A stretch of 64,000 nucleotides of DNA from Rubripirellula sp. (GTDB lineage Bacteria > Planctomycetota > Planctomycetia > Pirellulales > Pirellulaceae), in the NCBI GenBank assembly GCA_965216875.1, contig OZ244207.1, forward strand, positions 4,736,001 to 4,800,000, in the 5' to 3' direction. Position 1 is the first letter of the stretch. Each line of letters opens with the position of its first letter. The position numbers and the translations under genes were made by a program. Under the pieces are notes generated by a model, which worked only from the letters and a program-made list of their open reading frames with translations, did not search any database and was not told the DNA's origin. Shown piece after piece: positions 1-64,000 of the stretch.

Positions 1-237
1 ATTGTGGGTGCAAAAACGAGCAGTGGTCTGGCCGTGATCGGCGCGATCCTGGCCGACTTCTTTGTCGGCAGTGGCAGTGGCTACAGTGGACTCGGCACGC
101 GCATGACGCTGTGGCAGGGCAACTTGCGAACCGACGCTTTGATCGCCGCCATTGCCGCCTCGACTTTGTTGGGAATGTTACTTTTCGGCGGCGTCCAGCT
201 CGTCGGCACAACAATCCTTCGCCGCTGGACACGATAG
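1..237 (+). CDS. ABC transporter permease, NitT/TauT (SsuC-like) family, C-terminal part, truncated by the window edge
   Basis: GLAVIGAILADFF...GLG motif followed by a hydrophobic helix; lies directly upstream of a matching substrate-binding protein. Confidence 0.75.
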   Translation: MVGAKTSSGLAVIGAILADFFVGSGSGYSGLGTRMTLWQGNLRTDALIAAIAASTLLGMLLFGGVQLVGTTILRRWTR

Positions 238-421
238 CTCTCGGTATCCCTATTCGTGTGATTCGTGCCATTCGTGGTTCCTTCTTTCTCTGCCCACGCA
301 GGTTGTGAACGCGCCAAATTCACAGGTCCCCAGCGTGTCTTGGCCGGTTGTGATGGTGAAGGTACTTGGTCCACAATGCAGTCCCGTTCCTGAATTGATA
401 CTTCTACCGGTGAACTGTCAC

Positions 422-1423
422 GTGCATCACTTATCACGGTTTGTTTTGATTGCTTCTTTGTTGGTTGCCGCTGGCTGTTCAAAAGACTCAGCCGAGCAGT
501 CCCCCGCGCAGTCTGCTGTCGGCCAATCGCAACCACAACAGACGATCGCCGTTCAACTCAATTGGTTCCCCGAAGCCGAACATGGCGGCATCTACCAAGC
601 TGCCAACGACGGCACGTTCGACGATGCGGGAATCGATGTCGACATTCGCCCTGGCGCACATGCGACGCGTGTCGATGCCGAAGTCCATTTGGGACGATGC
701 CAGTTTGCGGTGGCCAACGCCGACGATGTTGTGTTGTTTCGTGACAAAGGAATGGATATCGTCGCAGTGCTTGCCGTCGCCCAGAATCACCCTCGTTGCA
801 TTTTGGTGCAAGAGGCAAGTGGTGTGACCGACTTTGAAGGGTTGGCTGGCATGACGCTGCAGAGTCAGGCCGGTCGTCCCTTTCTCGAATTCTTGCGTTC
901 AAAAGGGTTGCTCGACCAAGTGGCCCAACGACCGTATCACGGCAGCGTATCGTCGCTCGTCGGCGACCCTAAGATTGCAGTGCAAGCCTATTCGTATTCC
1001 GAACCGTTGTTGGCCGAGCAACAAGGTGTGAAAGTACGCACGTTGATGGTCAGCGAGCTTGGCTGGAACCCGTATTCCAGCGTCCTGGTCACCTCCGGTG
1101 AATTGATTCGCCAGCAACCTGAGATGGTTCGTCAATTCGTCGAGGCAACTCAACAGGGATGGCAAAACTATTTGACCGAACCCGAGAAAGGTAACGGCGC
1201 CATTCTTGCTGCCAATAAAGACGGCATGACACCCGAAGCTCTCGAGTTCGGAAGCCGTCAACTTCGCGAGCTCGCCGTGCCCGACTCGATGGAGATGTCC
1301 CAGCTTGGCATGATGACCCGCGAGCGTTGGCAAACGCTCATCGATCAGATGGGCGAACTTGAGCTAGTCGAAGCCGACAAGATCAAAGCCGACGACTGCT
1401 TCACGACCGAGTTTCTGCCGTAG
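422..1423 (+). CDS. ABC transporter substrate-binding lipoprotein, NMT1/THI5 (SsuA-like) family
   Basis: QLNWFPEAEHGGIYQA N-terminal motif; lipobox-like LVAAGC; start moved to in-frame GTG 422 (track start 152). Confidence 0.85.
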   Translation: MHHLSRFVLIASLLVAAGCSKDSAEQSPAQSAVGQSQPQQTIAVQLNWFPEAEHGGIYQAANDGTFDDAGIDVDIRPGAHATRVDAEVHLGRCQFAVANADDVVLFRDKGMDIVAVLAVAQNHPRCILVQEASGVTDFEGLAGMTLQSQAGRPFLEFLRSKGLLDQVAQRPYHGSVSSLVGDPKIAVQAYSYSEPLLAEQQGVKVRTLMVSELGWNPYSSVLVTSGELIRQQPEMVRQFVEATQQGWQNYLTEPEKGNGAILAANKDGMTPEALEFGSRQLRELAVPDSMEMSQLGMMTRERWQTLIDQMGELELVEADKIKADDCFTTEFLP

Positions 1424-1564
1424 GTCATGCTCCGCATGACTCAAAGCAGTAGGTCATGCTCCGCATGACACTTTCCCACGATACGTAAACCGAACGCAGT
1501 TCCTCGGGCGATCGGGGATTTGCGTTTGATTCCTCAGGGCCCGTCGCTAGCGCGTTCGGCTCAC
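1420..1564. repeat. REP cluster: two direct copies of REP-A (GTAGGTCATGCTCCGCATGAC; 1420-1440, 1449-1469) plus one REP-B (1537-1564)
   Basis: REP-A copies are identical to the repeats flanking the RAYT gene at 51.8-52.7 kb; GTAG followed by the GTCATGC-TCC-GCATGAC hairpin. Confidence 0.9.
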
Positions 1565-1598
1565 AGGACATTTGGGGCGTGTAAGCACACCCCTCAAA

Positions 1599-2396
1599 TC
1601 ATGCGGCACGGCGGCGTGGGGTTCCCGGACCAATGTGTTGGCCGAGCGTCTCGATTTCGAGCCGCAACAATTGGCGTGCCACATCGTCGGCCGAAGGACG
1701 ACCTTGCGGGTCAGCGCTGACCATGTCGGCGGCCAGTGCGGCGACCGGTGCCATTTGGCTGCGCGTGAGTGACGTTTCACTTGCGACACAGTTGTCGAGA
1801 ATGCGTCCAAGAGCGTAGACATCGATGGGTGGCATCGCCGCCATGTGGTCGACCAACGACTCAGGAGCCGCGTAGTCCGGAGTTCCGCGAAAACGCCCCG
1901 GCGACACCGTATTGGCACGCGTCGCAAAGCTGAGATCGACCAGTGTGACGTGTCCGCGCGGACCAACGATCACGTTTGCCGGTTTCACATCGGAGTGCAC
2001 CCACCCGGCGACGTGCAGCGCATCGAGCGCTTGAGCGATTTGGCGCACAATCCAAAGCAGCACCGGCATTGGCCGCTCGGGGTTGTCCGCTGTGAACTGG
2101 TCAAGCGTACGTCCCTCGAGTCGCGGCATCACAACGTAGGGTGCCGCTCCGGTTGCCGATGCATCGAGCACCGCAACCAGATTCGGATGACTAGCCGAAG
2201 CTGCTGCGGCGGCGTAGCGAGCGATCTGCCCGCACGCTTCGGCATCGTCGCGCCGTAGTGCGCGTTTGATCACATAGTCCCAGCGCGGACTTGTACCTGC
2301 ATCGGCAGGTTGAGCAACGGTCAACTCTGCAGTCTCGCTGCGATGAAACGGACGTCCCAGCCGCCAAATCCCAAGGATCGACGGTCGTGCATCCAT
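1599..2396 (-). CDS. Ser/Thr protein kinase-like protein with divergent motifs
   Basis: VIK, HPNLV, HSDVKPAN, GTPDYAAPE and DVYALG motifs; DLS in place of DFG; no GxGxxG loop; start ATG 2396 chosen. Confidence 0.8.
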   Translation of the reverse strand: MDARPSILGIWRLGRPFHRSETAELTVAQPADAGTSPRWDYVIKRALRRDDAEACGQIARYAAAAASASHPNLVAVLDASATGAAPYVVMPRLEGRTLDQFTADNPERPMPVLLWIVRQIAQALDALHVAGWVHSDVKPANVIVGPRGHVTLVDLSFATRANTVSPGRFRGTPDYAAPESLVDHMAAMPPIDVYALGRILDNCVASETSLTRSQMAPVAALAADMVSADPQGRPSADDVARQLLRLEIETLGQHIGPGTPRRRAA

Positions 2397-2767
2397 GTCC
2401 GGGCTTGAAGCACCCTCCGAGTTCGAGACACGAACCTTTGAACGCGAGAAACCCGAACTCTTCACAGCAGCCATCCTTTGCAAGCAGAACTAGAGACACG
2501 CCAACCAACGACCCCTCTCATTGGCAGAGATTCCTCTGCATCGAGAGTGTTTGTCGGGGAGGCCACAGGGAGCTTGTCCCGATGGCTTGGTTGCCGCCTC
2601 ACCCATCACAGATCGACGCCCCGAGCGTGTGGGTAGAGCAAAGGGTGATTAATCAAAAAAGCCAGCCTGTTCCCCCTATTTTCACACCGACACCGAGGGG
2701 CTTGCGCCCAATACCGTGGCCACACTCGCTAGGATGTTGCGATTGAGTTCTCGCACACGAGGAAAGC

Positions 2768-3238
2768 ATGTCGGACAACCTCGATCCGTCGCCGGATTTC
2801 AATCCTTACCAAGCCAGCGCAAGCGAAACACCTCAGCTTCATCAAGCCCCGCACACCGAGCAATCGGCCCGATCGCTGGCACGTTGGCAGATCTTCTTCG
2901 CCGTGCTCCTCGCGATCTGTTTCCTCGGGTCATTTGGTCTGATGGCGTTCAGCGTCCTAGCCTTCAACGATGGCGACGTGATCGCCATGATCGGAGGCCT
3001 CGGTTGCGTGATGCTCATCCTGACGATGCTTTTTTTGTTGCCAGCCATTCTCCTTTGGTTGGCCGCCCGTACGGCCCGTGAATTTGCCAACTCACCCGAC
3101 AGTGAGCGTTTAGCTAAACTCATTTCGAGCCAACTCACCCTTTGGCGCGCGATTGGGATCGTCGCGGCGATCCTGATCGGATTCTATGCATTCGTTGGGG
3201 TGGCGGGACTCGCCTTTGGCGCTTCGCCGGTAAACTAA
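2768..3238 (+). CDS. Small membrane protein (DUF5362-like) with an N-terminal NPYQAS motif
   Basis: Three hydrophobic segments; NPY motif typical of planctomycete membrane proteins; GAGGA upstream of the ATG. Confidence 0.6.
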   Translation: MSDNLDPSPDFNPYQASASETPQLHQAPHTEQSARSLARWQIFFAVLLAICFLGSFGLMAFSVLAFNDGDVIAMIGGLGCVMLILTMLFLLPAILLWLAARTAREFANSPDSERLAKLISSQLTLWRAIGIVAAILIGFYAFVGVAGLAFGASPVN

Positions 3239-3299
3239 CAGACTGCTTCCAACACGAAACGTTTTGTTGACCATCATTCAATCACGCAGGTGCACTCTC

Positions 3300-4385
3300 A
3301 TGCGTTGGACCCTCGTCGTTCTGCTGGCCGCTTTGACACTCGGCTGCAATCGCTCCTCTGACTCCACCACCCCGATCGCTTCCGAAGCCGACTCCAAATC
3401 CAATCGCTTGTCGACCGAAAGCAGCAACTTCCCCATGGACTGTGGCAAGTACACCGTCCTGGGAATCATGACGGACGACCAGGACAACAGCCGCGCAAAG
3501 GAAAACGTTGAAACGACCCTTTTGACACACCCGGACATCAACTGCATGGTCGGACTGTGGAGCAACAACACGCCGATGATTCTGGCCGGCCTGAGAAGTA
3601 GCGACGCGGTCGGAAAAGTAAAAGTCGTCGCCTTCGACGAGCATGTCGAAACGCTCGCCGGAATCCAGGAAGGCAACGTGCACGGCACGATCGTGCAAAA
3701 CCCGTATGGGTTTGGCTACCGCAGCGTCGAGTGGCTCACCATGCTCGCCAAAGGTGAAAAGGTCGACGTTCCAGACTCGAGCCTACTGTTCATCCCACAC
3801 AAGACGATCACACCAGATAACGTCGAAGAGTTTTCCAACGGAATGGACGCCATCAAAGCCGGCAACGGACCGATGATGTCGCCCGATTCGAAGCTGGACG
3901 GCAAGGGCGTTCGCGTCGCCTTCATCACCAACAGCGTTGATCCGTTCTGGACCATCGCCGAATTTGGCTGCAACAAAGCAGCAGAGCAGTTCGGTTGTGA
4001 AGTCAACGTGCAAATGCCGACCAACGGGACGATCGAAGAACAAAAGCGTTTCTTGGAAACAAACGTCACCAACAAACTCGATGGCCTCGCGATCAGCCCG
4101 ATCGCACCCGACAACCAGGTTGAGATGATCAACGATGCCTGTAAGGCGATGACCGTCCTGTGCCAGGACAGCGACGCTCCCGCCTCAAAACGTGAGTTCT
4201 ACCTCGGCACCAGCAACTACATGGCGGGCCGCGCCGCTGGGAAGTTGATCAAAGATGCAATTCCTGACGGCGGCAAAGTGATGCTTTACGTCGGCAAGAT
4301 GGAAGTCCTCAATGCGCAGGAGCGCAGCCAGGGCATCATTGACGAATTGGCCGACGAACCGGTGCCAGCGATGTTCCAGGAATAA
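3300..4385 (+). CDS. Sugar ABC transporter substrate-binding lipoprotein (RbsB/Peripla_BP_4-like), apparently circularly permuted
   Basis: Lipobox LTLGC; contains VAFD..TL..I..G...GTIVQNPY.FGY and AFITN..DPFW...DSD..YLGTSNY.AG...ER..G motifs, but in the reverse of the usual order. Confidence 0.85.
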   Translation: MRWTLVVLLAALTLGCNRSSDSTTPIASEADSKSNRLSTESSNFPMDCGKYTVLGIMTDDQDNSRAKENVETTLLTHPDINCMVGLWSNNTPMILAGLRSSDAVGKVKVVAFDEHVETLAGIQEGNVHGTIVQNPYGFGYRSVEWLTMLAKGEKVDVPDSSLLFIPHKTITPDNVEEFSNGMDAIKAGNGPMMSPDSKLDGKGVRVAFITNSVDPFWTIAEFGCNKAAEQFGCEVNVQMPTNGTIEEQKRFLETNVTNKLDGLAISPIAPDNQVEMINDACKAMTVLCQDSDAPASKREFYLGTSNYMAGRAAGKLIKDAIPDGGKVMLYVGKMEVLNAQERSQGIIDELADEPVPAMFQE

Positions 4386-4578
4386 GAGGCTGCTCGGTTC
4401 GAAACACCGCAAGCTTTGCTTGACCGGCACAATCGGAACACTTTGCCGCCAGCCAACCATTCGGGCCGCGATTTGTTTGGCGGCCGCCGGGACGGGCAAC
4501 CGAATAGCCACCTAGAGTGTGTTGTCGCACAAAAGCAACGTAACTCAACGAAACGTTGCCAATTCAGGGGGCCGTACC

Positions 4579-4776
4579 ATGTCAAGCATTTCACCCGCCG
4601 TCGGGCAGCTGCTACGAGCACAGAACGACGCGGTGCGCCAGCAGATCGATACGACGCTGTTGAAAAAGAACCTTGACGCTCAAAAACAGGCCGGCGACGC
4701 CGCCAACGCTTTGCTCGAACAAGCCGTCAAAGTCCAAGAGCAAATCTCAGCCGGTTACCTCGACGTCCGCGTCTAG
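4579..4776 (+). CDS. Small YjfB-like (putative motility) protein
   Basis: LLKKNLDAQKQAGDAANALLE...G.YLDV pattern typical of YjfB-like proteins; purine-rich RBS before ATG 4579. Confidence 0.6.
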   Translation: MSSISPAVGQLLRAQNDAVRQQIDTTLLKKNLDAQKQAGDAANALLEQAVKVQEQISAGYLDVRV

Positions 4777-4779
4777 CGT

Positions 4780-5041
4780 GTAGGCCGGATCAAGGAGCGA
4801 CAGCGACGCAGATCCGGCACTCCTGTGAGCCGAACGCGCTAGCGTCGGGCACTCCTGAGCCGAACGCGCTAGCGTCGGGCCTTCCTAAGCCGAACGCGCC
4901 AGCGTTTCAGATTGCTAGACTGCGCGCTCGAAAACTCTCCCTTGGGAGAGTCGGGCTCCAAGGCCCGGAGAGGGTCTGCTTTTACAAAAATCATTCCCTC
5001 CCCGGACTTTGCGTTCGACCCTCCCGCAAGCGGGAGGGTGA
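4780..5041. repeat. REP mosaic: REP-E (4780-4819), three REP-B copies (about 4825-4905) and REP-F (4935-5041)
   Basis: Each unit recurs elsewhere in the window (E at 44301/45681, B at more than 10 sites, F at 14953); lies between convergent genes. Confidence 0.88.
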
Positions 5042-5060
5042 TTGCTGTCGCGCCCCCCCG

Positions 5061-6032
5061 CTACGCAAATGCCCTGCGCAACAAATCGAGGCTCTTGGGA
5101 ATCGCGGTCGCGTGCTTTTCTTTTCCCTCGAACTCGAGCGAGATGTAGCCGCGATAATCGACTTCGCGCAGGATCGCCGCGACTCGGTCGTAGTCAATAT
5201 CGAGGGTGTACCAGGTCCCGCCACCGAAATAGGTCTTGGCCTGAACGAAAACCGCTTCCGGCGCGAGCTCTTTGTACTGCGCGTACTGGTCTTCCAAAAA
5301 GTTGCCGGTGTCCAAGGTCGCACGCAACCACGGCGAATCGATCGCGTCGATCACACGCAAGACGCCGGCGGCTGTTCGGCCAAGGCCCCAGTGATTCTCT
5401 AATCCGAGAACGACGCCACATCGCTCGGCGGCCGGCAAACACTTTTCAAGCCCGTCGATCACCCACTCGAAACCATCATCATCGCTGTAGCCATCGAGCC
5501 GCGCTTCGATTCCCTTGTTCGCCATCAACTCGTCAAAGTTCTTGGACGTCCCCCAACGTCCGGTGTTCACACGAATGGTCGGAATCCCAAGGGCATAGGC
5601 CATTTCGATGCAGTCGATGGTGTGTTTGATGTTTTCTTGGCGTTTGGCTTTGTCGGGATAGACGAAGCTTTGGTGCGTCGAAAACCCGCAAAGATCGAGT
5701 CCGTGATGAAACGCCCGTTGTTTGATTCGCTGGAGCGCCGCATTGGAAGTGTCTTGCATCTGAACATGCAAGATCTCAACGCCATCGAAACCAGCCTCTG
5801 CGGCCAGATCGATGCACTCTTCAATGCCAAGTTTGCTGTCATCGCGATACCGCCAATAGGAATAGGTCGAGACAGCAATCCGGTTGGGACGGCGAACCTG
5901 GCCGCCGCCGGTGTTCTCTTTTTGGGTGGAGCCCTCTTTACCGAAGGCGGCGGTAGGCAGGCCACCAACAACCGCTGCGGCTGCACTTGCGGCGAGCAGA
6001 CGACGGCGAGAAACGTTCTGCGGCGAATTCAT
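5061..6032 (-). CDS. Tat-exported sugar phosphate isomerase/epimerase (xylose-isomerase-like TIM barrel)
   Basis: SRRRLL Tat signal; GFDGVEI, LGLENHWG, LDTGNF and YISLEFEG motifs. Confidence 0.85.
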   Translation of the reverse strand: MNSPQNVSRRRLLAASAAAAVVGGLPTAAFGKEGSTQKENTGGGQVRRPNRIAVSTYSYWRYRDDSKLGIEECIDLAAEAGFDGVEILHVQMQDTSNAALQRIKQRAFHHGLDLCGFSTHQSFVYPDKAKRQENIKHTIDCIEMAYALGIPTIRVNTGRWGTSKNFDELMANKGIEARLDGYSDDDGFEWVIDGLEKCLPAAERCGVVLGLENHWGLGRTAAGVLRVIDAIDSPWLRATLDTGNFLEDQYAQYKELAPEAVFVQAKTYFGGGTWYTLDIDYDRVAAILREVDYRGYISLEFEGKEKHATAIPKSLDLLRRAFA

Positions 6033-6220
6033 AACAAGATCCCAATACCCGAAGCGAATCACATAGAAGTCAAGGAGCAACATCTTATCCCAAAACGGAC
6101 AGCCATTCGGTGGTTCCCTGTGCGTGAACCGCCGAAAGATGCCATCCTGAATACCAGCGGTTTCTTATCTCCGTTCAGCGACACAAAAGCTGAATCACCT
6201 TCACCCCGCGGGAGGGCAAA

Positions 6221-8005
6221 ATGCGTGCACTCACACGCCACCTTTCAACTGGCCACCTTTCAACGGGCCTGTCGGTCAGTGACCGAATCCCGGGCCAACA
6301 CTACGAGCTACCCGACCATGTTCGGCTGCTCGACGTGGACGTGCCCGATTCCGTCCTTGATCTCGTCCCCGAGACACTTGCACGGGAAAACGCCGTTGCG
6401 CCTTTAGCTGTCGAAGACGACACGATCATCTGCGCGACGCCGCACGACACGGACGTCATGATCCAAGACAAGCTGCGATTCATTCTGAATTGCAATGTCC
6501 GTTTCATTTATCGCAGCAACGAAGAAGTACACAACTTCATCAACTTCCACTATGGCCAAGTCGAGGGTGAGTCGGCCGATTCGATGTTGCAAGAATTCAC
6601 CGACACCGCGATCGACTTTGACGACCGCGACAACAGCGGCGTCTGCTTGTCGATGGCAGGAATACCAAGCCGATCTCGCAATGTCGCTGCACGACGCGCA
6701 TCGCCAGCACCAACCGCTTCGATCAGTTCACGCCGAAACCAAAAAGCCTACGCATCACCCGAGCCAGGAGACGGATTCATGTTCTACACCATCGACGAAG
6801 GCCAACAGGTGTTGGCCTATCGCCCCAACGGGACCATTGATCTGATCGAGGGTCCCAAGCGCGTTTGGAAAGGCCGTTCGCGATTTGAACGCATGCCCCA
6901 TTTCATCGCACACCCGTCACAGTACTTGACGATCCGTTTTCGTGACGGCCGCGAGGAGACTCGCCTTGGCCCCGTCCAAGCATGGCTCGATCGCCGCGTG
7001 CATGATGACATCCAAGTTCATGATTGCCTCGACCTGGCAGCCAAAGAAGCGGTCGTCGTCTATTCGACCAATTCGCCGGATGACGAATCGGGCGCATCTC
7101 GTCGGATCGTTTATGGTCCTGGCTTGTTTGCACCGCGCCCCGGCGAATGGCTGCATAAGTTTTCGTGGCATGCATCGCACGGTGGTTCACGCGGCGTCGA
7201 AAAACGCCCCAACGCACTCAAGTTCCAACAACTTTGCTTGATGCCTGACCAGATGTATCACGACGTTCGCGATGTACGCACCGCCGACGACGCCGTGTTG
7301 ACCATCCGATTGATGATTTTCTTTGAATTGGTCGACATTGAAAGAATGCTCGACACGACTCATGACCCAATCGGCGACTTCATCAACGCGGCCACAAGTG
7401 ACGTGGTCGAGTTCACCGGAAAACGTTCGTTTGAACAATTCAAACAACAAACCGAACAGCTGAATGAATTGTCGACCTACAACCAATTGCTTCACCGCGC
7501 TAGCCAGTGCGGCTACAAGATCAACAACGTCGTCTACCGTGGCTACGGCGCGCCCGATTCACTGCAAGCGATGCATGATGAAGCAATTCAAACACGAACT
7601 CGGTTGCAACTTGAAAAGGCGACCGAAAAACAGGCACAAGAAGTCGAAGACTACAAGCTCAGTTGCCAGATGGAACGCTCTGCGCGGCGCCGCCAGGAGC
7701 AAATGACCGAAGTGCAACACGACCTCGAGACCAAACGTCAACAATCGGACGCTGAACTTGCCCGCAAGGAACGTGTCGCCGAGTTCTCACGCAACGAGCG
7801 CCGTGCTCAAGCGGAACTCGAATTGGAACTGAAACAGCGCGGCGACGAACAAAAACAGGCTCATCTGGAAGCCTTGCGGGGCATGCAGGTCAATCTGACC
7901 GAGTACCTGACCCAGTCTCGCGCCGACCAAGTGATCGAGGTCCGAGGCGACGCGAAGATGCAACCGGAACTGCATTTGGCCAACGGCAAGAGTCGGCCAA
8001 AGTAA
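6221..8005 (+). CDS. Fusion of a GspE/PilB N-terminal (T2SSE_N-like) domain, an MVP-repeat/SPFH-shoulder-like region and a coiled coil
   Basis: VPETLARENAVAPL...DKLRFILN...HYGQVEGESADSMLQEFTDTAIDF resembles PilB/GspE N-termini; RRIVYGP...KRPNAL...PDQ...VRTADDAVL resembles MVP repeat and shoulder; long E/Q/R/K-rich helix. Confidence 0.7.
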   Translation: MRALTRHLSTGHLSTGLSVSDRIPGQHYELPDHVRLLDVDVPDSVLDLVPETLARENAVAPLAVEDDTIICATPHDTDVMIQDKLRFILNCNVRFIYRSNEEVHNFINFHYGQVEGESADSMLQEFTDTAIDFDDRDNSGVCLSMAGIPSRSRNVAARRASPAPTASISSRRNQKAYASPEPGDGFMFYTIDEGQQVLAYRPNGTIDLIEGPKRVWKGRSRFERMPHFIAHPSQYLTIRFRDGREETRLGPVQAWLDRRVHDDIQVHDCLDLAAKEAVVVYSTNSPDDESGASRRIVYGPGLFAPRPGEWLHKFSWHASHGGSRGVEKRPNALKFQQLCLMPDQMYHDVRDVRTADDAVLTIRLMIFFELVDIERMLDTTHDPIGDFINAATSDVVEFTGKRSFEQFKQQTEQLNELSTYNQLLHRASQCGYKINNVVYRGYGAPDSLQAMHDEAIQTRTRLQLEKATEKQAQEVEDYKLSCQMERSARRRQEQMTEVQHDLETKRQQSDAELARKERVAEFSRNERRAQAELELELKQRGDEQKQAHLEALRGMQVNLTEYLTQSRADQVIEVRGDAKMQPELHLANGKSRPK

Positions 8006-8016
8006 TACCGCGTGGG

Positions 8017-9729
8017 TTACGGCTTGGGCGCAGCTTCGACAAGTGTCGCAAGCTCGTCCTTGCCGACTCGCGTGCAGAATTCACCGAGCGATTCGTCGCC
8101 TTGGCGATTCGCTTTGAAGGCAGCGAAGATTCCGACCATCTCGTCAACGACTTGGTCGTCTTGAACCATGTCTTTGTAGATGTAGGCAAGTCGATTGCCG
8201 AGCCAACCGCCACCCGCGTAAAGGGTGTAGCGATCTTTCGCCTTACCAACCAACGCCAGGTCAGCGTTGTAGGGACGCGCACATCCGTTGGGGCAACCGG
8301 TCATCCGGATCGTGAACCGTTCCTTGTCGAGTCCAAGTTTCGCCAGCGGGCCTTCCAACCCATCAATGATGCTCGGTAGGCGACGCTCACTTTCGGTAAT
8401 CGCCAAACCACAGGTCGGCAGGGCGACGCACGACATCGACCAACGACGAACGGTCGAGGTTTCTTCGGTCAACGGAACATTGTTCTCTTTGATCAACGAG
8501 ATCAGCTTTTCTTTGCCACCTTCTTCGATGTCGGTGAAGATCACACTCTGGTGACCGGTCATTCGGATCTCGGTTTTGAACTCGTTGCATACCGCACGTA
8601 GCGCCGCTTTGACTTTGATGTTCTCGCTGTCATACAGGCGACCGTTTTCGATGTTCAAACCGTACGACCACTTGCCGTCACCTTGCTCTTGCCAACCCAT
8701 GTGGTCGTCAAAGCCGTGCACGTCGTCTTCGGTGCAATCTTCCAGCGGGCTACCAAAGTACTTCTCGACTTCGGCGCGGAATTTTTCGATTCCCCAATCA
8801 TTGATCAGGTATTTCATACGTGCCGTTTTGCGATCAGCACGGTTGCCGTTGTCTCGCTGGACTTTCAATACCGCTTGGCAAACACCGACAAGTTGTTCCG
8901 GGGTGGCAAAAGCCATTCGTTTCGCGAGCGCCGGGAAGGTGTTCTTCTTGGCGGGTGTCGTTCCCATGCCGCCGCCGACAAGGACGTTGTAGCCGATGAT
9001 CTTTCCGTCTCGAACAACCGCCAGCAGACCGAGGTCCTGGGTGTAGATGTCGATGCAGTTGTCTTCGGGCAGGCAGATGCCCATTTTGAACTTACGCGGA
9101 AGATAGGTCGGACCATAAAGCGGCTCGTCGATCGGACCGCCACCGGCGAGCGTCTTTTCGCCACTTTCCGGGTCGGTCAACCACAACTCGTGATAGGCAG
9201 GCGTCTGAGGCGCCATCGCTTCGGTCAATTCATCGGTCACCCGGTTCAATTCGTCGTAGACACCGCCAACGCGTTTCGCTGGGCAGCACATGATGTTTCG
9301 ATTGACATCGCCACAGGCCGCAAGCGTCGACAACTGAATGTCGTTGATCCGTTTGATCGTCGGACGCAAGTCATCTTTAAGGATGCCGTGCAATTGCAAT
9401 GTTTGGCGCGACGTGATCTTGAGCGTCGAGTTGCCAAGCTCTTCACACAAGTTCAACTGGTCGAGCATTTGATCCGATGTGATGCGACCACCCGGAATCC
9501 GCAGGCGCACCATCATCGAGTAAGCCTTGCCGCCACCCTCTTTTTTCTTGACAAGACGTTGGTCACGGTCGTCTTGCTGGTAGGTGCCGTGGAACTTCAG
9601 CAGCTGAATATTGTTCTTGTCGAAGTGGTCGATCGGATCGGCGATTTCCTCGGCGATGGTGCCGTGCAGGAAATTGCTATCGGTTTTGATCTTCTCAACG
9701 GGGCTGAGCTTCGGCGCGTCGGTGGACAT
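8017..9729 (-). CDS. cysI: Assimilatory sulfite reductase hemoprotein subunit
   Basis: LKFHGTYQQDDRD, ACGDVNRN, YLPRKFK; siroheme/4Fe-4S ligands CVALPTC and GCPNGC. Confidence 0.92.
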   Translation of the reverse strand: MSTDAPKLSPVEKIKTDSNFLHGTIAEEIADPIDHFDKNNIQLLKFHGTYQQDDRDQRLVKKKEGGGKAYSMMVRLRIPGGRITSDQMLDQLNLCEELGNSTLKITSRQTLQLHGILKDDLRPTIKRINDIQLSTLAACGDVNRNIMCCPAKRVGGVYDELNRVTDELTEAMAPQTPAYHELWLTDPESGEKTLAGGGPIDEPLYGPTYLPRKFKMGICLPEDNCIDIYTQDLGLLAVVRDGKIIGYNVLVGGGMGTTPAKKNTFPALAKRMAFATPEQLVGVCQAVLKVQRDNGNRADRKTARMKYLINDWGIEKFRAEVEKYFGSPLEDCTEDDVHGFDDHMGWQEQGDGKWSYGLNIENGRLYDSENIKVKAALRAVCNEFKTEIRMTGHQSVIFTDIEEGGKEKLISLIKENNVPLTEETSTVRRWSMSCVALPTCGLAITESERRLPSIIDGLEGPLAKLGLDKERFTIRMTGCPNGCARPYNADLALVGKAKDRYTLYAGGGWLGNRLAYIYKDMVQDDQVVDEMVGIFAAFKANRQGDESLGEFCTRVGKDELATLVEAAPKP

Positions 9730-10004
9730 CGAGACGAGTGATTCCTGTGCAAAATGGAAGACTTTGCGGCGTCGGGAACGGGTTTTCCGCAATCCCGGAA
9801 GTCTGGGTAACTATAGCCAGGGGCCCGGTTTGCCACTATGGCGCTTTCATCACCTTCAAATGGCTGCCCACTTTCCACAACCGCCCGCCCCTGGCATTCT
9901 GGGCCCTGGCATTCTGAGGCGAGATGGCGGGTCGAGGTTCATGCCTCCGCTTTGCCGCCGCCGGAATCGAACGCGAACTTGGCCCCCAACACCGCAAAAA
10001 CACC

Positions 10005-10889
10005 ATGACCGCAGATCTATTGGACGGAAAAAAGATTGCTGGCGAAATCCGGACGGATGTCGCCAAGGATGTTGCCGAGTTCACGGCCGGTGGTGGCGCC
10101 AAACCCTGTTTGGCCGCTGTTTTGGTGGGTGAAGATCCGGCCAGCCAAGTCTATGTCCGCAACAAAGAACGCGCTTGCGAAAAGGCGGGAATCGAGGGAC
10201 GCACCCTCCGTTTGCCCGCCGATTCGACTCAGCAACAATTGCTCGAACTGGTCGGCCAACTCAACGAAGACGCTTCGGTCAACGGAATCCTGGTGCAACT
10301 GCCACTTCCCAAAGGCAGCGACTTTGACGAACGCGAAGTGCTCGACGCGATCGATCCACTCAAAGACGTCGATGCCTTTTCCCCCGTCAACGTGGGGCTG
10401 TTGATGCAGGGTCGGCCGCGATTCCTACCCTGTACGCCGCACGGGGTCGTCCAGCTCTTGCATCGAACCGGACACAGTGTCGCAGGCAAACATGTCGTCG
10501 TGGTCGGCCGCAGTGACATCGTCGGCAAACCGATGGCGATGATGCTGGCACAACGCGACGGATCGTGTGGACGCGAGGTCGCCAACGCAACGGTCACGCT
10601 CGCGCACAGCCGTACGGCGAACTTGGCCGAGGTCTGCAAAACGGCCGACTGCCTGGTTGCTGCCGTAGGCGTGCCGGAGATGATTCGCGGCGACATGATC
10701 AAGCCAGGTGCGATCGTGATTGATGTCGGGATCAACCGTGTCGACGACAAGTTGGTTGGCGACGTTGCTTTCGACGAAGCCGCCGAAGTTGCTGGCGCGA
10801 TCACGCCCGTGCCCGGCGGCGTCGGCCCGCTCACCATCGCGATGCTGCTGCACAACACGCTGTTGGCCGCCAAGCTGCAACAAGCGTAA
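10005..10889 (+). CDS. folD: Bifunctional methylene-THF dehydrogenase/cyclohydrolase
   Basis: DPASQVYV, GILVQLPLP, KDVD, PCTPHG, GRSDIVGKP and TPVPGGVGPLT motifs. Confidence 0.97.
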   Translation: MTADLLDGKKIAGEIRTDVAKDVAEFTAGGGAKPCLAAVLVGEDPASQVYVRNKERACEKAGIEGRTLRLPADSTQQQLLELVGQLNEDASVNGILVQLPLPKGSDFDEREVLDAIDPLKDVDAFSPVNVGLLMQGRPRFLPCTPHGVVQLLHRTGHSVAGKHVVVVGRSDIVGKPMAMMLAQRDGSCGREVANATVTLAHSRTANLAEVCKTADCLVAAVGVPEMIRGDMIKPGAIVIDVGINRVDDKLVGDVAFDEAAEVAGAITPVPGGVGPLTIAMLLHNTLLAAKLQQA

Positions 10890-10896
10890 GGTCTTC

Positions 10897-11197
10897 GTAG
10901 GTCATGCTCCGAATGACGGGTGTTCGCATCAACCGTAGGGCCGTTTGTAGTCCAGCCTTTAGGCGGTCCGTGAGAAGATTCCGGCTAAAGCTCGGTACTA
11001 CGAACTGCCGGCTCACGAAAACCACAGCGTCCGCATCAACCGTAGCTACCTTCGCCAGAAGGTGGATTCGCTGCGTAACCGCTTCCCATCACCCCACGCT
11101 CTGGCGAGCGTAGCTACGGACGCGTAGGGCCCGACGCTAGCGCGTTCGGCTCACAAAGAATGATCGCGTGCCGATTGTCATGCGGAGCATGACCTAC
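10897..11197. repeat. Nested REP mosaic: inverted REP-A copies at both ends enclosing a REP-D pair, a REP-C pair (11042-11117) and REP-B
   Basis: GTAGGTCATGCTCCGAATGAC at 10897 and GTCATGCGGAGCATGACCTAC at 11177-11197; the internal units recur across the window. Confidence 0.9.
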
Positions 11198-14019
11198 TAG
11201 AGGAACACTTCTTTGTTGTGGACGATCGTTGTTGGCAGGTGTCCACTTGTGACCGCTTGGTCAATCACACGCTGCGCCGTTTCGTTCTTGGCGTAAACGG
11301 CTTCACCGGGACTCACGAGGTGATTCCACCACCGCTGGTAGACATCCACCAAGTCGCGTTTACTGGCCAAGACACTCGGGACGGCGTGCAACATCACTTG
11401 GCTTTGCTCGCGTGTTTCGAGCATGCGACGAATCGGCCCAGGTAGCAAAATCGCTGCCCACGATTCGGTCACCTCGTCGGCCATCCGCGGAATGATGTAT
11501 CGAGGCTGATTCAACGGTCCGATCGCCTCGGCCATCGCCGAAGCAAACCGTTCACACTCTTCCCGTGGTCGATCCTCCAAAAAGATTCGCACGTAGCCAC
11601 CGTCCCGCTGAGAGATTCTGAGTGGCGACTCCGCTTCGAGCAACTTTCGCCGCTTGGCAAGCGGCGCCGCGTCCTTGAGTGCTTTGCGGCCCACGCGCCC
11701 CGCATCGATGCCGGCCAGCGCCGCCAAGATGGATCGTCCAATCGCAACAGCGAGCGTTGCGTCCGTCCATGGCACGCGGCAACCGCGAAAGGGTGGACAA
11801 CCGCCACCCACTACCGTGCCGCGGATCTCGATCGCACGAATGGGGTCGGTTGAATAAGGATTGCCGATATCCCACATGCGATACACGTCGCTGCGTTTCG
11901 ATGCGCGAGCAATCATATCGCCGTTGATCGATTCGACATTGCCTTCGATCAATTCAGGTTGCATGTCGGTGAACGACGCGTGCACGTGCCCCACACCTTG
12001 TTCAATCGCACCATCATCACAGATGCCGAAGATCGTTTCATGCTTTCGCCGAAACCGATGATAGTCATCGAGCCCGCCGGTGAACTCGGGCGCCAGGCAC
12101 ACGACATCCCAGTTGTTGGCAAGTTTGTCGGGGGCATTTGGATCGAGGCGAATCGACCGACCACGCAATTGATTGACGGTCATCGAAGACGCGACGGTCG
12201 AAAGATCAACCAGAACGTTGATCTTGTTCGCATCCCATCCTTCGCCAAGTAGGCCGCGCGTTCCAACCAAACACTTAGTAACGCCCCGTTGAAACAGCTC
12301 GGTGATCATCTCGACGTAGACGCGAGGGCACCAATCACTCCCGCGGCCGGTGATCACACTGAACAGCCCTTCGTCCTGGCGATCGAGGGTCACCGAGAGC
12401 TGTTTTTTTTGAAACCAGAGTTTCGCCTCACCCATGAATCGCACCACAAGATCGACATCGACCAGCACGGTTGATCCCGTCAGCAGAATGGGGTCGAGCC
12501 GATTGGTCGTTTCGTCATCAAGAATCGCGCGAAACGCAGCAATCGCACCACCGGCTTCTTCATCCAATAGATGCGTGATCTCGGGTGACACGGCCGACGT
12601 CTTTTCGTAATCGGCGATCACGACCGCGCGCGTGTTGCTGCCGAGCAAGCTCCATTCGTTTTTCAGAATCGGAACCAGCGACCGAACCTTGTTGCGCGTG
12701 TACGCCAAGACTCGCGAGATCGGCGACGCGCACGGACGGCTGCCCGTTTCGGTGATCTGAACACCAAGCATTCGCAATCGGTCCGTCGCCCGCTCGGCAA
12801 GCCGGTGATCCTGCTGGCTTGGTGAACGCCGAAGCGCATGACGGGTGAAGCGATCGATTAAAACCACCAAGCGTTCCTGTGGCTCGATCGACGGTGGCGG
12901 TACGGCTGGTACGTCATCGGGCAACTTGGCGCCGCGGCGATCGAGGAACCAAATCGCCGAGGCGACAAAATCGGGGTCGCGGCCGAGAAAGTGCTGCCAA
13001 CTCGTCTCTTTGCCGGACGGCAGCAAACGGCCCGCCAACACACGCGCAAGCCAATCAACAAGCGATTCCCGCTCGTCGTCGCTGTGACAAAGCTCTTCGA
13101 CGAGTGCCTGAAACTGTTTGTCGGCCGACGCGATGAACTCGAGCTCTTCCGATGTCGGCGAAACGAAATAGGCAAGGTCTTGGTAAGGCGCGAGGTACCC
13201 GTCTTTCACAACGGCGGGCACCGGCACTTCAAAATCGACATCGCCGAAAAAGGTATCGTACCGCTTCACGTCATCGGGCTTGTGCCCGTCGCGATCGGGC
13301 GGGGTCGCGGTTAAGCCGACGACGACCGGCTGGCCCAAGTACTGGTCCACTTCCGAGAGGACACGGCCCCAATGACCCATCAGGTGATGGCACTCATCAA
13401 GGATCAACAAACCGATCGATTGATCACGAAGCCGCTGCAAGGTGTCGACACAACGATCGTGAAGCATCGAGAGTGCGCGACCGCCCGCCGCATCGTCGTC
13501 TCGAATGCGCTTGCGGTAGTACGAAAGTCGCTGCTGGTAGTAGTCTGGGTTGTGCGTGCGAAGGTCGTTGACCCAAATCTCGGCGGCCGTTGTGTTTTCG
13601 GCTTGTTCCTTTTCCAACAGCGTTTGCAACCAAAGATCGATCGCGCGTGAATCGAGCTTGTCGTCGGCTCGCGCGGGCAGCGTGATCGATTGGTAGGTCA
13701 ATGAGGTCAGCAGTGCCGGCCGGTCCGCAGAGGTGCTGACGATCTCGTCTTGCGAAATCGTCGAACCGGCAACCGAAAAGAGGTTGGCTTGCGATGCCCA
13801 TTGGGCTTGGATGGCTGAGTTTGGCGAAAGCACCAAAGCAGGCTTCTTGATCATGCAGGCCCAAAGGTAGAGCCCAAGGATCGTCTTGCCCGAACCAGGT
13901 GGAGCGACCACGTGGATCCGCCGCTTGCCGCCCGCGAGTTGCTCGGCGGCAATCGATTCAACAGCGCGTTGTGACGGCCTGAGCGATCCCTGAAAACGAA
14001 ACTCGGGGAATCCCGTCAC
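11197..14019 (-). CDS. SF2 (DEAD/DEAH-box, ResIII-like) helicase/ATPase
   Basis: APPGSGKT, LDECHH, LTATPP, LGEGWD and QLRGRSIR motifs; start GTG 14019 chosen. Confidence 0.88.
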   Translation of the reverse strand: MTGFPEFRFQGSLRPSQRAVESIAAEQLAGGKRRIHVVAPPGSGKTILGLYLWACMIKKPALVLSPNSAIQAQWASQANLFSVAGSTISQDEIVSTSADRPALLTSLTYQSITLPARADDKLDSRAIDLWLQTLLEKEQAENTTAAEIWVNDLRTHNPDYYQQRLSYYRKRIRDDDAAGGRALSMLHDRCVDTLQRLRDQSIGLLILDECHHLMGHWGRVLSEVDQYLGQPVVVGLTATPPDRDGHKPDDVKRYDTFFGDVDFEVPVPAVVKDGYLAPYQDLAYFVSPTSEELEFIASADKQFQALVEELCHSDDERESLVDWLARVLAGRLLPSGKETSWQHFLGRDPDFVASAIWFLDRRGAKLPDDVPAVPPPSIEPQERLVVLIDRFTRHALRRSPSQQDHRLAERATDRLRMLGVQITETGSRPCASPISRVLAYTRNKVRSLVPILKNEWSLLGSNTRAVVIADYEKTSAVSPEITHLLDEEAGGAIAAFRAILDDETTNRLDPILLTGSTVLVDVDLVVRFMGEAKLWFQKKQLSVTLDRQDEGLFSVITGRGSDWCPRVYVEMITELFQRGVTKCLVGTRGLLGEGWDANKINVLVDLSTVASSMTVNQLRGRSIRLDPNAPDKLANNWDVVCLAPEFTGGLDDYHRFRRKHETIFGICDDGAIEQGVGHVHASFTDMQPELIEGNVESINGDMIARASKRSDVYRMWDIGNPYSTDPIRAIEIRGTVVGGGCPPFRGCRVPWTDATLAVAIGRSILAALAGIDAGRVGRKALKDAAPLAKRRKLLEAESPLRISQRDGGYVRIFLEDRPREECERFASAMAEAIGPLNQPRYIIPRMADEVTESWAAILLPGPIRRMLETREQSQVMLHAVPSVLASKRDLVDVYQRWWNHLVSPGEAVYAKNETAQRVIDQAVTSGHLPTTIVHNKEVFL

Positions 14020-14030
14020 GTTGCGATCAC

Positions 14031-14813
14031 CTACTGAGTCTTGCCAAGTTTGCCGGCCGCCCAAAGCGTTCCGTTGGCCAATGCGTCAAGGAAGACTTCG
14101 TCTTGAAAGGTTTCGTTACTGTGCCCATAGGTCGTCCCGAAAACGCGAGCTTTACCAAACTGATTGACCCAAAAGACTGCGTGCTCTTTGCCTGTCTTCT
14201 CGCTCTTTGAAGTTGCCAAAACCGTTGTCTTGGGCCACACCTTTTCGATGATGTAAAGCTCATCGATTGCCGAAGTGTGATTGGCTGGAAAACCGTCCAT
14301 CACAGGATGATCGCCGGCTACGACTTTAATCGGATACTCGCTTTTGTGTTCGTGGCGGCGACTGGTGACCCCAAGGAACTCACGCCAGTCATCAACCTTG
14401 GCGTCACGGTAGGTGTGCATCGCACAGTGAATCACAACCGCGTTGACGCCTTCACGATGCGGCTTGGTGATCTTGCGAATGTAGTCGGCTTCGTCGGTCT
14501 TTGCGAAGCACTCATTGTGAATCACCACGTCAAAACCATCCGCCCAATCTTCTTTTTCATAGAGATCGATTTGGGCCGATGTCCCTTTGCCACCTTCGTT
14601 AACCACCGTCCAAGTCGCGACCACGCCGCGTTCCTTTAGCGCCAATTGCATCGTCTTGGATTGGTAGTCGTAGTCATGGCAACAACCGCCGGTGATCAGC
14701 AAGATGTTGATCGAATCAGACTTTTCATCAGCGTGAGCCGTACAAGCGGAATCCAACGAACAGGCTGCAAGGCAAGCCAGCAAGCAAAGTGAACGGTGAA
14801 GGAGTTTGAACAT
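14031..14813 (-). CDS. Secreted ThuA-like (class I glutamine amidotransferase-like fold) protein
   Basis: Signal peptide; ILLITGGCCHDY, DELY and GKARVFGTTYGH motifs. Confidence 0.82.
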   Translation of the reverse strand: MFKLLHRSLCLLACLAACSLDSACTAHADEKSDSINILLITGGCCHDYDYQSKTMQLALKERGVVATWTVVNEGGKGTSAQIDLYEKEDWADGFDVVIHNECFAKTDEADYIRKITKPHREGVNAVVIHCAMHTYRDAKVDDWREFLGVTSRRHEHKSEYPIKVVAGDHPVMDGFPANHTSAIDELYIIEKVWPKTTVLATSKSEKTGKEHAVFWVNQFGKARVFGTTYGHSNETFQDEVFLDALANGTLWAAGKLGKTQ

Positions 14814-14952
14814 TGGATCTCCGAACAAACTGTGGTGGGGTGGGGCAGGGCAGGGGATGCAGGTCGCATGATACACCGAATCGAAGCGGAAAGCGCCGTG
14901 AGCGGCGTGGGTGTTCGTTGCCGGTCTGATGCCGATTTCGTATGCATTGACA

Positions 14953-15054
14953 CTCTCCCTTGGGAGAGTCGGGCTCTCAGGCCCGGAGAGGGATTGCCTT
15001 GCTGAAGGCCCTCCCCGGACTTTGCGTCCGACCCTCCCGCAAGCGGGAGGGTGA
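14953..15054. repeat. REP-F element (CTCTCCCTTGGGAGAG...CCCTCCCGCAAGCGGGAGGGTGA)
   Basis: Arms near-identical to 4935-5041, with a different central spacer. Confidence 0.88.
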
Positions 15055-15094
15055 TCGAAGCTTCCGCCCAATGGCGGGACCACAGACCGCACAT

Positions 15095-15128
15095 AAAAAA
15101 ACGCGTTCGGGCCGTGACCCGAACGCGT
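15095..15128 (-). terminator. Intrinsic terminator of the DUF4912 gene
   Basis: 11-bp perfect stem ACGCGTTCGGG/CCCGAACGCGT, 6-nt loop, then a T run on the minus strand, about 30 nt after the stop. Confidence 0.8.
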
Positions 15129-15156
15129 GATGATGACTCTTGCCTGGTGTCTGATC

Positions 15157-16434
15157 TTAGAGTCGCTCTTGCAACTCAACCGGCTCCATCACTTTTGTGT
15201 TTCGCTCAACAGCGACCACGGTCGTGCGTTGACGCAGACCATCGCGACTCTCTGCCGTCACTGGCAGGACTTGTCGCTTGTCGGGAAGTTCCATGCGAAC
15301 CGTAAACGATCCATCCGGCTGGAGCTTCACGGGGCGACCCGCGACCATGACCGACGCGCTAGCGGCGGTCTTGCCGTAGATGATTAGTTCGGCGTCGACA
15401 TCAAACGGAAGCTTTGCCTGACGCAGTAGGGTTGGATCGGCAACCGTCTGGCCTTGCTCGCCACGGGTTGGCATCGGCCGACGCAGGCGCTCTTCGAAGA
15501 CATCCTTCAAATCGCCACCGTCAGTGTCGTAGCCACCGCTAAGCGAGTAAATACGTTCGTAATCTTCGGCGATGTCTCGCCAATGTTCGTCGAGACGTTC
15601 GCATTCACCTGGACGCGGTGTTTCAACCACGTTACTTCGACAAACCGTGTAGAACTCGTTGTTGTCCGACAGGTAACCGATCGCCACGCGGAAGCGAGCA
15701 GGAGGTTCATCAACATCGATGTACCAGTTGTCGACACCACCGTGGATCGGGATATCACGTTCGACACTTTCAGCACGATTGCTGCTGACGTCGCCAACGG
15801 TCAAAACGCGAAGCACTGGGATCGCGGTGTGCCAGCGTTCGGCCATGGCCGATTGAGCACGCTCGACGCTGGCGCGGGTGATTTCCCAAGTCGCTTGCAA
15901 CCAGAAGGCGTCGCGAACGAGCAACACGATGCGGTCTTGGTGAGGTTCGTCAGCACGTGTGCGTTTGGTTCCGCCGCGAACTGCGGCGCCACCGACCAGA
16001 GTGCCAGTGGAAAGGTCTTTGTTCTTTTGCTGGGCGTCACGCCGTTTTCGCATCTGCTGGCGAATCTTAAGTGACTTGGCCGAAACAGGCGGAGCCTTGG
16101 GAGCTTCAGGCTTCTTTTTCTTTTCGGCTGGCTTCTTGGCCGCGGGGGTTCGCTTTTCTGCGGTCACCGAACGAGAGGCGGTGGGAGAAGATTTGGCAGA
16201 GCTTTTTGCCTTTGGCGAAGCCGCTTTCGCGGACGCTTTGGCTGAAGAGCCTTTTGGCTTGCCGTTCTTCTCGGCGGTGGCTTTGCGTCGCAAGCGTCGC
16301 TGAACCTTCTTGATCTCCTCGATCAACTCATCCTTTTTCATGCCGTGCCAACCTGCAATGCCATAGTTTCTGGCCAGGTCGGCGAGCTCACGGCGTGTTT
16401 GAGCCTTCAAATCAGCGGTTGTGATCACCTGCAT
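15157..16434 (-). CDS. DUF4912 domain protein with an N-terminal Rho_N-like domain and a Lys/Ala/Ser-rich linker
   Basis: ELADLARNYGI.GW..MKKDELIEEI (Rho_N-like); RIVLLVRDAFWLQATWE, NWYIDV and DAELIIYGKT (DUF4912 proteins). Confidence 0.8.
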   Translation of the reverse strand: MQVITTADLKAQTRRELADLARNYGIAGWHGMKKDELIEEIKKVQRRLRRKATAEKNGKPKGSSAKASAKAASPKAKSSAKSSPTASRSVTAEKRTPAAKKPAEKKKKPEAPKAPPVSAKSLKIRQQMRKRRDAQQKNKDLSTGTLVGGAAVRGGTKRTRADEPHQDRIVLLVRDAFWLQATWEITRASVERAQSAMAERWHTAIPVLRVLTVGDVSSNRAESVERDIPIHGGVDNWYIDVDEPPARFRVAIGYLSDNNEFYTVCRSNVVETPRPGECERLDEHWRDIAEDYERIYSLSGGYDTDGGDLKDVFEERLRRPMPTRGEQGQTVADPTLLRQAKLPFDVDAELIIYGKTAASASVMVAGRPVKLQPDGSFTVRMELPDKRQVLPVTAESRDGLRQRTTVVAVERNTKVMEPVELQERL

Positions 16435-17168
16435 CTCCCAAATCCCGATTCAACGGACGGTTGAATCAATGTTGTTAATCTTTTTCGGCTCACCGCATGC
16501 GGTGATCGCCGATGTCCCCGTACAGTCCGTTGCGCGCGACGATTTCCGGAATTTCAGCGTCATCATGGGCTGTGACCGGCAGGGGTGCGTCTGCGGTGAT
16601 TTTCTTGGTCTTCCCCATAAGCCCCGACAGTCCTTGATCGATGACCCAAACGGCCAAACAAGGCACAGCCAAAGGGCGGGGTTCACGACCCGCTCAAACA
16701 GCAGTAACGGCACAATCGTCACCTGAAACATTATGCCAAGGGACGGCCGTTAGTTCTAGATGCTGGGGGCCATGATTCACCACATTGGGGCAAAAACTGC
16801 GGAATTCTGCTGCGGAAATCGCTATGAAAGGACAATCTTTTCTCGCTTCACCAAACCACCGAGTCGTCATTCTCCATTCGCCCTAGTCCAGCCTGTCTGC
16901 CAGACCCTCCTGGCTTGTGCTTTGGAGTCCGATCCGCCCTAAAAGGCCAGCTGCGGAACCGCTGGCCATTTCGCACAAAACAGGGTGCGACACTCGGTCG
17001 CTGGCACTAGCCGCCGGCTAATCGCAAGTCAAACTACGCACACAGGTCGCCGCCGATCTCACCTCGAAAGGGTGTCGGTTCCGCACGATGTGCTGTCTCA
17101 GCACACACGTTCGGGCCAACTCAGCCCCTCGAGCAACGACTCGGCAGTCATTGCTTTGGCAACGCCTC

Positions 17169-17411
17169 ATGAACGACGAGTCGCCCTTTGGCGGAAAATC
17201 GAAGCCGTGGATGCGGCTGGTCGGACTGGGGACGGAACTGGCAACCTTCACTCTCGTCATCGCCGGTCTTGGCTACGTCCTCGATTGGTATCGCCAACAC
17301 GAAACACCTTATGGCTTGGCGGGAGGAACGTTGATCGGTTTCATCCTTGGCATGACACGATTCATCATGCAGGCAATGCAATCGATGAATCAGCCACCCG
17401 AGGACCAGTGA
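17169..17411 (+). CDS. AtpZ/AtpI-family small membrane protein (first gene of the atp operon)
   Basis: Two TM helices with the G.ELA......GLGY.LD......PYG pattern; position at the head of the atp operon. Confidence 0.75.
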   Translation: MNDESPFGGKSKPWMRLVGLGTELATFTLVIAGLGYVLDWYRQHETPYGLAGGTLIGFILGMTRFIMQAMQSMNQPPEDQ

Positions 17412-17545
17412 AGCAGGCGTCAGTGCACGCTGACCCCTCAAACCTGGCCCACGCATTGGCTACCGAGTGACATTCGTTGCTGGTAGCCGACGCTCTGCGG
17501 CGACCTTGAACCGCACTACCTTTATCAACTCACATCCGCCCAGCC

Positions 17546-18088
17546 GTGTCCGCCCCATCGCAACCTGCCGAAAGCAGCCAAGACCAAGTGGTCATGCGCC
17601 GCCAGACGGCTGCGGTTTGGACGGTCGCCCTCCGCCGCCAAACGGCAATCTGGCTTTGCGGAACGATCGTCTCGCTCGCAGCGGGGCCGATGCTTGAGCC
17701 GGCCGTGTCCCAAGCAGCCATCCTCATTGCGATTGCAAGCGGATTGATTGCAATTTTGCCGACGGTTTGCGGTTTCTTGGCGACGATTTTGTTGCCCTCA
17801 AACGCCGAGAAAGACGGCCCGCAAAGCAGGTTCGTCCGAACAGCGATCGCCGGAATGGTCGTTCGCGTCGTTGGGACCGTTGCACTTTTTGCAACATGCC
17901 GTTATCACTTGGCCGCGTCAGCCGAAACGATCGCTGCGTTGACCATCGGATGGTACGTCACCTTGGCTGCGGTTGAGTTCGTGGCGTTGATACAGCACTC
18001 CGGTCGCACCATCGAAACGCTTGGCGGATCGTCCGAATCGGCCGGTCACCAAGTCATGACGCACGTTCAAAGCGAATCACTTAGTTAG
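17546..18088 (+). CDS. Four-TM membrane protein, probable ATP synthase accessory (AtpI-like)
   Basis: Four hydrophobic segments; lies between the AtpZ-like gene and atpB; start uncertain. Confidence 0.55.
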   Translation: MSAPSQPAESSQDQVVMRRQTAAVWTVALRRQTAIWLCGTIVSLAAGPMLEPAVSQAAILIAIASGLIAILPTVCGFLATILLPSNAEKDGPQSRFVRTAIAGMVVRVVGTVALFATCRYHLAASAETIAALTIGWYVTLAAVEFVALIQHSGRTIETLGGSSESAGHQVMTHVQSESLS

Positions 18089-18103
18089 GCAACCATAAGT
18101 TCG

Positions 18104-19102
18104 ATGATCCTCGCCTCAGCCGATCACAGCCCGATGGACCATGTTGTGCCTCACGCACTGCATGAAGAGCCGCTATTCAGCATGCATGTTGGAAGTGGTG
18201 ATGTCCCTGCGCTAAACATCTACGATGGTGTCTATAACTTCTTCATCACCAACCACTTGATGATGTCGGCATTTTCAGCCGTCGTGGTGATGCTGGTGTT
18301 CTTCCACGTTGCCAGCCGAGTCAAACCCAAGGGTGAAGGACTCGAGGCCTACAAGACGCGTGGCACGCTGGCCAACCTGTTTGAAACCATGTGCACCTTT
18401 GTTCGTGACGAAATGGTTCGTCCAAACCTTGGTGCCCTGACTGATAAATACATTTACTACATCTGGACCGTCTTTTTCTTTGTCCTGTTCTGCAACGTGC
18501 TGGGATTGATCCCGTTTGGGTACTTCCTCCAGCCAGCGACGGGCAATTCACATTGGGGCGGAACCGCAACGGGCAACTTGTCGCTCAACTCGATGCTGGC
18601 CTGTTGCAGCTTTGTCGCCATCCTGTTTGTCGGTATTCGCGAAACAGGACTCAAAGCGTTCTTGTCCCACTTCAACCCGCTGGGTTGGGACGATCCCAAG
18701 ATGTTGGTCATCGGCATCCCACTCTACTTCCTTGAGTGGTTGGGCTTGCTGATCAAGTGCATGGTGCTTTGCATGCGACTTTTCGGAACGATGATGTCGG
18801 GTCACTTGGTGATCGCTGCCTTCATCGGAATGGTCTTCTTGGCCACCGAGGTTTCGCACGGGCTTGGCTACTTTGTCGAGTTCGCCGTGATCATCGGCGG
18901 CATCTTGCTGACCCTGCTTGAACTGTTCATCTGCTGCCTGCAGGCCTTTATCTTCACGTTCTTGACGGTGCTGTTCATCTCGATGGTGGCCACGCATCAC
19001 GACCACGAACATGACGATGATCACGATCCGTTTACGGACGAAGGCCAAATGGACGTGGACAAGGTGATCGATCCATCACGTCTCGGACCGATGACCTCTT
19101 AA
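18104..19102 (+). CDS. atpB: ATP synthase Fo subunit a
   Basis: NVLGLIP, TATGNL, conserved Arg in CMRLFGTMMSGH, LQAFIFTFLT. Confidence 0.95.
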   Translation: MILASADHSPMDHVVPHALHEEPLFSMHVGSGDVPALNIYDGVYNFFITNHLMMSAFSAVVVMLVFFHVASRVKPKGEGLEAYKTRGTLANLFETMCTFVRDEMVRPNLGALTDKYIYYIWTVFFFVLFCNVLGLIPFGYFLQPATGNSHWGGTATGNLSLNSMLACCSFVAILFVGIRETGLKAFLSHFNPLGWDDPKMLVIGIPLYFLEWLGLLIKCMVLCMRLFGTMMSGHLVIAAFIGMVFLATEVSHGLGYFVEFAVIIGGILLTLLELFICCLQAFIFTFLTVLFISMVATHHDHEHDDDHDPFTDEGQMDVDKVIDPSRLGPMTS

Positions 19103-19142
19103 TCAATCAATTGACCCCCTTTAACCCATCAGTGACTTCTAA

Positions 19143-19469
<327 letters not shown>

Positions 19470-19599
19470 CTTGCAGAGTTCTTGTCCCTGGACAAAGACT
19501 CTGTGGCACGCCGGTTTGATTTTGGAAAGTGCGCTCGCGGTTGCGCGAGTGCATGACGCGAATGCCTCTGTTCGAAAAGACGATCCGCAAGGCGAATCC

Positions 19600-20355
19600 A
19601 TGTTGTTGCTTAAGTTTAGCCGAATTCCTTTGTTAGCAGCCTTGGCGCTGTTTGCGTTCACCGCTGTTCCGACCGTCGTCTCCGCCCAGGATGACGCCGC
19701 GACCGAGCAAGCGGACACGGACGCCGAGCAGGCCACGGACCACGACGAAGGTGACCATGATGATGGCGATCACAAAGAGGGTCACGACGAAAGTGACCAC
19801 GACAGTGATGCCAAGCACGCAGGCGATGATGGCCATGGCGGCCACGGCGAACACAAAACGCCACCCCTGCTTTCATGGGACTTCGGTTCGGCCGTCTGTA
19901 ACCTCGCCATCTTCCTTGGCGTTTTCGCAATCCTGTCGAAATTCGTTTGGCCTGTGATCCTCGGTGGTCTCAAGGCTCGCGAAGACAAGATCGCAGACGA
20001 CCTGGAAAGTGCCGAAAAAGCAAACGCCGACGCCAAGCAACTGTTGGCTGATTACCAAGCCAAAGTGGATGACGCCGCCAAGCAGGTGCAAACCATGCTT
20101 GCCGACGCTCGCAAGGATTCCGAGGCCGCAGGCCAACGAATCGTTGAAGAAGCCAAGGCAGAAGCGGAACGTCAACGCGAGCGAGCTGTCGCCGATATCG
20201 AAACGGCAAAGAAGGTTGCGCTGTCCGATCTGGCCGGCCAAACTTCCGACATGGCAATCAACGTCGCAAAACAAGTGGTCGGCCGCGAACTAAAAGCGGA
20301 AGATCACGCGGAGCTGATTCGCAAGTCGCTTGATCAACTTCCCAGTAACAACTAA
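19600..20355 (+). CDS. atpF: ATP synthase Fo subunit b with a signal-peptide-like leader and a His/Asp-rich N-terminal extension
   Basis: LSKFVWPVILGGLKAREDKI plus coiled coil; operon position; start ATG 19600 chosen. Confidence 0.92.
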   Translation: MLLLKFSRIPLLAALALFAFTAVPTVVSAQDDAATEQADTDAEQATDHDEGDHDDGDHKEGHDESDHDSDAKHAGDDGHGGHGEHKTPPLLSWDFGSAVCNLAIFLGVFAILSKFVWPVILGGLKAREDKIADDLESAEKANADAKQLLADYQAKVDDAAKQVQTMLADARKDSEAAGQRIVEEAKAEAERQRERAVADIETAKKVALSDLAGQTSDMAINVAKQVVGRELKAEDHAELIRKSLDQLPSNN

Positions 20356-20394
20356 GCACCTTTTTGACCGTCCGTCCACGACGCGGAAGCACAA

Positions 20395-21018
20395 ATGAGC
20401 GAAGCCGTCAAACACGATACCGTGCTCGACACCGGCGCCGAAAAATTGGGCAAGACCTATGCCCAGGCGTTGATCGGTGCCGCCAAAGAGGCATCGGTTG
20501 CCGATCAGGTGATCGAGCAACTCGGGCGACTCGTCGACGAGTATCTTGATGGCAGCCCCGAGCTTGCTGCCGTGTTCGGTTCGCCGCGGATCGACGTTGA
20601 GGAAAAGGTGCGTGTCATCGACAAGATCTTTGCCGATGAATTCCACGCCGTGCTGGTCAAGTTTTTGAAAGTCATGGCTCGTCGCGGACGTCTTGGTTAC
20701 GTCCGTGCCGTTCGCCAGGCTGCCGAAAACATTCATGACGAAATGCTCGGTCGCATCTTGGCCACCGTTCAAACGGCCGTCCCACTGGACGACGCCTCGC
20801 GTGGTCAAATCATCGATCGCCTCAGCGGCGTGCTCAACAAAGAAGTTCGCCTGCGAGAATCCGTTGATTCCAACTTGATCGGCGGCATCGTGATTCGCGT
20901 TGGTGACCAAGTCTTTGACAGCAGCGTCGCCAATCGATTGGACAAAATGGCGCGACACGCTCGTGCTGGTTTCTCCACCCAGTTGTTGCAAAAGTTCGAG
21001 CAGTTTACTGCCGAGTAA
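20395..21018 (+). CDS. atpH: ATP synthase F1 subunit delta
   Basis: YAQAL, VDSNLIGGIVIRVGDQVFDSSV. Confidence 0.95.
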   Translation: MSEAVKHDTVLDTGAEKLGKTYAQALIGAAKEASVADQVIEQLGRLVDEYLDGSPELAAVFGSPRIDVEEKVRVIDKIFADEFHAVLVKFLKVMARRGRLGYVRAVRQAAENIHDEMLGRILATVQTAVPLDDASRGQIIDRLSGVLNKEVRLRESVDSNLIGGIVIRVGDQVFDSSVANRLDKMARHARAGFSTQLLQKFEQFTAE

Positions 21019-21109
21019 TCGGCCGCAAAGTCGAAACCACTACAAAACAAAATCGAAATCAAAATCGCGAGCGACAGCTCGCTTACCCCTAAGCCTTCAT
21101 CATTGACCC

Positions 21110-22624
21110 ATGAAATTTAGCAGCGACGAAATCGCCTCGGTCTTGCAACAAGAGATCGAAGGATTGGACAGTAAGATTGATGTCCGCGAAGTCGGTACCG
21201 TGCTGGAAGTCGGTGACGGTATCGCCCGCGTCTATGGTCTCTCGGGCGTGATGGCCGGCGAGATGGTTGAATTCCCCAACGGTGCCATCGGCCTCGCGTT
21301 TAACCTCGAAGAAACTTCGGTCGGGGTGATCATCCTTGGTGACTACCTTTCGATCCAAGAAGGCGACGAAGTCAAAGCACTCGGCACGCTGCTTTCGGTT
21401 CCCGCTGGTGACGCTGTCATCGGACGCGTTCTCGACCCACTCGGAAACCCACTCGACGGCAAAGGCCCCGTCCAAACCGACGTCACTCGCCCCGTGGAAA
21501 TCATCGCCACCGGTGTTGCCGAGCGACAACCAGTGACCGAGCCCATGCAAACCGGGATCAAAGCGATCGACGCGATGACCCCGATCGGACGTGGACAACG
21601 CGAACTGATCATTGGTGACCGTAAGACCGGTAAGACGGCAGTCGCGATCGACGCGATCCTGAACCAAAAAGGCAAGAACGTTAAGTGCTTCTACGTTGCG
21701 ATCGGCCAAAAGGACTCGGCGGTTGCCGGTGTGGTCGACGTGCTCGAAAAGTACGGTGCCATGGAATACACCACGGTCATCGTCGCGGGTGCCTCCGCTC
21801 CTGCACCGCTGCAGTACGTTGCACCTTACGCGGGTACAGCAATGGCCGAACACTTCATGTTCAACAGCGGCCACTCGCTTGTTGTCTACGATGACTTGTC
21901 CAAGCAAGCGACGGCCTACCGCCAAATGAGCTTGTTGATGCGTCGCCCACCAGGACGCGAAGCTTACCCTGGTGACGTGTTCTACTGTCACAGTCGTCTG
22001 CTCGAACGTTCGGCAAAACTTTCGGATGCCCTCGGTGGCGGTTCGATCACCAGCTTGCCGATCATCGAAACACTCGAAGGCGAAGTTTCGGCTTACATTC
22101 CAACCAACGTGATTTCGATCACCGATGGCCAAATCTACCTCCAACCCGACTTGTTCTTCGCTGGTATCCGTCCCGCGATGAACGCTGGTATCTCCGTCTC
22201 GCGCGTGGGTGGTGCTGCACAAGTCAAAGCGATGAAAAAGGTCGCCGGTGGTTTGCGTCTCGACTTGGCTGCCTTCCGTGCACTCGAAGCATTCGCACAA
22301 CTCGGTACCGACCTCGATGCGGCAACCCAAGCTCAGCTTGATCGCGGTTACCGCATGGTCGAATTGCTCAAGCAACCTCAGTACCAACCAAAGAGTGTTG
22401 CCGAGCAAGTCCTTAGCCTTTACGCCGGTACTCGCGGATTCATTGACGATGTGCCTGTGAAAGCCGTTTCGCAATGGGAAACGGACTTCCTGCAGTTCGC
22501 TGCCGACAAGCACGCGGATGCGATCAGCTTGCTGGCCGAAAAGGCTGACTTGACCGACGACGTCGTCGAGAAGATTGAAGCCTGCATTAACGATTTCAAG
22601 AGCAGCTACACGATCCCTGAGTAA
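21110..22624 (+). CDS. atpA: ATP synthase F1 subunit alpha
   Basis: [31 protein letters not shown]. Confidence 0.99.
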
Positions 22625-22648
22625 ACCTCAGCGAACCTGTAGCCCAAA

Positions 22649-22699
22649 AGCACAAGTGCTGAACCTAGAACCCGTCAGCACAAGTGCTGAACCTAGAAC
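22649..22699 (+). repeat. Two perfect 23-bp direct repeats (AGCACAAGTGCTGAACCTAGAAC) in the atpA-atpG spacer
   Basis: Copies at 22649-22671 and 22677-22699; each contains the mini-hairpin AGCAC-AA-GTGCT. Confidence 0.85.
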
Positions 22700-22726
22700 A
22701 CTGACCGCCACTGGAACGACCGATTC

Positions 22727-23617
22727 ATGGCCAACGCCCGCGCACTCGATAAACGTCGCAAATCAATTCGCAACATCCGCAAGATCACGCGGACGATGGA
22801 GTTGATCGCTACGGCGCGCTATAAGAAAGCGATGGATCGCGCCGCCGCTGTGACGGCTTACACCGATCGACTCGCTTCGATCGTCAATTCGCTTGCAGCC
22901 GCAGGCACCGAAGTTCAGCACCCGCTTTTGGAAAAGCGTGACAACCCGCAATCCGCTCGCGTGCTGGTCCTTTCCAGCAATCGTGGGCTCTGTGGTGGTT
23001 ACAACGCCGGCATCCTGCGAGCCACATTGCCACTGCTGGAAGAGCTCAAAGGATCGATCGATCAAGTGGCTTGCGATGTCAGCGGTAAGCGAGGCATCAA
23101 CGGCTTGAAGTTTCGCGGCGTCGAAGCCGACGAAACCTACACCCACTTTGAAGATCAACCCAAGTACGACGAAGTGGACGAAATCGCTTCGAAGTACCTT
23201 GAACAATACATCACCGGCCAAATCGATCGCCTCGATGTGGTCTACACCAAGTTCATCAGCACCAGCAAACAGATCGCCACGATCGAAACGCTGTTGCCAC
23301 TTGGATCCCTTGATGATGGCGACGGTGGATCGACGGAAGACGCGTCTGGCAGCAATGTCGAATACGAATTCCTTCCTTCGGCCGAAAGCATCCTCGAAGA
23401 AGTCGTGCCAACGAGCTTTAAAGCGAAGTTGTTCAAATGCTTCTTGGACGCTGCCGTGAGCGAGCAAGTTGCTCGAATGATCGCCATGAAAGGTGCAACC
23501 GAGAGTGCCGGCGACATGATCCAGCAACTGTCGATGACCTACAACCGTGCTCGTCAGAGCCAAATTACCGGCGAGATCATGGAGATCATCGGCGGTGTGG
23601 AAGCACTCGAGTCATAA
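22727..23617 (+). CDS. atpG: ATP synthase F1 subunit gamma
   Basis: KITRTMELIA, NRGLCGGYN, YNRARQSQITGEIMEI. Confidence 0.98.
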   Translation: MANARALDKRRKSIRNIRKITRTMELIATARYKKAMDRAAAVTAYTDRLASIVNSLAAAGTEVQHPLLEKRDNPQSARVLVLSSNRGLCGGYNAGILRATLPLLEELKGSIDQVACDVSGKRGINGLKFRGVEADETYTHFEDQPKYDEVDEIASKYLEQYITGQIDRLDVVYTKFISTSKQIATIETLLPLGSLDDGDGGSTEDASGSNVEYEFLPSAESILEEVVPTSFKAKLFKCFLDAAVSEQVARMIAMKGATESAGDMIQQLSMTYNRARQSQITGEIMEIIGGVEALES

Positions 23618-25135
<1,518 letters not shown>

Positions 25136-25138
25136 GCT

Positions 25139-25525
25139 ATGTCGCTTCGTTGCATTGTTGTCACTCCCGAACGCACCGAACTGGATCGCGAAGCCGAATC
25201 AATTTCGCTTCCGATGTTCGATGGCGAATTGGGCGTGCTCAAGGGGCGTGCCCCGCTGATCGGCCGACTCGGTTTTGGGACATTGCGGTTGCAAACCGCA
25301 GCTGGACCAGAGAAGTACTACGTCGACGGTGGCTTCGCGCAGGTCGAAGGCGACGTCGTCAGCATTTTGACCGGCCGTGCGATTGCTGTCGATTTGCTCG
25401 ACCACGAGGAAGCTCGTCAATCACTCGACGACGCCAAGGCGTTGCCTGGTTCGACGCCTGAAGAGATGCAGTTGAAAGAAACCGCATTGCGTCGCGCTCG
25501 TGGCCAAGTCCGAGCCTCACGCTAA
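25139..25525 (+). CDS. atpC: ATP synthase F1 subunit epsilon
   Basis: VVTPE, GELGVL, VDGGFAQV; last gene of the operon. Confidence 0.95.
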   Translation: MSLRCIVVTPERTELDREAESISLPMFDGELGVLKGRAPLIGRLGFGTLRLQTAAGPEKYYVDGGFAQVEGDVVSILTGRAIAVDLLDHEEARQSLDDAKALPGSTPEEMQLKETALRRARGQVRASR

Positions 25526-25531
25526 ACGATC

Positions 25532-25767
25532 GTGAGCCGTCCTTCGTAGCTGCCTTCGCCCGAAGGTGGTTTGTGCGGCGGACCGCTCCCCACTTCCTCT
25601 TCGGGTGAGTCGCTGGCCGTGAGGCCTCGGGCCTTAATAATCTGTGCAAGGCCCGACGCTAGCGCGTTCGGCTCACGTCCATGATGTAGCTACCTTCGCC
25701 AGAAGGTGGTTTGTGTTGGCAAGCGGTCAACCGTCACCCCACGCTCTGGCGAGCGTAGCGTAGCTAC
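25532..25767. repeat. REP mosaic (degenerate REP-C, REP-B, REP-C pair at 25686-25767) between convergent atpC and mlaD
   Basis: GGCCCGACGCTAGCGCGTTCGGCTCAC and GTAGCTACCTTCGCCAGAAGGTGG...CCACGCTCTGGCGAGCGTAGC. Confidence 0.88.
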
Positions 25768-25804
25768 GGTTTGTGATCAAGCCAGGACGCTTACGCGTCC
25801 CGCC

Positions 25805-27004
25805 TTACTTGATGCCCATGCCATTGGGGCGTTTGGTGATCGCGCCTCGCACGCCAAGCTGCCTTGGATCCCTGGCGATCTTGTCCGAAAAGATTCGCAC
25901 GTCATCCAAGATCGGACGCACCTTCGCGGTCGCTTCTTCGATGTTCGTGATCGTCCGGCGGATTTGGTAGTAAAGCTCTTCGTCTTCCAGGAACCGCTTC
26001 AGCGTTCCATCGCCGTTGTTGAGTGACTTGCCAAACTCTTCGACCTGGAACAAAGCGCTGTCGACCCGAGCGAGCGTTCCACGCACCTGAGCCACCATCT
26101 CGTCGCTCTGTTCGGCGAGCGGTGTGGTGAATTGTTCAATGTTGTTGAACGTACGCTGAACACTCTCGACCGTGTCTTCGGCGGCGATGCCCACCTGCTC
26201 GAATTGGTCACCAACACGCTGAAAACTCTTGAACGCATCTTGTGTCGAATCGAGCGTCTCTTGGACGTTCTGCAACAAGTCCGGCAGTTGCTGGATTGAC
26301 GACTGGAGGTTTCGCTGCATTTCGGGATCACCGACGATCGTGCGGACGTCACGCATCGCACCCTGAAACTCTTGGAGAGCGGCGACCGCTTCGTCAGCGA
26401 CTTCCGAGATCTTGCCGTCTTCGGCATTGACCATTTCGCGAAAGTCACCGGCGAGTTGATCGACGCTGTTGCTCGCATCCGCGATCGATTGGCCGGCAGT
26501 GCGAATGACGTCGAAGGTTTCTGCCAAGTCGTCCTGCATTTCCAGCAACCCAGGCGTCACCGAGCCGTAGGGAATGAACTCTTCGATTTCGCTGTAGGGC
26601 AAATCCAAGATCTCCTGGTCGTCGCCCCAGTTGCGAACCAACTCCTGCTCGCTCCCTTTGACGAATTCGAGCTTGGCATCGCCTGACACCAGACTGCCGG
26701 CGCCGATTTTCGGAATATAGCGATGCGTCAGGTAGGTTCGGTGCTTGAGTTGCATTTCAAGCGTCACTTGCACGCCCCCTTCGGGGCGCAAACGAACATC
26801 GGCGACGCGGCCGATCGCAACGCCATCGCGCACGACCTTGCTGTTCACGCCAATCCCTTCGGCCGAATCGAAGTTGACAATCAACTTGTAGTCGCGCGTC
26901 AGCACACTTGGAAACGCACCAAACAAAAACGTCAAGATGATGGCGATCCCAATGGCCGAGATTACCAGCACGCCGACGCCGAATCGTAGTTTATTGTCAT
27001 CCAT
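25805..27004 (-). CDS. mlaD: MlaD/MCE-family protein with a long helical C-terminal region
   Basis: N-terminal TM helix; F.SAEGI...SKV...GVAIGRV MCE motif; NGDGTL; downstream of mlaE/mlaF. Confidence 0.85.
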   Translation of the reverse strand: MDDNKLRFGVGVLVISAIGIAIILTFLFGAFPSVLTRDYKLIVNFDSAEGIGVNSKVVRDGVAIGRVADVRLRPEGGVQVTLEMQLKHRTYLTHRYIPKIGAGSLVSGDAKLEFVKGSEQELVRNWGDDQEILDLPYSEIEEFIPYGSVTPGLLEMQDDLAETFDVIRTAGQSIADASNSVDQLAGDFREMVNAEDGKISEVADEAVAALQEFQGAMRDVRTIVGDPEMQRNLQSSIQQLPDLLQNVQETLDSTQDAFKSFQRVGDQFEQVGIAAEDTVESVQRTFNNIEQFTTPLAEQSDEMVAQVRGTLARVDSALFQVEEFGKSLNNGDGTLKRFLEDEELYYQIRRTITNIEEATAKVRPILDDVRIFSDKIARDPRQLGVRGAITKRPNGMGIK

Positions 27005-27064
27005 GACTGTTACTCAAAACCAACCGATGCGTCTTTTGAATCCGTGACGCAGAGGAAGGAAAAC

Positions 27065-28405
27065 TTAGGCACTTCTCATTTCGTTGATTCGTTCGCCCGC
27101 TTCGCCACGCACAAATTGTCGAACTCGCCGATCTTCGGCATGTTCGAGGTCACTTGGCGGACCATCAAACAGGACTTGTGACTCGTGGTCGTCCAGTCGC
27201 ATGCGTGGATAAAACATCAACACGCGATCGGCAACCTTGCGAGCCGTGTTCATATCGTGCGTGACCACCACGCTTGTAACCGGGTAGCGACGCCGGGTAT
27301 CGAGGATCAACTCATTGATCACATCGCTCATGATCGGATCGAGTCCCGTAGTCGGCTCGTCGTACACGACAAGCTCCGGGCGCAAAATCAAAGCTCGTGC
27401 CAACCCGACACGTTTGCGCATCCCACCGGACAGTTCTGCGGGGCGTTTTCGACTCACTTCGGCGGGCAAGCCGACTTCGGCAAGGTGAGTCATCACGCGG
27501 TCGCGCACTTCCGACTCGGCGACCGACTCGTTTTGCCTTAACGGAAAGGCGACGTTGTCAAAGATTGACATGCTGTCGAACAGTGCCGCATTCTGAAAAA
27601 CGAAACCAAACCGCCGGCGTGTATCGGTCAACTCTTCGTGGCTCATGTCCGCGAGCCAACGTCCGTCGAAACCGAGCCGACCTTTTGTTGGACTGATCAA
27701 ACCGACGATCGTTTTCATGAAGACCGTCTTGCCGCAACCACTTTCGCCAATGATCGCTACGGTTTGGCCACGTCGAATCTGAAGATTGATATCTTTCAGG
27801 ACGGTTTGACCGCCGAATCGCACCATCACATCGTCCGACTCGACCAGCACTCCATCACCAGCTGGTTGTCGCGATTGGCTCGCCGCGGACGGTCGTTGAC
27901 TGTCTTGCTCGGAAGCGTCCTTTGCAGAAGCAATGTTGGGTTTCGCAGCAACCGTTGGACGCGGCTTGTCGCGAATGATCTCGATCTTGGTCTTGGTCGG
28001 CTCTGGTTCCGGCTCCGAAACAGGTTGGGGCTCCGCAGCAGGTTGGGGCGCCGCAGCAAGTTCAGACTCCGCCACGTCATCCGACGTGCTAGACGCAGGC
28101 TCCTCCCAGCGATCGGACGCTTGGTCCCACGCTTCCTCATCGGCCTCTTCATGAAAGACTTCGTCTTGCGCCTCTTCATCATCAACCGCAAACGATTCAC
28201 TCACAACTTCGACCTGTCGCGGTGTCGCTTCATCGTCGATGAACGGCCCATCGTCTTCGGTCGGCCCATCGTCCACCGACGGATCGGCCTCGTCATCGTC
28301 ACCGTATTGATCCTCGTGATCGTGATACGCGACTTCTTCGTCGGGCGTGAGTTCGTCTTCGGGCTCGAACTCGTCTTCGGGCGTCAGCTCGTCATCCTTA
28401 CTCAT
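27065..28405 (-). CDS. mlaF: MlaF/Mkl-type ABC ATPase with a long acidic N-terminal extension
   Basis: GESGCGKT, FQNAALFDSM, LSGGMRKRVGLARA, YDEPTTGLDP; the ATG overlaps the mlaE stop (ATGA, 28402-28405). Confidence 0.9.
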   Translation of the reverse strand: MSKDDELTPEDEFEPEDELTPDEEVAYHDHEDQYGDDDEADPSVDDGPTEDDGPFIDDEATPRQVEVVSESFAVDDEEAQDEVFHEEADEEAWDQASDRWEEPASSTSDDVAESELAAAPQPAAEPQPVSEPEPEPTKTKIEIIRDKPRPTVAAKPNIASAKDASEQDSQRPSAASQSRQPAGDGVLVESDDVMVRFGGQTVLKDINLQIRRGQTVAIIGESGCGKTVFMKTIVGLISPTKGRLGFDGRWLADMSHEELTDTRRRFGFVFQNAALFDSMSIFDNVAFPLRQNESVAESEVRDRVMTHLAEVGLPAEVSRKRPAELSGGMRKRVGLARALILRPELVVYDEPTTGLDPIMSDVINELILDTRRRYPVTSVVVTHDMNTARKVADRVLMFYPRMRLDDHESQVLFDGPPSDLEHAEDRRVRQFVRGEAGERINEMRSA

Positions 28406-29304
28406 ATCAGCGACGGTGCTCCCGCATAAAGCCTGAAGTAGATCGCATCCAGGATAATGGTCAGGCAAAGGTCCATGACCAAGATCATGACGAATGAGTA
28501 GACGAATGCGGTGGTTGCCGCTTTGCCAACACCCTCGGCACCCGCTTCACAGTGGAAGCCGCGATAGCAACTAACGACCGCGATAATGCCGCCGAAAAAG
28601 ACACTCTTGAACAACCCACTGAAAAGGTCGTATCCCATCACGCCTTCGCGCGAGTAGTTCAAATAGGCCGCGTGATCGATCCCCAAAATGATCACGCTAT
28701 AAAAATAGCCGCCAACGATCCCCATGAAGTCAGCCATGATCGTTAGCGCGGGAATCAGGAAGATGCACGCGAGGAATCGCGGCACAACCAGATAGTGAAT
28801 CGGATCGGCGCCCATCGTGGTGAGTGCATCGATTTGTTCGGTCACTCGCATCGTGCCGAGGACCGCCGCCATCGCACTCCCGACGCGGCCGGCCAACATC
28901 GTGGCGGCGAGCACGGGACCGAGCTCGCGCACGAGCGTTCCGTTGATCACGACACCGAGTCGAGTTTCCAGACCGATTTGATGGAATTGGTGATAGCTTT
29001 GAACCGCCAACACCATACCGATGAATGTTCCCGTGAGTGCCACCACAGGAAGGCTCAACACGCCGACCTGATAGAAGTTGACCATGATCGTTCCGCGACG
29101 TGGCAGTCGCGTGAACATCCAGACGAACATGCGCCAAACAAAGATTGCCATGTCGCCCATCGTGGTGACACCATCGACAACCGCCGACCCCCACTGGATG
29201 ACCCAGCGAGCGACCGGTCCTGGTGGCTTGTCGTTCGGGAGTGTCGAGCTGGACAAATTGGCGACCCGCAAAAAGGCGTGTTTCACGCTTGCTGCTGCGC
29301 TCAA
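28402..29304 (-). CDS. mlaE: MlaE-family ABC permease
   Basis: RELGPVL, AGRVGSA, MRVTEQIDAL, YLVVPR, GAEGVGKA; start uncertain. Confidence 0.92.
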   Translation of the reverse strand: MSAAASVKHAFLRVANLSSSTLPNDKPPGPVARWVIQWGSAVVDGVTTMGDMAIFVWRMFVWMFTRLPRRGTIMVNFYQVGVLSLPVVALTGTFIGMVLAVQSYHQFHQIGLETRLGVVINGTLVRELGPVLAATMLAGRVGSAMAAVLGTMRVTEQIDALTTMGADPIHYLVVPRFLACIFLIPALTIMADFMGIVGGYFYSVIILGIDHAAYLNYSREGVMGYDLFSGLFKSVFFGGIIAVVSCYRGFHCEAGAEGVGKAATTAFVYSFVMILVMDLCLTIILDAIYFRLYAGAPSLI

Positions 29305-29399
29305 TACGCAATGAGCGCGCAGCGACCCACGTCCGTGTGTCCTAAGGAGTATCGGTTAGACCGACCTTGCGGGTTGAGAAGAGTTTGCCCGTTCTTTGC

Positions 29400-29773
29400 G
29401 AGCCGAACGCGCTGGCGTCGGGCCTTACACAACTCACAGTAGCTACGCTCGCCAGAGCGTGGTTGTTGCGAGAACCACCTTCTGGCGAAGGTAGCTACCG
29501 CCGGAATCTTCAGACCCTTCCGCCTAAAGGCGGGAATACGAACGGATCGTGAGCCGAACGCGCTTGCGTCGGGCCGTACACAACTCACCGTAGCTACGCT
29601 CGCCAGAGCGTTGTTGTTGCGAGAACCACCTTCTGGCGAAGGTAGCTACCGCCGGAATCTTCAGCCCCTTCCGCCTAAAGGCGGGACGACGAACGGAGCT
29701 CCGCAAACGTTGCGATTGCGGGCGCTGCTTTCGCGGAGCGAAAGGCGACTTTCTTCTGGCGAAGGTAACTACG
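29400..29773. repeat. Tandem duplication of a 151-bp composite REP unit (B + C pair + D), followed by REP-I and a partial REP-C
   Basis: Units start at 29400 and 29551 and differ by only a few substitutions. Confidence 0.9.
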
Positions 29774-29775
29774 AA

Positions 29776-31200
29776 CTAGGCGCCAGCAAATTGAAGCCGG
29801 GGATCATCGAGCCCCAAACGCTTCATTTTCTTGTAGAGGGTGGTTCGATTGATATCGAGCGCATCGGCCGTCGCCGCGCGATTCCAATTGTGGACACGCA
29901 ATGCTTGCAAAATGATTTGGCGTTCGGGTCCTTCCAGTGCCTCACGCAGTGTTAACCCATTGGCCTCGGCGAGGTTGAAGGCTGGCTGTGAAACTTCGCC
30001 TCCAAGCGGGCTCGCGGCAGCGCGGCCGGTCAGTTCGGGCGGCAGGTCGTCCATCGTCAGGACGTCACCTCGAGACAACAGCACCGCTCGTTCGACCACG
30101 TTCTCGAGTTGTCGAACGTTGCCGGGCCAGTCGTAGGACTGGAGGGCTTTCATTGCGGCAGCATCGAATCCTTCGATGTCGCGACCGCACGTTTCCGCCA
30201 CTTCACGAAGGAAGTGATCGACCAACAAGGGGACATCACCAGCCCGTTCGCGGAGAGCAGGCAAGACGATGTTGACGACGTTGATTCGGTAGTAAAGGTC
30301 TTGTCGAAAATCGCCGTCAACGACCGACTTGGCTAAGTCTTCGTTGGTCGCCAAGATCACGCGCGTGTCGACGGCGTGTGTTTCAGTGCCACCGAGTGGT
30401 TCGAACTGAAACTCTTGCAGCACGCGAAGCAGTTTGACTTGCATCGCTTGGGTCGCTGTTCCGATCTCGTCGAGGAACAACGTGCCGCCATCGGCAAGGT
30501 CGAACTTACCTGCTTTGTCACTGTTTGCACCGGTGAAGGCGCCTGCAACGTGACCAAACAGTTCGCTTTCGAGCAATGTATCGGGAAGCGCACCACATGC
30601 CACTTCGACGAACGGACCGCCGCGACGAGCGCTACGAGCGTGAATGGCTCGCGCGATCATGCTTTTCCCCGTCCCGTTTTCGCCCGTGATCAGAATGGAT
30701 GCTTTCGCGTCCGCAACGCTGTCGATCACATCAAAGATCTTCAGCATCCGATAGTCGTGACTGAGAATATTCTCGAGACCGGAGCGACGATCGAGTTGAG
30801 CGCGGAGGGTTTCGTTTTCTTTTGTGATTTCGCGTTGCGAGATGGCGCGGTTGATTGCCAACTGCAACTCGTCATCGATCAGCGGCTTGGTCAGCAGATC
30901 GAATGCGCCAGCACGCACAGCCTGGACCGCGGTGTCGGGAGTGGCAAATCCGGTGATCACCAACACCGCAGTATCGGGGTGCCGCTTGCGAGAATGGGTG
31001 ATCAAATCGAACCCGTCTTCTTCGCCTAAGCGAAGGTCGGTGAGCAAAAGGTCGTATTCACCATTTCTTAACGCAGTTTTTCCTGCGTCGATCGTGTGGG
31101 CCACATCGACCGTATACGACAGTTCGCGCAACCATGCTGCCATCGAGTCAGCGAGGTGGCGATCGTCGTCGACCAGCAGAATCGATGGACAAACAGTCAT
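29776..31200 (-). CDS. Sigma-54-dependent response regulator (NtrC/AtoC family)
   Basis: Receiver domain (LLVDDD, TDL), [31 protein letters not shown], Fis-type HTH. Confidence 0.95.
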
Positions 31201-31601
31201 GTACCGTACACGCAATTATCTGTGGACCTTCAGTACCAACCCGGCTGAAAACGTTCGCAAAGCCACCTGAATGCTGGTACTGTGAAAGAACCGCGTTCCC
31301 AAAGTCGCGTCCGCAAAACGCAATGCGACCGAAAAACAGAGGTTCTCTGGGGAGATTTAGGTCATGGTTAACGTCTGGTCAAAGAAGTTGAGCCATATGG
31401 GCTCAATCGGTACCCAACCTGGGGAGCCCAGACCCCCACACTCCACCCTCCTGGGCCAGTGGCGATTAGCCACAATGACTGCAAGTCGTTTGTTCACAAT
31501 GACTTGCGTTAAACTCTCACCCTAGTAACGACGAATGATTCGGTGAACAATCGTCGCGACGACGTCAGGCAGCTGAATACGGGGTGTTGGTTTTTTCGGA
31601 T

Positions 31602-32249
31602 ATGTCGATGGTATTGAGGGTATTAGTTGTTGATGACCACGAGGTCGCACGCCAGGGCTTGAAGGAGCTTCTCGACGGACAACAGATTGCGATCGCCGCT
31701 TCTGTTTCTACCGCTGACGAAGCACATGCCGCACTTGAATCAACTTCAATTGATGTGGTGCTGCTTGATGTTCGCATGCAAGACACCGATGGCTTGTCGA
31801 TGCTCGAAGCGATTCGCAAGAAATGGGATGACTTACCGGTGCTGATGCTCAGCACCTATGACAATCCCACTTACGTTGCTCGCGCCGCTGCGTTGGGCGC
31901 GAATGATTATCTGCTGAAGAGTGCAGATCGTGATTACCTTGCCGAAGCGATTGACCGTGCGGTCAACGCTAGGCCCCTACCGGCGCAAAGTCGGTTGGCG
32001 AGAATTCGCCACATGATGGAGCAGGAAGTTGATGTCACCACGCTACCTCCTGAACTACCTTTGACGAGCCGCGAAGCACAAGTGTTGCGGCATGTCGCCC
32101 TTGGCTTGAGCAACAAAGAGATTGCGAGCTCGCTAAGGATCAGCGTTGAAACGGTCAAAGAGCATGTGCAAAACGTATTGCGCAAGTGCAACGCCAATGA
32201 CCGGACCGACGCTGCCGTTCGCGCCGTCAAACTCGGCATCGTAGACTGA
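31602..32249 (+). CDS. NarL/LuxR-family response regulator
   Basis: VVDDHEV, LLDVRM, LTSREAQVL...GLSNKEIA..L.IS.ETVKEHV. Confidence 0.95.
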   Translation: MSMVLRVLVVDDHEVARQGLKELLDGQQIAIAASVSTADEAHAALESTSIDVVLLDVRMQDTDGLSMLEAIRKKWDDLPVLMLSTYDNPTYVARAAALGANDYLLKSADRDYLAEAIDRAVNARPLPAQSRLARIRHMMEQEVDVTTLPPELPLTSREAQVLRHVALGLSNKEIASSLRISVETVKEHVQNVLRKCNANDRTDAAVRAVKLGIVD

Positions 32250-32277
32250 GCGGAAGCATCATGGCTTTGTAGGCTTT

Positions 32278-32505
32278 GTAGGTCATGCTGTGCATGACAC
32301 CCCAGTGATATGTGGGGCATGACTTACAACGCGCCCCTACTCATGAGCCGAACAACGTAGCTACGCTCGCCAGAGCGTGGTCGTAGCGAGAACCGCCTTC
32401 TGGCGAAGGTAGCTACGGGCCTTTCCGCCTAAAGGCGGGACTACGAACGGATCGTGAGCTTTACACGACTCAACGTAGAACCACCTTCTGGCGAAGGTAG
32501 CTACG
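32278..32505. repeat. REP mosaic: REP-A variant (32278-32298) plus a decayed copy of the B/C/D composite unit
   Basis: Shares the linkers GCGAGAACC and ACGAACGGATCGTGAGC with the 29400-29700 units. Confidence 0.85.
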
Positions 32506-32523
32506 GCACGGGGCAGTGTACAA

Positions 32524-33801
32524 CTACGCCTCGAGCACTTCTTTGCCGACCCACGGCTGGAGCGATTTTGGAATCGCGATGCTTCCGTCGGCTCGTTGAT
32601 GGTTTTCCAATACCGCGATCATCGCTCGGCCTGTCGCAATCGCCGTTCCGTTGAGGGTGTGGACGAACTCGGTCCCTTTCTTGCCCGGCGTTTTGAAGCG
32701 AACATTCAGTCGACGAGCTTGGTAGTCCGTGCAATTGCTTGTGCTGGTCACTTCACCCCAAGCACCGCCTTCACCGCGGCCCGGCATCCAAGCCTCCAGG
32801 TCAAACTTGCGATAGGCTGGTCCGCCAAGGTCACCGCTGGCCGTATCGATCACGCGGTAGGGGACTTCGAGAGCGTCAAAGATCTCGCACTCGAGTTCAC
32901 GCATCTCGTCATGCAGCGCGTCACTTTGATCGGGTGCCGCGAACGCAAACATCTCTACCTTGCTGAACTGATGGACTCGGTACAAGCCCTTCGACGCCCG
33001 TCCGGCGGCACCCGCTTCGGTTCGGAAACAATGGCTGAGACCGCAGAGGCGAATCGGCAGTTGTTCCAAATCGACGGTTTGTCCCGACATCATGCCGCCG
33101 AGTGTGATTTCGGCGGTCGCAACGAGATTCAGTTCGGTGTTTTCGATCGAATAGATCTGTGTCTCGGGTCCACGCGGGTTGAAGCCGGTACCCTGCAAAA
33201 TGCTTGTGAGTGCGAGGTCAGGTGTTGCCACCGGCGTGAAACCTCGATCGGCTAGAAAACTGACCGCAAATTGTTGCAGGGCGAGGTCGATTCGAACGGC
33301 AGCGTTGCGCAGGAAGTAAAAACCAGCACCAGCGACACGAGCGCCGCCCTCGAAATCAAAGAGGTCGTGGACTTCGCCTAGTTCCAAGTGATCCTTGGCC
33401 TGAAAGTCAAACTCAGGCTTGGACGTTTTGCCAAACGACAACTCTTTCGCGTCATCCTCGCCACCGGTCGGGACGTTGGGGTGAGTCAAGTTGGGAATGA
33501 TCGTTTGCAAGCTGACGATCTCTTGATCAAGTTCGTCATGTTCCTTTTGCGCCGCGTCTTTGGCTTCGCGCAGTCGGCGTCCTTCTTCGATCAACGCCTG
33601 ACGTTCCTCGGCATCCTTGGCTTTGCCAATCTGCTTGCTAACGGTATTGGCCTGTTGGTTAAGGTCTTGGGCGAGTTGCAGCTTTTCGAGTCGATCTTTG
33701 TCAAGTTGAACGATGCGATCGACGTCACAGTCGACGCCGCGACGCTCGCAGTTTTCGCGAACGAGATCAGGGTTTTGAATGATGAATTTGCGATCGAGCA
33801 T
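32524..33801 (-). CDS. serS: Serine--tRNA ligase
   Basis: MLD N-terminus, TAE, FRTEAG, GLYRVHQFSKVE, SNCTDYQARRL, HTLNGT. Confidence 0.98.
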   Translation of the reverse strand: MLDRKFIIQNPDLVRENCERRGVDCDVDRIVQLDKDRLEKLQLAQDLNQQANTVSKQIGKAKDAEERQALIEEGRRLREAKDAAQKEHDELDQEIVSLQTIIPNLTHPNVPTGGEDDAKELSFGKTSKPEFDFQAKDHLELGEVHDLFDFEGGARVAGAGFYFLRNAAVRIDLALQQFAVSFLADRGFTPVATPDLALTSILQGTGFNPRGPETQIYSIENTELNLVATAEITLGGMMSGQTVDLEQLPIRLCGLSHCFRTEAGAAGRASKGLYRVHQFSKVEMFAFAAPDQSDALHDEMRELECEIFDALEVPYRVIDTASGDLGGPAYRKFDLEAWMPGRGEGGAWGEVTSTSNCTDYQARRLNVRFKTPGKKGTEFVHTLNGTAIATGRAMIAVLENHQRADGSIAIPKSLQPWVGKEVLEA

Positions 33802-33830
33802 TTTTCTATAGCAAGCGTGCGTGTGGCTTC

Positions 33831-35204
33831 TTAAACAAGTTTTCCAATTTCGTCCCAGAGCATGGCTGACGCGCGAATCCCGCGGTGGTAATCAGCGACT
33901 CGGAACTTTTCGTTAGGACTGTGCAGGTTGTCGTCGTTCAATCCCCATCCGATCAGCAGACAATCGCAACCGAGGACTTCTTGAAAGCGGGCGACAATCG
34001 GAATCGAACCACCTTCGCGAATCAGGACGGGTGCAACACCAAATGCAGATTCGACGGCGTTGGTGGCCGCTTTAACAAACTGGCTTTCGGTGTTGGCAAG
34101 CATGCCGGGGGCGCCGTGATCGCGATGCAGGGTCCAACGAACGCCCGTCGGAGCATGCTTGGCGAGGTGTTTTTCAATTGCGTCAGAAATTTTGACCGGA
34201 TCTTGGTCGGGAACCAATCGGCAACTGAACTTGGCCGACGCGGTCGCCGGAATGATCGTTTTGACGCCTTCGCCCTGATGGCCACAGGTCAAACCATTGA
34301 CATCGAATGTGGGCCGAGCCCAACGGCGCTGGTTTGTCGTAAAACCCGTTTCACCAAAGAGTGCATCGACACCGACCGACTCGGCGTACTCACCGTCGTC
34401 ATGGGGAAGCTGCGCCCATGCGGTCGCTTCGCTTTCGCTCTGCGTGCGAACGTCATCATAGAACCCTTCGACTTGAATTCGGCCTTGGTCATCAACCATC
34501 GACGACAGCATGTGACTCAGAGCGATCGCTGGATTCATCACCGTACCGCCAAACGAGCCGCTGTGCAGATCTTGGCTGGGCCCATCCACCTGCAATTCGT
34601 AGGTCGCGATGCCTCGCAATCCGTACGTGATCGCCGGCTGGCCATCGGCATACTGGCTGCTGTCGCTGATAACGACACAATCGCACGCGAGACGCTCGCG
34701 CAATTCGGGCAACATACGATCCAGATTCTCGCTGCCAACTTCTTCTTCACCTTCGATCAAAAACTTGACCTGCAGGGGCAACGTTTTTCCTGCGGCCATC
34801 CACTCACAAACGCTTTGAATGTGGGTCAGCACCTGGCCTTTGTCGTCGGTTGCACCGCGGGCGTAGAGGTTGCCATCACGCACGGTCGGCTCGAAGGGGC
34901 CGGAAATCCAATCTTCGAGCGGTTCGGGGGGCTGGACGTCATAGTGTCCATAAACCATCACCACGGGCGCACCAGGAACGGGTGGCGTCTGTGCGAGCAC
35001 CATTGGATGGCCTTCAGTGGCCACGATTTCCACTTCCAGTCCCGCCGCAGAGAACTTTGCAGCCACCCAGTCGGCCGCTTTGCGAACATCCTCTTTTCGG
35101 GACGAGTCACTGCTAATGCTCGGGATTTTCAGCCACTCAGACAGCTCGTCTAGATGACGCGATTCGGCGTCGGCAAGCTGATCCATCAAGGATGGTTGGG
35201 ACAT
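33831..35204 (-). CDS. M20 family dipeptidase
   Basis: YGHYDVQP, RGATDDKGQ, EGEEE, DLHSG, GGSIP, HSPNE. Confidence 0.93.
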   Translation of the reverse strand: MSQPSLMDQLADAESRHLDELSEWLKIPSISSDSSRKEDVRKAADWVAAKFSAAGLEVEIVATEGHPMVLAQTPPVPGAPVVMVYGHYDVQPPEPLEDWISGPFEPTVRDGNLYARGATDDKGQVLTHIQSVCEWMAAGKTLPLQVKFLIEGEEEVGSENLDRMLPELRERLACDCVVISDSSQYADGQPAITYGLRGIATYELQVDGPSQDLHSGSFGGTVMNPAIALSHMLSSMVDDQGRIQVEGFYDDVRTQSESEATAWAQLPHDDGEYAESVGVDALFGETGFTTNQRRWARPTFDVNGLTCGHQGEGVKTIIPATASAKFSCRLVPDQDPVKISDAIEKHLAKHAPTGVRWTLHRDHGAPGMLANTESQFVKAATNAVESAFGVAPVLIREGGSIPIVARFQEVLGCDCLLIGWGLNDDNLHSPNEKFRVADYHRGIRASAMLWDEIGKLV

Positions 35205-35418
35205 GGGCCAAACTTATCGATTGGGTGATTGGGACAAAGACTGCGGGAAAGCGAAGCACAGCTCGCCCCGTGATCGCATTAAAAAAGGACTGCCTAGCGG
35301 CCGCCAGCTGCGCTACAATATATCGACATTGTTGGCAGCGAGAATGACGGTGAAATCCGTCCCCACCGCTGCTGACAGTACCGATGGGGTCCGAAGAAGT
35401 GGAGGAGCATGATCAGCA

Positions 35419-35763
35419 ATGGCAGATCAGCAGACTATGGTGGCTGAGCCACACGTCGAGACCAAGAAACAGCAGCGACGCAAACCGAAAAAACAACCTC
35501 GCTATCACGTCGTTTTGTGGGACGATTCCGACCACAGCTACGACTACGTTGTCTTGATGATGAAGCAACTGTTTCGGCATCCCATTGAAACGGGCTTCCA
35601 AATCGCCAAAGAGGTTGATCACAGCGGTCGTGCAATCTGCCTGACCACCACTTTGGAACACGCCGAACTGAAACGTGACCAGATTCGCGCGTTCGGCAAA
35701 GACGAGCTGATCGCTAGCTGCAAAGGCAGCATGTCGGCAACGATCGAACCGGCTGTTGAGTAA
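35419..35763 (+). CDS. clpS: ATP-dependent Clp protease adaptor ClpS
   Basis: PRYHVVLWDD..HSYDYV...EVDHSGRAI; GGAGGA RBS. Confidence 0.85.
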   Translation: MADQQTMVAEPHVETKKQQRRKPKKQPRYHVVLWDDSDHSYDYVVLMMKQLFRHPIETGFQIAKEVDHSGRAICLTTTLEHAELKRDQIRAFGKDELIASCKGSMSATIEPAVE

Positions 35764-35907
35764 AGCCGAACCGGTGATCGTGCTGACGACACCGTGATCA
35801 ATACAACCAACAAACAAGATGTGTCGCAACTGCTTGTCCTCAAGCTGTGCAACCAACGATGAAAGAACGCACTGGCATCGCAGCTCAGTGCAGGGAATGT
35901 TTGAGGA

Positions 35908-37218
35908 ATGAGTGCCAAACTTCGCGTTGCAACCCTCGGTTGCAAAGTCAATCAGTACGAAACCGAATTGGTCCGCCAAGGACTTCAGCAAATCGGGTAC
36001 AGCGAACCGGCCGATACGGAACCTGCCGACGTGTGCTTGGTCAACACGTGCACGGTCACCAACGAAGGCGATTCGAAAAGCCGACAGGTGATCCGCCGAA
36101 TGCATCGTGACAATCCCGACGCCAGGATTGTCGTGATGGGATGCTATGCGACGCGTGCTCCCGAAGAAGTTGGTGCGCTTCCCGGCGTTGTCGATGTCGT
36201 CACCGACAAACGTGAACTGCCGGACTTGATGACCCGCTTTGGTGTGATCGACGTGCCGACGGGCCTTTCCGGTTTCTCAGGTCGGCAACGAGCCTACGTG
36301 AAGGTCCAAGACGGATGTCTTTTGCGATGCAGCTATTGCATCATTCCCCATGTCCGCCCTGACCTTACCAGTCGCCCCCCAGAACACATCGTCGATGAAG
36401 TTCGCAGCCTAACGGAAGCGGGGCATCGCGAAGTCGTCCTGACGGGCATCCATCTTGGTCACTACGGCGTCGAGTGGAACAAGAGCAAGCCGAAAGAGGA
36501 ATGGGTCCGCTTGGCGCATTTGCTGAGACGCCTTTGCGAATTGCCTGGTGCATTTCGAATCCGGCTCAGCAGCATCGAAGCGACTGAGGTGACACGTGAG
36601 TTGATCTCGGTGATGGCCGAGCATTCGGATCGGATTGTCCCACACCTTCACTTGTGCCTTCAAAGTGGAAGTGACGCCGTGCTGCGTCGAATGCGGCGCC
36701 GCTGGGGAGCCAAGATGTTCCTCGATCGTTGCCGCTTGCTACGTGAGTCGCTTGATGAACCAGCCATCACCACCGATGTGATTGTCGGTTTCCCTGGTGA
36801 GACCGAAAACGAATTCCAGCAAACGCTCGATACCTGTCGCGAAGCGGGCTTCTCAAAGATTCACGCGTTTCCGTTCAGCGCGCGGCGTGGAACGCCAGCG
36901 GCCGACATGGCCGACCAAATCCCCAAAGCCGTTCGCAGCGAGCGTGTTTCGATCTTGAGTGATCTCGAATCGGAACTTCGACGCGATTACTACGATCGGC
37001 TGGTTGGCCGACAGCTTGAGATGCTCGTCGAAACATCGTCGCCGGTCGTGGGGATCGGAAGCGAAGCAAGTGGCACGGGTATCGCGAAAGGCACGACTTG
37101 CCGTTACGCGCCGGCCGAGCTTTCACACGACGCGGACCGTCTCCCTAAAGAAGGTTCGATGTTAAACGTTAAAGTCACTGCAACGGACGGCGAGAAGTTG
37201 ACGGTCGATTTGGTGTAG
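35908..37218 (+). CDS. mtaB: tRNA t6A37 methylthiotransferase MtaB
   Basis: TLGCKVNQYE, NTCTVT, radical-SAM KVQDGCLLRCSYC, HAFPFSARRGTPA. Confidence 0.93.
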   Translation: MSAKLRVATLGCKVNQYETELVRQGLQQIGYSEPADTEPADVCLVNTCTVTNEGDSKSRQVIRRMHRDNPDARIVVMGCYATRAPEEVGALPGVVDVVTDKRELPDLMTRFGVIDVPTGLSGFSGRQRAYVKVQDGCLLRCSYCIIPHVRPDLTSRPPEHIVDEVRSLTEAGHREVVLTGIHLGHYGVEWNKSKPKEEWVRLAHLLRRLCELPGAFRIRLSSIEATEVTRELISVMAEHSDRIVPHLHLCLQSGSDAVLRRMRRRWGAKMFLDRCRLLRESLDEPAITTDVIVGFPGETENEFQQTLDTCREAGFSKIHAFPFSARRGTPAADMADQIPKAVRSERVSILSDLESELRRDYYDRLVGRQLEMLVETSSPVVGIGSEASGTGIAKGTTCRYAPAELSHDADRLPKEGSMLNVKVTATDGEKLTVDLV

Positions 37219-37242
37219 CGTTGTAGTGAGCGCATTCGGCTC

Positions 37243-37459
37243 GTAGCTACCTTCGCCAGAAGGTGGTTCCCACGATGAGGCCGATATCCGCTGTCACCAC
37301 GCTCTGGCGAGCGTAGCTACGAACGTGCTAGGCCCGGCCGCTCACGCGTCGCGGCTCATTTGAATGAACTGGAAGCTCGGCAGGAGCCTCGCCCTCCCGA
37401 GAATTCTCTCGTTGCCTCTTTCGAATATGCGAGGCCCGACGCTAGCGCGTTCGGCTCAC
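37243..37459. repeat. REP mosaic: REP-C pair (37243-37320), B variant, REP-H (37372-37406) and REP-B (ends 37459)
   Basis: Units recur elsewhere; the H + linker + B arrangement matches 41458-41543. Confidence 0.88.
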
Positions 37460-38007
37460 GCTTCGCGCATCTTCGCTCGGGCGCGTGTCAGAACGGGGCC
37501 GATGCTGTTTTCGCTCATGCCAACCACTTGGCTGATCTCGGCATACGTCTTGCCTTCGAGGTGATACATCCGCACCACGTTGGCTTCTTGTGGGTCGAGC
37601 CGCATCAGCAACTTCTGGACTTCTTCTTGATCTTCGATCCGATCAGGCGTTTGGTCCTTGGCAACACGATCGTGCACGACCGAACCAATCGCAGCACCAT
37701 TGCGTCGGTTGGCCACCAACCGACGAGCGATCACGCGGCGGGCGATCACGGTCAAATAAGTCGCGAGCGAGCAATTACGACGAAACCGTCGCAGCACGCC
37801 AAAGTCGCTGGCAACGATGGTCAGAAACACTTCCGCAACCAGATCGTCTCGAGTTGACGCATCAAGCTGAATCCCGCGCGCGGCCGCGGTGTGATTGGCA
37901 ACGTGGACGACCAGACCGAGAAATCGATCAACAAAGTCCTGCCAAGCACGCGGAGCCCGATCGAGGCACCGCTGCAGCAAAAGACGATCGACCTCGGAAA
38001 GACTCAC
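37456..38007 (-). CDS. ECF-type RNA polymerase sigma factor
   Basis: AWQDFVDRF, DDLVAEVF, SLATYL.VIARR, EGKTYAEIS..VG......G..LTRAR; start GTG 38007 chosen. Confidence 0.9.
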   Translation of the reverse strand: MSLSEVDRLLLQRCLDRAPRAWQDFVDRFLGLVVHVANHTAAARGIQLDASTRDDLVAEVFLTIVASDFGVLRRFRRNCSLATYLTVIARRVIARRLVANRRNGAAIGSVVHDRVAKDQTPDRIEDQEEVQKLLMRLDPQEANVVRMYHLEGKTYAEISQVVGMSENSIGPVLTRARAKMREA

Positions 38008-38358
38008 AGGAGTGACACCACAGTAAAAAGTTGCATTGCCTGAACACTGCCTTGGCAGGCGAACCAGCGATTTAGCGGTCATGCATCGATCGCATGAGCC
38101 GCATGCGAATCCGTTCCGAGCTGTTTCAGCCAGCGTTACGACCGGTAACGTCGGAGTGACCGGAAAAACTGGCTTTCTGCATAGTAGGTAGGGAAACCTC
38201 AAATCGCAAGGTTTCCCCCACCAGGCGGATGCTTTCGGAGCCTTTTTTCATGGGAAATGTATCGTTTCGGTAACCCCCACTTTTTGCCGAAGGTCAGATC
38301 GTGGCCTAGCCTTTGACATTGCTTGAAACTCTCGTTCTAGACGCTTTGTGCAATCCGA

Positions 38359-40647
38359 ATGACCGATACAAACGCAACGGGTGGATCCCCTACGATCGCC
38401 GGCGCACCCGCAACCACCACAGGCGCAGCGAACCTACCGGTAGCTGCTGTCGAACAGGGTCAAGCTCGAGTGGGGCAACTCCTTGCGGTTCTTCAAGAAT
38501 CCGCGCCCGCCGCGGCCGAAGTCAAACGGCCCGACGCGCACGCGACTTTTGAAAACCAATTGGCGGTCGTCCGACTTGGGATGGCCACGTCGCTCTTTTA
38601 CGCGCTTCGCGCCAAACACCGCGCGACCGCTGCGCACTCGTTGCGAGTCGCGCTGACCTGTTCGGCCTGGGCAAGTCGCCTCGGCCTGGACGAACAAACT
38701 CGCGATCGTATCGAAGTCGCCGCCTTGCTTCACGACATTGGCAAGATCGGTATCCCCGATCGCATTCTTCGAAAACCAGGCAAGCTGACCGTCGACGAAC
38801 AATTGATGATGGACGGCTGCAACGACCAGGCTTGCGAAATCCTTCGTGGATGCACGAGCGATGTTGACTTGCTTAGCATCGTCGCCCACGCCAATTCTTG
38901 GTTCGACAGCCGCCGGCAAGGTGACGGACCTCGTGGCGCGGCATTACCCATTGGCGCACGCATGTTGGCCATCGCCAACGCGTTTGACGCCATGACGACC
39001 GACAGCGTCTATCGCCGCGCGATGAGCCGCGAACGAGCGATTCAGGAACTGTTTCAAGGCAGCGGCACTCAGTTCGACCCGGATTTGATCGCCGACTTCA
39101 GCCACATGTTGGAACAAAAGCCCGAAATGCTCCGGGGCGCCATCGTCGATCGCTGGCTGCAAAAACTGCAACCCAGCTCGGGCGATGCTCTTTGGAATTC
39201 CTCCGGCTTCGCCTCGGGTGAACGGTCCACCTACGTCGTCCGCCGTGAAACCTTGTTCGTCAACCAACTGCTAAGCAACACAAAAGATGGCGTCGTGTTT
39301 ACCGACACGGAAGGAACGATCACGCAATGGAATGACGTGATGCACGACCTGACAGGTATCGCTCCCGAAGCGATTCTTGGCAAATCGTGGTCCGATAAGT
39401 GCATCGGTTTGCAGGAGTGTGCGAGTGACGACGAAGAGAGTAGCGATAGCGACGAAGCACAAGCCAGCGACACAGCCTGCCTGGTCGCCGAATGCCTTCA
39501 CAGTAACGCACGCGTCGCGCGGCCGATGACCTTGCAACGGCCTTCGGGTAACCCGTCGCCAGTTCACGTTCAGGTCGCCCCGGTGCATGGCAGCACCCCC
39601 GGCACGCATGGAACGGTCATCATTATTCGCGACATGACCGACCAAGCTGAAATGGAAGAGCAGCTCGAAACGCTTCATCACAAAACCACGATCGATCCGC
39701 TGACGGGTGTTGCCAATCGAGCACACTTTGATGAAGCCATTCGTGAACTCGTCGCCAAAGGTACGGCAGGTGGCGAGACCTTCAGTTTGATCATTTGTGA
39801 CATTGACCATTTCAAGCGAGTCAACGACGTTCACGGTCATCCGGCCGGCGACGAAGCACTCGTCAGTTTCGCGGCGGTCCTCAAGAGCCATAGCCGCGAC
39901 GGTGACTTGGTCGCACGGTATGGCGGCGAAGAATTCCTGGTGCTTGCGAGCAAGTGCGACAACGCCACCGCCACTCACAAAGCGGAAGCCATTCGCAGTT
40001 CTCTCGAGGCAACGGCCCTACCAAGCCTTGGGGGTGAAGCGGTCACGGCGAGCTTTGGCGTCACCGAATTCCAGCCAGGTGATACGGCCGAAACCGTTCT
40101 TTCGCGTGCTGACCGTGCCCTGCTGAAGGCGAAAGACAATGGGCGCAACCGGGTCATTCAATTTGGCAGCGGCGGTGTGGCCGAATCCAAGAGCGAGACT
40201 CCCAAGCGATCATGGCTCGGCTGGTTCGACACGGACCAAGAAGTCTGTGAGAGCGATTTCGATATCGTCACGCCCGTTCCGGTCGATCTCGCGATCGAAA
40301 AACTGCGTGGATTCATCGCCGACCACAATGCCGAGATCATCAACGTCAGCGAAAACCAAGTTTCACTCAAAGTCAACGCGATCTGCAGTGCGGGTGGACG
40401 CCGACGGGTCGACCAACAGATCGCCTTGCGTGCCCAGCTTACCCTGAGTGAATCGTTCGTTCCCGGCAAAATCCCTGTCGATGGAACGGCCGAGGACGCC
40501 GGCCCTGGCTTTGTGAAATCAAACGTTCACATCAACTTGCAACCGATCCGAAACCGCGATCGCCGCAGCCGCGAATTGGCAGTTTGCGTCGATCAGGTCG
40601 TCGCCAGTTTGCGAAGTTATCTGATGGGTGAGATTGTCCGAACTTAG
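38359..40647 (+). CDS. Diguanylate cyclase with a (degenerate) HD-GYP domain, PAS and GGDEF domains
   Basis: LHDIGKIGIPD.IL.KPGKLT; PAS-like segment; DPLTGVANR, DIDHFK.VND.HGH, RYGGEEF. Confidence 0.92.
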   Translation: MTDTNATGGSPTIAGAPATTTGAANLPVAAVEQGQARVGQLLAVLQESAPAAAEVKRPDAHATFENQLAVVRLGMATSLFYALRAKHRATAAHSLRVALTCSAWASRLGLDEQTRDRIEVAALLHDIGKIGIPDRILRKPGKLTVDEQLMMDGCNDQACEILRGCTSDVDLLSIVAHANSWFDSRRQGDGPRGAALPIGARMLAIANAFDAMTTDSVYRRAMSRERAIQELFQGSGTQFDPDLIADFSHMLEQKPEMLRGAIVDRWLQKLQPSSGDALWNSSGFASGERSTYVVRRETLFVNQLLSNTKDGVVFTDTEGTITQWNDVMHDLTGIAPEAILGKSWSDKCIGLQECASDDEESSDSDEAQASDTACLVAECLHSNARVARPMTLQRPSGNPSPVHVQVAPVHGSTPGTHGTVIIIRDMTDQAEMEEQLETLHHKTTIDPLTGVANRAHFDEAIRELVAKGTAGGETFSLIICDIDHFKRVNDVHGHPAGDEALVSFAAVLKSHSRDGDLVARYGGEEFLVLASKCDNATATHKAEAIRSSLEATALPSLGGEAVTASFGVTEFQPGDTAETVLSRADRALLKAKDNGRNRVIQFGSGGVAESKSETPKRSWLGWFDTDQEVCESDFDIVTPVPVDLAIEKLRGFIADHNAEIINVSENQVSLKVNAICSAGGRRRVDQQIALRAQLTLSESFVPGKIPVDGTAEDAGPGFVKSNVHINLQPIRNRDRRSRELAVCVDQVVASLRSYLMGEIVRT

Positions 40648-40731
40648 GACCACTTGCGAGAGGCTGCCGGACCGCTATCGTGCTGGGTAGATAGACGTTT
40701 ATCTTTGTCCCAAACACGGAGCACTCTCGGC

Positions 40732-41352
40732 ATGTCTTACACCCTGCCCGAACTTCCATACGCATACGACGCACTCGAGCCTCACATCGACGCTCGAACC
40801 ATGGAAATCCACCACACCAAGCATCATCAGGCCTACATCACCAAGGTGAATGCCGCGATCGAAGGGACCGATTTGGCCAGCAAGTCGATCGAAGACCTGG
40901 TTTCGGACCTCGCTTCGGTGCCTGACGACAAGCGTGGCGCCGTTCGCAACAACGGTGGTGGACACGCAAACCACTCACTGTTCTGGACCGTGATGGGCCC
41001 CGGCAAGGGCGGTGCCCCCGCTGGCGATTTGGCCTCGGCCATCGACAGTGCCTTCGGCTCGCTCGATGCGATGAAGGAACAATTCAACGCCGCAGCCGCC
41101 ACCCGCTTCGGTAGCGGTTGGGCTTGGGTCTACGTCGAAGGTGGCCAACTGAAAGTCGGCAGCACTGCCAACCAGGACAGCCCCCTGATGGGTGCCGAAG
41201 TTGCCGGGATCTCGGGAACCCCCATCCTTGGCTTGGACGTTTGGGAACACGCCTACTACCTGAACTACCAAAACCGTCGCCCTGACTACGTCTCGGCGTT
41301 CTGGAACGTCGTCGATTGGGACGCTGTCGCCGCTCGCTTGGCCGCTGCTTAA
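40732..41352 (+). CDS. sodA: Superoxide dismutase, probably Mn-type
   Basis: [31 protein letters not shown]. Confidence 0.95.
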
Positions 41353-41381
41353 GTTGGCTCGATTGCGGTCGTGGCCAGATA

Positions 41382-41543
41382 GTTCGTCGTCCCGCCTTTA
41401 GGCGGAAAAGACAGAAGATTCCGGCCAAAGCTCGGTACTACGAACTCTCGGAACAGAAAGCTCGGCAGGAGCCTTGCCCTCCCGAGAATTCGTTCGTTGC
41501 CTCATTAGAAGTGTAGGGCCCGACGCTAGCGCGTTCGGCTCAC
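41382..41543. repeat. REP mosaic: REP-D pair, REP-H, REP-B
   Basis: GTCCCGCCTTTAGGCGG...AAAGCTCGGTACTACGAAC; GCTCGGCAGGAGCCTTGCCCTCCC; GGGCCCGACGCTAGCGCGTTCGGCTCAC. Confidence 0.88.
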
Positions 41544-41581
41544 GCGGAGGCTGGTCCTGACGGTGGCGTGTTCGGCGCATG

Positions 41582-41621
41582 AAAAAAGCCCAGTGCGGTT
41601 TGCACTGGGCTTTCTTTGTTT
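41582..41621. terminator. Probable bidirectional intrinsic terminator between sodA and rpsA
   Basis: AAAGCCCAGTGC-GGTTT-GCACTGGGCTTT stem, with an A run on the left and a T-rich run on the right. Confidence 0.85.
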
Positions 41622-41638
41622 ACGACTGACGCTTGGGC

Positions 41639-43432
<1,794 letters not shown>

Positions 43433-43827
43433 AAAGTTTTGTACCAGCAGTTTGAGTTTCGACTGAGATCGAGACCGACGACCAAGTCGACCCTCGGGGG
43501 TTAGAGGAATTGTGGTCTGCCGATCGACATGATCGGCCTATCTACTACGTCGGCAAATTGGCCAGGTGGGTTCGGCCGGGGGGCCTGAAAACCAGCAATT
43601 CTCCGCCGCGAGTAGCCCGGTAACGTATCAGAGGCCGAAAAGTGCCACAACAGCTCTCGACGCAGTTTCACGCATTTCACACGTGATTTGACGGCATTTT
43701 CGTCGGCTCTCGGCATGCGACTTGGATGGTCGCCCCATGGCCGAAATGGGTCCCGCTCGGTATCACTTCAGGAGCGTCTTGATCGCCGAAATCGCCTTCC
43801 CCCATTTGCCCCAGTCTTCCGTTTTCA

Positions 43828-44304
43828 ATGTCAGACTCGTTCCCCCTAAAAATCGCCCTCGGTGGCGACCACGCCGGATTCCCTCTCAAGCAGGCGGTTT
43901 CCGAGCATTTTGGACCGATCGTCACCGAATTGATCGATTGCGGCACCGACGACGAACAATCCTGCGACTACCCCGATTTCGCGATTTCCGTTTCCAGACA
44001 GATCCTCGCTGGAAAGGCTGATCGCGGCATCATCGTGTGCGGAAGTGGCGTCGGAGTCAGCGTTGCGGCCAACAAGATCCCTGGAATCCGAGCGGCAATC
44101 TGCCACGACACCTACTCGGCCCGGCAAGGAGTCGAGCACGACGACATGAACGTCCTTTGCATTGGCGGACGCATCATCGGTTCGGCACTCGCCTTTGAAT
44201 TGGTCAGCGCTTTCCTCTCGGCAACCTACGTTCCCCAGGACCGCCACGCCCGCCGACTCGACAAAGTGCTCGACATCGAACGCCGAGGCCTCGACGCACT
44301 GTAG
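43828..44304 (+). CDS. rpiB: Ribose-5-phosphate isomerase B
   Basis: DHAG, DYPD, CGSGVG, ANKIPGIRAA, RHARR. Confidence 0.96.
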   Translation: MSDSFPLKIALGGDHAGFPLKQAVSEHFGPIVTELIDCGTDDEQSCDYPDFAISVSRQILAGKADRGIIVCGSGVGVSVAANKIPGIRAAICHDTYSARQGVEHDDMNVLCIGGRIIGSALAFELVSAFLSATYVPQDRHARRLDKVLDIERRGLDAL

Positions 44305-44315
44305 GCCGGATCAAG
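44301..44315 (+). repeat. Left part of a REP-E copy split by the IS; the right part is at 45681-45710
   Basis: Joining the flanks and removing one TCAAG restores a 40/40 match to 4780-4819. Confidence 0.92.
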
Positions 44316-45680
44316 TGTATAGACCGGGGACATAGGTAACAGTCGTTCGGGCACATGGGTAACACTTTTTGAATCGGCGAGAATCCCTCCAAATGAGGAG
44401 GGATGATGAGCTGGAAGAAGTGTGACCCGATGTCTGAGCGGATGGAATTTGTGAGACTTGCAGACGGTGATGGAGGTAACTTCTCGGCGTTGTGCGAGCG
44501 ATTTGGGGTATCTAGAAAGACGGGCTACAAGTGGCTCAAACGCTGGCGGGAGGAAGGGCAAGAGGGCCTGGAGGATCGTTCGCGTAGGCCCCAAGACTCG
44601 CCCAACAGAACGGAGGATGTGATTGAACGGATGGTCCTCGAGATCCGCAGTGAGCATCCCGCCTGGGGCGGACGTAAGATTCGAAAGCGTCTCGAGAAGC
44701 TGGGAGTCGCTTCACCGCCGGCGGCCAGCACGATTACCGCTATCCTTCACCGACACCATCAGATCAGCAAAGAGGAGTCGTCCAAGCATCGAGCGTTCGG
44801 AAGTTTTGAACGAGCAGAACCTAATGAACTCTGGCAAGTGGACTTCAAGGGAGAATTCAAGCTCAGCAACAAGAAGCTATGTTATCCGTTGACGGTTTTA
44901 GATGATCATTCGCGTTACTCATTGGCGGTGTTCGCTTGCGGGAACCAACAACGCGAGACAGTCCAGAATCACTTTCGTGATGTTTTTTCACGCTACGGTC
45001 TTCCTCACGCGATTTATGTAGACAACGGCAATCCGTGGAGCAACGGTCATCATGAAATGCGACACACTCGTTTTTCAGCCTGGTTGATGCGCCACGACGT
45101 GGGTGTAATTTTTGGGCGTCCTTACCATCCTCAAGGTCGCGGCAAACTGGAGCGATTTCATCGCACACTCAAACTCGAAGCGTTACAGGGCCAACAGTTC
45201 GACACGTTCCACCAGGTGCAGTCACGTTTTGATCCTTGGCGTGAAATGTACAACCACGAACGTCCGCACGAGGCACTTGAGCTGTCGACCCCATCAGAGC
45301 GTTATCGGATCAGTACGCGAAGTTTTCATGAACGGACCGAGCCGTATCAATACAGCGACCGATTTGAGGTTCGCAAGACAAACCGCTACGGCCAACTGAA
45401 CTACCATGGCAACGTGTACCGCGTCAGCGAGGCCTTCATCGATCAGCCCATCGGGCTGAGTGCTACCACAACCGACGGGGTCTGGGACCTGTGGTATTGC
45501 CGCTTCCGGATTGCCCAGCTTGACGAGCGAGGCAAGACAATTCGCCGGCACCAGCCATGCGTCTGAAGCTCGCTACGCTCGCTCCAGCCGCATGGCTGGT
45601 GCCAGATCGCAGGCAACCCTATGCTGCAAAGTGTTACCTATGTCCCCGAACATGTGTTACCCATGTCCCTGGACAATACA
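44316..45680 (+). mobile_element. IS481-family insertion sequence, 1365 bp, with a 5-bp target duplication TCAAG
   Basis: TGT...ACA ends; imperfect 26-bp terminal IR (TGTATAGACCGGGGACATAGGTAACA vs TGTATTGTCCAGGGACATGGGTAACA); TCAAG at 44311-44315 and 45681-45685. Confidence 0.95.
44403..45566 (+). CDS. IS481-family DDE transposase
   Basis: HTH LCERFGVSRKTGYKW, WQVDFKG, LDDHSR, VDNG, PQGRGKLERFHRTLK, YNHERPH. Confidence 0.95.
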   Translation: MMSWKKCDPMSERMEFVRLADGDGGNFSALCERFGVSRKTGYKWLKRWREEGQEGLEDRSRRPQDSPNRTEDVIERMVLEIRSEHPAWGGRKIRKRLEKLGVASPPAASTITAILHRHHQISKEESSKHRAFGSFERAEPNELWQVDFKGEFKLSNKKLCYPLTVLDDHSRYSLAVFACGNQQRETVQNHFRDVFSRYGLPHAIYVDNGNPWSNGHHEMRHTRFSAWLMRHDVGVIFGRPYHPQGRGKLERFHRTLKLEALQGQQFDTFHQVQSRFDPWREMYNHERPHEALELSTPSERYRISTRSFHERTEPYQYSDRFEVRKTNRYGQLNYHGNVYRVSEAFIDQPIGLSATTTDGVWDLWYCRFRIAQLDERGKTIRRHQPCV

Positions 45681-45728
45681 TCAAGGAGCGACAGCGACGC
45701 AGATCCGGCATCATCCTCAGGGCTCAAC

Positions 45729-45980
45729 CTCGTTACCCCGCTCCGCGTGGTAACGCACACTCGGACGCTCCGCGTCCCCTTTCTTGGCGGTAGCTACCTT
45801 CGCCAGAAGGTGGTTTCCATCGGCAAACCGCTTTGCACGATCACCACGCTCTGACGAGCGTAGCGACGCTGAGTCGTGTAAGGCCCGACGCTAGCGCGTT
45901 CGGCTCACGATCCGTTTGTGGTCCAGCCTTCAGGCGGTCTGTTAGAAGATTCCGTCTAAAAAGCTCGGTACGTCGAACGG
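45729..45980. repeat. REP mosaic: REP-G (45729-45777) plus an inverted copy of the C/B/D composite unit
   Basis: REP-G has an inverted counterpart at 62519-62567; linkers TGTAAGGCCC and CACGATCCGTT are reverse complements of those at 29400-29700. Confidence 0.87.
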
Positions 45981-45985
45981 ACGCC

Positions 45986-47236
45986 TCAAAACAGCTTCGA
46001 CAGATCGCCATCGAGTTTGCGGGCTTGGTGCGACATCGCCGCGTTGGCCAGTTCGATCGCCACGCGTGACTCCAAGGTCACTCCGGCTCGGACCCCAACA
46101 CAAGGATCGTGGCGTCCTTTCACGAGTTCAAAATCGATCTCTTCCAGATTCTTGCGGACCGACTTTTGCCGTTTGTTGATGGTCGAGGTCGGCTTGAATC
46201 CCACGCGAAACACCAGCGGCATCCCCGTGGTGATCCCGCCAAGCAGCCCGCCGTGACTATTAGCGCCATAGCCATCACTGCGAATCGGATCGTTGTTTTC
46301 GCTGCCCAATCGCTCAATCACATTAGCGCCGGCACCAACTTCACACGACTGCACGGCATTGAGCCCGCCGAGTGTGCCCATGATGCGTGCCTTCAAACTC
46401 TGGTACAGCGGATCACCCAAAAGGGGCGGCACGTTCAATGCCACGACTTCAACCGCAGCACCCAGCGAGTCACCTCTTTTACGTACCTCCTTGATCAACT
46501 CGCCCGCTTCGGATGCAAACGCATCGTCGAGCGAATAGATCTCCGATTGCTCCATTTGGCCAATGACCGACTCGATTGCCTTGCGGTCGATGCTCAAATT
46601 CTCGGAGTCCTGCGCCAGATTTTGGAAATGATCTGACAAACTCTTGTTCGCCTTGAGCGGACCCACCTGGCAAATGGACGACACGATGACCGTTCCGAAT
46701 TTGTCCTGCATCAACATCCGAGCGATCGCGCCGCCGACCACGTCGGTGATCGTCGCGCGGTAACTCGAACGACCGCCGCCACGAATGTCGACCCGTCCTG
46801 CCGACTGATGGAATTTCACCAGGTCGGTGTGGCCCGGCCGCACTTCGCCCTTGAGCCCTTCGAATTGGGTGTAGTCACCTGACTTCTTGGAGGTCGACAA
46901 AACGATCGCTGCGATCGGTTCGCCCGTCGTGTACCCCTCTTCGTAGCCTTCGGTCTCGAACGATTGACCGTCGACTTCGACCGAAATCGACGAACCTCCG
47001 AGCAACTTGTCGTGATCATCTTGGTAGATGCCCGACAGGAAAATGACTTTGTCCTTTTCATTGCGAGGCGTGCCGTGCCGATTGCCCCCAGGGCGACGGC
47101 GATCAAGAAACGCTTGGACGGTTGAGCGGTCAATGTACAAACCGGGCGGACACCCAAACACAATCGTGGTCACAGCCGGGCCATGCGACTCTCCCGCACC
47201 CGCGACGCCGAATAGAGGACCACCCAAGATTTCCAT
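45986..47236 (-). CDS. aroC: Chorismate synthase
   Basis: GESHG, RRRPG, RPGHTD, GGGRSSYR, GGLLGGITTG, FKPTST, GRHDPC. Confidence 0.93.
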   Translation of the reverse strand: MEILGGPLFGVAGAGESHGPAVTTIVFGCPPGLYIDRSTVQAFLDRRRPGGNRHGTPRNEKDKVIFLSGIYQDDHDKLLGGSSISVEVDGQSFETEGYEEGYTTGEPIAAIVLSTSKKSGDYTQFEGLKGEVRPGHTDLVKFHQSAGRVDIRGGGRSSYRATITDVVGGAIARMLMQDKFGTVIVSSICQVGPLKANKSLSDHFQNLAQDSENLSIDRKAIESVIGQMEQSEIYSLDDAFASEAGELIKEVRKRGDSLGAAVEVVALNVPPLLGDPLYQSLKARIMGTLGGLNAVQSCEVGAGANVIERLGSENNDPIRSDGYGANSHGGLLGGITTGMPLVFRVGFKPTSTINKRQKSVRKNLEEIDFELVKGRHDPCVGVRAGVTLESRVAIELANAAMSHQARKLDGDLSKLF

Positions 47237-47358
47237 CAACCAACTTTCACATACCGAGACCGAAAGAATTGCCCGTCACCGATCTCACAGCATACCTCGC
47301 CAACGCGATTCGTCGAACCGCACTCCATTTGTCGGCGAAGTGACAGACGCAACAATTC

Positions 47359-47479
47359 GTAGCTACGCTCGCCAGAGCGTGGGAGTGATGGAGCGTGGTT
47401 TGCCTACACAATCCCACCTTCTGGCGAAGGCAGCTCGATCATCGCAAGCATAGTCGCCTTTCGCTCCGCGAAAGTAGCG
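47359..47479. repeat. REP-C pair plus REP-I (AGTCGCCTTTCGCTCCGCGAAAGTAGC)
   Basis: REP-I has an inverted near-copy at about 29724-29750. Confidence 0.82.
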
Positions 47480-47499
47480 TAACTGCACCACCAACGCGT

Positions 47500-48942
47500 C
47501 TACGCGAGGATGTCGTGAACGACTCGGCCGTGGACGTCGGTGAGTCGGAAATCGCGTCCGGAATAGCGGAACGTCAAACGCTCGTGATCGATTCCCATTT
47601 GATGCAACACGGTCGCGTGCAAATCGTGGACGTGCGTTCGGTTTTCGATCGCGTGCATTCCGAACTCATCGGTCTTGCCATACGTGACGCCGCCGCGAAT
47701 GCCTCCGCCGGCGAGCAACATTGAAAAACCGGTGTGGTGATGATCACGCCCCGCCTTTTTCATATCCTTCGACTTATCAACCTGAGCATAAGGCGTGCGT
47801 CCGAACTCTCCGCCCCAAATCACCAGTGTGTCCTCAAGCATCCCGCGACTCTTCAAATCGCTTAACAACGCCGCGGTTGCCCGATCGCTATCCGCACACA
47901 GAGTGCGATGCGACGCGTTGTTGTTCTTGTGCGTATCCCAAGGCTGCTTGCTGCCGCTTTTGACATAGAAAACCTGAACCACTCGCACACCGCGTTCGAG
48001 CAATCGGCGTCCCAGCAAACAACTGCGTCCGAATTCGGTATCGCCATAGGACTGACGTGTCGCTTCGGTCTCAAGAGAAATATCAAACGCCTCATTCGCT
48101 TCGGTTTGCATCTGAAACGCAAGTTCCATCGAACGAATGTGTGTCTCGAGCGCGGCTTCACCCTGCCGTCGCTGCAGGTGTGCTGCGTTCAGCTTGCGGA
48201 CCAATTGCAATTGCCGAGCCTGTGTCGTCGCATCCATCGTTGGATGCTTCAAGTTGGCGATCAGCTTGTTGACATCGGTGTGGTTGGTGTTCACCTCGAC
48301 GCCCTGGTGCTGGCCTGGCAAAAACGCGCTCGACCAGAGCTGAGGCCCCACGACAGGCAACCCAGGACACAACGCAACAAACGGCGGCAGGTTTTCGTTT
48401 TCCGTTCCCAAACCGTAGGAAAGCCACGATCCCATACTCGGTCGAGTCGGTTGTTGATGGCCCGACTGCATCAACAGCAAACCAGGCTCATGGTTCGGCT
48501 GGTCAGTATGCATCGAACGCAGCACGCAGAGATCATCGGCATGCTTGGCGAGGTTCGGGAACAGCTCACTCATCACCGTGCCGCTTTCGCCGTGGGCCGC
48601 GAATTTGAAAGGCGAAGGCATGTAGCCGGCAGCGCGATCCTTTTTTGCGATGTCTGATTTGGGCGCGTCCCCTTCGTACTTGGCGAGAGCCGGCTTGGGA
48701 TCAAAGGTGTCCACGTGTGATGGGGCACCATTCATAAACAAAAAGATCACACGTTTGGCGCGTGCTGGATGATGCAACCCATCACCCACACCTTGCCCCG
48801 CCAAAGCGTCTGAAGCCAATGCACCCGAAGCCTGCATTGCCCCCATCATGCCAACCGCGCCAAAGCCGGCGCCACTGCGTGCCAGCATGGAACGGCGAGA
48901 GCAGAGATTCGTCATGGGGTCATTTGGGTTTGTCATGGTCAT
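47500..48942 (-). CDS. DUF1501 domain protein (Tat-exported)
   Basis: SRRSML; AKRVIFLFMNGAPSHVDTFDPKP, WDTH, GGEFGRTP, GRDHH, HDLHAT, RLTDVHG. Confidence 0.93.
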   Translation of the reverse strand: MTMTNPNDPMTNLCSRRSMLARSGAGFGAVGMMGAMQASGALASDALAGQGVGDGLHHPARAKRVIFLFMNGAPSHVDTFDPKPALAKYEGDAPKSDIAKKDRAAGYMPSPFKFAAHGESGTVMSELFPNLAKHADDLCVLRSMHTDQPNHEPGLLLMQSGHQQPTRPSMGSWLSYGLGTENENLPPFVALCPGLPVVGPQLWSSAFLPGQHQGVEVNTNHTDVNKLIANLKHPTMDATTQARQLQLVRKLNAAHLQRRQGEAALETHIRSMELAFQMQTEANEAFDISLETEATRQSYGDTEFGRSCLLGRRLLERGVRVVQVFYVKSGSKQPWDTHKNNNASHRTLCADSDRATAALLSDLKSRGMLEDTLVIWGGEFGRTPYAQVDKSKDMKKAGRDHHHTGFSMLLAGGGIRGGVTYGKTDEFGMHAIENRTHVHDLHATVLHQMGIDHERLTFRYSGRDFRLTDVHGRVVHDILA

Positions 48943-48950
48943 TCGATGGA

Positions 48951-51065
48951 CTAGTCGATGATGAACATCTCGCTGCTGATCAACAACGCTTGCGCGTAAT
49001 GTTGCCAAGCTTGCGAATCTCCGCCCGCCAGAAACTCTTCGGCCAATGCGTATTCGTGCTGCGAAGGTTTCCGAGCAAACAACACCTGGTAGGCATGCTC
49101 GATCTTCGAATGCTGCGAGCCACCAAAACCATCCAACCTCTCCGCCAGCCGTCGAGCGTTTTCACTGAGGAAGGGGCTATTGAGCAGGAAGAGTTTTTGA
49201 AGCGGTGTGGTGGTTTCGAATCGCATCGCGCTGTGAGCGTTCGGATCGGGAAAGTCGAATCGCGCAAGCATCGGGTTCAAGTCCAAGCGGCTCACCGAGG
49301 CGTACAGCGTCCGCTTGGATGCCTTGGGGTCATCAGGCTGGATCGACTTGCCGCCCAGGTTTCGGTCGAGACGCCCTGTCGAAGCGAGGACAGCATCTCG
49401 ATAGGCCTCGACGCTCATTCGACGCCGGGGCATCCGCCAAAATAGAGTGTTCGATGGATCGAGCTCGCTTTTGCGTGGATCAATCTCGCTCGATTGCTGG
49501 TAGGTTTGCGAAAGCACAATCTCTCTCTGCAACCATTTCAGCGACCAGCCGTTTTCCATGAAACGAACCGACAGATCATCAAGGAGTTTGGGGTGACTTG
49601 GGCGCTCGCCCAACGCACCAAAGTTACTAGGCGTCGCGACGAGCGGCTGCCCCGTCAACTCACCCCAAACTCGATTGACAATCACCCGCGCCGCGAGTGG
49701 ATTGGAACGATCAACGATTGCATCGGCCAACTCGAGTCGGCCACTCCCCGCAGTCAGCTTCGCTGGATCGGATTCGCTCAGCGCTGTCAAGAATCTCCGC
49801 TCGACAACCGGGCCAAGCTTCTTCACATCGCCGCGGATGTAGACATTCAAGTCGCGTGGTTTGCCATCACGCACCACGTGAGTGGCATCTTTCGGGCTCT
49901 TCGCCTGATCACCTTTCTTCTCAACCGAATCATCAAGCGGACGGTTGAACATTTCGGTGCTCGCAAAAACACCTGCTAGCGCGTAGTAGTCCGAAGTCGG
50001 AATCGGATCGAACTTGTGATCGTGACACCGCGCACAAGCGACGGTCAATCCGAGCAGACCGCGTGAAACGGTGTCGATGCGATCTTCCCATTCATCGGCC
50101 ATCACTTCGGGACTGTTGCGACGATAGTATTTCGGTCCAAGCCCCAAAAAGCCGAGTGCGATTTGCGATGCGTCGTCGCTCGCATCGATCAGGTCGGCGG
50201 CAAGTTGTTTGCGAACGAATTGGTCGTAGGGCAAGTCACTGGCAAAAGCATCAACGACCCAATCACGGTAAAGGTAGGCGTTGGGGTAGGTTAACGAATC
50301 GTTGTTGCCAACCTTGTGAGCTTGGTCTTCGGCGAAACGAGCAACATCAAGCCAAAGCCGCGTCCAACGTTCGGCATTTGCCGGCGAGGCTAACAACTGG
50401 TCCACCATTCGCCGTGTTGCGCCGGGTCGATCGTCGGCCAAGAATCCATGCAGTTGCTCGATTGTCGGCGGCAGCCCGGTCAAGTCAAACGACATTCGCC
50501 GCAACAACGTTGCTTTCTCGGCCGGCGGATTGGGGGCAACTCCTGCGGCCTGAAGTTGCGCCAAAACAAAAGAGTCGATCCGACCGTTTCCCCAGTTGTC
50601 CAAGGCCGCGCTGGGTCGATGAGTCGTTGGCGGTTGGAACGCCCAAAAGGACTTGGCCACATCCCAGTCGATTTCACTCGGCTGCAGCGATTCCAAATCA
50701 AGTGCGTTGCGTGGATCTTCGGCCCCCTTGGTGATCCATGTTTCAAAATCGGCAATGATGCGCTCGTCAAGTTTCCCCGACGGCGGCATTTCGATGCCAT
50801 CGTATCGAATAGCCGTAAGCAACAAACTCTTGTCCGGTTTTCCCGGCATCACCGCCACGCCTGAATCGCCACCTCGCAACATCGCGCCGGGGTCATCCAG
50901 TCGCAGACCGCCCATGATGTCGTCCGCTTCACCCGCATGGCACTCGTAACAATGCTCGACCAGGACGGGCCGAATTTTGCGTTCAAAGAACTCGGCTTCG
51001 TCCGCACAGAGCGTGAGACTGCCCCCAAACATCGAGAGCCAAATGATGACGGCTCGGGACACCAT
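48951..51065 (-). CDS. PSD1 (DUF1553)/DUF1549 and planctomycete cytochrome c domain protein
   Basis: FFERKIRPVL..HCYECH, WLDVARFAE, CARCHDHKFDP, ARVIVNRVW, PSHPKLLD; paired with DUF1501. Confidence 0.93.
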   Translation of the reverse strand: MVSRAVIIWLSMFGGSLTLCADEAEFFERKIRPVLVEHCYECHAGEADDIMGGLRLDDPGAMLRGGDSGVAVMPGKPDKSLLLTAIRYDGIEMPPSGKLDERIIADFETWITKGAEDPRNALDLESLQPSEIDWDVAKSFWAFQPPTTHRPSAALDNWGNGRIDSFVLAQLQAAGVAPNPPAEKATLLRRMSFDLTGLPPTIEQLHGFLADDRPGATRRMVDQLLASPANAERWTRLWLDVARFAEDQAHKVGNNDSLTYPNAYLYRDWVVDAFASDLPYDQFVRKQLAADLIDASDDASQIALGFLGLGPKYYRRNSPEVMADEWEDRIDTVSRGLLGLTVACARCHDHKFDPIPTSDYYALAGVFASTEMFNRPLDDSVEKKGDQAKSPKDATHVVRDGKPRDLNVYIRGDVKKLGPVVERRFLTALSESDPAKLTAGSGRLELADAIVDRSNPLAARVIVNRVWGELTGQPLVATPSNFGALGERPSHPKLLDDLSVRFMENGWSLKWLQREIVLSQTYQQSSEIDPRKSELDPSNTLFWRMPRRRMSVEAYRDAVLASTGRLDRNLGGKSIQPDDPKASKRTLYASVSRLDLNPMLARFDFPDPNAHSAMRFETTTPLQKLFLLNSPFLSENARRLAERLDGFGGSQHSKIEHAYQVLFARKPSQHEYALAEEFLAGGDSQAWQHYAQALLISSEMFIID

Positions 51066-51312
51066 GCCACACAAAGCATGGCTTTGTTGTGAGCGGCGAT
51101 TTGTGTGGGTCTTTAAACCAAGCACGGCGCGCGAAGCAGGTTGGAGGGAGGGGTAGAGCAGGGGAGTTCGCTCTGGCAGGACTTTCGATTGTAGTCGATT
51201 CGGTTGCCCGAAACAAAGCGAGTTTTGACGGACGAACCCACCGCCCAGGCTGGCTGTCCCCAATTGTGACGTCTCTTTTTTGGTAAAAACGCGTTACCAC
51301 AACGAGTTTCTC

Positions 51313-51783
51313 ATGTGCACCGTCATCAAACCTCCCCAATCCCTCGACACACTCGACGCGTCACCCAGCATCTTCCTTGCCGGCTCCATCGACCTTGGGC
51401 TCGCCGAGGATTGGCAGGCAACTTTTGCCGAGGCGATGAAAGACGATGTCGTCAACCTTCTCAACCCACGACGCGATCAATGGGATGCGAGCTGGGAACA
51501 GTCGATCGGCAACCCAATGTTTCGCGAACAGGTCGAATGGGAACTCGAAGGCCAGCGCAGGGCCGATTGCATCGCGATGTACTTTGCCCCCAAAACCAAG
51601 GCGCCCGTAACGCTCCTTGAACTCGGTCTGTTCGCGGCAAGTGGCAAGGTGATCGTCGGCTGCCCCGATGGCTATTGGCGCAAAGGCAACATCGAAATCG
51701 TGTGCGACCAATACAAGATCCCGCTACTCCCGTCCCTCGACGACCTCATCAAAGCGGTTCGAAGGTCATGCTCCCAACCGTAG
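51313..51783 (+). CDS. Nucleoside 2-deoxyribosyltransferase-like protein
   Basis: IFLAGSI....WQ, NPRR, QVEWEL, APVTLLELG, GYWRKGN. Confidence 0.85.
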   Translation: MCTVIKPPQSLDTLDASPSIFLAGSIDLGLAEDWQATFAEAMKDDVVNLLNPRRDQWDASWEQSIGNPMFREQVEWELEGQRRADCIAMYFAPKTKAPVTLLELGLFAASGKVIVGCPDGYWRKGNIEIVCDQYKIPLLPSLDDLIKAVRRSCSQP

Positions 51784-51835
51784 GTCATGCTCCGCATGAC
51801 AGTGAAATCGGATTGTCATGCGGAGCATGACCTAC
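51780..51835. repeat. REPIN (inverted REP-A doublet) upstream of the RAYT gene
   Basis: GTAGGTCATGCTCCGCATGACA, 12-nt spacer, TGTCATGCGGAGCATGACCTAC. Confidence 0.95.
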
Positions 51836-51908
51836 AAAAAGGCTTGCCACGACCTGGCTAGCAAGCGATGATTCGCATCGGTTCGCGTTATTGGGGGTAG
51901 ATATCGCC

Positions 51909-52484
51909 ATGCCAGAGTATCGTCGTGCATTCGTTCCTGGTGGAACATTCTTTTTCACGGTTGTTGTTCATCAGAGGCGCGACCTGTTTCGCGACCCAGT
52001 CGCCATCGACCTACTCAGAAGCGTCCTGCGGAGATGCTCCCTGCGTTGGCCTACTGAATTCAATGCGTTCGTTCTTTTGCCAGATCATTGGCACACCATC
52101 GTCTCACTTCCTCAGGGTGACGATGAGTACTCCAAACGAATCGGCTGGATCAAAAAGGAGTTTACGAAGCACTGGTTGGCGTTGGGCGGCTCGGAGGGTG
52201 AGATCTCTGATGCAAAAACACGCCAGCGACGACGCGGGATTTGGCAACCAAGGTTTTGGGAACACACGATCGAAGACGAAGCCGACTTCGACAACCACTT
52301 CGACTACATACATTGGAATCCCGTCAAACATGGACATGCGAGTCGCCCGAAAGATTGGCCACATTCAAGTTTTCGTCGATGGGTCGAGAGGGGCGTTTAT
52401 TCAGAAGACTGGGCATCTGGTGCAACCGTCGGAACCCAAGAACCGCCAACAGCAAAGAACGTTCGTGAAGCTGGCGAACCGTAG
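51909..52484 (+). CDS. rayT: REP-associated tyrosine transposase (RAYT/TnpA-REP, HUH Y1 family)
   Basis: YRR...PGGTFFFTV, HUH in LPDHWH, IWQPRFWEH, catalytic Tyr in DYIHWNPVKHG, WPHSSF; REPINs on both sides. Confidence 0.95.
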   Translation: MPEYRRAFVPGGTFFFTVVVHQRRDLFRDPVAIDLLRSVLRRCSLRWPTEFNAFVLLPDHWHTIVSLPQGDDEYSKRIGWIKKEFTKHWLALGGSEGEISDAKTRQRRRGIWQPRFWEHTIEDEADFDNHFDYIHWNPVKHGHASRPKDWPHSSFRRWVERGVYSEDWASGATVGTQEPPTAKNVREAGEP

Positions 52485-52660
52485 GTCATGCTCCGCATGA
52501 CAAAACAACTCTCTGTCATGCGGAGCATGACCTACTGCTTGCGACCAAACATCACAATGTGATGCGGAGCATGACCTACATGTCTAGAATACGCGTGGTT
52601 CTTGATTTTCAAACTCTTTTCAGCGGCTGCGTATTACCCAATCGTCATGCGGAGCGTGAC
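52481..52660. repeat. REPIN (52481-52535) plus two further REP-A copies (52559-52579, 52644-52660) downstream of RAYT
   Basis: Perfect inverted doublet followed by progressively more degenerate copies. Confidence 0.93.
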
Positions 52661-52685
52661 GCCGAATCTGCAATGAGGTCTGCAA

Positions 52686-54527
52686 TTGGAAACGACGGAT
52701 GAGATTGTTGGGCGGCTTCGCCAACACCCAACATCCAGCGGATTGGATGAACATTCACTAAAGCTCATTGCCTCGCGCGCCGAGATCGTCAACGTCGATG
52801 CTGGCGAGCTGCTTCACCGCTCGGGCGAGTCAGTCGACCGAATTCTGTTGATCGACTCCGGGCGACTTCGATTGGAAGTGGTGGTCGGCGAAACGAACAC
52901 GCCCGTCTCCTATTTGTCTGCAGAGCAGCAGTTCGGACTGCTCAGCGTTTTCAAAGACTTTGCTGCGCCCGTCGACCTGGTGGCTGACACTCCATCGACC
53001 GTGTTGGCAATTTCTCGCACCGACGTGCGAGCACTCAGCGACCGATTGCCGCTATGGCGACGCAACCTGGTGCACGCGCTCGGTCTTAATGCCCAGGCCT
53101 TGCTTCCGAGTGGTACAAGTTCCCGGAAGACACATCGAACGTCGGCACTGATTCACTTTCGCCCTCAAACAAGGATCATCACGAGGGAACTCGCACGGCG
53201 TCTTGGCACATCGGGAACCGCCGTCGTTCTCTACACCGATGAGCCGGCAAGTATCGAGTTCCCCAGTGACCATGTGACCGTCAAGTCGATCGCCAGCTCG
53301 AGTGAAATCTGCCTGGCGATCAGTAACATCAAGGCGCAACAGAACCAATCCGATCCTACTCACGTGATCTTCGCCCTGAGCGTCGACTCCGCCTCCGTCG
53401 CATTGGATCCATTGTTGGACGTTTGCGACCGAGCCTATGCTCTGGCGCAACCCAATCACACCTCCACCTCCGAGGATTGGTTTCGCCATATCCGCGATGC
53501 TCGACAGAACACCCAAAACGTGCGGCGTGTCTTGTGTTTGAGCGCTGAGGAATCAGTCGCACCACTGGAACCGAACAGGTCGGCAGAGTCGATCGAGGAG
53601 ATCAAGGTTCACCTGCCAGAACAGGGCGCATCGGAAAGGTTGGTTCAGCTTGGAATCTCCCGACTGTTGCACGATGCATGTGGTGTCCGGCTTGGGATTG
53701 CACTTGGTGGTGGCGCAGCGCGAGGAATGGCGCATCTGGGAGTGCTGCAGACCTTGGAAGAGGCAGGTATTTTCTGTGATGCGATTGCCGGAACAAGTGT
53801 TGGGGCGATGGTTGGCATTGTGCACGCTGGTGGCATCGCCCCCGAAGCTGCAGCTCGTTGTTTCGCCAACGACCTGACCCCCTCGCCGATCGAGCAAAAG
53901 ATCCCCGGCGGAGACGGACTGTACCTGTTGAGGAAGTACCGCACACAGGGCTGGGACTCGATGCTGCGCGTCTATTTGCACGATTGGTGTCTCGAACAGC
54001 TTCCCATTCCCGTCACGAGTGTTTCCGTCGATCTGGTCTCCGGTCAGCAGGTCCATGCGTGTGCTGGGGACGCCGTCCATGCGATTCTGGACAGCATCAA
54101 CTTGCCCGGCCTCAGTCCACCCATTTGTCGCGACGGAAAGGCCTTGGTCGATGGTGGCGTCCTCAACGTCCTGCCCGCCGATGTGCTCGTCCAAAACTAC
54201 AAATGCGACTATGTCATTGCAGTCGACGTTGGTTCAAAACTTTCGGAAGAGTTTGTGGGCAATCGGCCAGACACCGCAACCAGTGAGATGAACACACCGG
54301 GAATCTTCCAAACTTTGATGCGTTCCATGAACGTCCAGAACCGCGACCTTCGAAACATTCGTTCGTGCGTTTCGGACATCACGATCGAACCGCACGTCGA
54401 AAACACCGACGCCGAGGATTTCAAACACGCCGTCGAAATCGCGGCAATCGGAAGAGAAGCCGCCAACGAGATGCTGCCATCACTGCGAGAACAACTCAGC
54501 CGGATCCATCCAGCTCTGCTCCTGTAG
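52686..54527 (+). CDS. Cyclic-nucleotide-binding domain + patatin-like phospholipase (NTE/RssA family)
   Basis: cNMP-like N-terminus (AGELLHRSGE...SGRL...FG); LGGGAARG, GTSVG, DGG; TTG start uncertain. Confidence 0.88.
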   Translation: METTDEIVGRLRQHPTSSGLDEHSLKLIASRAEIVNVDAGELLHRSGESVDRILLIDSGRLRLEVVVGETNTPVSYLSAEQQFGLLSVFKDFAAPVDLVADTPSTVLAISRTDVRALSDRLPLWRRNLVHALGLNAQALLPSGTSSRKTHRTSALIHFRPQTRIITRELARRLGTSGTAVVLYTDEPASIEFPSDHVTVKSIASSSEICLAISNIKAQQNQSDPTHVIFALSVDSASVALDPLLDVCDRAYALAQPNHTSTSEDWFRHIRDARQNTQNVRRVLCLSAEESVAPLEPNRSAESIEEIKVHLPEQGASERLVQLGISRLLHDACGVRLGIALGGGAARGMAHLGVLQTLEEAGIFCDAIAGTSVGAMVGIVHAGGIAPEAAARCFANDLTPSPIEQKIPGGDGLYLLRKYRTQGWDSMLRVYLHDWCLEQLPIPVTSVSVDLVSGQQVHACAGDAVHAILDSINLPGLSPPICRDGKALVDGGVLNVLPADVLVQNYKCDYVIAVDVGSKLSEEFVGNRPDTATSEMNTPGIFQTLMRSMNVQNRDLRNIRSCVSDITIEPHVENTDAEDFKHAVEIAAIGREAANEMLPSLREQLSRIHPALLL

Positions 54528-54576
54528 GTCATGCTCCGCATGACATCTTGTGGCTGTCATGCACAGCATGACCTAC
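54524..54576. repeat. REPIN (inverted REP-A doublet) between convergent genes
   Basis: GTAGGTCATGCTCCGCATGACA...TGTCATGCACAGCATGACCTAC. Confidence 0.93.
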
Positions 54577-54579
54577 TCT

Positions 54580-55257
54580 CTAATCTCGCGAACCCATGTA
54601 TCGCATGACGTAGTAGAGCAAGGTCATGATCGCTTGCAGGGTAGCGGCGACATAGGTGAGTGCGGCTGCATTGAGCACTTTGGCGACATAGGGTGCCTCG
54701 TTGTCAGCAACGATCCCATGCTCAACCAAGTGGCGTTTTGCACGCGCACTTGCATCAAACTCGACCGGCAGATTCACGACCTGAAAGAAGACAACTGCGG
54801 CAAACAGGATGATGCCGATCAACAACAAGGGTTGCAGATGGAAGATGACACCGAACATCGCCATCGTCAGCCCAATGCCGCTACCAAAGTTGGCCGCAGG
54901 AACAGCCAAATTGCGAATTTGAAGCGGTGCATAGTTCTTGGCGTGTTGAAATGCGTGCCCCGCTTCATGACACGCAACACCAAGAGCCGACAACGATCGG
55001 CCGTTGTAAACATCGGGGCTTAGCCGAAGCACACGATGACGTGGATCGTAGTGGTCTCCCAAGTGACCTTGGATCGGCTCGACACCGACGTCATAGAGCC
55101 CTTCCGAGTCGAGCATTTCACGGGCTGCCTGGGCACCCGACATTCGCGCGGGCATCTCGGACATTTGGGCGAACCGTGACTTCACCTGCCATTGCGCATA
55201 AAGCCCCAGCAAAAGAGGCGGCAAGATGAAAAGGAAATAGATCGGATCGAGCAACAT
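54580..55257 (-). CDS. Membrane zinc metallopeptidase (YugP / Zn_peptidase_2 family)
   Basis: DHYDP...LRLS, HEAGHA.Q, LPVEFDASARA, VLNAAALTYVAA. Confidence 0.92.
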   Translation of the reverse strand: MLLDPIYFLFILPPLLLGLYAQWQVKSRFAQMSEMPARMSGAQAAREMLDSEGLYDVGVEPIQGHLGDHYDPRHRVLRLSPDVYNGRSLSALGVACHEAGHAFQHAKNYAPLQIRNLAVPAANFGSGIGLTMAMFGVIFHLQPLLLIGIILFAAVVFFQVVNLPVEFDASARAKRHLVEHGIVADNEAPYVAKVLNAAALTYVAATLQAIMTLLYYVMRYMGSRD

Positions 55258-55457
55258 CGTTCTTTCCTAAGTTCCGAACTTCCGAACTGCGAATCACACG
55301 CAAGCCGCAGTGCCAAAACGACAGCAATGCGTTGCGATGATTCTTACGTGCAGCAACTATGGGACCATTCGTACAGGATTCGGAAATCTTGCCGAGTCCC
55401 CTCACGGCATGCGACGCTTTGTGGGATAGCCCGCAATTTTCTGGAAATCGAAACGAC

Positions 55458-58400
55458 TCACTCGCGTGATCCAGGCGTCACTTTCAGAGAAACCGTTTTT
55501 TCCCCACGCTGGACAACGATTTCGACTTCTTCACCGATTTTCAGCGCCTCGATTGCGTAGGTGTAGTCGTAGATGTCTTCGATCTTTCGCCCTGCCAATT
55601 TCACGATGATGTCGCCGCCTTGCACCCCAGCTTCCGCTGCTGGCCCCCCCTTGGAGACTCCGCTGAGCTTGAGTCCCTTAATGTCGCCAGCCACGTAGTC
55701 AGGGATCGTGCCGAGGTAAGCGGTCAATCGAGCACGAGGTGCATCCTTTGGCTTGTCGCCTTCATCCAATTGAAACTCGGGTGCCTTGCTCGCCGTCAAC
55801 ATGCCCCGGGTAATCAAGGCAAACAGACGTGAGATCTTGGCCGCGCCTTCATAGTTCAACTTTTCAGGTGTGTCGCGCGGCGTGTGATAGTCCTCGTGTG
55901 CTCCGGTGAAGCCGGAAAGAATCGGCACGCCACGACCGACAAACGCTGACGCATCGGTCGGCAAACCGGTACTTGTTTTGTCGAGCGACAACTTGAGACC
56001 GACCGGAACGTTTCGTCGTTGAACATCCCCTTCGAAACCTGGCGAACTACCGATGCCTTGGATGACAAGACTCTCGCGCAACCGTCCCACCATGTCGAGG
56101 TTCAAGTAGGCGGCGACAGCGGGCGTCAACATTTGAGCTTGCGCCGATGCGCCGTGACCATGAGCAGCGGCGACATGGGCGTGGGGATCATCGCCTTCGC
56201 CATGCGCGTGACTGTGACCATGAGAGGCTGCCTTGGGCGCATCGGGATAGAGGTCATAAAAGGAACCAACAAAGGCTTGCGAGCCGAACAGCCCCAACTC
56301 CTCGCCACTCCATGCGGCAACCAACAGATCACGCTTGGCCTTCAGGCGTCCCGATGATTTTTCGTTGGCGATGTAGTGGGCGATTTCCATCAAGGCCGCA
56401 ACACCACTGGCGTTGTCATCGGCGCCGACGTGGATCTGATCCCGTTCATCCTCTTTGGCGAGCGAACTACTGCCGCCCCGTCCGAGGTGATCGATGTGGG
56501 CGCCAACGATCACGACCGGATTTGACGCATCAGGCTTGTCACCGGCTGGCAAACGAGCCACCACGTTGCGCCCCGTTCCCTTATTGCGTTTGATACCGAC
56601 GGTTGCGGCAGCCTTGATCTCGGCGATTTCGAAACCCATCTGCATCTCGCCGTTGTCAAAGCTCTTTTGCAACTTGCCGAGGTCTTCATCAGAAGCGTCC
56701 AACATCGTTTGGGCAACTTCGTCGGTGACCGACAGGGCACTCAGGCTGACACTCGCGTGCGACGCGCCACGGTCAAATCGGATCAACTTGTTTTTGACTT
56801 TGCTGGTGGGGCCAGTGACAAAAATGATCCCGCGGGCTCCGAGATCGCGGGCAACGGTTGCTTTGCGCCGTGGGGAACTGAAGCGAGCCATCTGCTGGCG
56901 GCGCTCGGGTGTGATGTCCTGGGGCAGGTCGCGAAACACCAGCACCCATTTGTCGAGCACGTTCAAGTGCACGTAGCTGTCGTACTCGCCTTTTCCGTCA
57001 ACGGGCGGAACTTGCAAACCATAGCCTGCAAAAACAACAGGCCCCAAATCGCTCTCGCCGTTTTGCGAAAAGGTCAGCGGTCGCCAATCTTTGTTGACTT
57101 CAAACTTCTTTTCATCCAACCGAAACTCATTCGCCTCGGTGAGCGACGATCCGGCCGGAAACTCAAACTCTTGAAAGTAGGTTCCGTTTTCGCCTGCCGG
57201 CAAGAAACCCAAACTGTCGAGGTAGGCGGCGACGTAAGCAGTCGCTCGCTTTTCGCCTTGCGTTCCGGTCAGACGGCCGCCGAGCTCGGGACGCGTCAGG
57301 TAGTCGACATGCCGTCCAACATCAGCGGGCGAAAAATCGGGAGTCGAAGCTTCCGCGGCAACCTTGGCTGCTTCGAGATCGCTCCCGCCATCGAGACCGA
57401 GCAAACGTCTTGCTTCGGCGTCGTCCCAGTTGCCCATGAAGATCTGGGAACGTTTTTGTGCCGTGCGATTCGACGTCCACGAAAGAGTCTCGCCGTCGGG
57501 CAGGAAGACAGGCAAGCCATCGAAGCCGTCGGTGTAAGTCACTCGAACCGGCTCGCCTTCACCGTCAGCGCGAACAAGATACAGCTCGAAGTTCGCGAAG
57601 CCATGTTTGTTCGTGGTGAAGATCAGGTAGTCGCCACTGGGATGAAAAAAGGGCGCCCAACTCATCGCTCCGATCCCTGTCAAACGTTTGACATCGGTGC
57701 CGTCGACCTTCATCGAATAGACTTCGGCAGTCGCTCCGTTTTCCGAAAACCTTCGCCAGCAAACGCGTTTGCCATCGGGCGAAAAGAAGGGTCCGCCGTC
57801 GTACCCTGGCACGTCGGTCAGCTGACGCACGTTGGAACCATCGGCATCCATGATAAACAAGTCGATCATGTAGGCCGGATCGATCTCGAATAGTTCGTGC
57901 TCGCGATCGCTCAGTTTGCGTCCGTAGGCATTTCGGTTTGATGCAAAGACAATCTGCTTCCCATCGGGACTGTAGCTTCCCTCGGCGTCATAGCCGCGTG
58001 CATGGGTGAGCTGTTTGTACTCTCCCGAACCCAGGTCCTTTGCATAGATCTCGTAGGTCTCGTCGTAGTCCCAAGCGTAACGGCGTTGCTTTCCCGATTC
58101 GCGGAGTGCGATTTCATCCTTTTGCTTTTGAACCGCTTCGGAATCATCCTGCGTGCTCGCAAAAAGAATACGATCGCCGTCGGGATGAATCCAAGCGCAA
58201 GTTGTCTTACCGCGTCCAGGGGAAACCTTTTCAATGTCGCCTGTTTCCAAGTCGGTGACATAGATTTGATAGAACGGATTGGCTGGGTCGCGTTCACTTT
58301 GAAACACCATCCGTTTGCCATCGGCACTAAAGTAGCCTTCGCCAGCGCGCCGACCTTCGAAAGTGATCTGGCGAGTGTTGGTGATCAGTCGCGATTCATT

Positions 58401-58529
58401 CTTTGCCGCTTCCGCTGCTGCTTCGGCGTTCTCGCCATCCGCCACGTCCTGGGCGGCGAGTTGGACCGACAGCCCAAACGATACGACGAGAGTGAATGTC
58501 GAAAGGCAAAGAATGCGTCGAAAGAACAT
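55458..58529 (-). CDS. Secreted M28 peptidase with a TolB-like (PD40) propeller, PA and PDZ domains
   Basis: Repeated FSPDG/YSPDG; GAHIDHLG, GADDNASG, SGEELGL, NLDMVG, YHTP; C-terminal YLGTIPDY...GPAAEAG PDZ. Confidence 0.92.
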   Translation of the reverse strand: MFFRRILCLSTFTLVVSFGLSVQLAAQDVADGENAEAAAEAAKNESRLITNTRQITFEGRRAGEGYFSADGKRMVFQSERDPANPFYQIYVTDLETGDIEKVSPGRGKTTCAWIHPDGDRILFASTQDDSEAVQKQKDEIALRESGKQRRYAWDYDETYEIYAKDLGSGEYKQLTHARGYDAEGSYSPDGKQIVFASNRNAYGRKLSDREHELFEIDPAYMIDLFIMDADGSNVRQLTDVPGYDGGPFFSPDGKRVCWRRFSENGATAEVYSMKVDGTDVKRLTGIGAMSWAPFFHPSGDYLIFTTNKHGFANFELYLVRADGEGEPVRVTYTDGFDGLPVFLPDGETLSWTSNRTAQKRSQIFMGNWDDAEARRLLGLDGGSDLEAAKVAAEASTPDFSPADVGRHVDYLTRPELGGRLTGTQGEKRATAYVAAYLDSLGFLPAGENGTYFQEFEFPAGSSLTEANEFRLDEKKFEVNKDWRPLTFSQNGESDLGPVVFAGYGLQVPPVDGKGEYDSYVHLNVLDKWVLVFRDLPQDITPERRQQMARFSSPRRKATVARDLGARGIIFVTGPTSKVKNKLIRFDRGASHASVSLSALSVTDEVAQTMLDASDEDLGKLQKSFDNGEMQMGFEIAEIKAAATVGIKRNKGTGRNVVARLPAGDKPDASNPVVIVGAHIDHLGRGGSSSLAKEDERDQIHVGADDNASGVAALMEIAHYIANEKSSGRLKAKRDLLVAAWSGEELGLFGSQAFVGSFYDLYPDAPKAASHGHSHAHGEGDDPHAHVAAAHGHGASAQAQMLTPAVAAYLNLDMVGRLRESLVIQGIGSSPGFEGDVQRRNVPVGLKLSLDKTSTGLPTDASAFVGRGVPILSGFTGAHEDYHTPRDTPEKLNYEGAAKISRLFALITRGMLTASKAPEFQLDEGDKPKDAPRARLTAYLGTIPDYVAGDIKGLKLSGVSKGGPAAEAGVQGGDIIVKLAGRKIEDIYDYTYAIEALKIGEEVEIVVQRGEKTVSLKVTPGSRE

Positions 58530-58588
58530 GTTGGATCCGTCGGTTTTGGGAGGCAGGCGATCCGGCGAGGCAGACCGTACTGCGAATT

Positions 58589-58996
58589 CTAACGAATATT
58601 GCCTGTTCCCAAACCCTGCGCACCGCGAAGGCAGATGAGCCCTTCGCTCCATTGATCGAACTGGCGATTGCGGTGGCCGGCCAAATCAAAGACACGCACA
58701 TCGCTTCGGTTCTTACGCACGTCCTCGCGCACGAGCCCGTATAGATCGCGGTACTCGGCCGGTGCATCGGGCTGGTCGTCGGAGCCGTCTGGCGGCGTCA
58801 CTCGGACAGTGGCTTCAAAACGATAGACCTGCAACCAACCTGGACGTTGCACTGCAACCAAACGGACGTTTTTTAGCTGTGCCGTGTTGCCGTAGTAACC
58901 TTCCTTGGTGAGGTGTTTTCGGATCGCCAGCTCCATCTCGCGATCACCACACCAATCGTTCCAACGCTGAGCCAGATTCTTGAGGAAGCCAAACAT
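58589..58996 (-). CDS. Hypothetical protein
   Basis: Fills the gap between two minus-strand genes; protein-like VRLVAVQRPGWLQVYRF segment. Confidence 0.6.
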   Translation of the reverse strand: MFGFLKNLAQRWNDWCGDREMELAIRKHLTKEGYYGNTAQLKNVRLVAVQRPGWLQVYRFEATVRVTPPDGSDDQPDAPAEYRDLYGLVREDVRKNRSDVRVFDLAGHRNRQFDQWSEGLICLRGAQGLGTGNIR

Positions 58997-59099
58997 GGTT
59001 TGAAGCGACCGGCAAACGTGTCGCTCGAGAATCGAGGTGCGGCAGCCTTTTGCGTGCCTGATCTTTCTGGGCGACACATCGTCGCCACCCGTCAGATCA

Positions 59100-60137
59100 T
59101 TATTGGCCGGCAGGCAAGTCGAAGTCACCCGTCACATCGCGCCAAACGCAATGGATGTGGTTGGCGGGGTTGCCCTTGGCGTCGGGCTGGGTGTTGACGA
59201 ACTCGATCAGGAACGACTTCCCGCGAACACGGTAGTAGTGACCGATCTCTGGCTTCGTGGCTCCAGCCCAGGCAAAGTGAATGTTGTCCCAACCATCGCG
59301 ATCGATCACAGCACGACGCTCATCGGCAACCTTGTCAGGCACGGCATCGATGTAAACGTTGATCAACTTGCGAAGCTCGCCACGTTGCTTGCCGGTCAAA
59401 TCGGTTTGCGAGATCCCTTCCGGCTTGCCAACCTTCACCTGAGCTTCACCAGCAAAGCGAATCTCCTTCGGTGCCTCTTCGGCGATCATTGCTTTGTCAA
59501 GTTGCGATTCGCTTAGCGAGTTGACCAAGTCGAAAGCCAGCTGCTCCTCTTGTCGCAAAACGCGTGTGCCTTTGCCGACAGGGCCTTCGGCATCATTCAT
59601 GATCGTTGCTGGGTTGGCAGCAAAGAATTGCGGTGTGCTATCAACCACCACACCGCCATTGCAAACGAAGTTCAGCGAAACGTGGTGGCCTTCGAAGCTA
59701 AGTCCCCACGCGCCCGAGTTGGTCGGTTGGCCAAAAATCGTGACGTAGTACTTTTCGGGGTCTCGAGCCCAGCGGCGACCTTCACCCTCGAATTGTCGAA
59801 GCACACCTTCGAGAGCCATGATTTTGCTGGTCTTGTCGTAGCCCGCTTCACTGAGCGCCGCTCGCACCAATCGCAATGCGGCGGTGCGCTGGGCCGTGTT
59901 CATGTCACTGAGCACGAGTCCCTTGCGGGTGTCCATCGGAATGAAGTGCCACTGAACCCGCTTCGGTGTGTCGTAAGGAAGGACGGCCCGCGCCTTTTGG
60001 TCGTCATCAAGCGTGCTTAGAAACGCGTCGGCAAACGTCTTCATCTCGACTGCGGGTGGGTCGCCCACCTTCCATCCGGCGACGGCAATAACCACGAGAG
60101 CGAGACAACCGAGGAGTGCAGGGCGAGCGAAACGCAT
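59100..60137 (-). CDS. DUF3500 domain protein (exported)
   Basis: WHFIP, LSEAGY.K, YYVTIFG.P, FEGHHVSLN, HYYRV, NHIHCVWRD. Confidence 0.88.
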   Translation of the reverse strand: MRFARPALLGCLALVVIAVAGWKVGDPPAVEMKTFADAFLSTLDDDQKARAVLPYDTPKRVQWHFIPMDTRKGLVLSDMNTAQRTAALRLVRAALSEAGYDKTSKIMALEGVLRQFEGEGRRWARDPEKYYVTIFGQPTNSGAWGLSFEGHHVSLNFVCNGGVVVDSTPQFFAANPATIMNDAEGPVGKGTRVLRQEEQLAFDLVNSLSESQLDKAMIAEEAPKEIRFAGEAQVKVGKPEGISQTDLTGKQRGELRKLINVYIDAVPDKVADERRAVIDRDGWDNIHFAWAGATKPEIGHYYRVRGKSFLIEFVNTQPDAKGNPANHIHCVWRDVTGDFDLPAGQ

Positions 60138-60570
60138 TGAGAGACTTTCTGGCAGCTGGGTGGGGCAAGCGGGGTAGGACAACGAGATAGTGTAGTTGAG
60201 CATGATCCCCGAGGGGACTGGGCTTGAGATCCGACGGGGCGGGCCCCGGATTGCTGGGACAAGCATTGGGTCAAAATCGGCGACCGAGTGGTAATCTCGC
60301 ACAATCTTCATAAATCGGCACGCGAGAGAGTCTGGCCTGTGAATCCCGCGAGTTAACACCGCCACGGTTGTCAGCGGCCCATGCCGAAGCGCGTGCGCGG
60401 CGATCCGATTGAGCCGCGCAGATTGTGTTTGCGCTGCCAACTGATACTCTGATCGCTCACTGGATTCGTTACTGATTCTTGCTCTCTTGCTCGCCAGTCA
60501 ACTTAGAGGACATACCCCAACAGCAAATTGCGGCCCAGCAGCAAATGGTGGCCCAGCGGCGGAAGGTGGA

Positions 60571-62331
60571 ATGAACGAGGAACGGATCTGCTCACTCGCA
60601 TTGGAACACCCGACGCCCCAACGTCGTGCGAGGTTTCTCGACCGCGTTTGCGGCGAGGACTTGAACCTGCGCTCGCGTGTCGAAGCATTGTTGGCCGCCC
60701 ACCAGGTTGGCGACGAGCTCGACGAATTGGTTGAAGCCGCAGAACAGGTTGATGTCGAATACCGGGCGGACGATACCGTTGGCCAAAGCTCGCCCGATGA
60801 CAGCCTCGCCCCCGATCTTATGCAGGTAGGCGACTCCTCGCTTGGAGACGAGCTGACTGGTGGAAGCCATCTCTCTCATCTTTCTGCCGTCAAATCGCCG
60901 AAGACGGCACAGAGCGAACTGTGGACACTCTTGCTCAAGGTGAACGATGTCTCTCGCCTTGGGTTGACGCTTGGCGACTACGAGTTGGTCAAAGTCCTTG
61001 GCCGCGGCGGAATGGGGCTTGTCCTGCAGGCTGTCGATTCGAAGCTCAACCGCAATGTCGCCTTGAAAGTGCTCTCGCCTAGCCTGCTCACCCATTCGAC
61101 CGCTTGCAAACGATTTGTCCGCGAAGCGAAAGCGGTCGCAGCAATCAGCCATGACAACGTGGTCAGCATTCACGCAATCAACGAAAACGCTCTGCCGCCG
61201 ATGATCGTGATGGAGTTCGTCGACGGCGTTTCGCTTGAACAAGAGATCAAACAAAGCCGCGGCAGTTTGAGTGTCCAACGAATCGTCGACATCGCCACCC
61301 AAATTGCAGCAGGACTGGCTGCTGCCCACGAGCGAGGGCTGATCCATCGCGACATCAAACCATCGAACATTTTGATTCAACAAGCAACCGAACGCATCAA
61401 ACTGACTGACTTCGGTTTGGCTCGTGCGGTTGACGATGTCAGCCTGACCAAGACGGGGCAAGTGTTTGGAACGCCGCTCTACATGTCTCCAGAGCAGAGC
61501 CGCGGCCAACGGGTGGATCATCGCACGGACCTATTCAGTCTTGGCGGTGTGATGTATGCCATGTGCACGGGCAAGGCAGCGTTTCGCGCCGACTCCGCGG
61601 TCGCCGTCATCCACCGAGTGATTCACGATGACCCAAGAGCCGTCGAAGACATCAATCCAGACATTCCTATCTGGTTGTCTGCTGTTATTGACAAACTCCT
61701 CGAAAAAGATCCCAACGAACGCTTCGCGTCGGCCGAAGAGGTACTCGAGCAGTTGCAATCGTTTCGACGGTACTTGGCCGCTCCCGATCAAATGCCTCGA
61801 CCGATTCCAGTCGCGACGAGTCGTCGAGATGGCCCGGAACTTGAACGGCATATCCGTCGCAACTGCAACTACGTTGGATTAGTCGGAGGCCTCTCCATTG
61901 TTTGGGGTGTGCTTGGGTTGGTCACCCTTCAACCGGCTTTGAACGCCCTGTTCATCAGCCTCTACTTGTCAACCATCAGCGGGATCCTTGGGCTCTTTGG
62001 TGCCTACCAAATGCTCAAACGTACATCGCATAAATCGGTGGTGATTGGAACAGCCGCACTGTTGCTTCCCGCGAACCCGTTTTCGTTGTTGGGAATTTGG
62101 AAGACGTACAAGATCTTGCGTAAGTTCTCGAGCGACGAGATCAAGAAGACGTTCAAGCCGCAAACTTGGCTCGAGATGCTCAAGTTGCCAGCCGCGTTCT
62201 TGTTCGCGACAGCGTCACTTTACATCTTGGGGATGGTCATCCTTACTATGATGTCGCAGCGCACCGACGTGTCACGGATTCGCACCATTGAAAACGATGG
62301 CAACACTACGATCATCTACCTGGATCGTTAA
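60571..62331 (+). CDS. Membrane-anchored Ser/Thr protein kinase
   Basis: LGRGGMG, VALK, HRDIKPSN, DFG, GTPLYMSPEQ; C-terminal TM helices; planctomycete-type N-terminus (FLDRVCGED..LRSRVEALL). Confidence 0.93.
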   Translation: MNEERICSLALEHPTPQRRARFLDRVCGEDLNLRSRVEALLAAHQVGDELDELVEAAEQVDVEYRADDTVGQSSPDDSLAPDLMQVGDSSLGDELTGGSHLSHLSAVKSPKTAQSELWTLLLKVNDVSRLGLTLGDYELVKVLGRGGMGLVLQAVDSKLNRNVALKVLSPSLLTHSTACKRFVREAKAVAAISHDNVVSIHAINENALPPMIVMEFVDGVSLEQEIKQSRGSLSVQRIVDIATQIAAGLAAAHERGLIHRDIKPSNILIQQATERIKLTDFGLARAVDDVSLTKTGQVFGTPLYMSPEQSRGQRVDHRTDLFSLGGVMYAMCTGKAAFRADSAVAVIHRVIHDDPRAVEDINPDIPIWLSAVIDKLLEKDPNERFASAEEVLEQLQSFRRYLAAPDQMPRPIPVATSRRDGPELERHIRRNCNYVGLVGGLSIVWGVLGLVTLQPALNALFISLYLSTISGILGLFGAYQMLKRTSHKSVVIGTAALLLPANPFSLLGIWKTYKILRKFSSDEIKKTFKPQTWLEMLKLPAAFLFATASLYILGMVILTMMSQRTDVSRIRTIENDGNTTIIYLDR

Positions 62332-62480
62332 CGGTGAGACGTTCCGCGTCCTCTTCGCAGGCCAACGTCCGCATGACGGGCTTGCTTGTTAAGTGTCACG
62401 GTCGACCGCTTACGCAATCCCGGCTCACATTGAGCGGCATGACGCTAGCCGCCGGCATTTCATCACCGCAACCTTGAAAC

Positions 62481-62567
62481 GCCCGACGCTAGCGTGTTCG
62501 GCTCACGGGCGAGGACACGACGCGGAGCGTCCGAAGAGTGCGTTACCACGGGGACCGTGGTAACGAG
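62481..62567. repeat. REP-B (62481-62506) plus REP-G (62519-62567)
   Basis: Both match units elsewhere in the window. Confidence 0.82.
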
Positions 62568-62613
62568 GGTTGTGGAACGACGAACCTGGACTTAGAGCAG
62601 CTGAATGCCGAGC

Positions 62614-63420
62614 TCAGCCGAACAGAATCTCTTTGGTTGGCTTCACGCCGTTGTCGGTTCGGCCACGGTAGAGCCCCACCTTTTGAAGCATCGCCAACGT
62701 TGCAAAGGCAGGATTGGTTGTCGCGTATCGCTTCCACAATCGACCTGGCTCGCGAGTCAAACGAAAGAGCCATTCGAGCCCGTTGCGTTGCATCCAAGCA
62801 GGCGCCTGCTCGAGCATACCTGCGTGGAATGCGAACGCAGCTCCCACGGCGATCAGCGGCATGTCGATGTGATCTTTCATCTCATATGCAAAGATTTCTT
62901 GCCGCGGGCAGCCGAGACCAACAAAGCAGATGCCCGCGCCACTCGCTTTAATCTCTTCGGCGAGACGGTCGCGTTCCTCGGCACTGAGCGTACGGAACTT
63001 TGAAGCGCGTCGACCCGCCACTTGCAGTTTCGGGTACTTCTCCTGCAAACGATCTGCGAACTGATCAAGCATCTCCTCGGTTGCACCAAACAGGAACACG
63101 GGAACGTCCTCCTGGGCCGCCGCCTGGCACAGACGCAACGTCAACTCAGGGCCGTACACACGGTCGGTGAGACCACAGCGATGAATGCGATTGAGTGCCC
63201 AACGGACCGGCTGACCATCAGGGCAAACCAAATCGAATTGGTTCAATCGATACTTATGCTCTTTGTCGTTCACGCCCGTCATCACACCGTGAACGGCCAG
63301 CGCCGTAACGGCGAGCGAACGTCGTTGCTGGGCAGCATCAAGCACGCGTTTGACGGCGGCTTCATAGTCAATCGCGTTGACATTGATGCCAAGCACGTTG
63401 CGTTTTCCGAGATCAATCAT
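62614..63420 (-). CDS. WecB/TagA/CpsF-family glycosyltransferase
   Basis: PDGQPV, RVYGPEL, VGLGCPRQE, GLEWLFRL..EP.RLWKRY. Confidence 0.93.
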   Translation of the reverse strand: MIDLGKRNVLGINVNAIDYEAAVKRVLDAAQQRRSLAVTALAVHGVMTGVNDKEHKYRLNQFDLVCPDGQPVRWALNRIHRCGLTDRVYGPELTLRLCQAAAQEDVPVFLFGATEEMLDQFADRLQEKYPKLQVAGRRASKFRTLSAEERDRLAEEIKASGAGICFVGLGCPRQEIFAYEMKDHIDMPLIAVGAAFAFHAGMLEQAPAWMQRNGLEWLFRLTREPGRLWKRYATTNPAFATLAMLQKVGLYRGRTDNGVKPTKEILFG

Positions 63421-64000
63421 TTTGCGGATTCAAGTTGTGTCGTCTCGTTCTTTTCGTCAGCCGACGTTTGCGTGTTGGTTGACGCTGGCCGATGGGTTGG
63501 CGTTGTATCCACCTTGGGATCATGCGTTTGCAACTGGTCGACCATGCATCGAACATCAAATGAGTCGCGGTAAAGCTCCAATGCCCAGCGAACGATTCCA
63601 AGCTTCTTTTCGCGCGACATGTTCATGGCTGGAAAGTAAGCCATGTCCGAATCGTCTTCACAGCCGAGGAAATCAGGCGGGTGCAACAACAACGATGGCG
63701 GACACTTCGTCAGGCGGCAAAGAGCCAAAGCCGACCGAAAGTACGCCTTCGCTGCGAGTGTCGAGAAGCTCGCCAAGTAGGTGAAGTAGCTGAAGTGGAT
63801 CGGTGTCCGTGAAAGCGGCATGACCGTGACCGGCATCTCCCAGAGCGTCTTTTGCGAACCTTCGACCTGTCGCACAAACGGACGGTTGGGTTGTCGCAAG
63901 GAGCTGAAACCGCCGTAAAGCTTCTTGGCTTTCTCACGTTGCTCGCCCTTGAGTCCCGACTTGAGCATGAAGACGGCTCGTGCAAGCGGCGCGATCGAGG
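63417..64000 (-). CDS. Probable polysaccharide deacetylase family protein, C-terminal part, truncated by the window edge
   Basis: LWEMPVTVMP and LLLHP.DF motifs; the stop overlaps the start of the glycosyltransferase. Confidence 0.6.
   Translation of the reverse strand, partial: SIAPLARAVFMLKSGLKGEQREKAKKLYGGFSSLRQPNRPFVRQVEGSQKTLWEMPVTVMPLSRTPIHFSYFTYLASFSTLAAKAYFRSALALCRLTKCPPSLLLHPPDFLGCEDDSDMAYFPAMNMSREKKLGIVRWALELYRDSFDVRCMVDQLQTHDPKVDTTPTHRPASTNTQTSADEKNETTQLESAK

What the first reader, a model, noticed from the sequence alone, without database searches (positions are those of the whole stretch)
6221..8005. Minimal major-vault-protein-like protein fused to a pilus/T2SS ATPase N-terminal domain
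Seen: the C-terminal 408 aa have three short beta-rich repeats, each with a GP turn (LIEGPKRV, TRLGPVQA, RIVYGPGL). These are followed by EAVVVY...RRIVYGPGLFAPRPGEW...KRPNAL...LCLMPDQMYHDVRDVRTADDAVLTIRL...DPIGDFINA...SFEQFK, then a long charged helix. From my recollection of eukaryotic MVP (AVQVY...ARVVFGPELV...KRPHA...[26 protein letters not shown]...DFVGDACKA...FDDFHK), this matches the last repeat plus the SPFH-like shoulder, followed by a cap-like helix. The N-terminal roughly 135 aa resemble the N-domain of GspE/PilB ATPases, with no ATPase domain attached. Established: MVP and SPFH proteins form large rings or cages, and the GspE/PilB N-domain docks on the GspL/PilM platform. Inference: a reduced bacterial vault-like cage that could be tethered to, or regulate, a type IV pilus/T2SS machine. 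This is the best candidate for an undescribed system in the window.
Basis: partly seen in the sequence, partly recalled or inferred. Interest (0 to 1): 0.85.

Follow-up and report, generated by a model that had tools for sequence, protein, structure and literature searches.

The report
Mini vault with host-mimicking arm
A planctomycete gene encodes a half-size relative of the eukaryotic vault-cage protein, probably made in a long and a short form. The long form carries a copy of the piece of the cell's own pilus motor that holds the motor together, which suggests a protein cage that catches or controls that motor.

Summary
The 594-aa fusion is real and conserved (106 of the 120 best hits). Residues 184-446 fold like human MVP 320-647, i.e. 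the last three repeats plus the SPFH shoulder (Z 16.5, 2.4 Å over 243 residues); a shorter cap helix follows. The N-domain is the second half of the PilB/GspE N-domain, without the c-di-GMP site.

(1) A second, in-frame start (window 6779) has a start-capable codon in 82 of 82 arm-bearing genes and a Shine-Dalgarno site in 65 (control 85 of 726). This implies armed and unarmed subunits.
(2) The arm copies the host's own PilB N1-N2 linker: 23 identical residues here, with 13 synonymous differences. Across genomes the copy tracks host-specific residues, and many relatives add a copy of the TatA helix.

Best reading (0.40): a vault-like dome that binds the pilus ATPase through this linker copy. 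Oligomerisation and binding are inferred, not shown. No pil genes lie beside it, and it is patchy (13 of 401 genomes).

The scan met an arm-less relative before, in NAD/ADP-ribose operons (e1-5208768; confirmed in 6 of 7 loci). I found no paper on the fusion.

The parts
6221..8005 (+). Whole gene: long product 594 aa (arm + mini-MVP). Stand-alone: divergent from a TIM-barrel gene, convergent with a sulfite reductase gene
   Evidence: spanned by an independent strain contig
6211..6215 (+). Shine-Dalgarno-like GGAGG before the first ATG
   Evidence: sequence; duplex energy -10.8 kcal/mol
6221..6304 (+). Disordered N-terminal peptide (res 1-28). Degenerate here; most relatives, including those without the PilB domain, start with a conserved YKxxxxxGAL(N/Q)E-like motif
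   Evidence: pLDDT <50 for 1-25; motif
6305..6556 (+). PilB/GspE N-domain, alpha/beta half only (res about 29-112); lacks the c-di-GMP-binding helical half
   Evidence: PF05157 E 2.9e-10; aligns with MshE 5HTL 65-145, Z 12.0, rmsd 1.9; 51% identical to the genome's own PilB-type ATPase over res 25-138
6551..6619 (+). Copy of the host PilB N1-N2 linker (res 111-133), 23 of 23 residues identical to the ATPase at G000:C1:4330868-4332625
   Evidence: 13 synonymous and 0 non-synonymous codon differences; host tracking across genomes
6620..6769 (+). Fast-evolving disordered spacer (res 134-183). In relatives it carries a TatA amphipathic-helix copy, a second-PilB linker copy or a zinc ribbon; none detected in this protein
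   Evidence: pLDDT <50
6766..6781 (+). Internal ribosome-binding site (AGGAG, 6766-6770) and in-frame ATG (6779, Met187): predicted start of a 408-aa arm-less product
   Evidence: start-capable codon in 82 of 82 genes, SD in 65 of 82 against 85 of 726 control Met codons
6779..7243 (+). Three MVP repeats (about res 187-226, 227-270, 271-341), matching the last three repeats of MVP
   Evidence: boundaries approximate, taken from the model's strands
7169..7219 (+). Loop equivalent to the MVP keyhole loop that lines the NAD+/ADP pocket; K328 and P330 match human K506 and P508, R511 is replaced by Leu
   Evidence: alignment; PMC12280208 section 9; conservation
7244..7555 (+). SPFH (Band 7) shoulder domain, res about 342-445
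   Evidence: relatives pass the Band_7 cut-off
7556..7927 (+). Cap-like long helix (predicted helix 446-554, then 559-569)
   Evidence: colinear with MVP up to residue 768

Best explanation
The gene makes two products: a 408-aa mini-MVP (three repeats, SPFH shoulder, cap helix) from the internal start, and a 594-aa form with an N-terminal arm. Both co-assemble side by side into a vault-half-like dome with the arms at the wide rim. The arm shows a copy of the N-domain and N1-N2 linker of the cell's own pilus extension ATPase, kept matched to that host's ATPase. Acting in trans and in many copies, the linker copy binds the N2-domain patch that the ATPase's own linker uses, so the dome captures the motor and holds it off, or on, the pilus machine. 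The TatA-type helix in many relatives would hold the rim at the inner membrane. The MVP-type pocket may make this sensitive to NAD+/ADP-ribose. SHOWN computationally: MVP homology (about 0.98), conserved fusion, selected and host-matched linker copy, conserved internal start signal (translation from it about 0.85). INFERRED: ring or dome (about 0.8), contact with the pilus motor or platform (about 0.6), the N2-patch mechanism, ligand control.
For: Fold. All SPFH-type proteins assemble laterally into half cages and carry their membrane-facing parts upstream of the SPFH domain (PMC13100048 passages). Internal start: 73 ATG, 8 GTG and 1 TTG in 82 genes; all 8 Val codons are GTG although GTG is only 73 of 235 Val codons in those cores; Gly codons just upstream are GGA in 45 of 124 against 289 of 1996 in the core. 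Linker: 72% identical to own-host PilB against 37% for the domain body in 25 pairs; own-host matches 216 against 205 +/- 3 in within-family permutations (p 0.0002); rare host residues matched 8 of 30 against 1.4 expected; identical codons at shared residues 228 of 430 (linker) against 373 of 735 (body), so not recent gene conversion. The fused domains form one group apart from host PilB (UFBoot 86), so the matches arose in parallel. In P. aeruginosa the PilB linker interacts functionally with an N2 hydrophobic patch, promotes inter-subunit contact, and is described as species-specific (PMC13436744 abstract, passages, Discussion). A copy of the second PilB's linker is found in 5 of 175 spacers, 0 of 175 reversed.
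Against: No pilB, pilT or pilC match in 79 of 80 loci (one weak ATPase hit at the edge of L085), and the matching ATPase lies about 410 kb away. The linker copy is lost in 3 of 28 fusion/host pairs whose hosts keep PilB; these 3 were dropped before the statistics. The domain body also tracks the host weakly (p 0.026), and families are not independent, so the p values overstate. Nine Myxococcota/Deltaproteobacteria-type loci have an arm without the PilB domain, and no host match was found for the two arms tested. TatA, zinc-ribbon and kinase-like pieces do not fit a pilus-only role. The gene was found in only 13 of 401 phylum genomes and 0 of 2 congeners. The linker-N2 contact in the cited paper rests on genetics and a low-confidence model, in another phylum.
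Confidence: 0.4

Rival explanations
1. Platform docking: the N-domain and following helix bind PilM/GspL as the ATPase's N1 domain does. This tethers the dome under the pilus or secretion platform as a scaffold or a competitor for the socket, without binding PilB itself.
For: The GspE N1E domain forms a 1:1 complex with cytoplasmic GspL, and a PulE 1-108 construct suffices (10.1101/397794 passages). PilB N1D-PilM contact is inferred from this (PMC11656802 passages). The whole N-domain is kept in 106 of 120 best hits. I could not establish whether the conserved helix 119-126 is part of the GspL/PilM interface.
Against: The domain body is only 37% identical to the host's PilB while the linker is 72%. 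No pil genes lie nearby.
Confidence: 0.2
2. Bait or guard in biological conflict: the arm is an array of host-matched decoys for phage or toxin effectors that attack PilB, Tat or kinases. The cage traps the effector, or senses its ADP-ribosylating activity through the MVP pocket.
For: Unrelated host pieces are strung in one fast-evolving arm. A TatA helix copy is present in 33 of 197 extensions (0 of 197 reversed; the profile was built from five of these hosts' TatA, but Pfam and NCBIfam TatA models also hit) and is closest to the host's own TatA in 4 of 5 genomes. Occurrence is patchy. Phages do encode PilB inhibitors. Arm-less relatives sit with ADP-ribose hydrolases.
Against: Aqs1 and Tip bind N2, which the fusion lacks. 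Only 8 of 141 flanking ORFs hit PADLOC, mostly through generic kinase, AAA or HEAT domains, and the protein itself does not (no background control, ORFs picked mechanically). There is no effector domain. Core distances follow host PilB distances (Mantel r 0.66, 28 genomes) and the gene sits next to trpB in 10 loci, i.e. mostly vertical inheritance. Not found in IMG/VR.
Confidence: 0.2
3. NAD+/ADP-ribose-handling cage as in the arm-less relatives, with the arm serving only as a membrane or pole address; the pilus link is incidental.
For: 6 of 7 arm-less planctomycete members lie beside NrtR, NadE, nicotinamidase, KptA, PARG, ADP-ribosylglycohydrolase, Macro or Nudix genes. This genome has most of those genes, scattered. 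K506, P508 and D521 equivalents are kept in 42, 36 and 42 of 42 fusion-clade rows.
Against: 0 of 80 arm-clade loci and 0 of 6 other arm-bearing loci have such neighbours. The R504, R511, H509, P565 and K573 equivalents differ. It does not explain exact host tracking of the PilB linker.
Confidence: 0.12
4. The arm is a non-functional passenger or an assembly or annotation artefact, and only the 408-aa product matters.
For: The internal start has the better-conserved SD (65 of 82, against 21 of 43 first starts). Four long-read MAG loci (L053, L054, L068, L076) show the arm split over frames.
Against: The frame is open through the arm in 63 of 80 loci. There are 13 synonymous and 0 replacement differences in the linker copy. 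An independent strain keeps the frame. The split loci look like indel errors.
Confidence: 0.03

Closest known systems
Eukaryotic major vault protein (human 9BW5/9BW6, rat 4V60/4HL8)
   Same: Repeats, SPFH shoulder with keyhole-type loop and cap helix in the same order; Z 16.5, 2.4 Å over 243 residues, 21% identity.
   Different: Three repeats instead of nine, so it lacks the N-terminal repeats that join vault halves and the repeats 3-5 used in the PARP4-binding construct. Shorter helix; N-terminal arm; internal start; only part of the NAD+ pocket kept.
Prokaryotic and phage MVP homologues (Daly 2013 PMC3762200; Sokolskyi 10.1101/872010; Asgard five-repeat MVP PMC12962969; archaeal one-repeat forms PMC13607799)
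   Same: MVP-repeat + SPFH + helix architecture outside eukaryotes; assembly untested there too.
   Different: Those score on Pfam MVP models or have other repeat numbers. This family escapes PF11978. No arm, mimicry or dual start was seen in the passages read.
Arm-less mini-MVP in NrtR/NAD-ADP-ribose operons (scan finding e1-5208768)
   Same: Same protein family (about 42% identity for L007).
   Different: No arm; operonic. The fusion clade is stand-alone and separately grouped.
Membrane SPFH cages (stomatin, flotillin, HflK/C, QmcA)
   Same: SPFH domain plus long helix; Z 11-14.
   Different: No transmembrane segment here (max 19-residue hydropathy 1.38); two extra repeats.
PilB inhibitors: phage Aqs1 and Tip, host CpiA (PMC13436744, PMC11656802)
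   Same: Proposed target: the extension ATPase, at the N2 patch that its linker uses.
   Different: Those are small unrelated proteins. Here the binder would be a literal, host-matched copy of the linker displayed on a cage.

Membership tests
MVP / vault | MVP repeat domains before an SPFH shoulder | tested here: met
   Model 184-446 against human MVP 320-647, Z 16.5, rmsd 2.4 Å; profile hit E 7e-4
MVP / vault | Long C-terminal cap helix | tested here: met
   Predicted helix 446-554, colinear with MVP to residue 768; shorter than the 42-turn MVP helix (PMC3595041 passage)
MVP / vault | Nine repeats, including the N-terminal ones that join two halves | tested here: not met
   Three repeats; MVP residues 1-319 have no counterpart
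MVP / vault | Score above the Pfam MVP_shoulder / Vault cut-offs | tested here: not met
   No hit. Two longer relatives pass Vault_3 (P0131, P0140)
MVP / vault | Self-assembly into a closed cage | not testable with these tools
   Needs EM of purified protein
MVP / vault | NAD+/ADP pocket behind the keyhole loop | tested here: inconclusive
   K506, P508, D521 and an aromatic at W545 kept; R507 in this protein only; R504, H509, R511, P565 and K573 differ (mapping from the HMM alignment, W545 by ungapped register)
MVP / vault | Minor components (PARP4, TEP1, vault RNA) | not tested
   Not searched
Membrane-anchored SPFH proteins | Transmembrane or membrane hairpin anchor upstream of SPFH | tested here: not met
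   Max hydropathy 1.38. A TatA-type amphipathic helix is present in 33 of 197 relatives but was not detected in this protein
MshEN c-di-GMP receptors | Tandem 24-residue c-di-GMP motif in the helical half | tested here: not met
   0 of 170 fusion arms match the (recalled) motif pattern; the model aligns only with MshE 65-145
PilB/GspE ATPases | N2 and ATPase domains | tested here: not met
   TIGR02538 covers only residues 26-128, 24.7 bits against a cut-off of 675

The most novel reading that the evidence does not exclude
A bacterial vault-like cage, built from armed and unarmed subunits of one gene, whose arms carry host-matched copies of the self-contact peptides of inner-membrane machines (PilB linkers, TatA helix). 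It uses them to capture or shut off those machines, gated by NAD+/ADP-ribose bound in the MVP pocket. This would be a programmable cargo-capture or anti-infection function for the vault fold.
Probability: 0.22. Interest if true: 0.92.

Novelty: new variant of a known kind. Interest (0 to 1): 0.76.

Why it matters
The function of vaults is still open, and no prokaryotic MVP-type particle is shown in the papers read. This family offers a small (408-aa) version that occurs in cultured planctomycetes (Limnoglobus roseus PX52, Zavarzinella formosa, Gemmata algarum, Singulisphaera GP187). It names its own likely partner through a selected, host-matched peptide, which turns 'what do vault-like cages catch?' into a direct binding test. 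Dual starts and paralogue-tracking mimicry on a cage protein would be surprising to both vault and pilus specialists.

Tried and rejected
- Homotrimer prediction of residues 186-515 gave no verdict (score 0.30, mark 0.42). It is not used as evidence either way.
- Single-sequence Pfam and PDB searches miss MVP.
- No longer (715-2040 aa) homologues scored (weak evidence). None found in IMG/VR. BFVD gave only Band 7 proteins.
- No RNA holder was listed. No sigma-70-like promoter and no excess of terminators.
- Recent gene conversion as the source of the matches: rejected for the PilB linker. For TatA, identical codons were 43 of 77, a similar level.
- Repeated recapture of the N-domain from each host: not supported (UFBoot 86).
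- An unbiased short-peptide screen of 175 spacers against this genome's ORFs found only the PilB linker (10 spacers) and zinc ribbons (4) above the reversed control (maximum 3). TatA and a kinase motif had 2 each, at noise level.
- FliM-like and TrkH-like motifs seen by eye (recalled) in Myxococcota-type arms found no host match; dropped.
- My first impression of 5 of 5 host-matched TatA copies fell to 4 of 5 on counting.
- Spacers are not Arg-enriched over the core (9.8 against 9.9%), so an 'arginine sponge' idea was dropped.
- Literature searches that found no description of this fusion. Only open-access PMC and bioRxiv were searched, and no supplements were read; the supplementary trees of PMC12962969 and PMC13607799 could include family members.

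Full report
OBSERVATION. It is a stand-alone gene between a TIM-barrel gene and a convergent sulfite reductase gene. Named best hits are Pirellulaceae and other planctomycetes. A contig of another strain spans the whole gene with the frame kept. Of the 120 best of 1614 homologues, 106 carry the same N-domain; the other 14 are 355-474 aa. In 80 GTDB loci (the best 80 of 155), 63 have the N-domain in frame. The other 17 are nine Myxococcota/Deltaproteobacteria-type loci with a different arm, three cut by contig ends or an N gap, three long-read loci with apparent frameshifts, one natural loss (L057), and L076, whose arm is in another frame.

THE CORE IS A SHORT MVP. The single sequence escapes Pfam and PDB, but a profile ranks rat MVP first (E 7e-4). 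Foldseek's top 12 hits for the full model are MVP. A model of residues 184-446 (pLDDT 95.6) superposes on human MVP 320-647 at Z 16.5 and 2.4 Å over 243 residues, against Z 14.0 over 108 for stomatin. That range is the last three repeats plus the shoulder (repeat numbering R7-R9 is recalled). A 109-residue helix follows and aligns on to MVP 768. There is no transmembrane segment. The family is large: 1372 clusters at 50% identity. It includes eukaryotic members (Aplysia, Lenisia, Paulinella, Picozoa, Pygsuia, Thecamonas, Lithocolla) and forms with more repeats that pass Vault_3. In bacteria it is patchy: 4 of 61 relatives, 13 of 401 phylum genomes, not found in 2 congeners (84% and 97% complete).

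EVOLUTION AND CONTEXT. In a FastTree tree of 165 cores (loci and representatives; P0002-P0121 left out; midpoint root), arm-less bacterial members group apart. Arm-bearing members form one clade (support 1.00), and within it the PilB-domain fusions form one clade (0.99). Most arm-bearing members begin with a conserved short motif that is older than the PilB domain. Prompted by earlier finding e1-5208768, I checked arm-less planctomycete loci: 6 of 7 lie among NrtR, NadE, nicotinamidase, KptA, PARG, ADP-ribosylglycohydrolase, Macro or Nudix genes, whereas 0 of 6 other arm-bearing loci do. None of the 80 loci matches 13 such queries, and only one has a weak PilB-type hit. Human MVP binds NAD+ and ADP behind a keyhole loop (PMC12280208, passages and section 9). 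The loop is present here with K506, P508 and D521 equivalents conserved, but R504, H509, R511, P565 and K573 are not, so ligand binding is open.

TWO STARTS. Met187 (6779) has its own AGGAG. In all 82 arm-bearing genes examined (this one and 81 loci; 76 by one pattern, 6 by a second) the codon at this position can start translation: 73 ATG, 8 GTG, 1 TTG. An SD of -4.4 kcal/mol or better precedes it in 65, against 85 of 726 internal Met codons of the same genes. All 8 Val cases use GTG (31% of core Val codons in those genes; the 8 are about three lineages). GGA is enriched among upstream Gly codons (45 of 124 against 289 of 1996). Arm-less relatives begin at the same position. The arm is nevertheless under protein-level selection (below). 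The simplest reading is two co-expressed forms; that is inference until shown by proteomics.

THE ARM COPIES HOST PROTEINS. Residues 29-112 match only the alpha/beta half of the MshE/PilB N-domain (5HTL 65-145); the c-di-GMP motif is absent in 0 of 170 matches. The closest paralogue is a PilB-type ATPase in a pilB-pilT-pilB-pilC cluster about 410 kb away (gene labels are mine, from sequence motifs). Residues 111-133 are identical to that ATPase's N1-N2 linker, with 13 synonymous and no replacement differences. I fetched the orthologous ATPase for 27 of 29 planctomycete-type genomes queried. With this genome that gives 28 pairs; 3 have lost the linker copy and were dropped. In the other 25 the copy is 72% identical to its own host (domain body 37%). 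It matches the own host more than shuffled hosts within families (216 against 205 +/- 3, p 0.0002; body p 0.026), and shares 8 of 30 rare host residues (1.4 expected). Codon identity at shared residues is the same in linker and body (53% and 51%). Fused domains and host domains form separate groups (UFBoot 86). So the copy has changed in parallel with the host protein rather than being re-copied; kinship inflates the p values. The spacer holds a TatA amphipathic-helix copy in 33 of 197 extensions (0 reversed; also Pfam and NCBIfam), closest to the host's own TatA in 4 of 5 genomes. It holds a copy of the second PilB's linker in 5 of 175 (0 reversed; L018 matches its host), and zinc ribbons in a few. 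This protein's own spacer has none of these. Myxococcota-type arms gave no host match.

MECHANISM. SPFH-type proteins assemble laterally into half cages with their membrane-facing parts upstream of the SPFH domain (PMC13100048, abstract and passages), which would put the arms at the wide rim. In P. aeruginosa the PilB linker engages an N2 hydrophobic patch, supports inter-subunit contact and is displaced by phage Aqs1 (PMC13436744, abstract, passages, Discussion). A host-matched linker copy displayed many times on a ring is what one would expect of a trans-acting PilB binder, with short subunits limiting crowding: best model, 0.40. Rivals: docking on PilM/GspL through the N-domain (10.1101/397794 and PMC11656802, passages), 0.20; a decoy or guard array, 0.20, weakened by ordinary neighbours (8 of 141 PADLOC hits, mostly generic; 4 of 145 picked ORFs were left out as arm fragments or gap-containing) and mainly vertical descent; an NAD/ADP-ribose cage with an incidental arm, 0.12; artefact, 0.03. 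No binding or assembly is shown here.

COMPARISON AND NOVELTY. Prokaryotic MVP homologues are known: 10.1101/872010 (first third of the text), PMC3595041 and PMC3762200 (passages), Asgard five-repeat forms PMC12962969 (passages), archaeal one-repeat forms PMC13607799 (passages), phage MVPs 10.1101/2023.11.10.566534 (search listing only). The protein is an MVP homologue but fails canonical membership (three repeats, no Pfam MVP score). It is neither a c-di-GMP receptor nor an ATPase. Searches found no description of a planctomycete MVP-PilB fusion; supplements were not read and subscription journals are not covered. The scan's index held one arm-less relative and nothing on this fusion. Verdict: real; a new variant of a known kind with an unusual, testable anatomy; interest 0.76.

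Noticed in passing
P0235, P0241 (also P0139, P0267): Eukaryote-type mini-MVPs begin with what look like mitochondrial presequences (judged by eye, recalled pattern). P0235 and P0241, sisters in the tree, carry a lipoyl domain like that of pyruvate dehydrogenase E2 before the core: a second case of a borrowed host domain on this cage.
   Followed up: partly
L102, L104-L108: Arm-less mini-MVP genes sit in NrtR/NadE/KptA/PARG/ADP-ribosylglycohydrolase operons in 6 of 7 planctomycete loci; L103 is the exception.
   Followed up: yes
window 51229-51780 (+): Gene 45% identical to the nucleoside-deoxyribosyltransferase-like gene of the L106 mini-MVP operon; the other operon homologues are scattered in this genome.
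   Followed up: no
L024, L026, L072, L083: Records titled 'uncultured Alcaligenaceae'. The genomes of L024, L072 and L083 have planctomycete-type PilB (and, for L024, TatA), so the labels may be wrong; L026 was not checked.
   Followed up: partly
L023, L027, L029, L030, L037, L043, L044, L047, L050, L055: The fusion gene lies directly downstream of trpB in 10 loci, mostly Gemmata-like, the only recurrent neighbour.
   Followed up: no
N-termini of L021-L094 arms: A conserved YKxxxxxGAL(N/Q)E-like start peptide is shared by planctomycete and Myxococcota arms with or without the PilB domain; unexplained, possibly a subunit-subunit or half-cage contact.
   Followed up: partly
P0131, P0136, P0137, P0140, P0205: Family members of 610-809 aa with 3-5 matched stretches, i.e. 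more repeats; two pass the Vault_3 cut-off, bridging toward full MVP.
   Followed up: no
window 11197-14064 (-): 955-aa ORF with helicase-like motifs (Walker A, DECH) seen.
   Followed up: no
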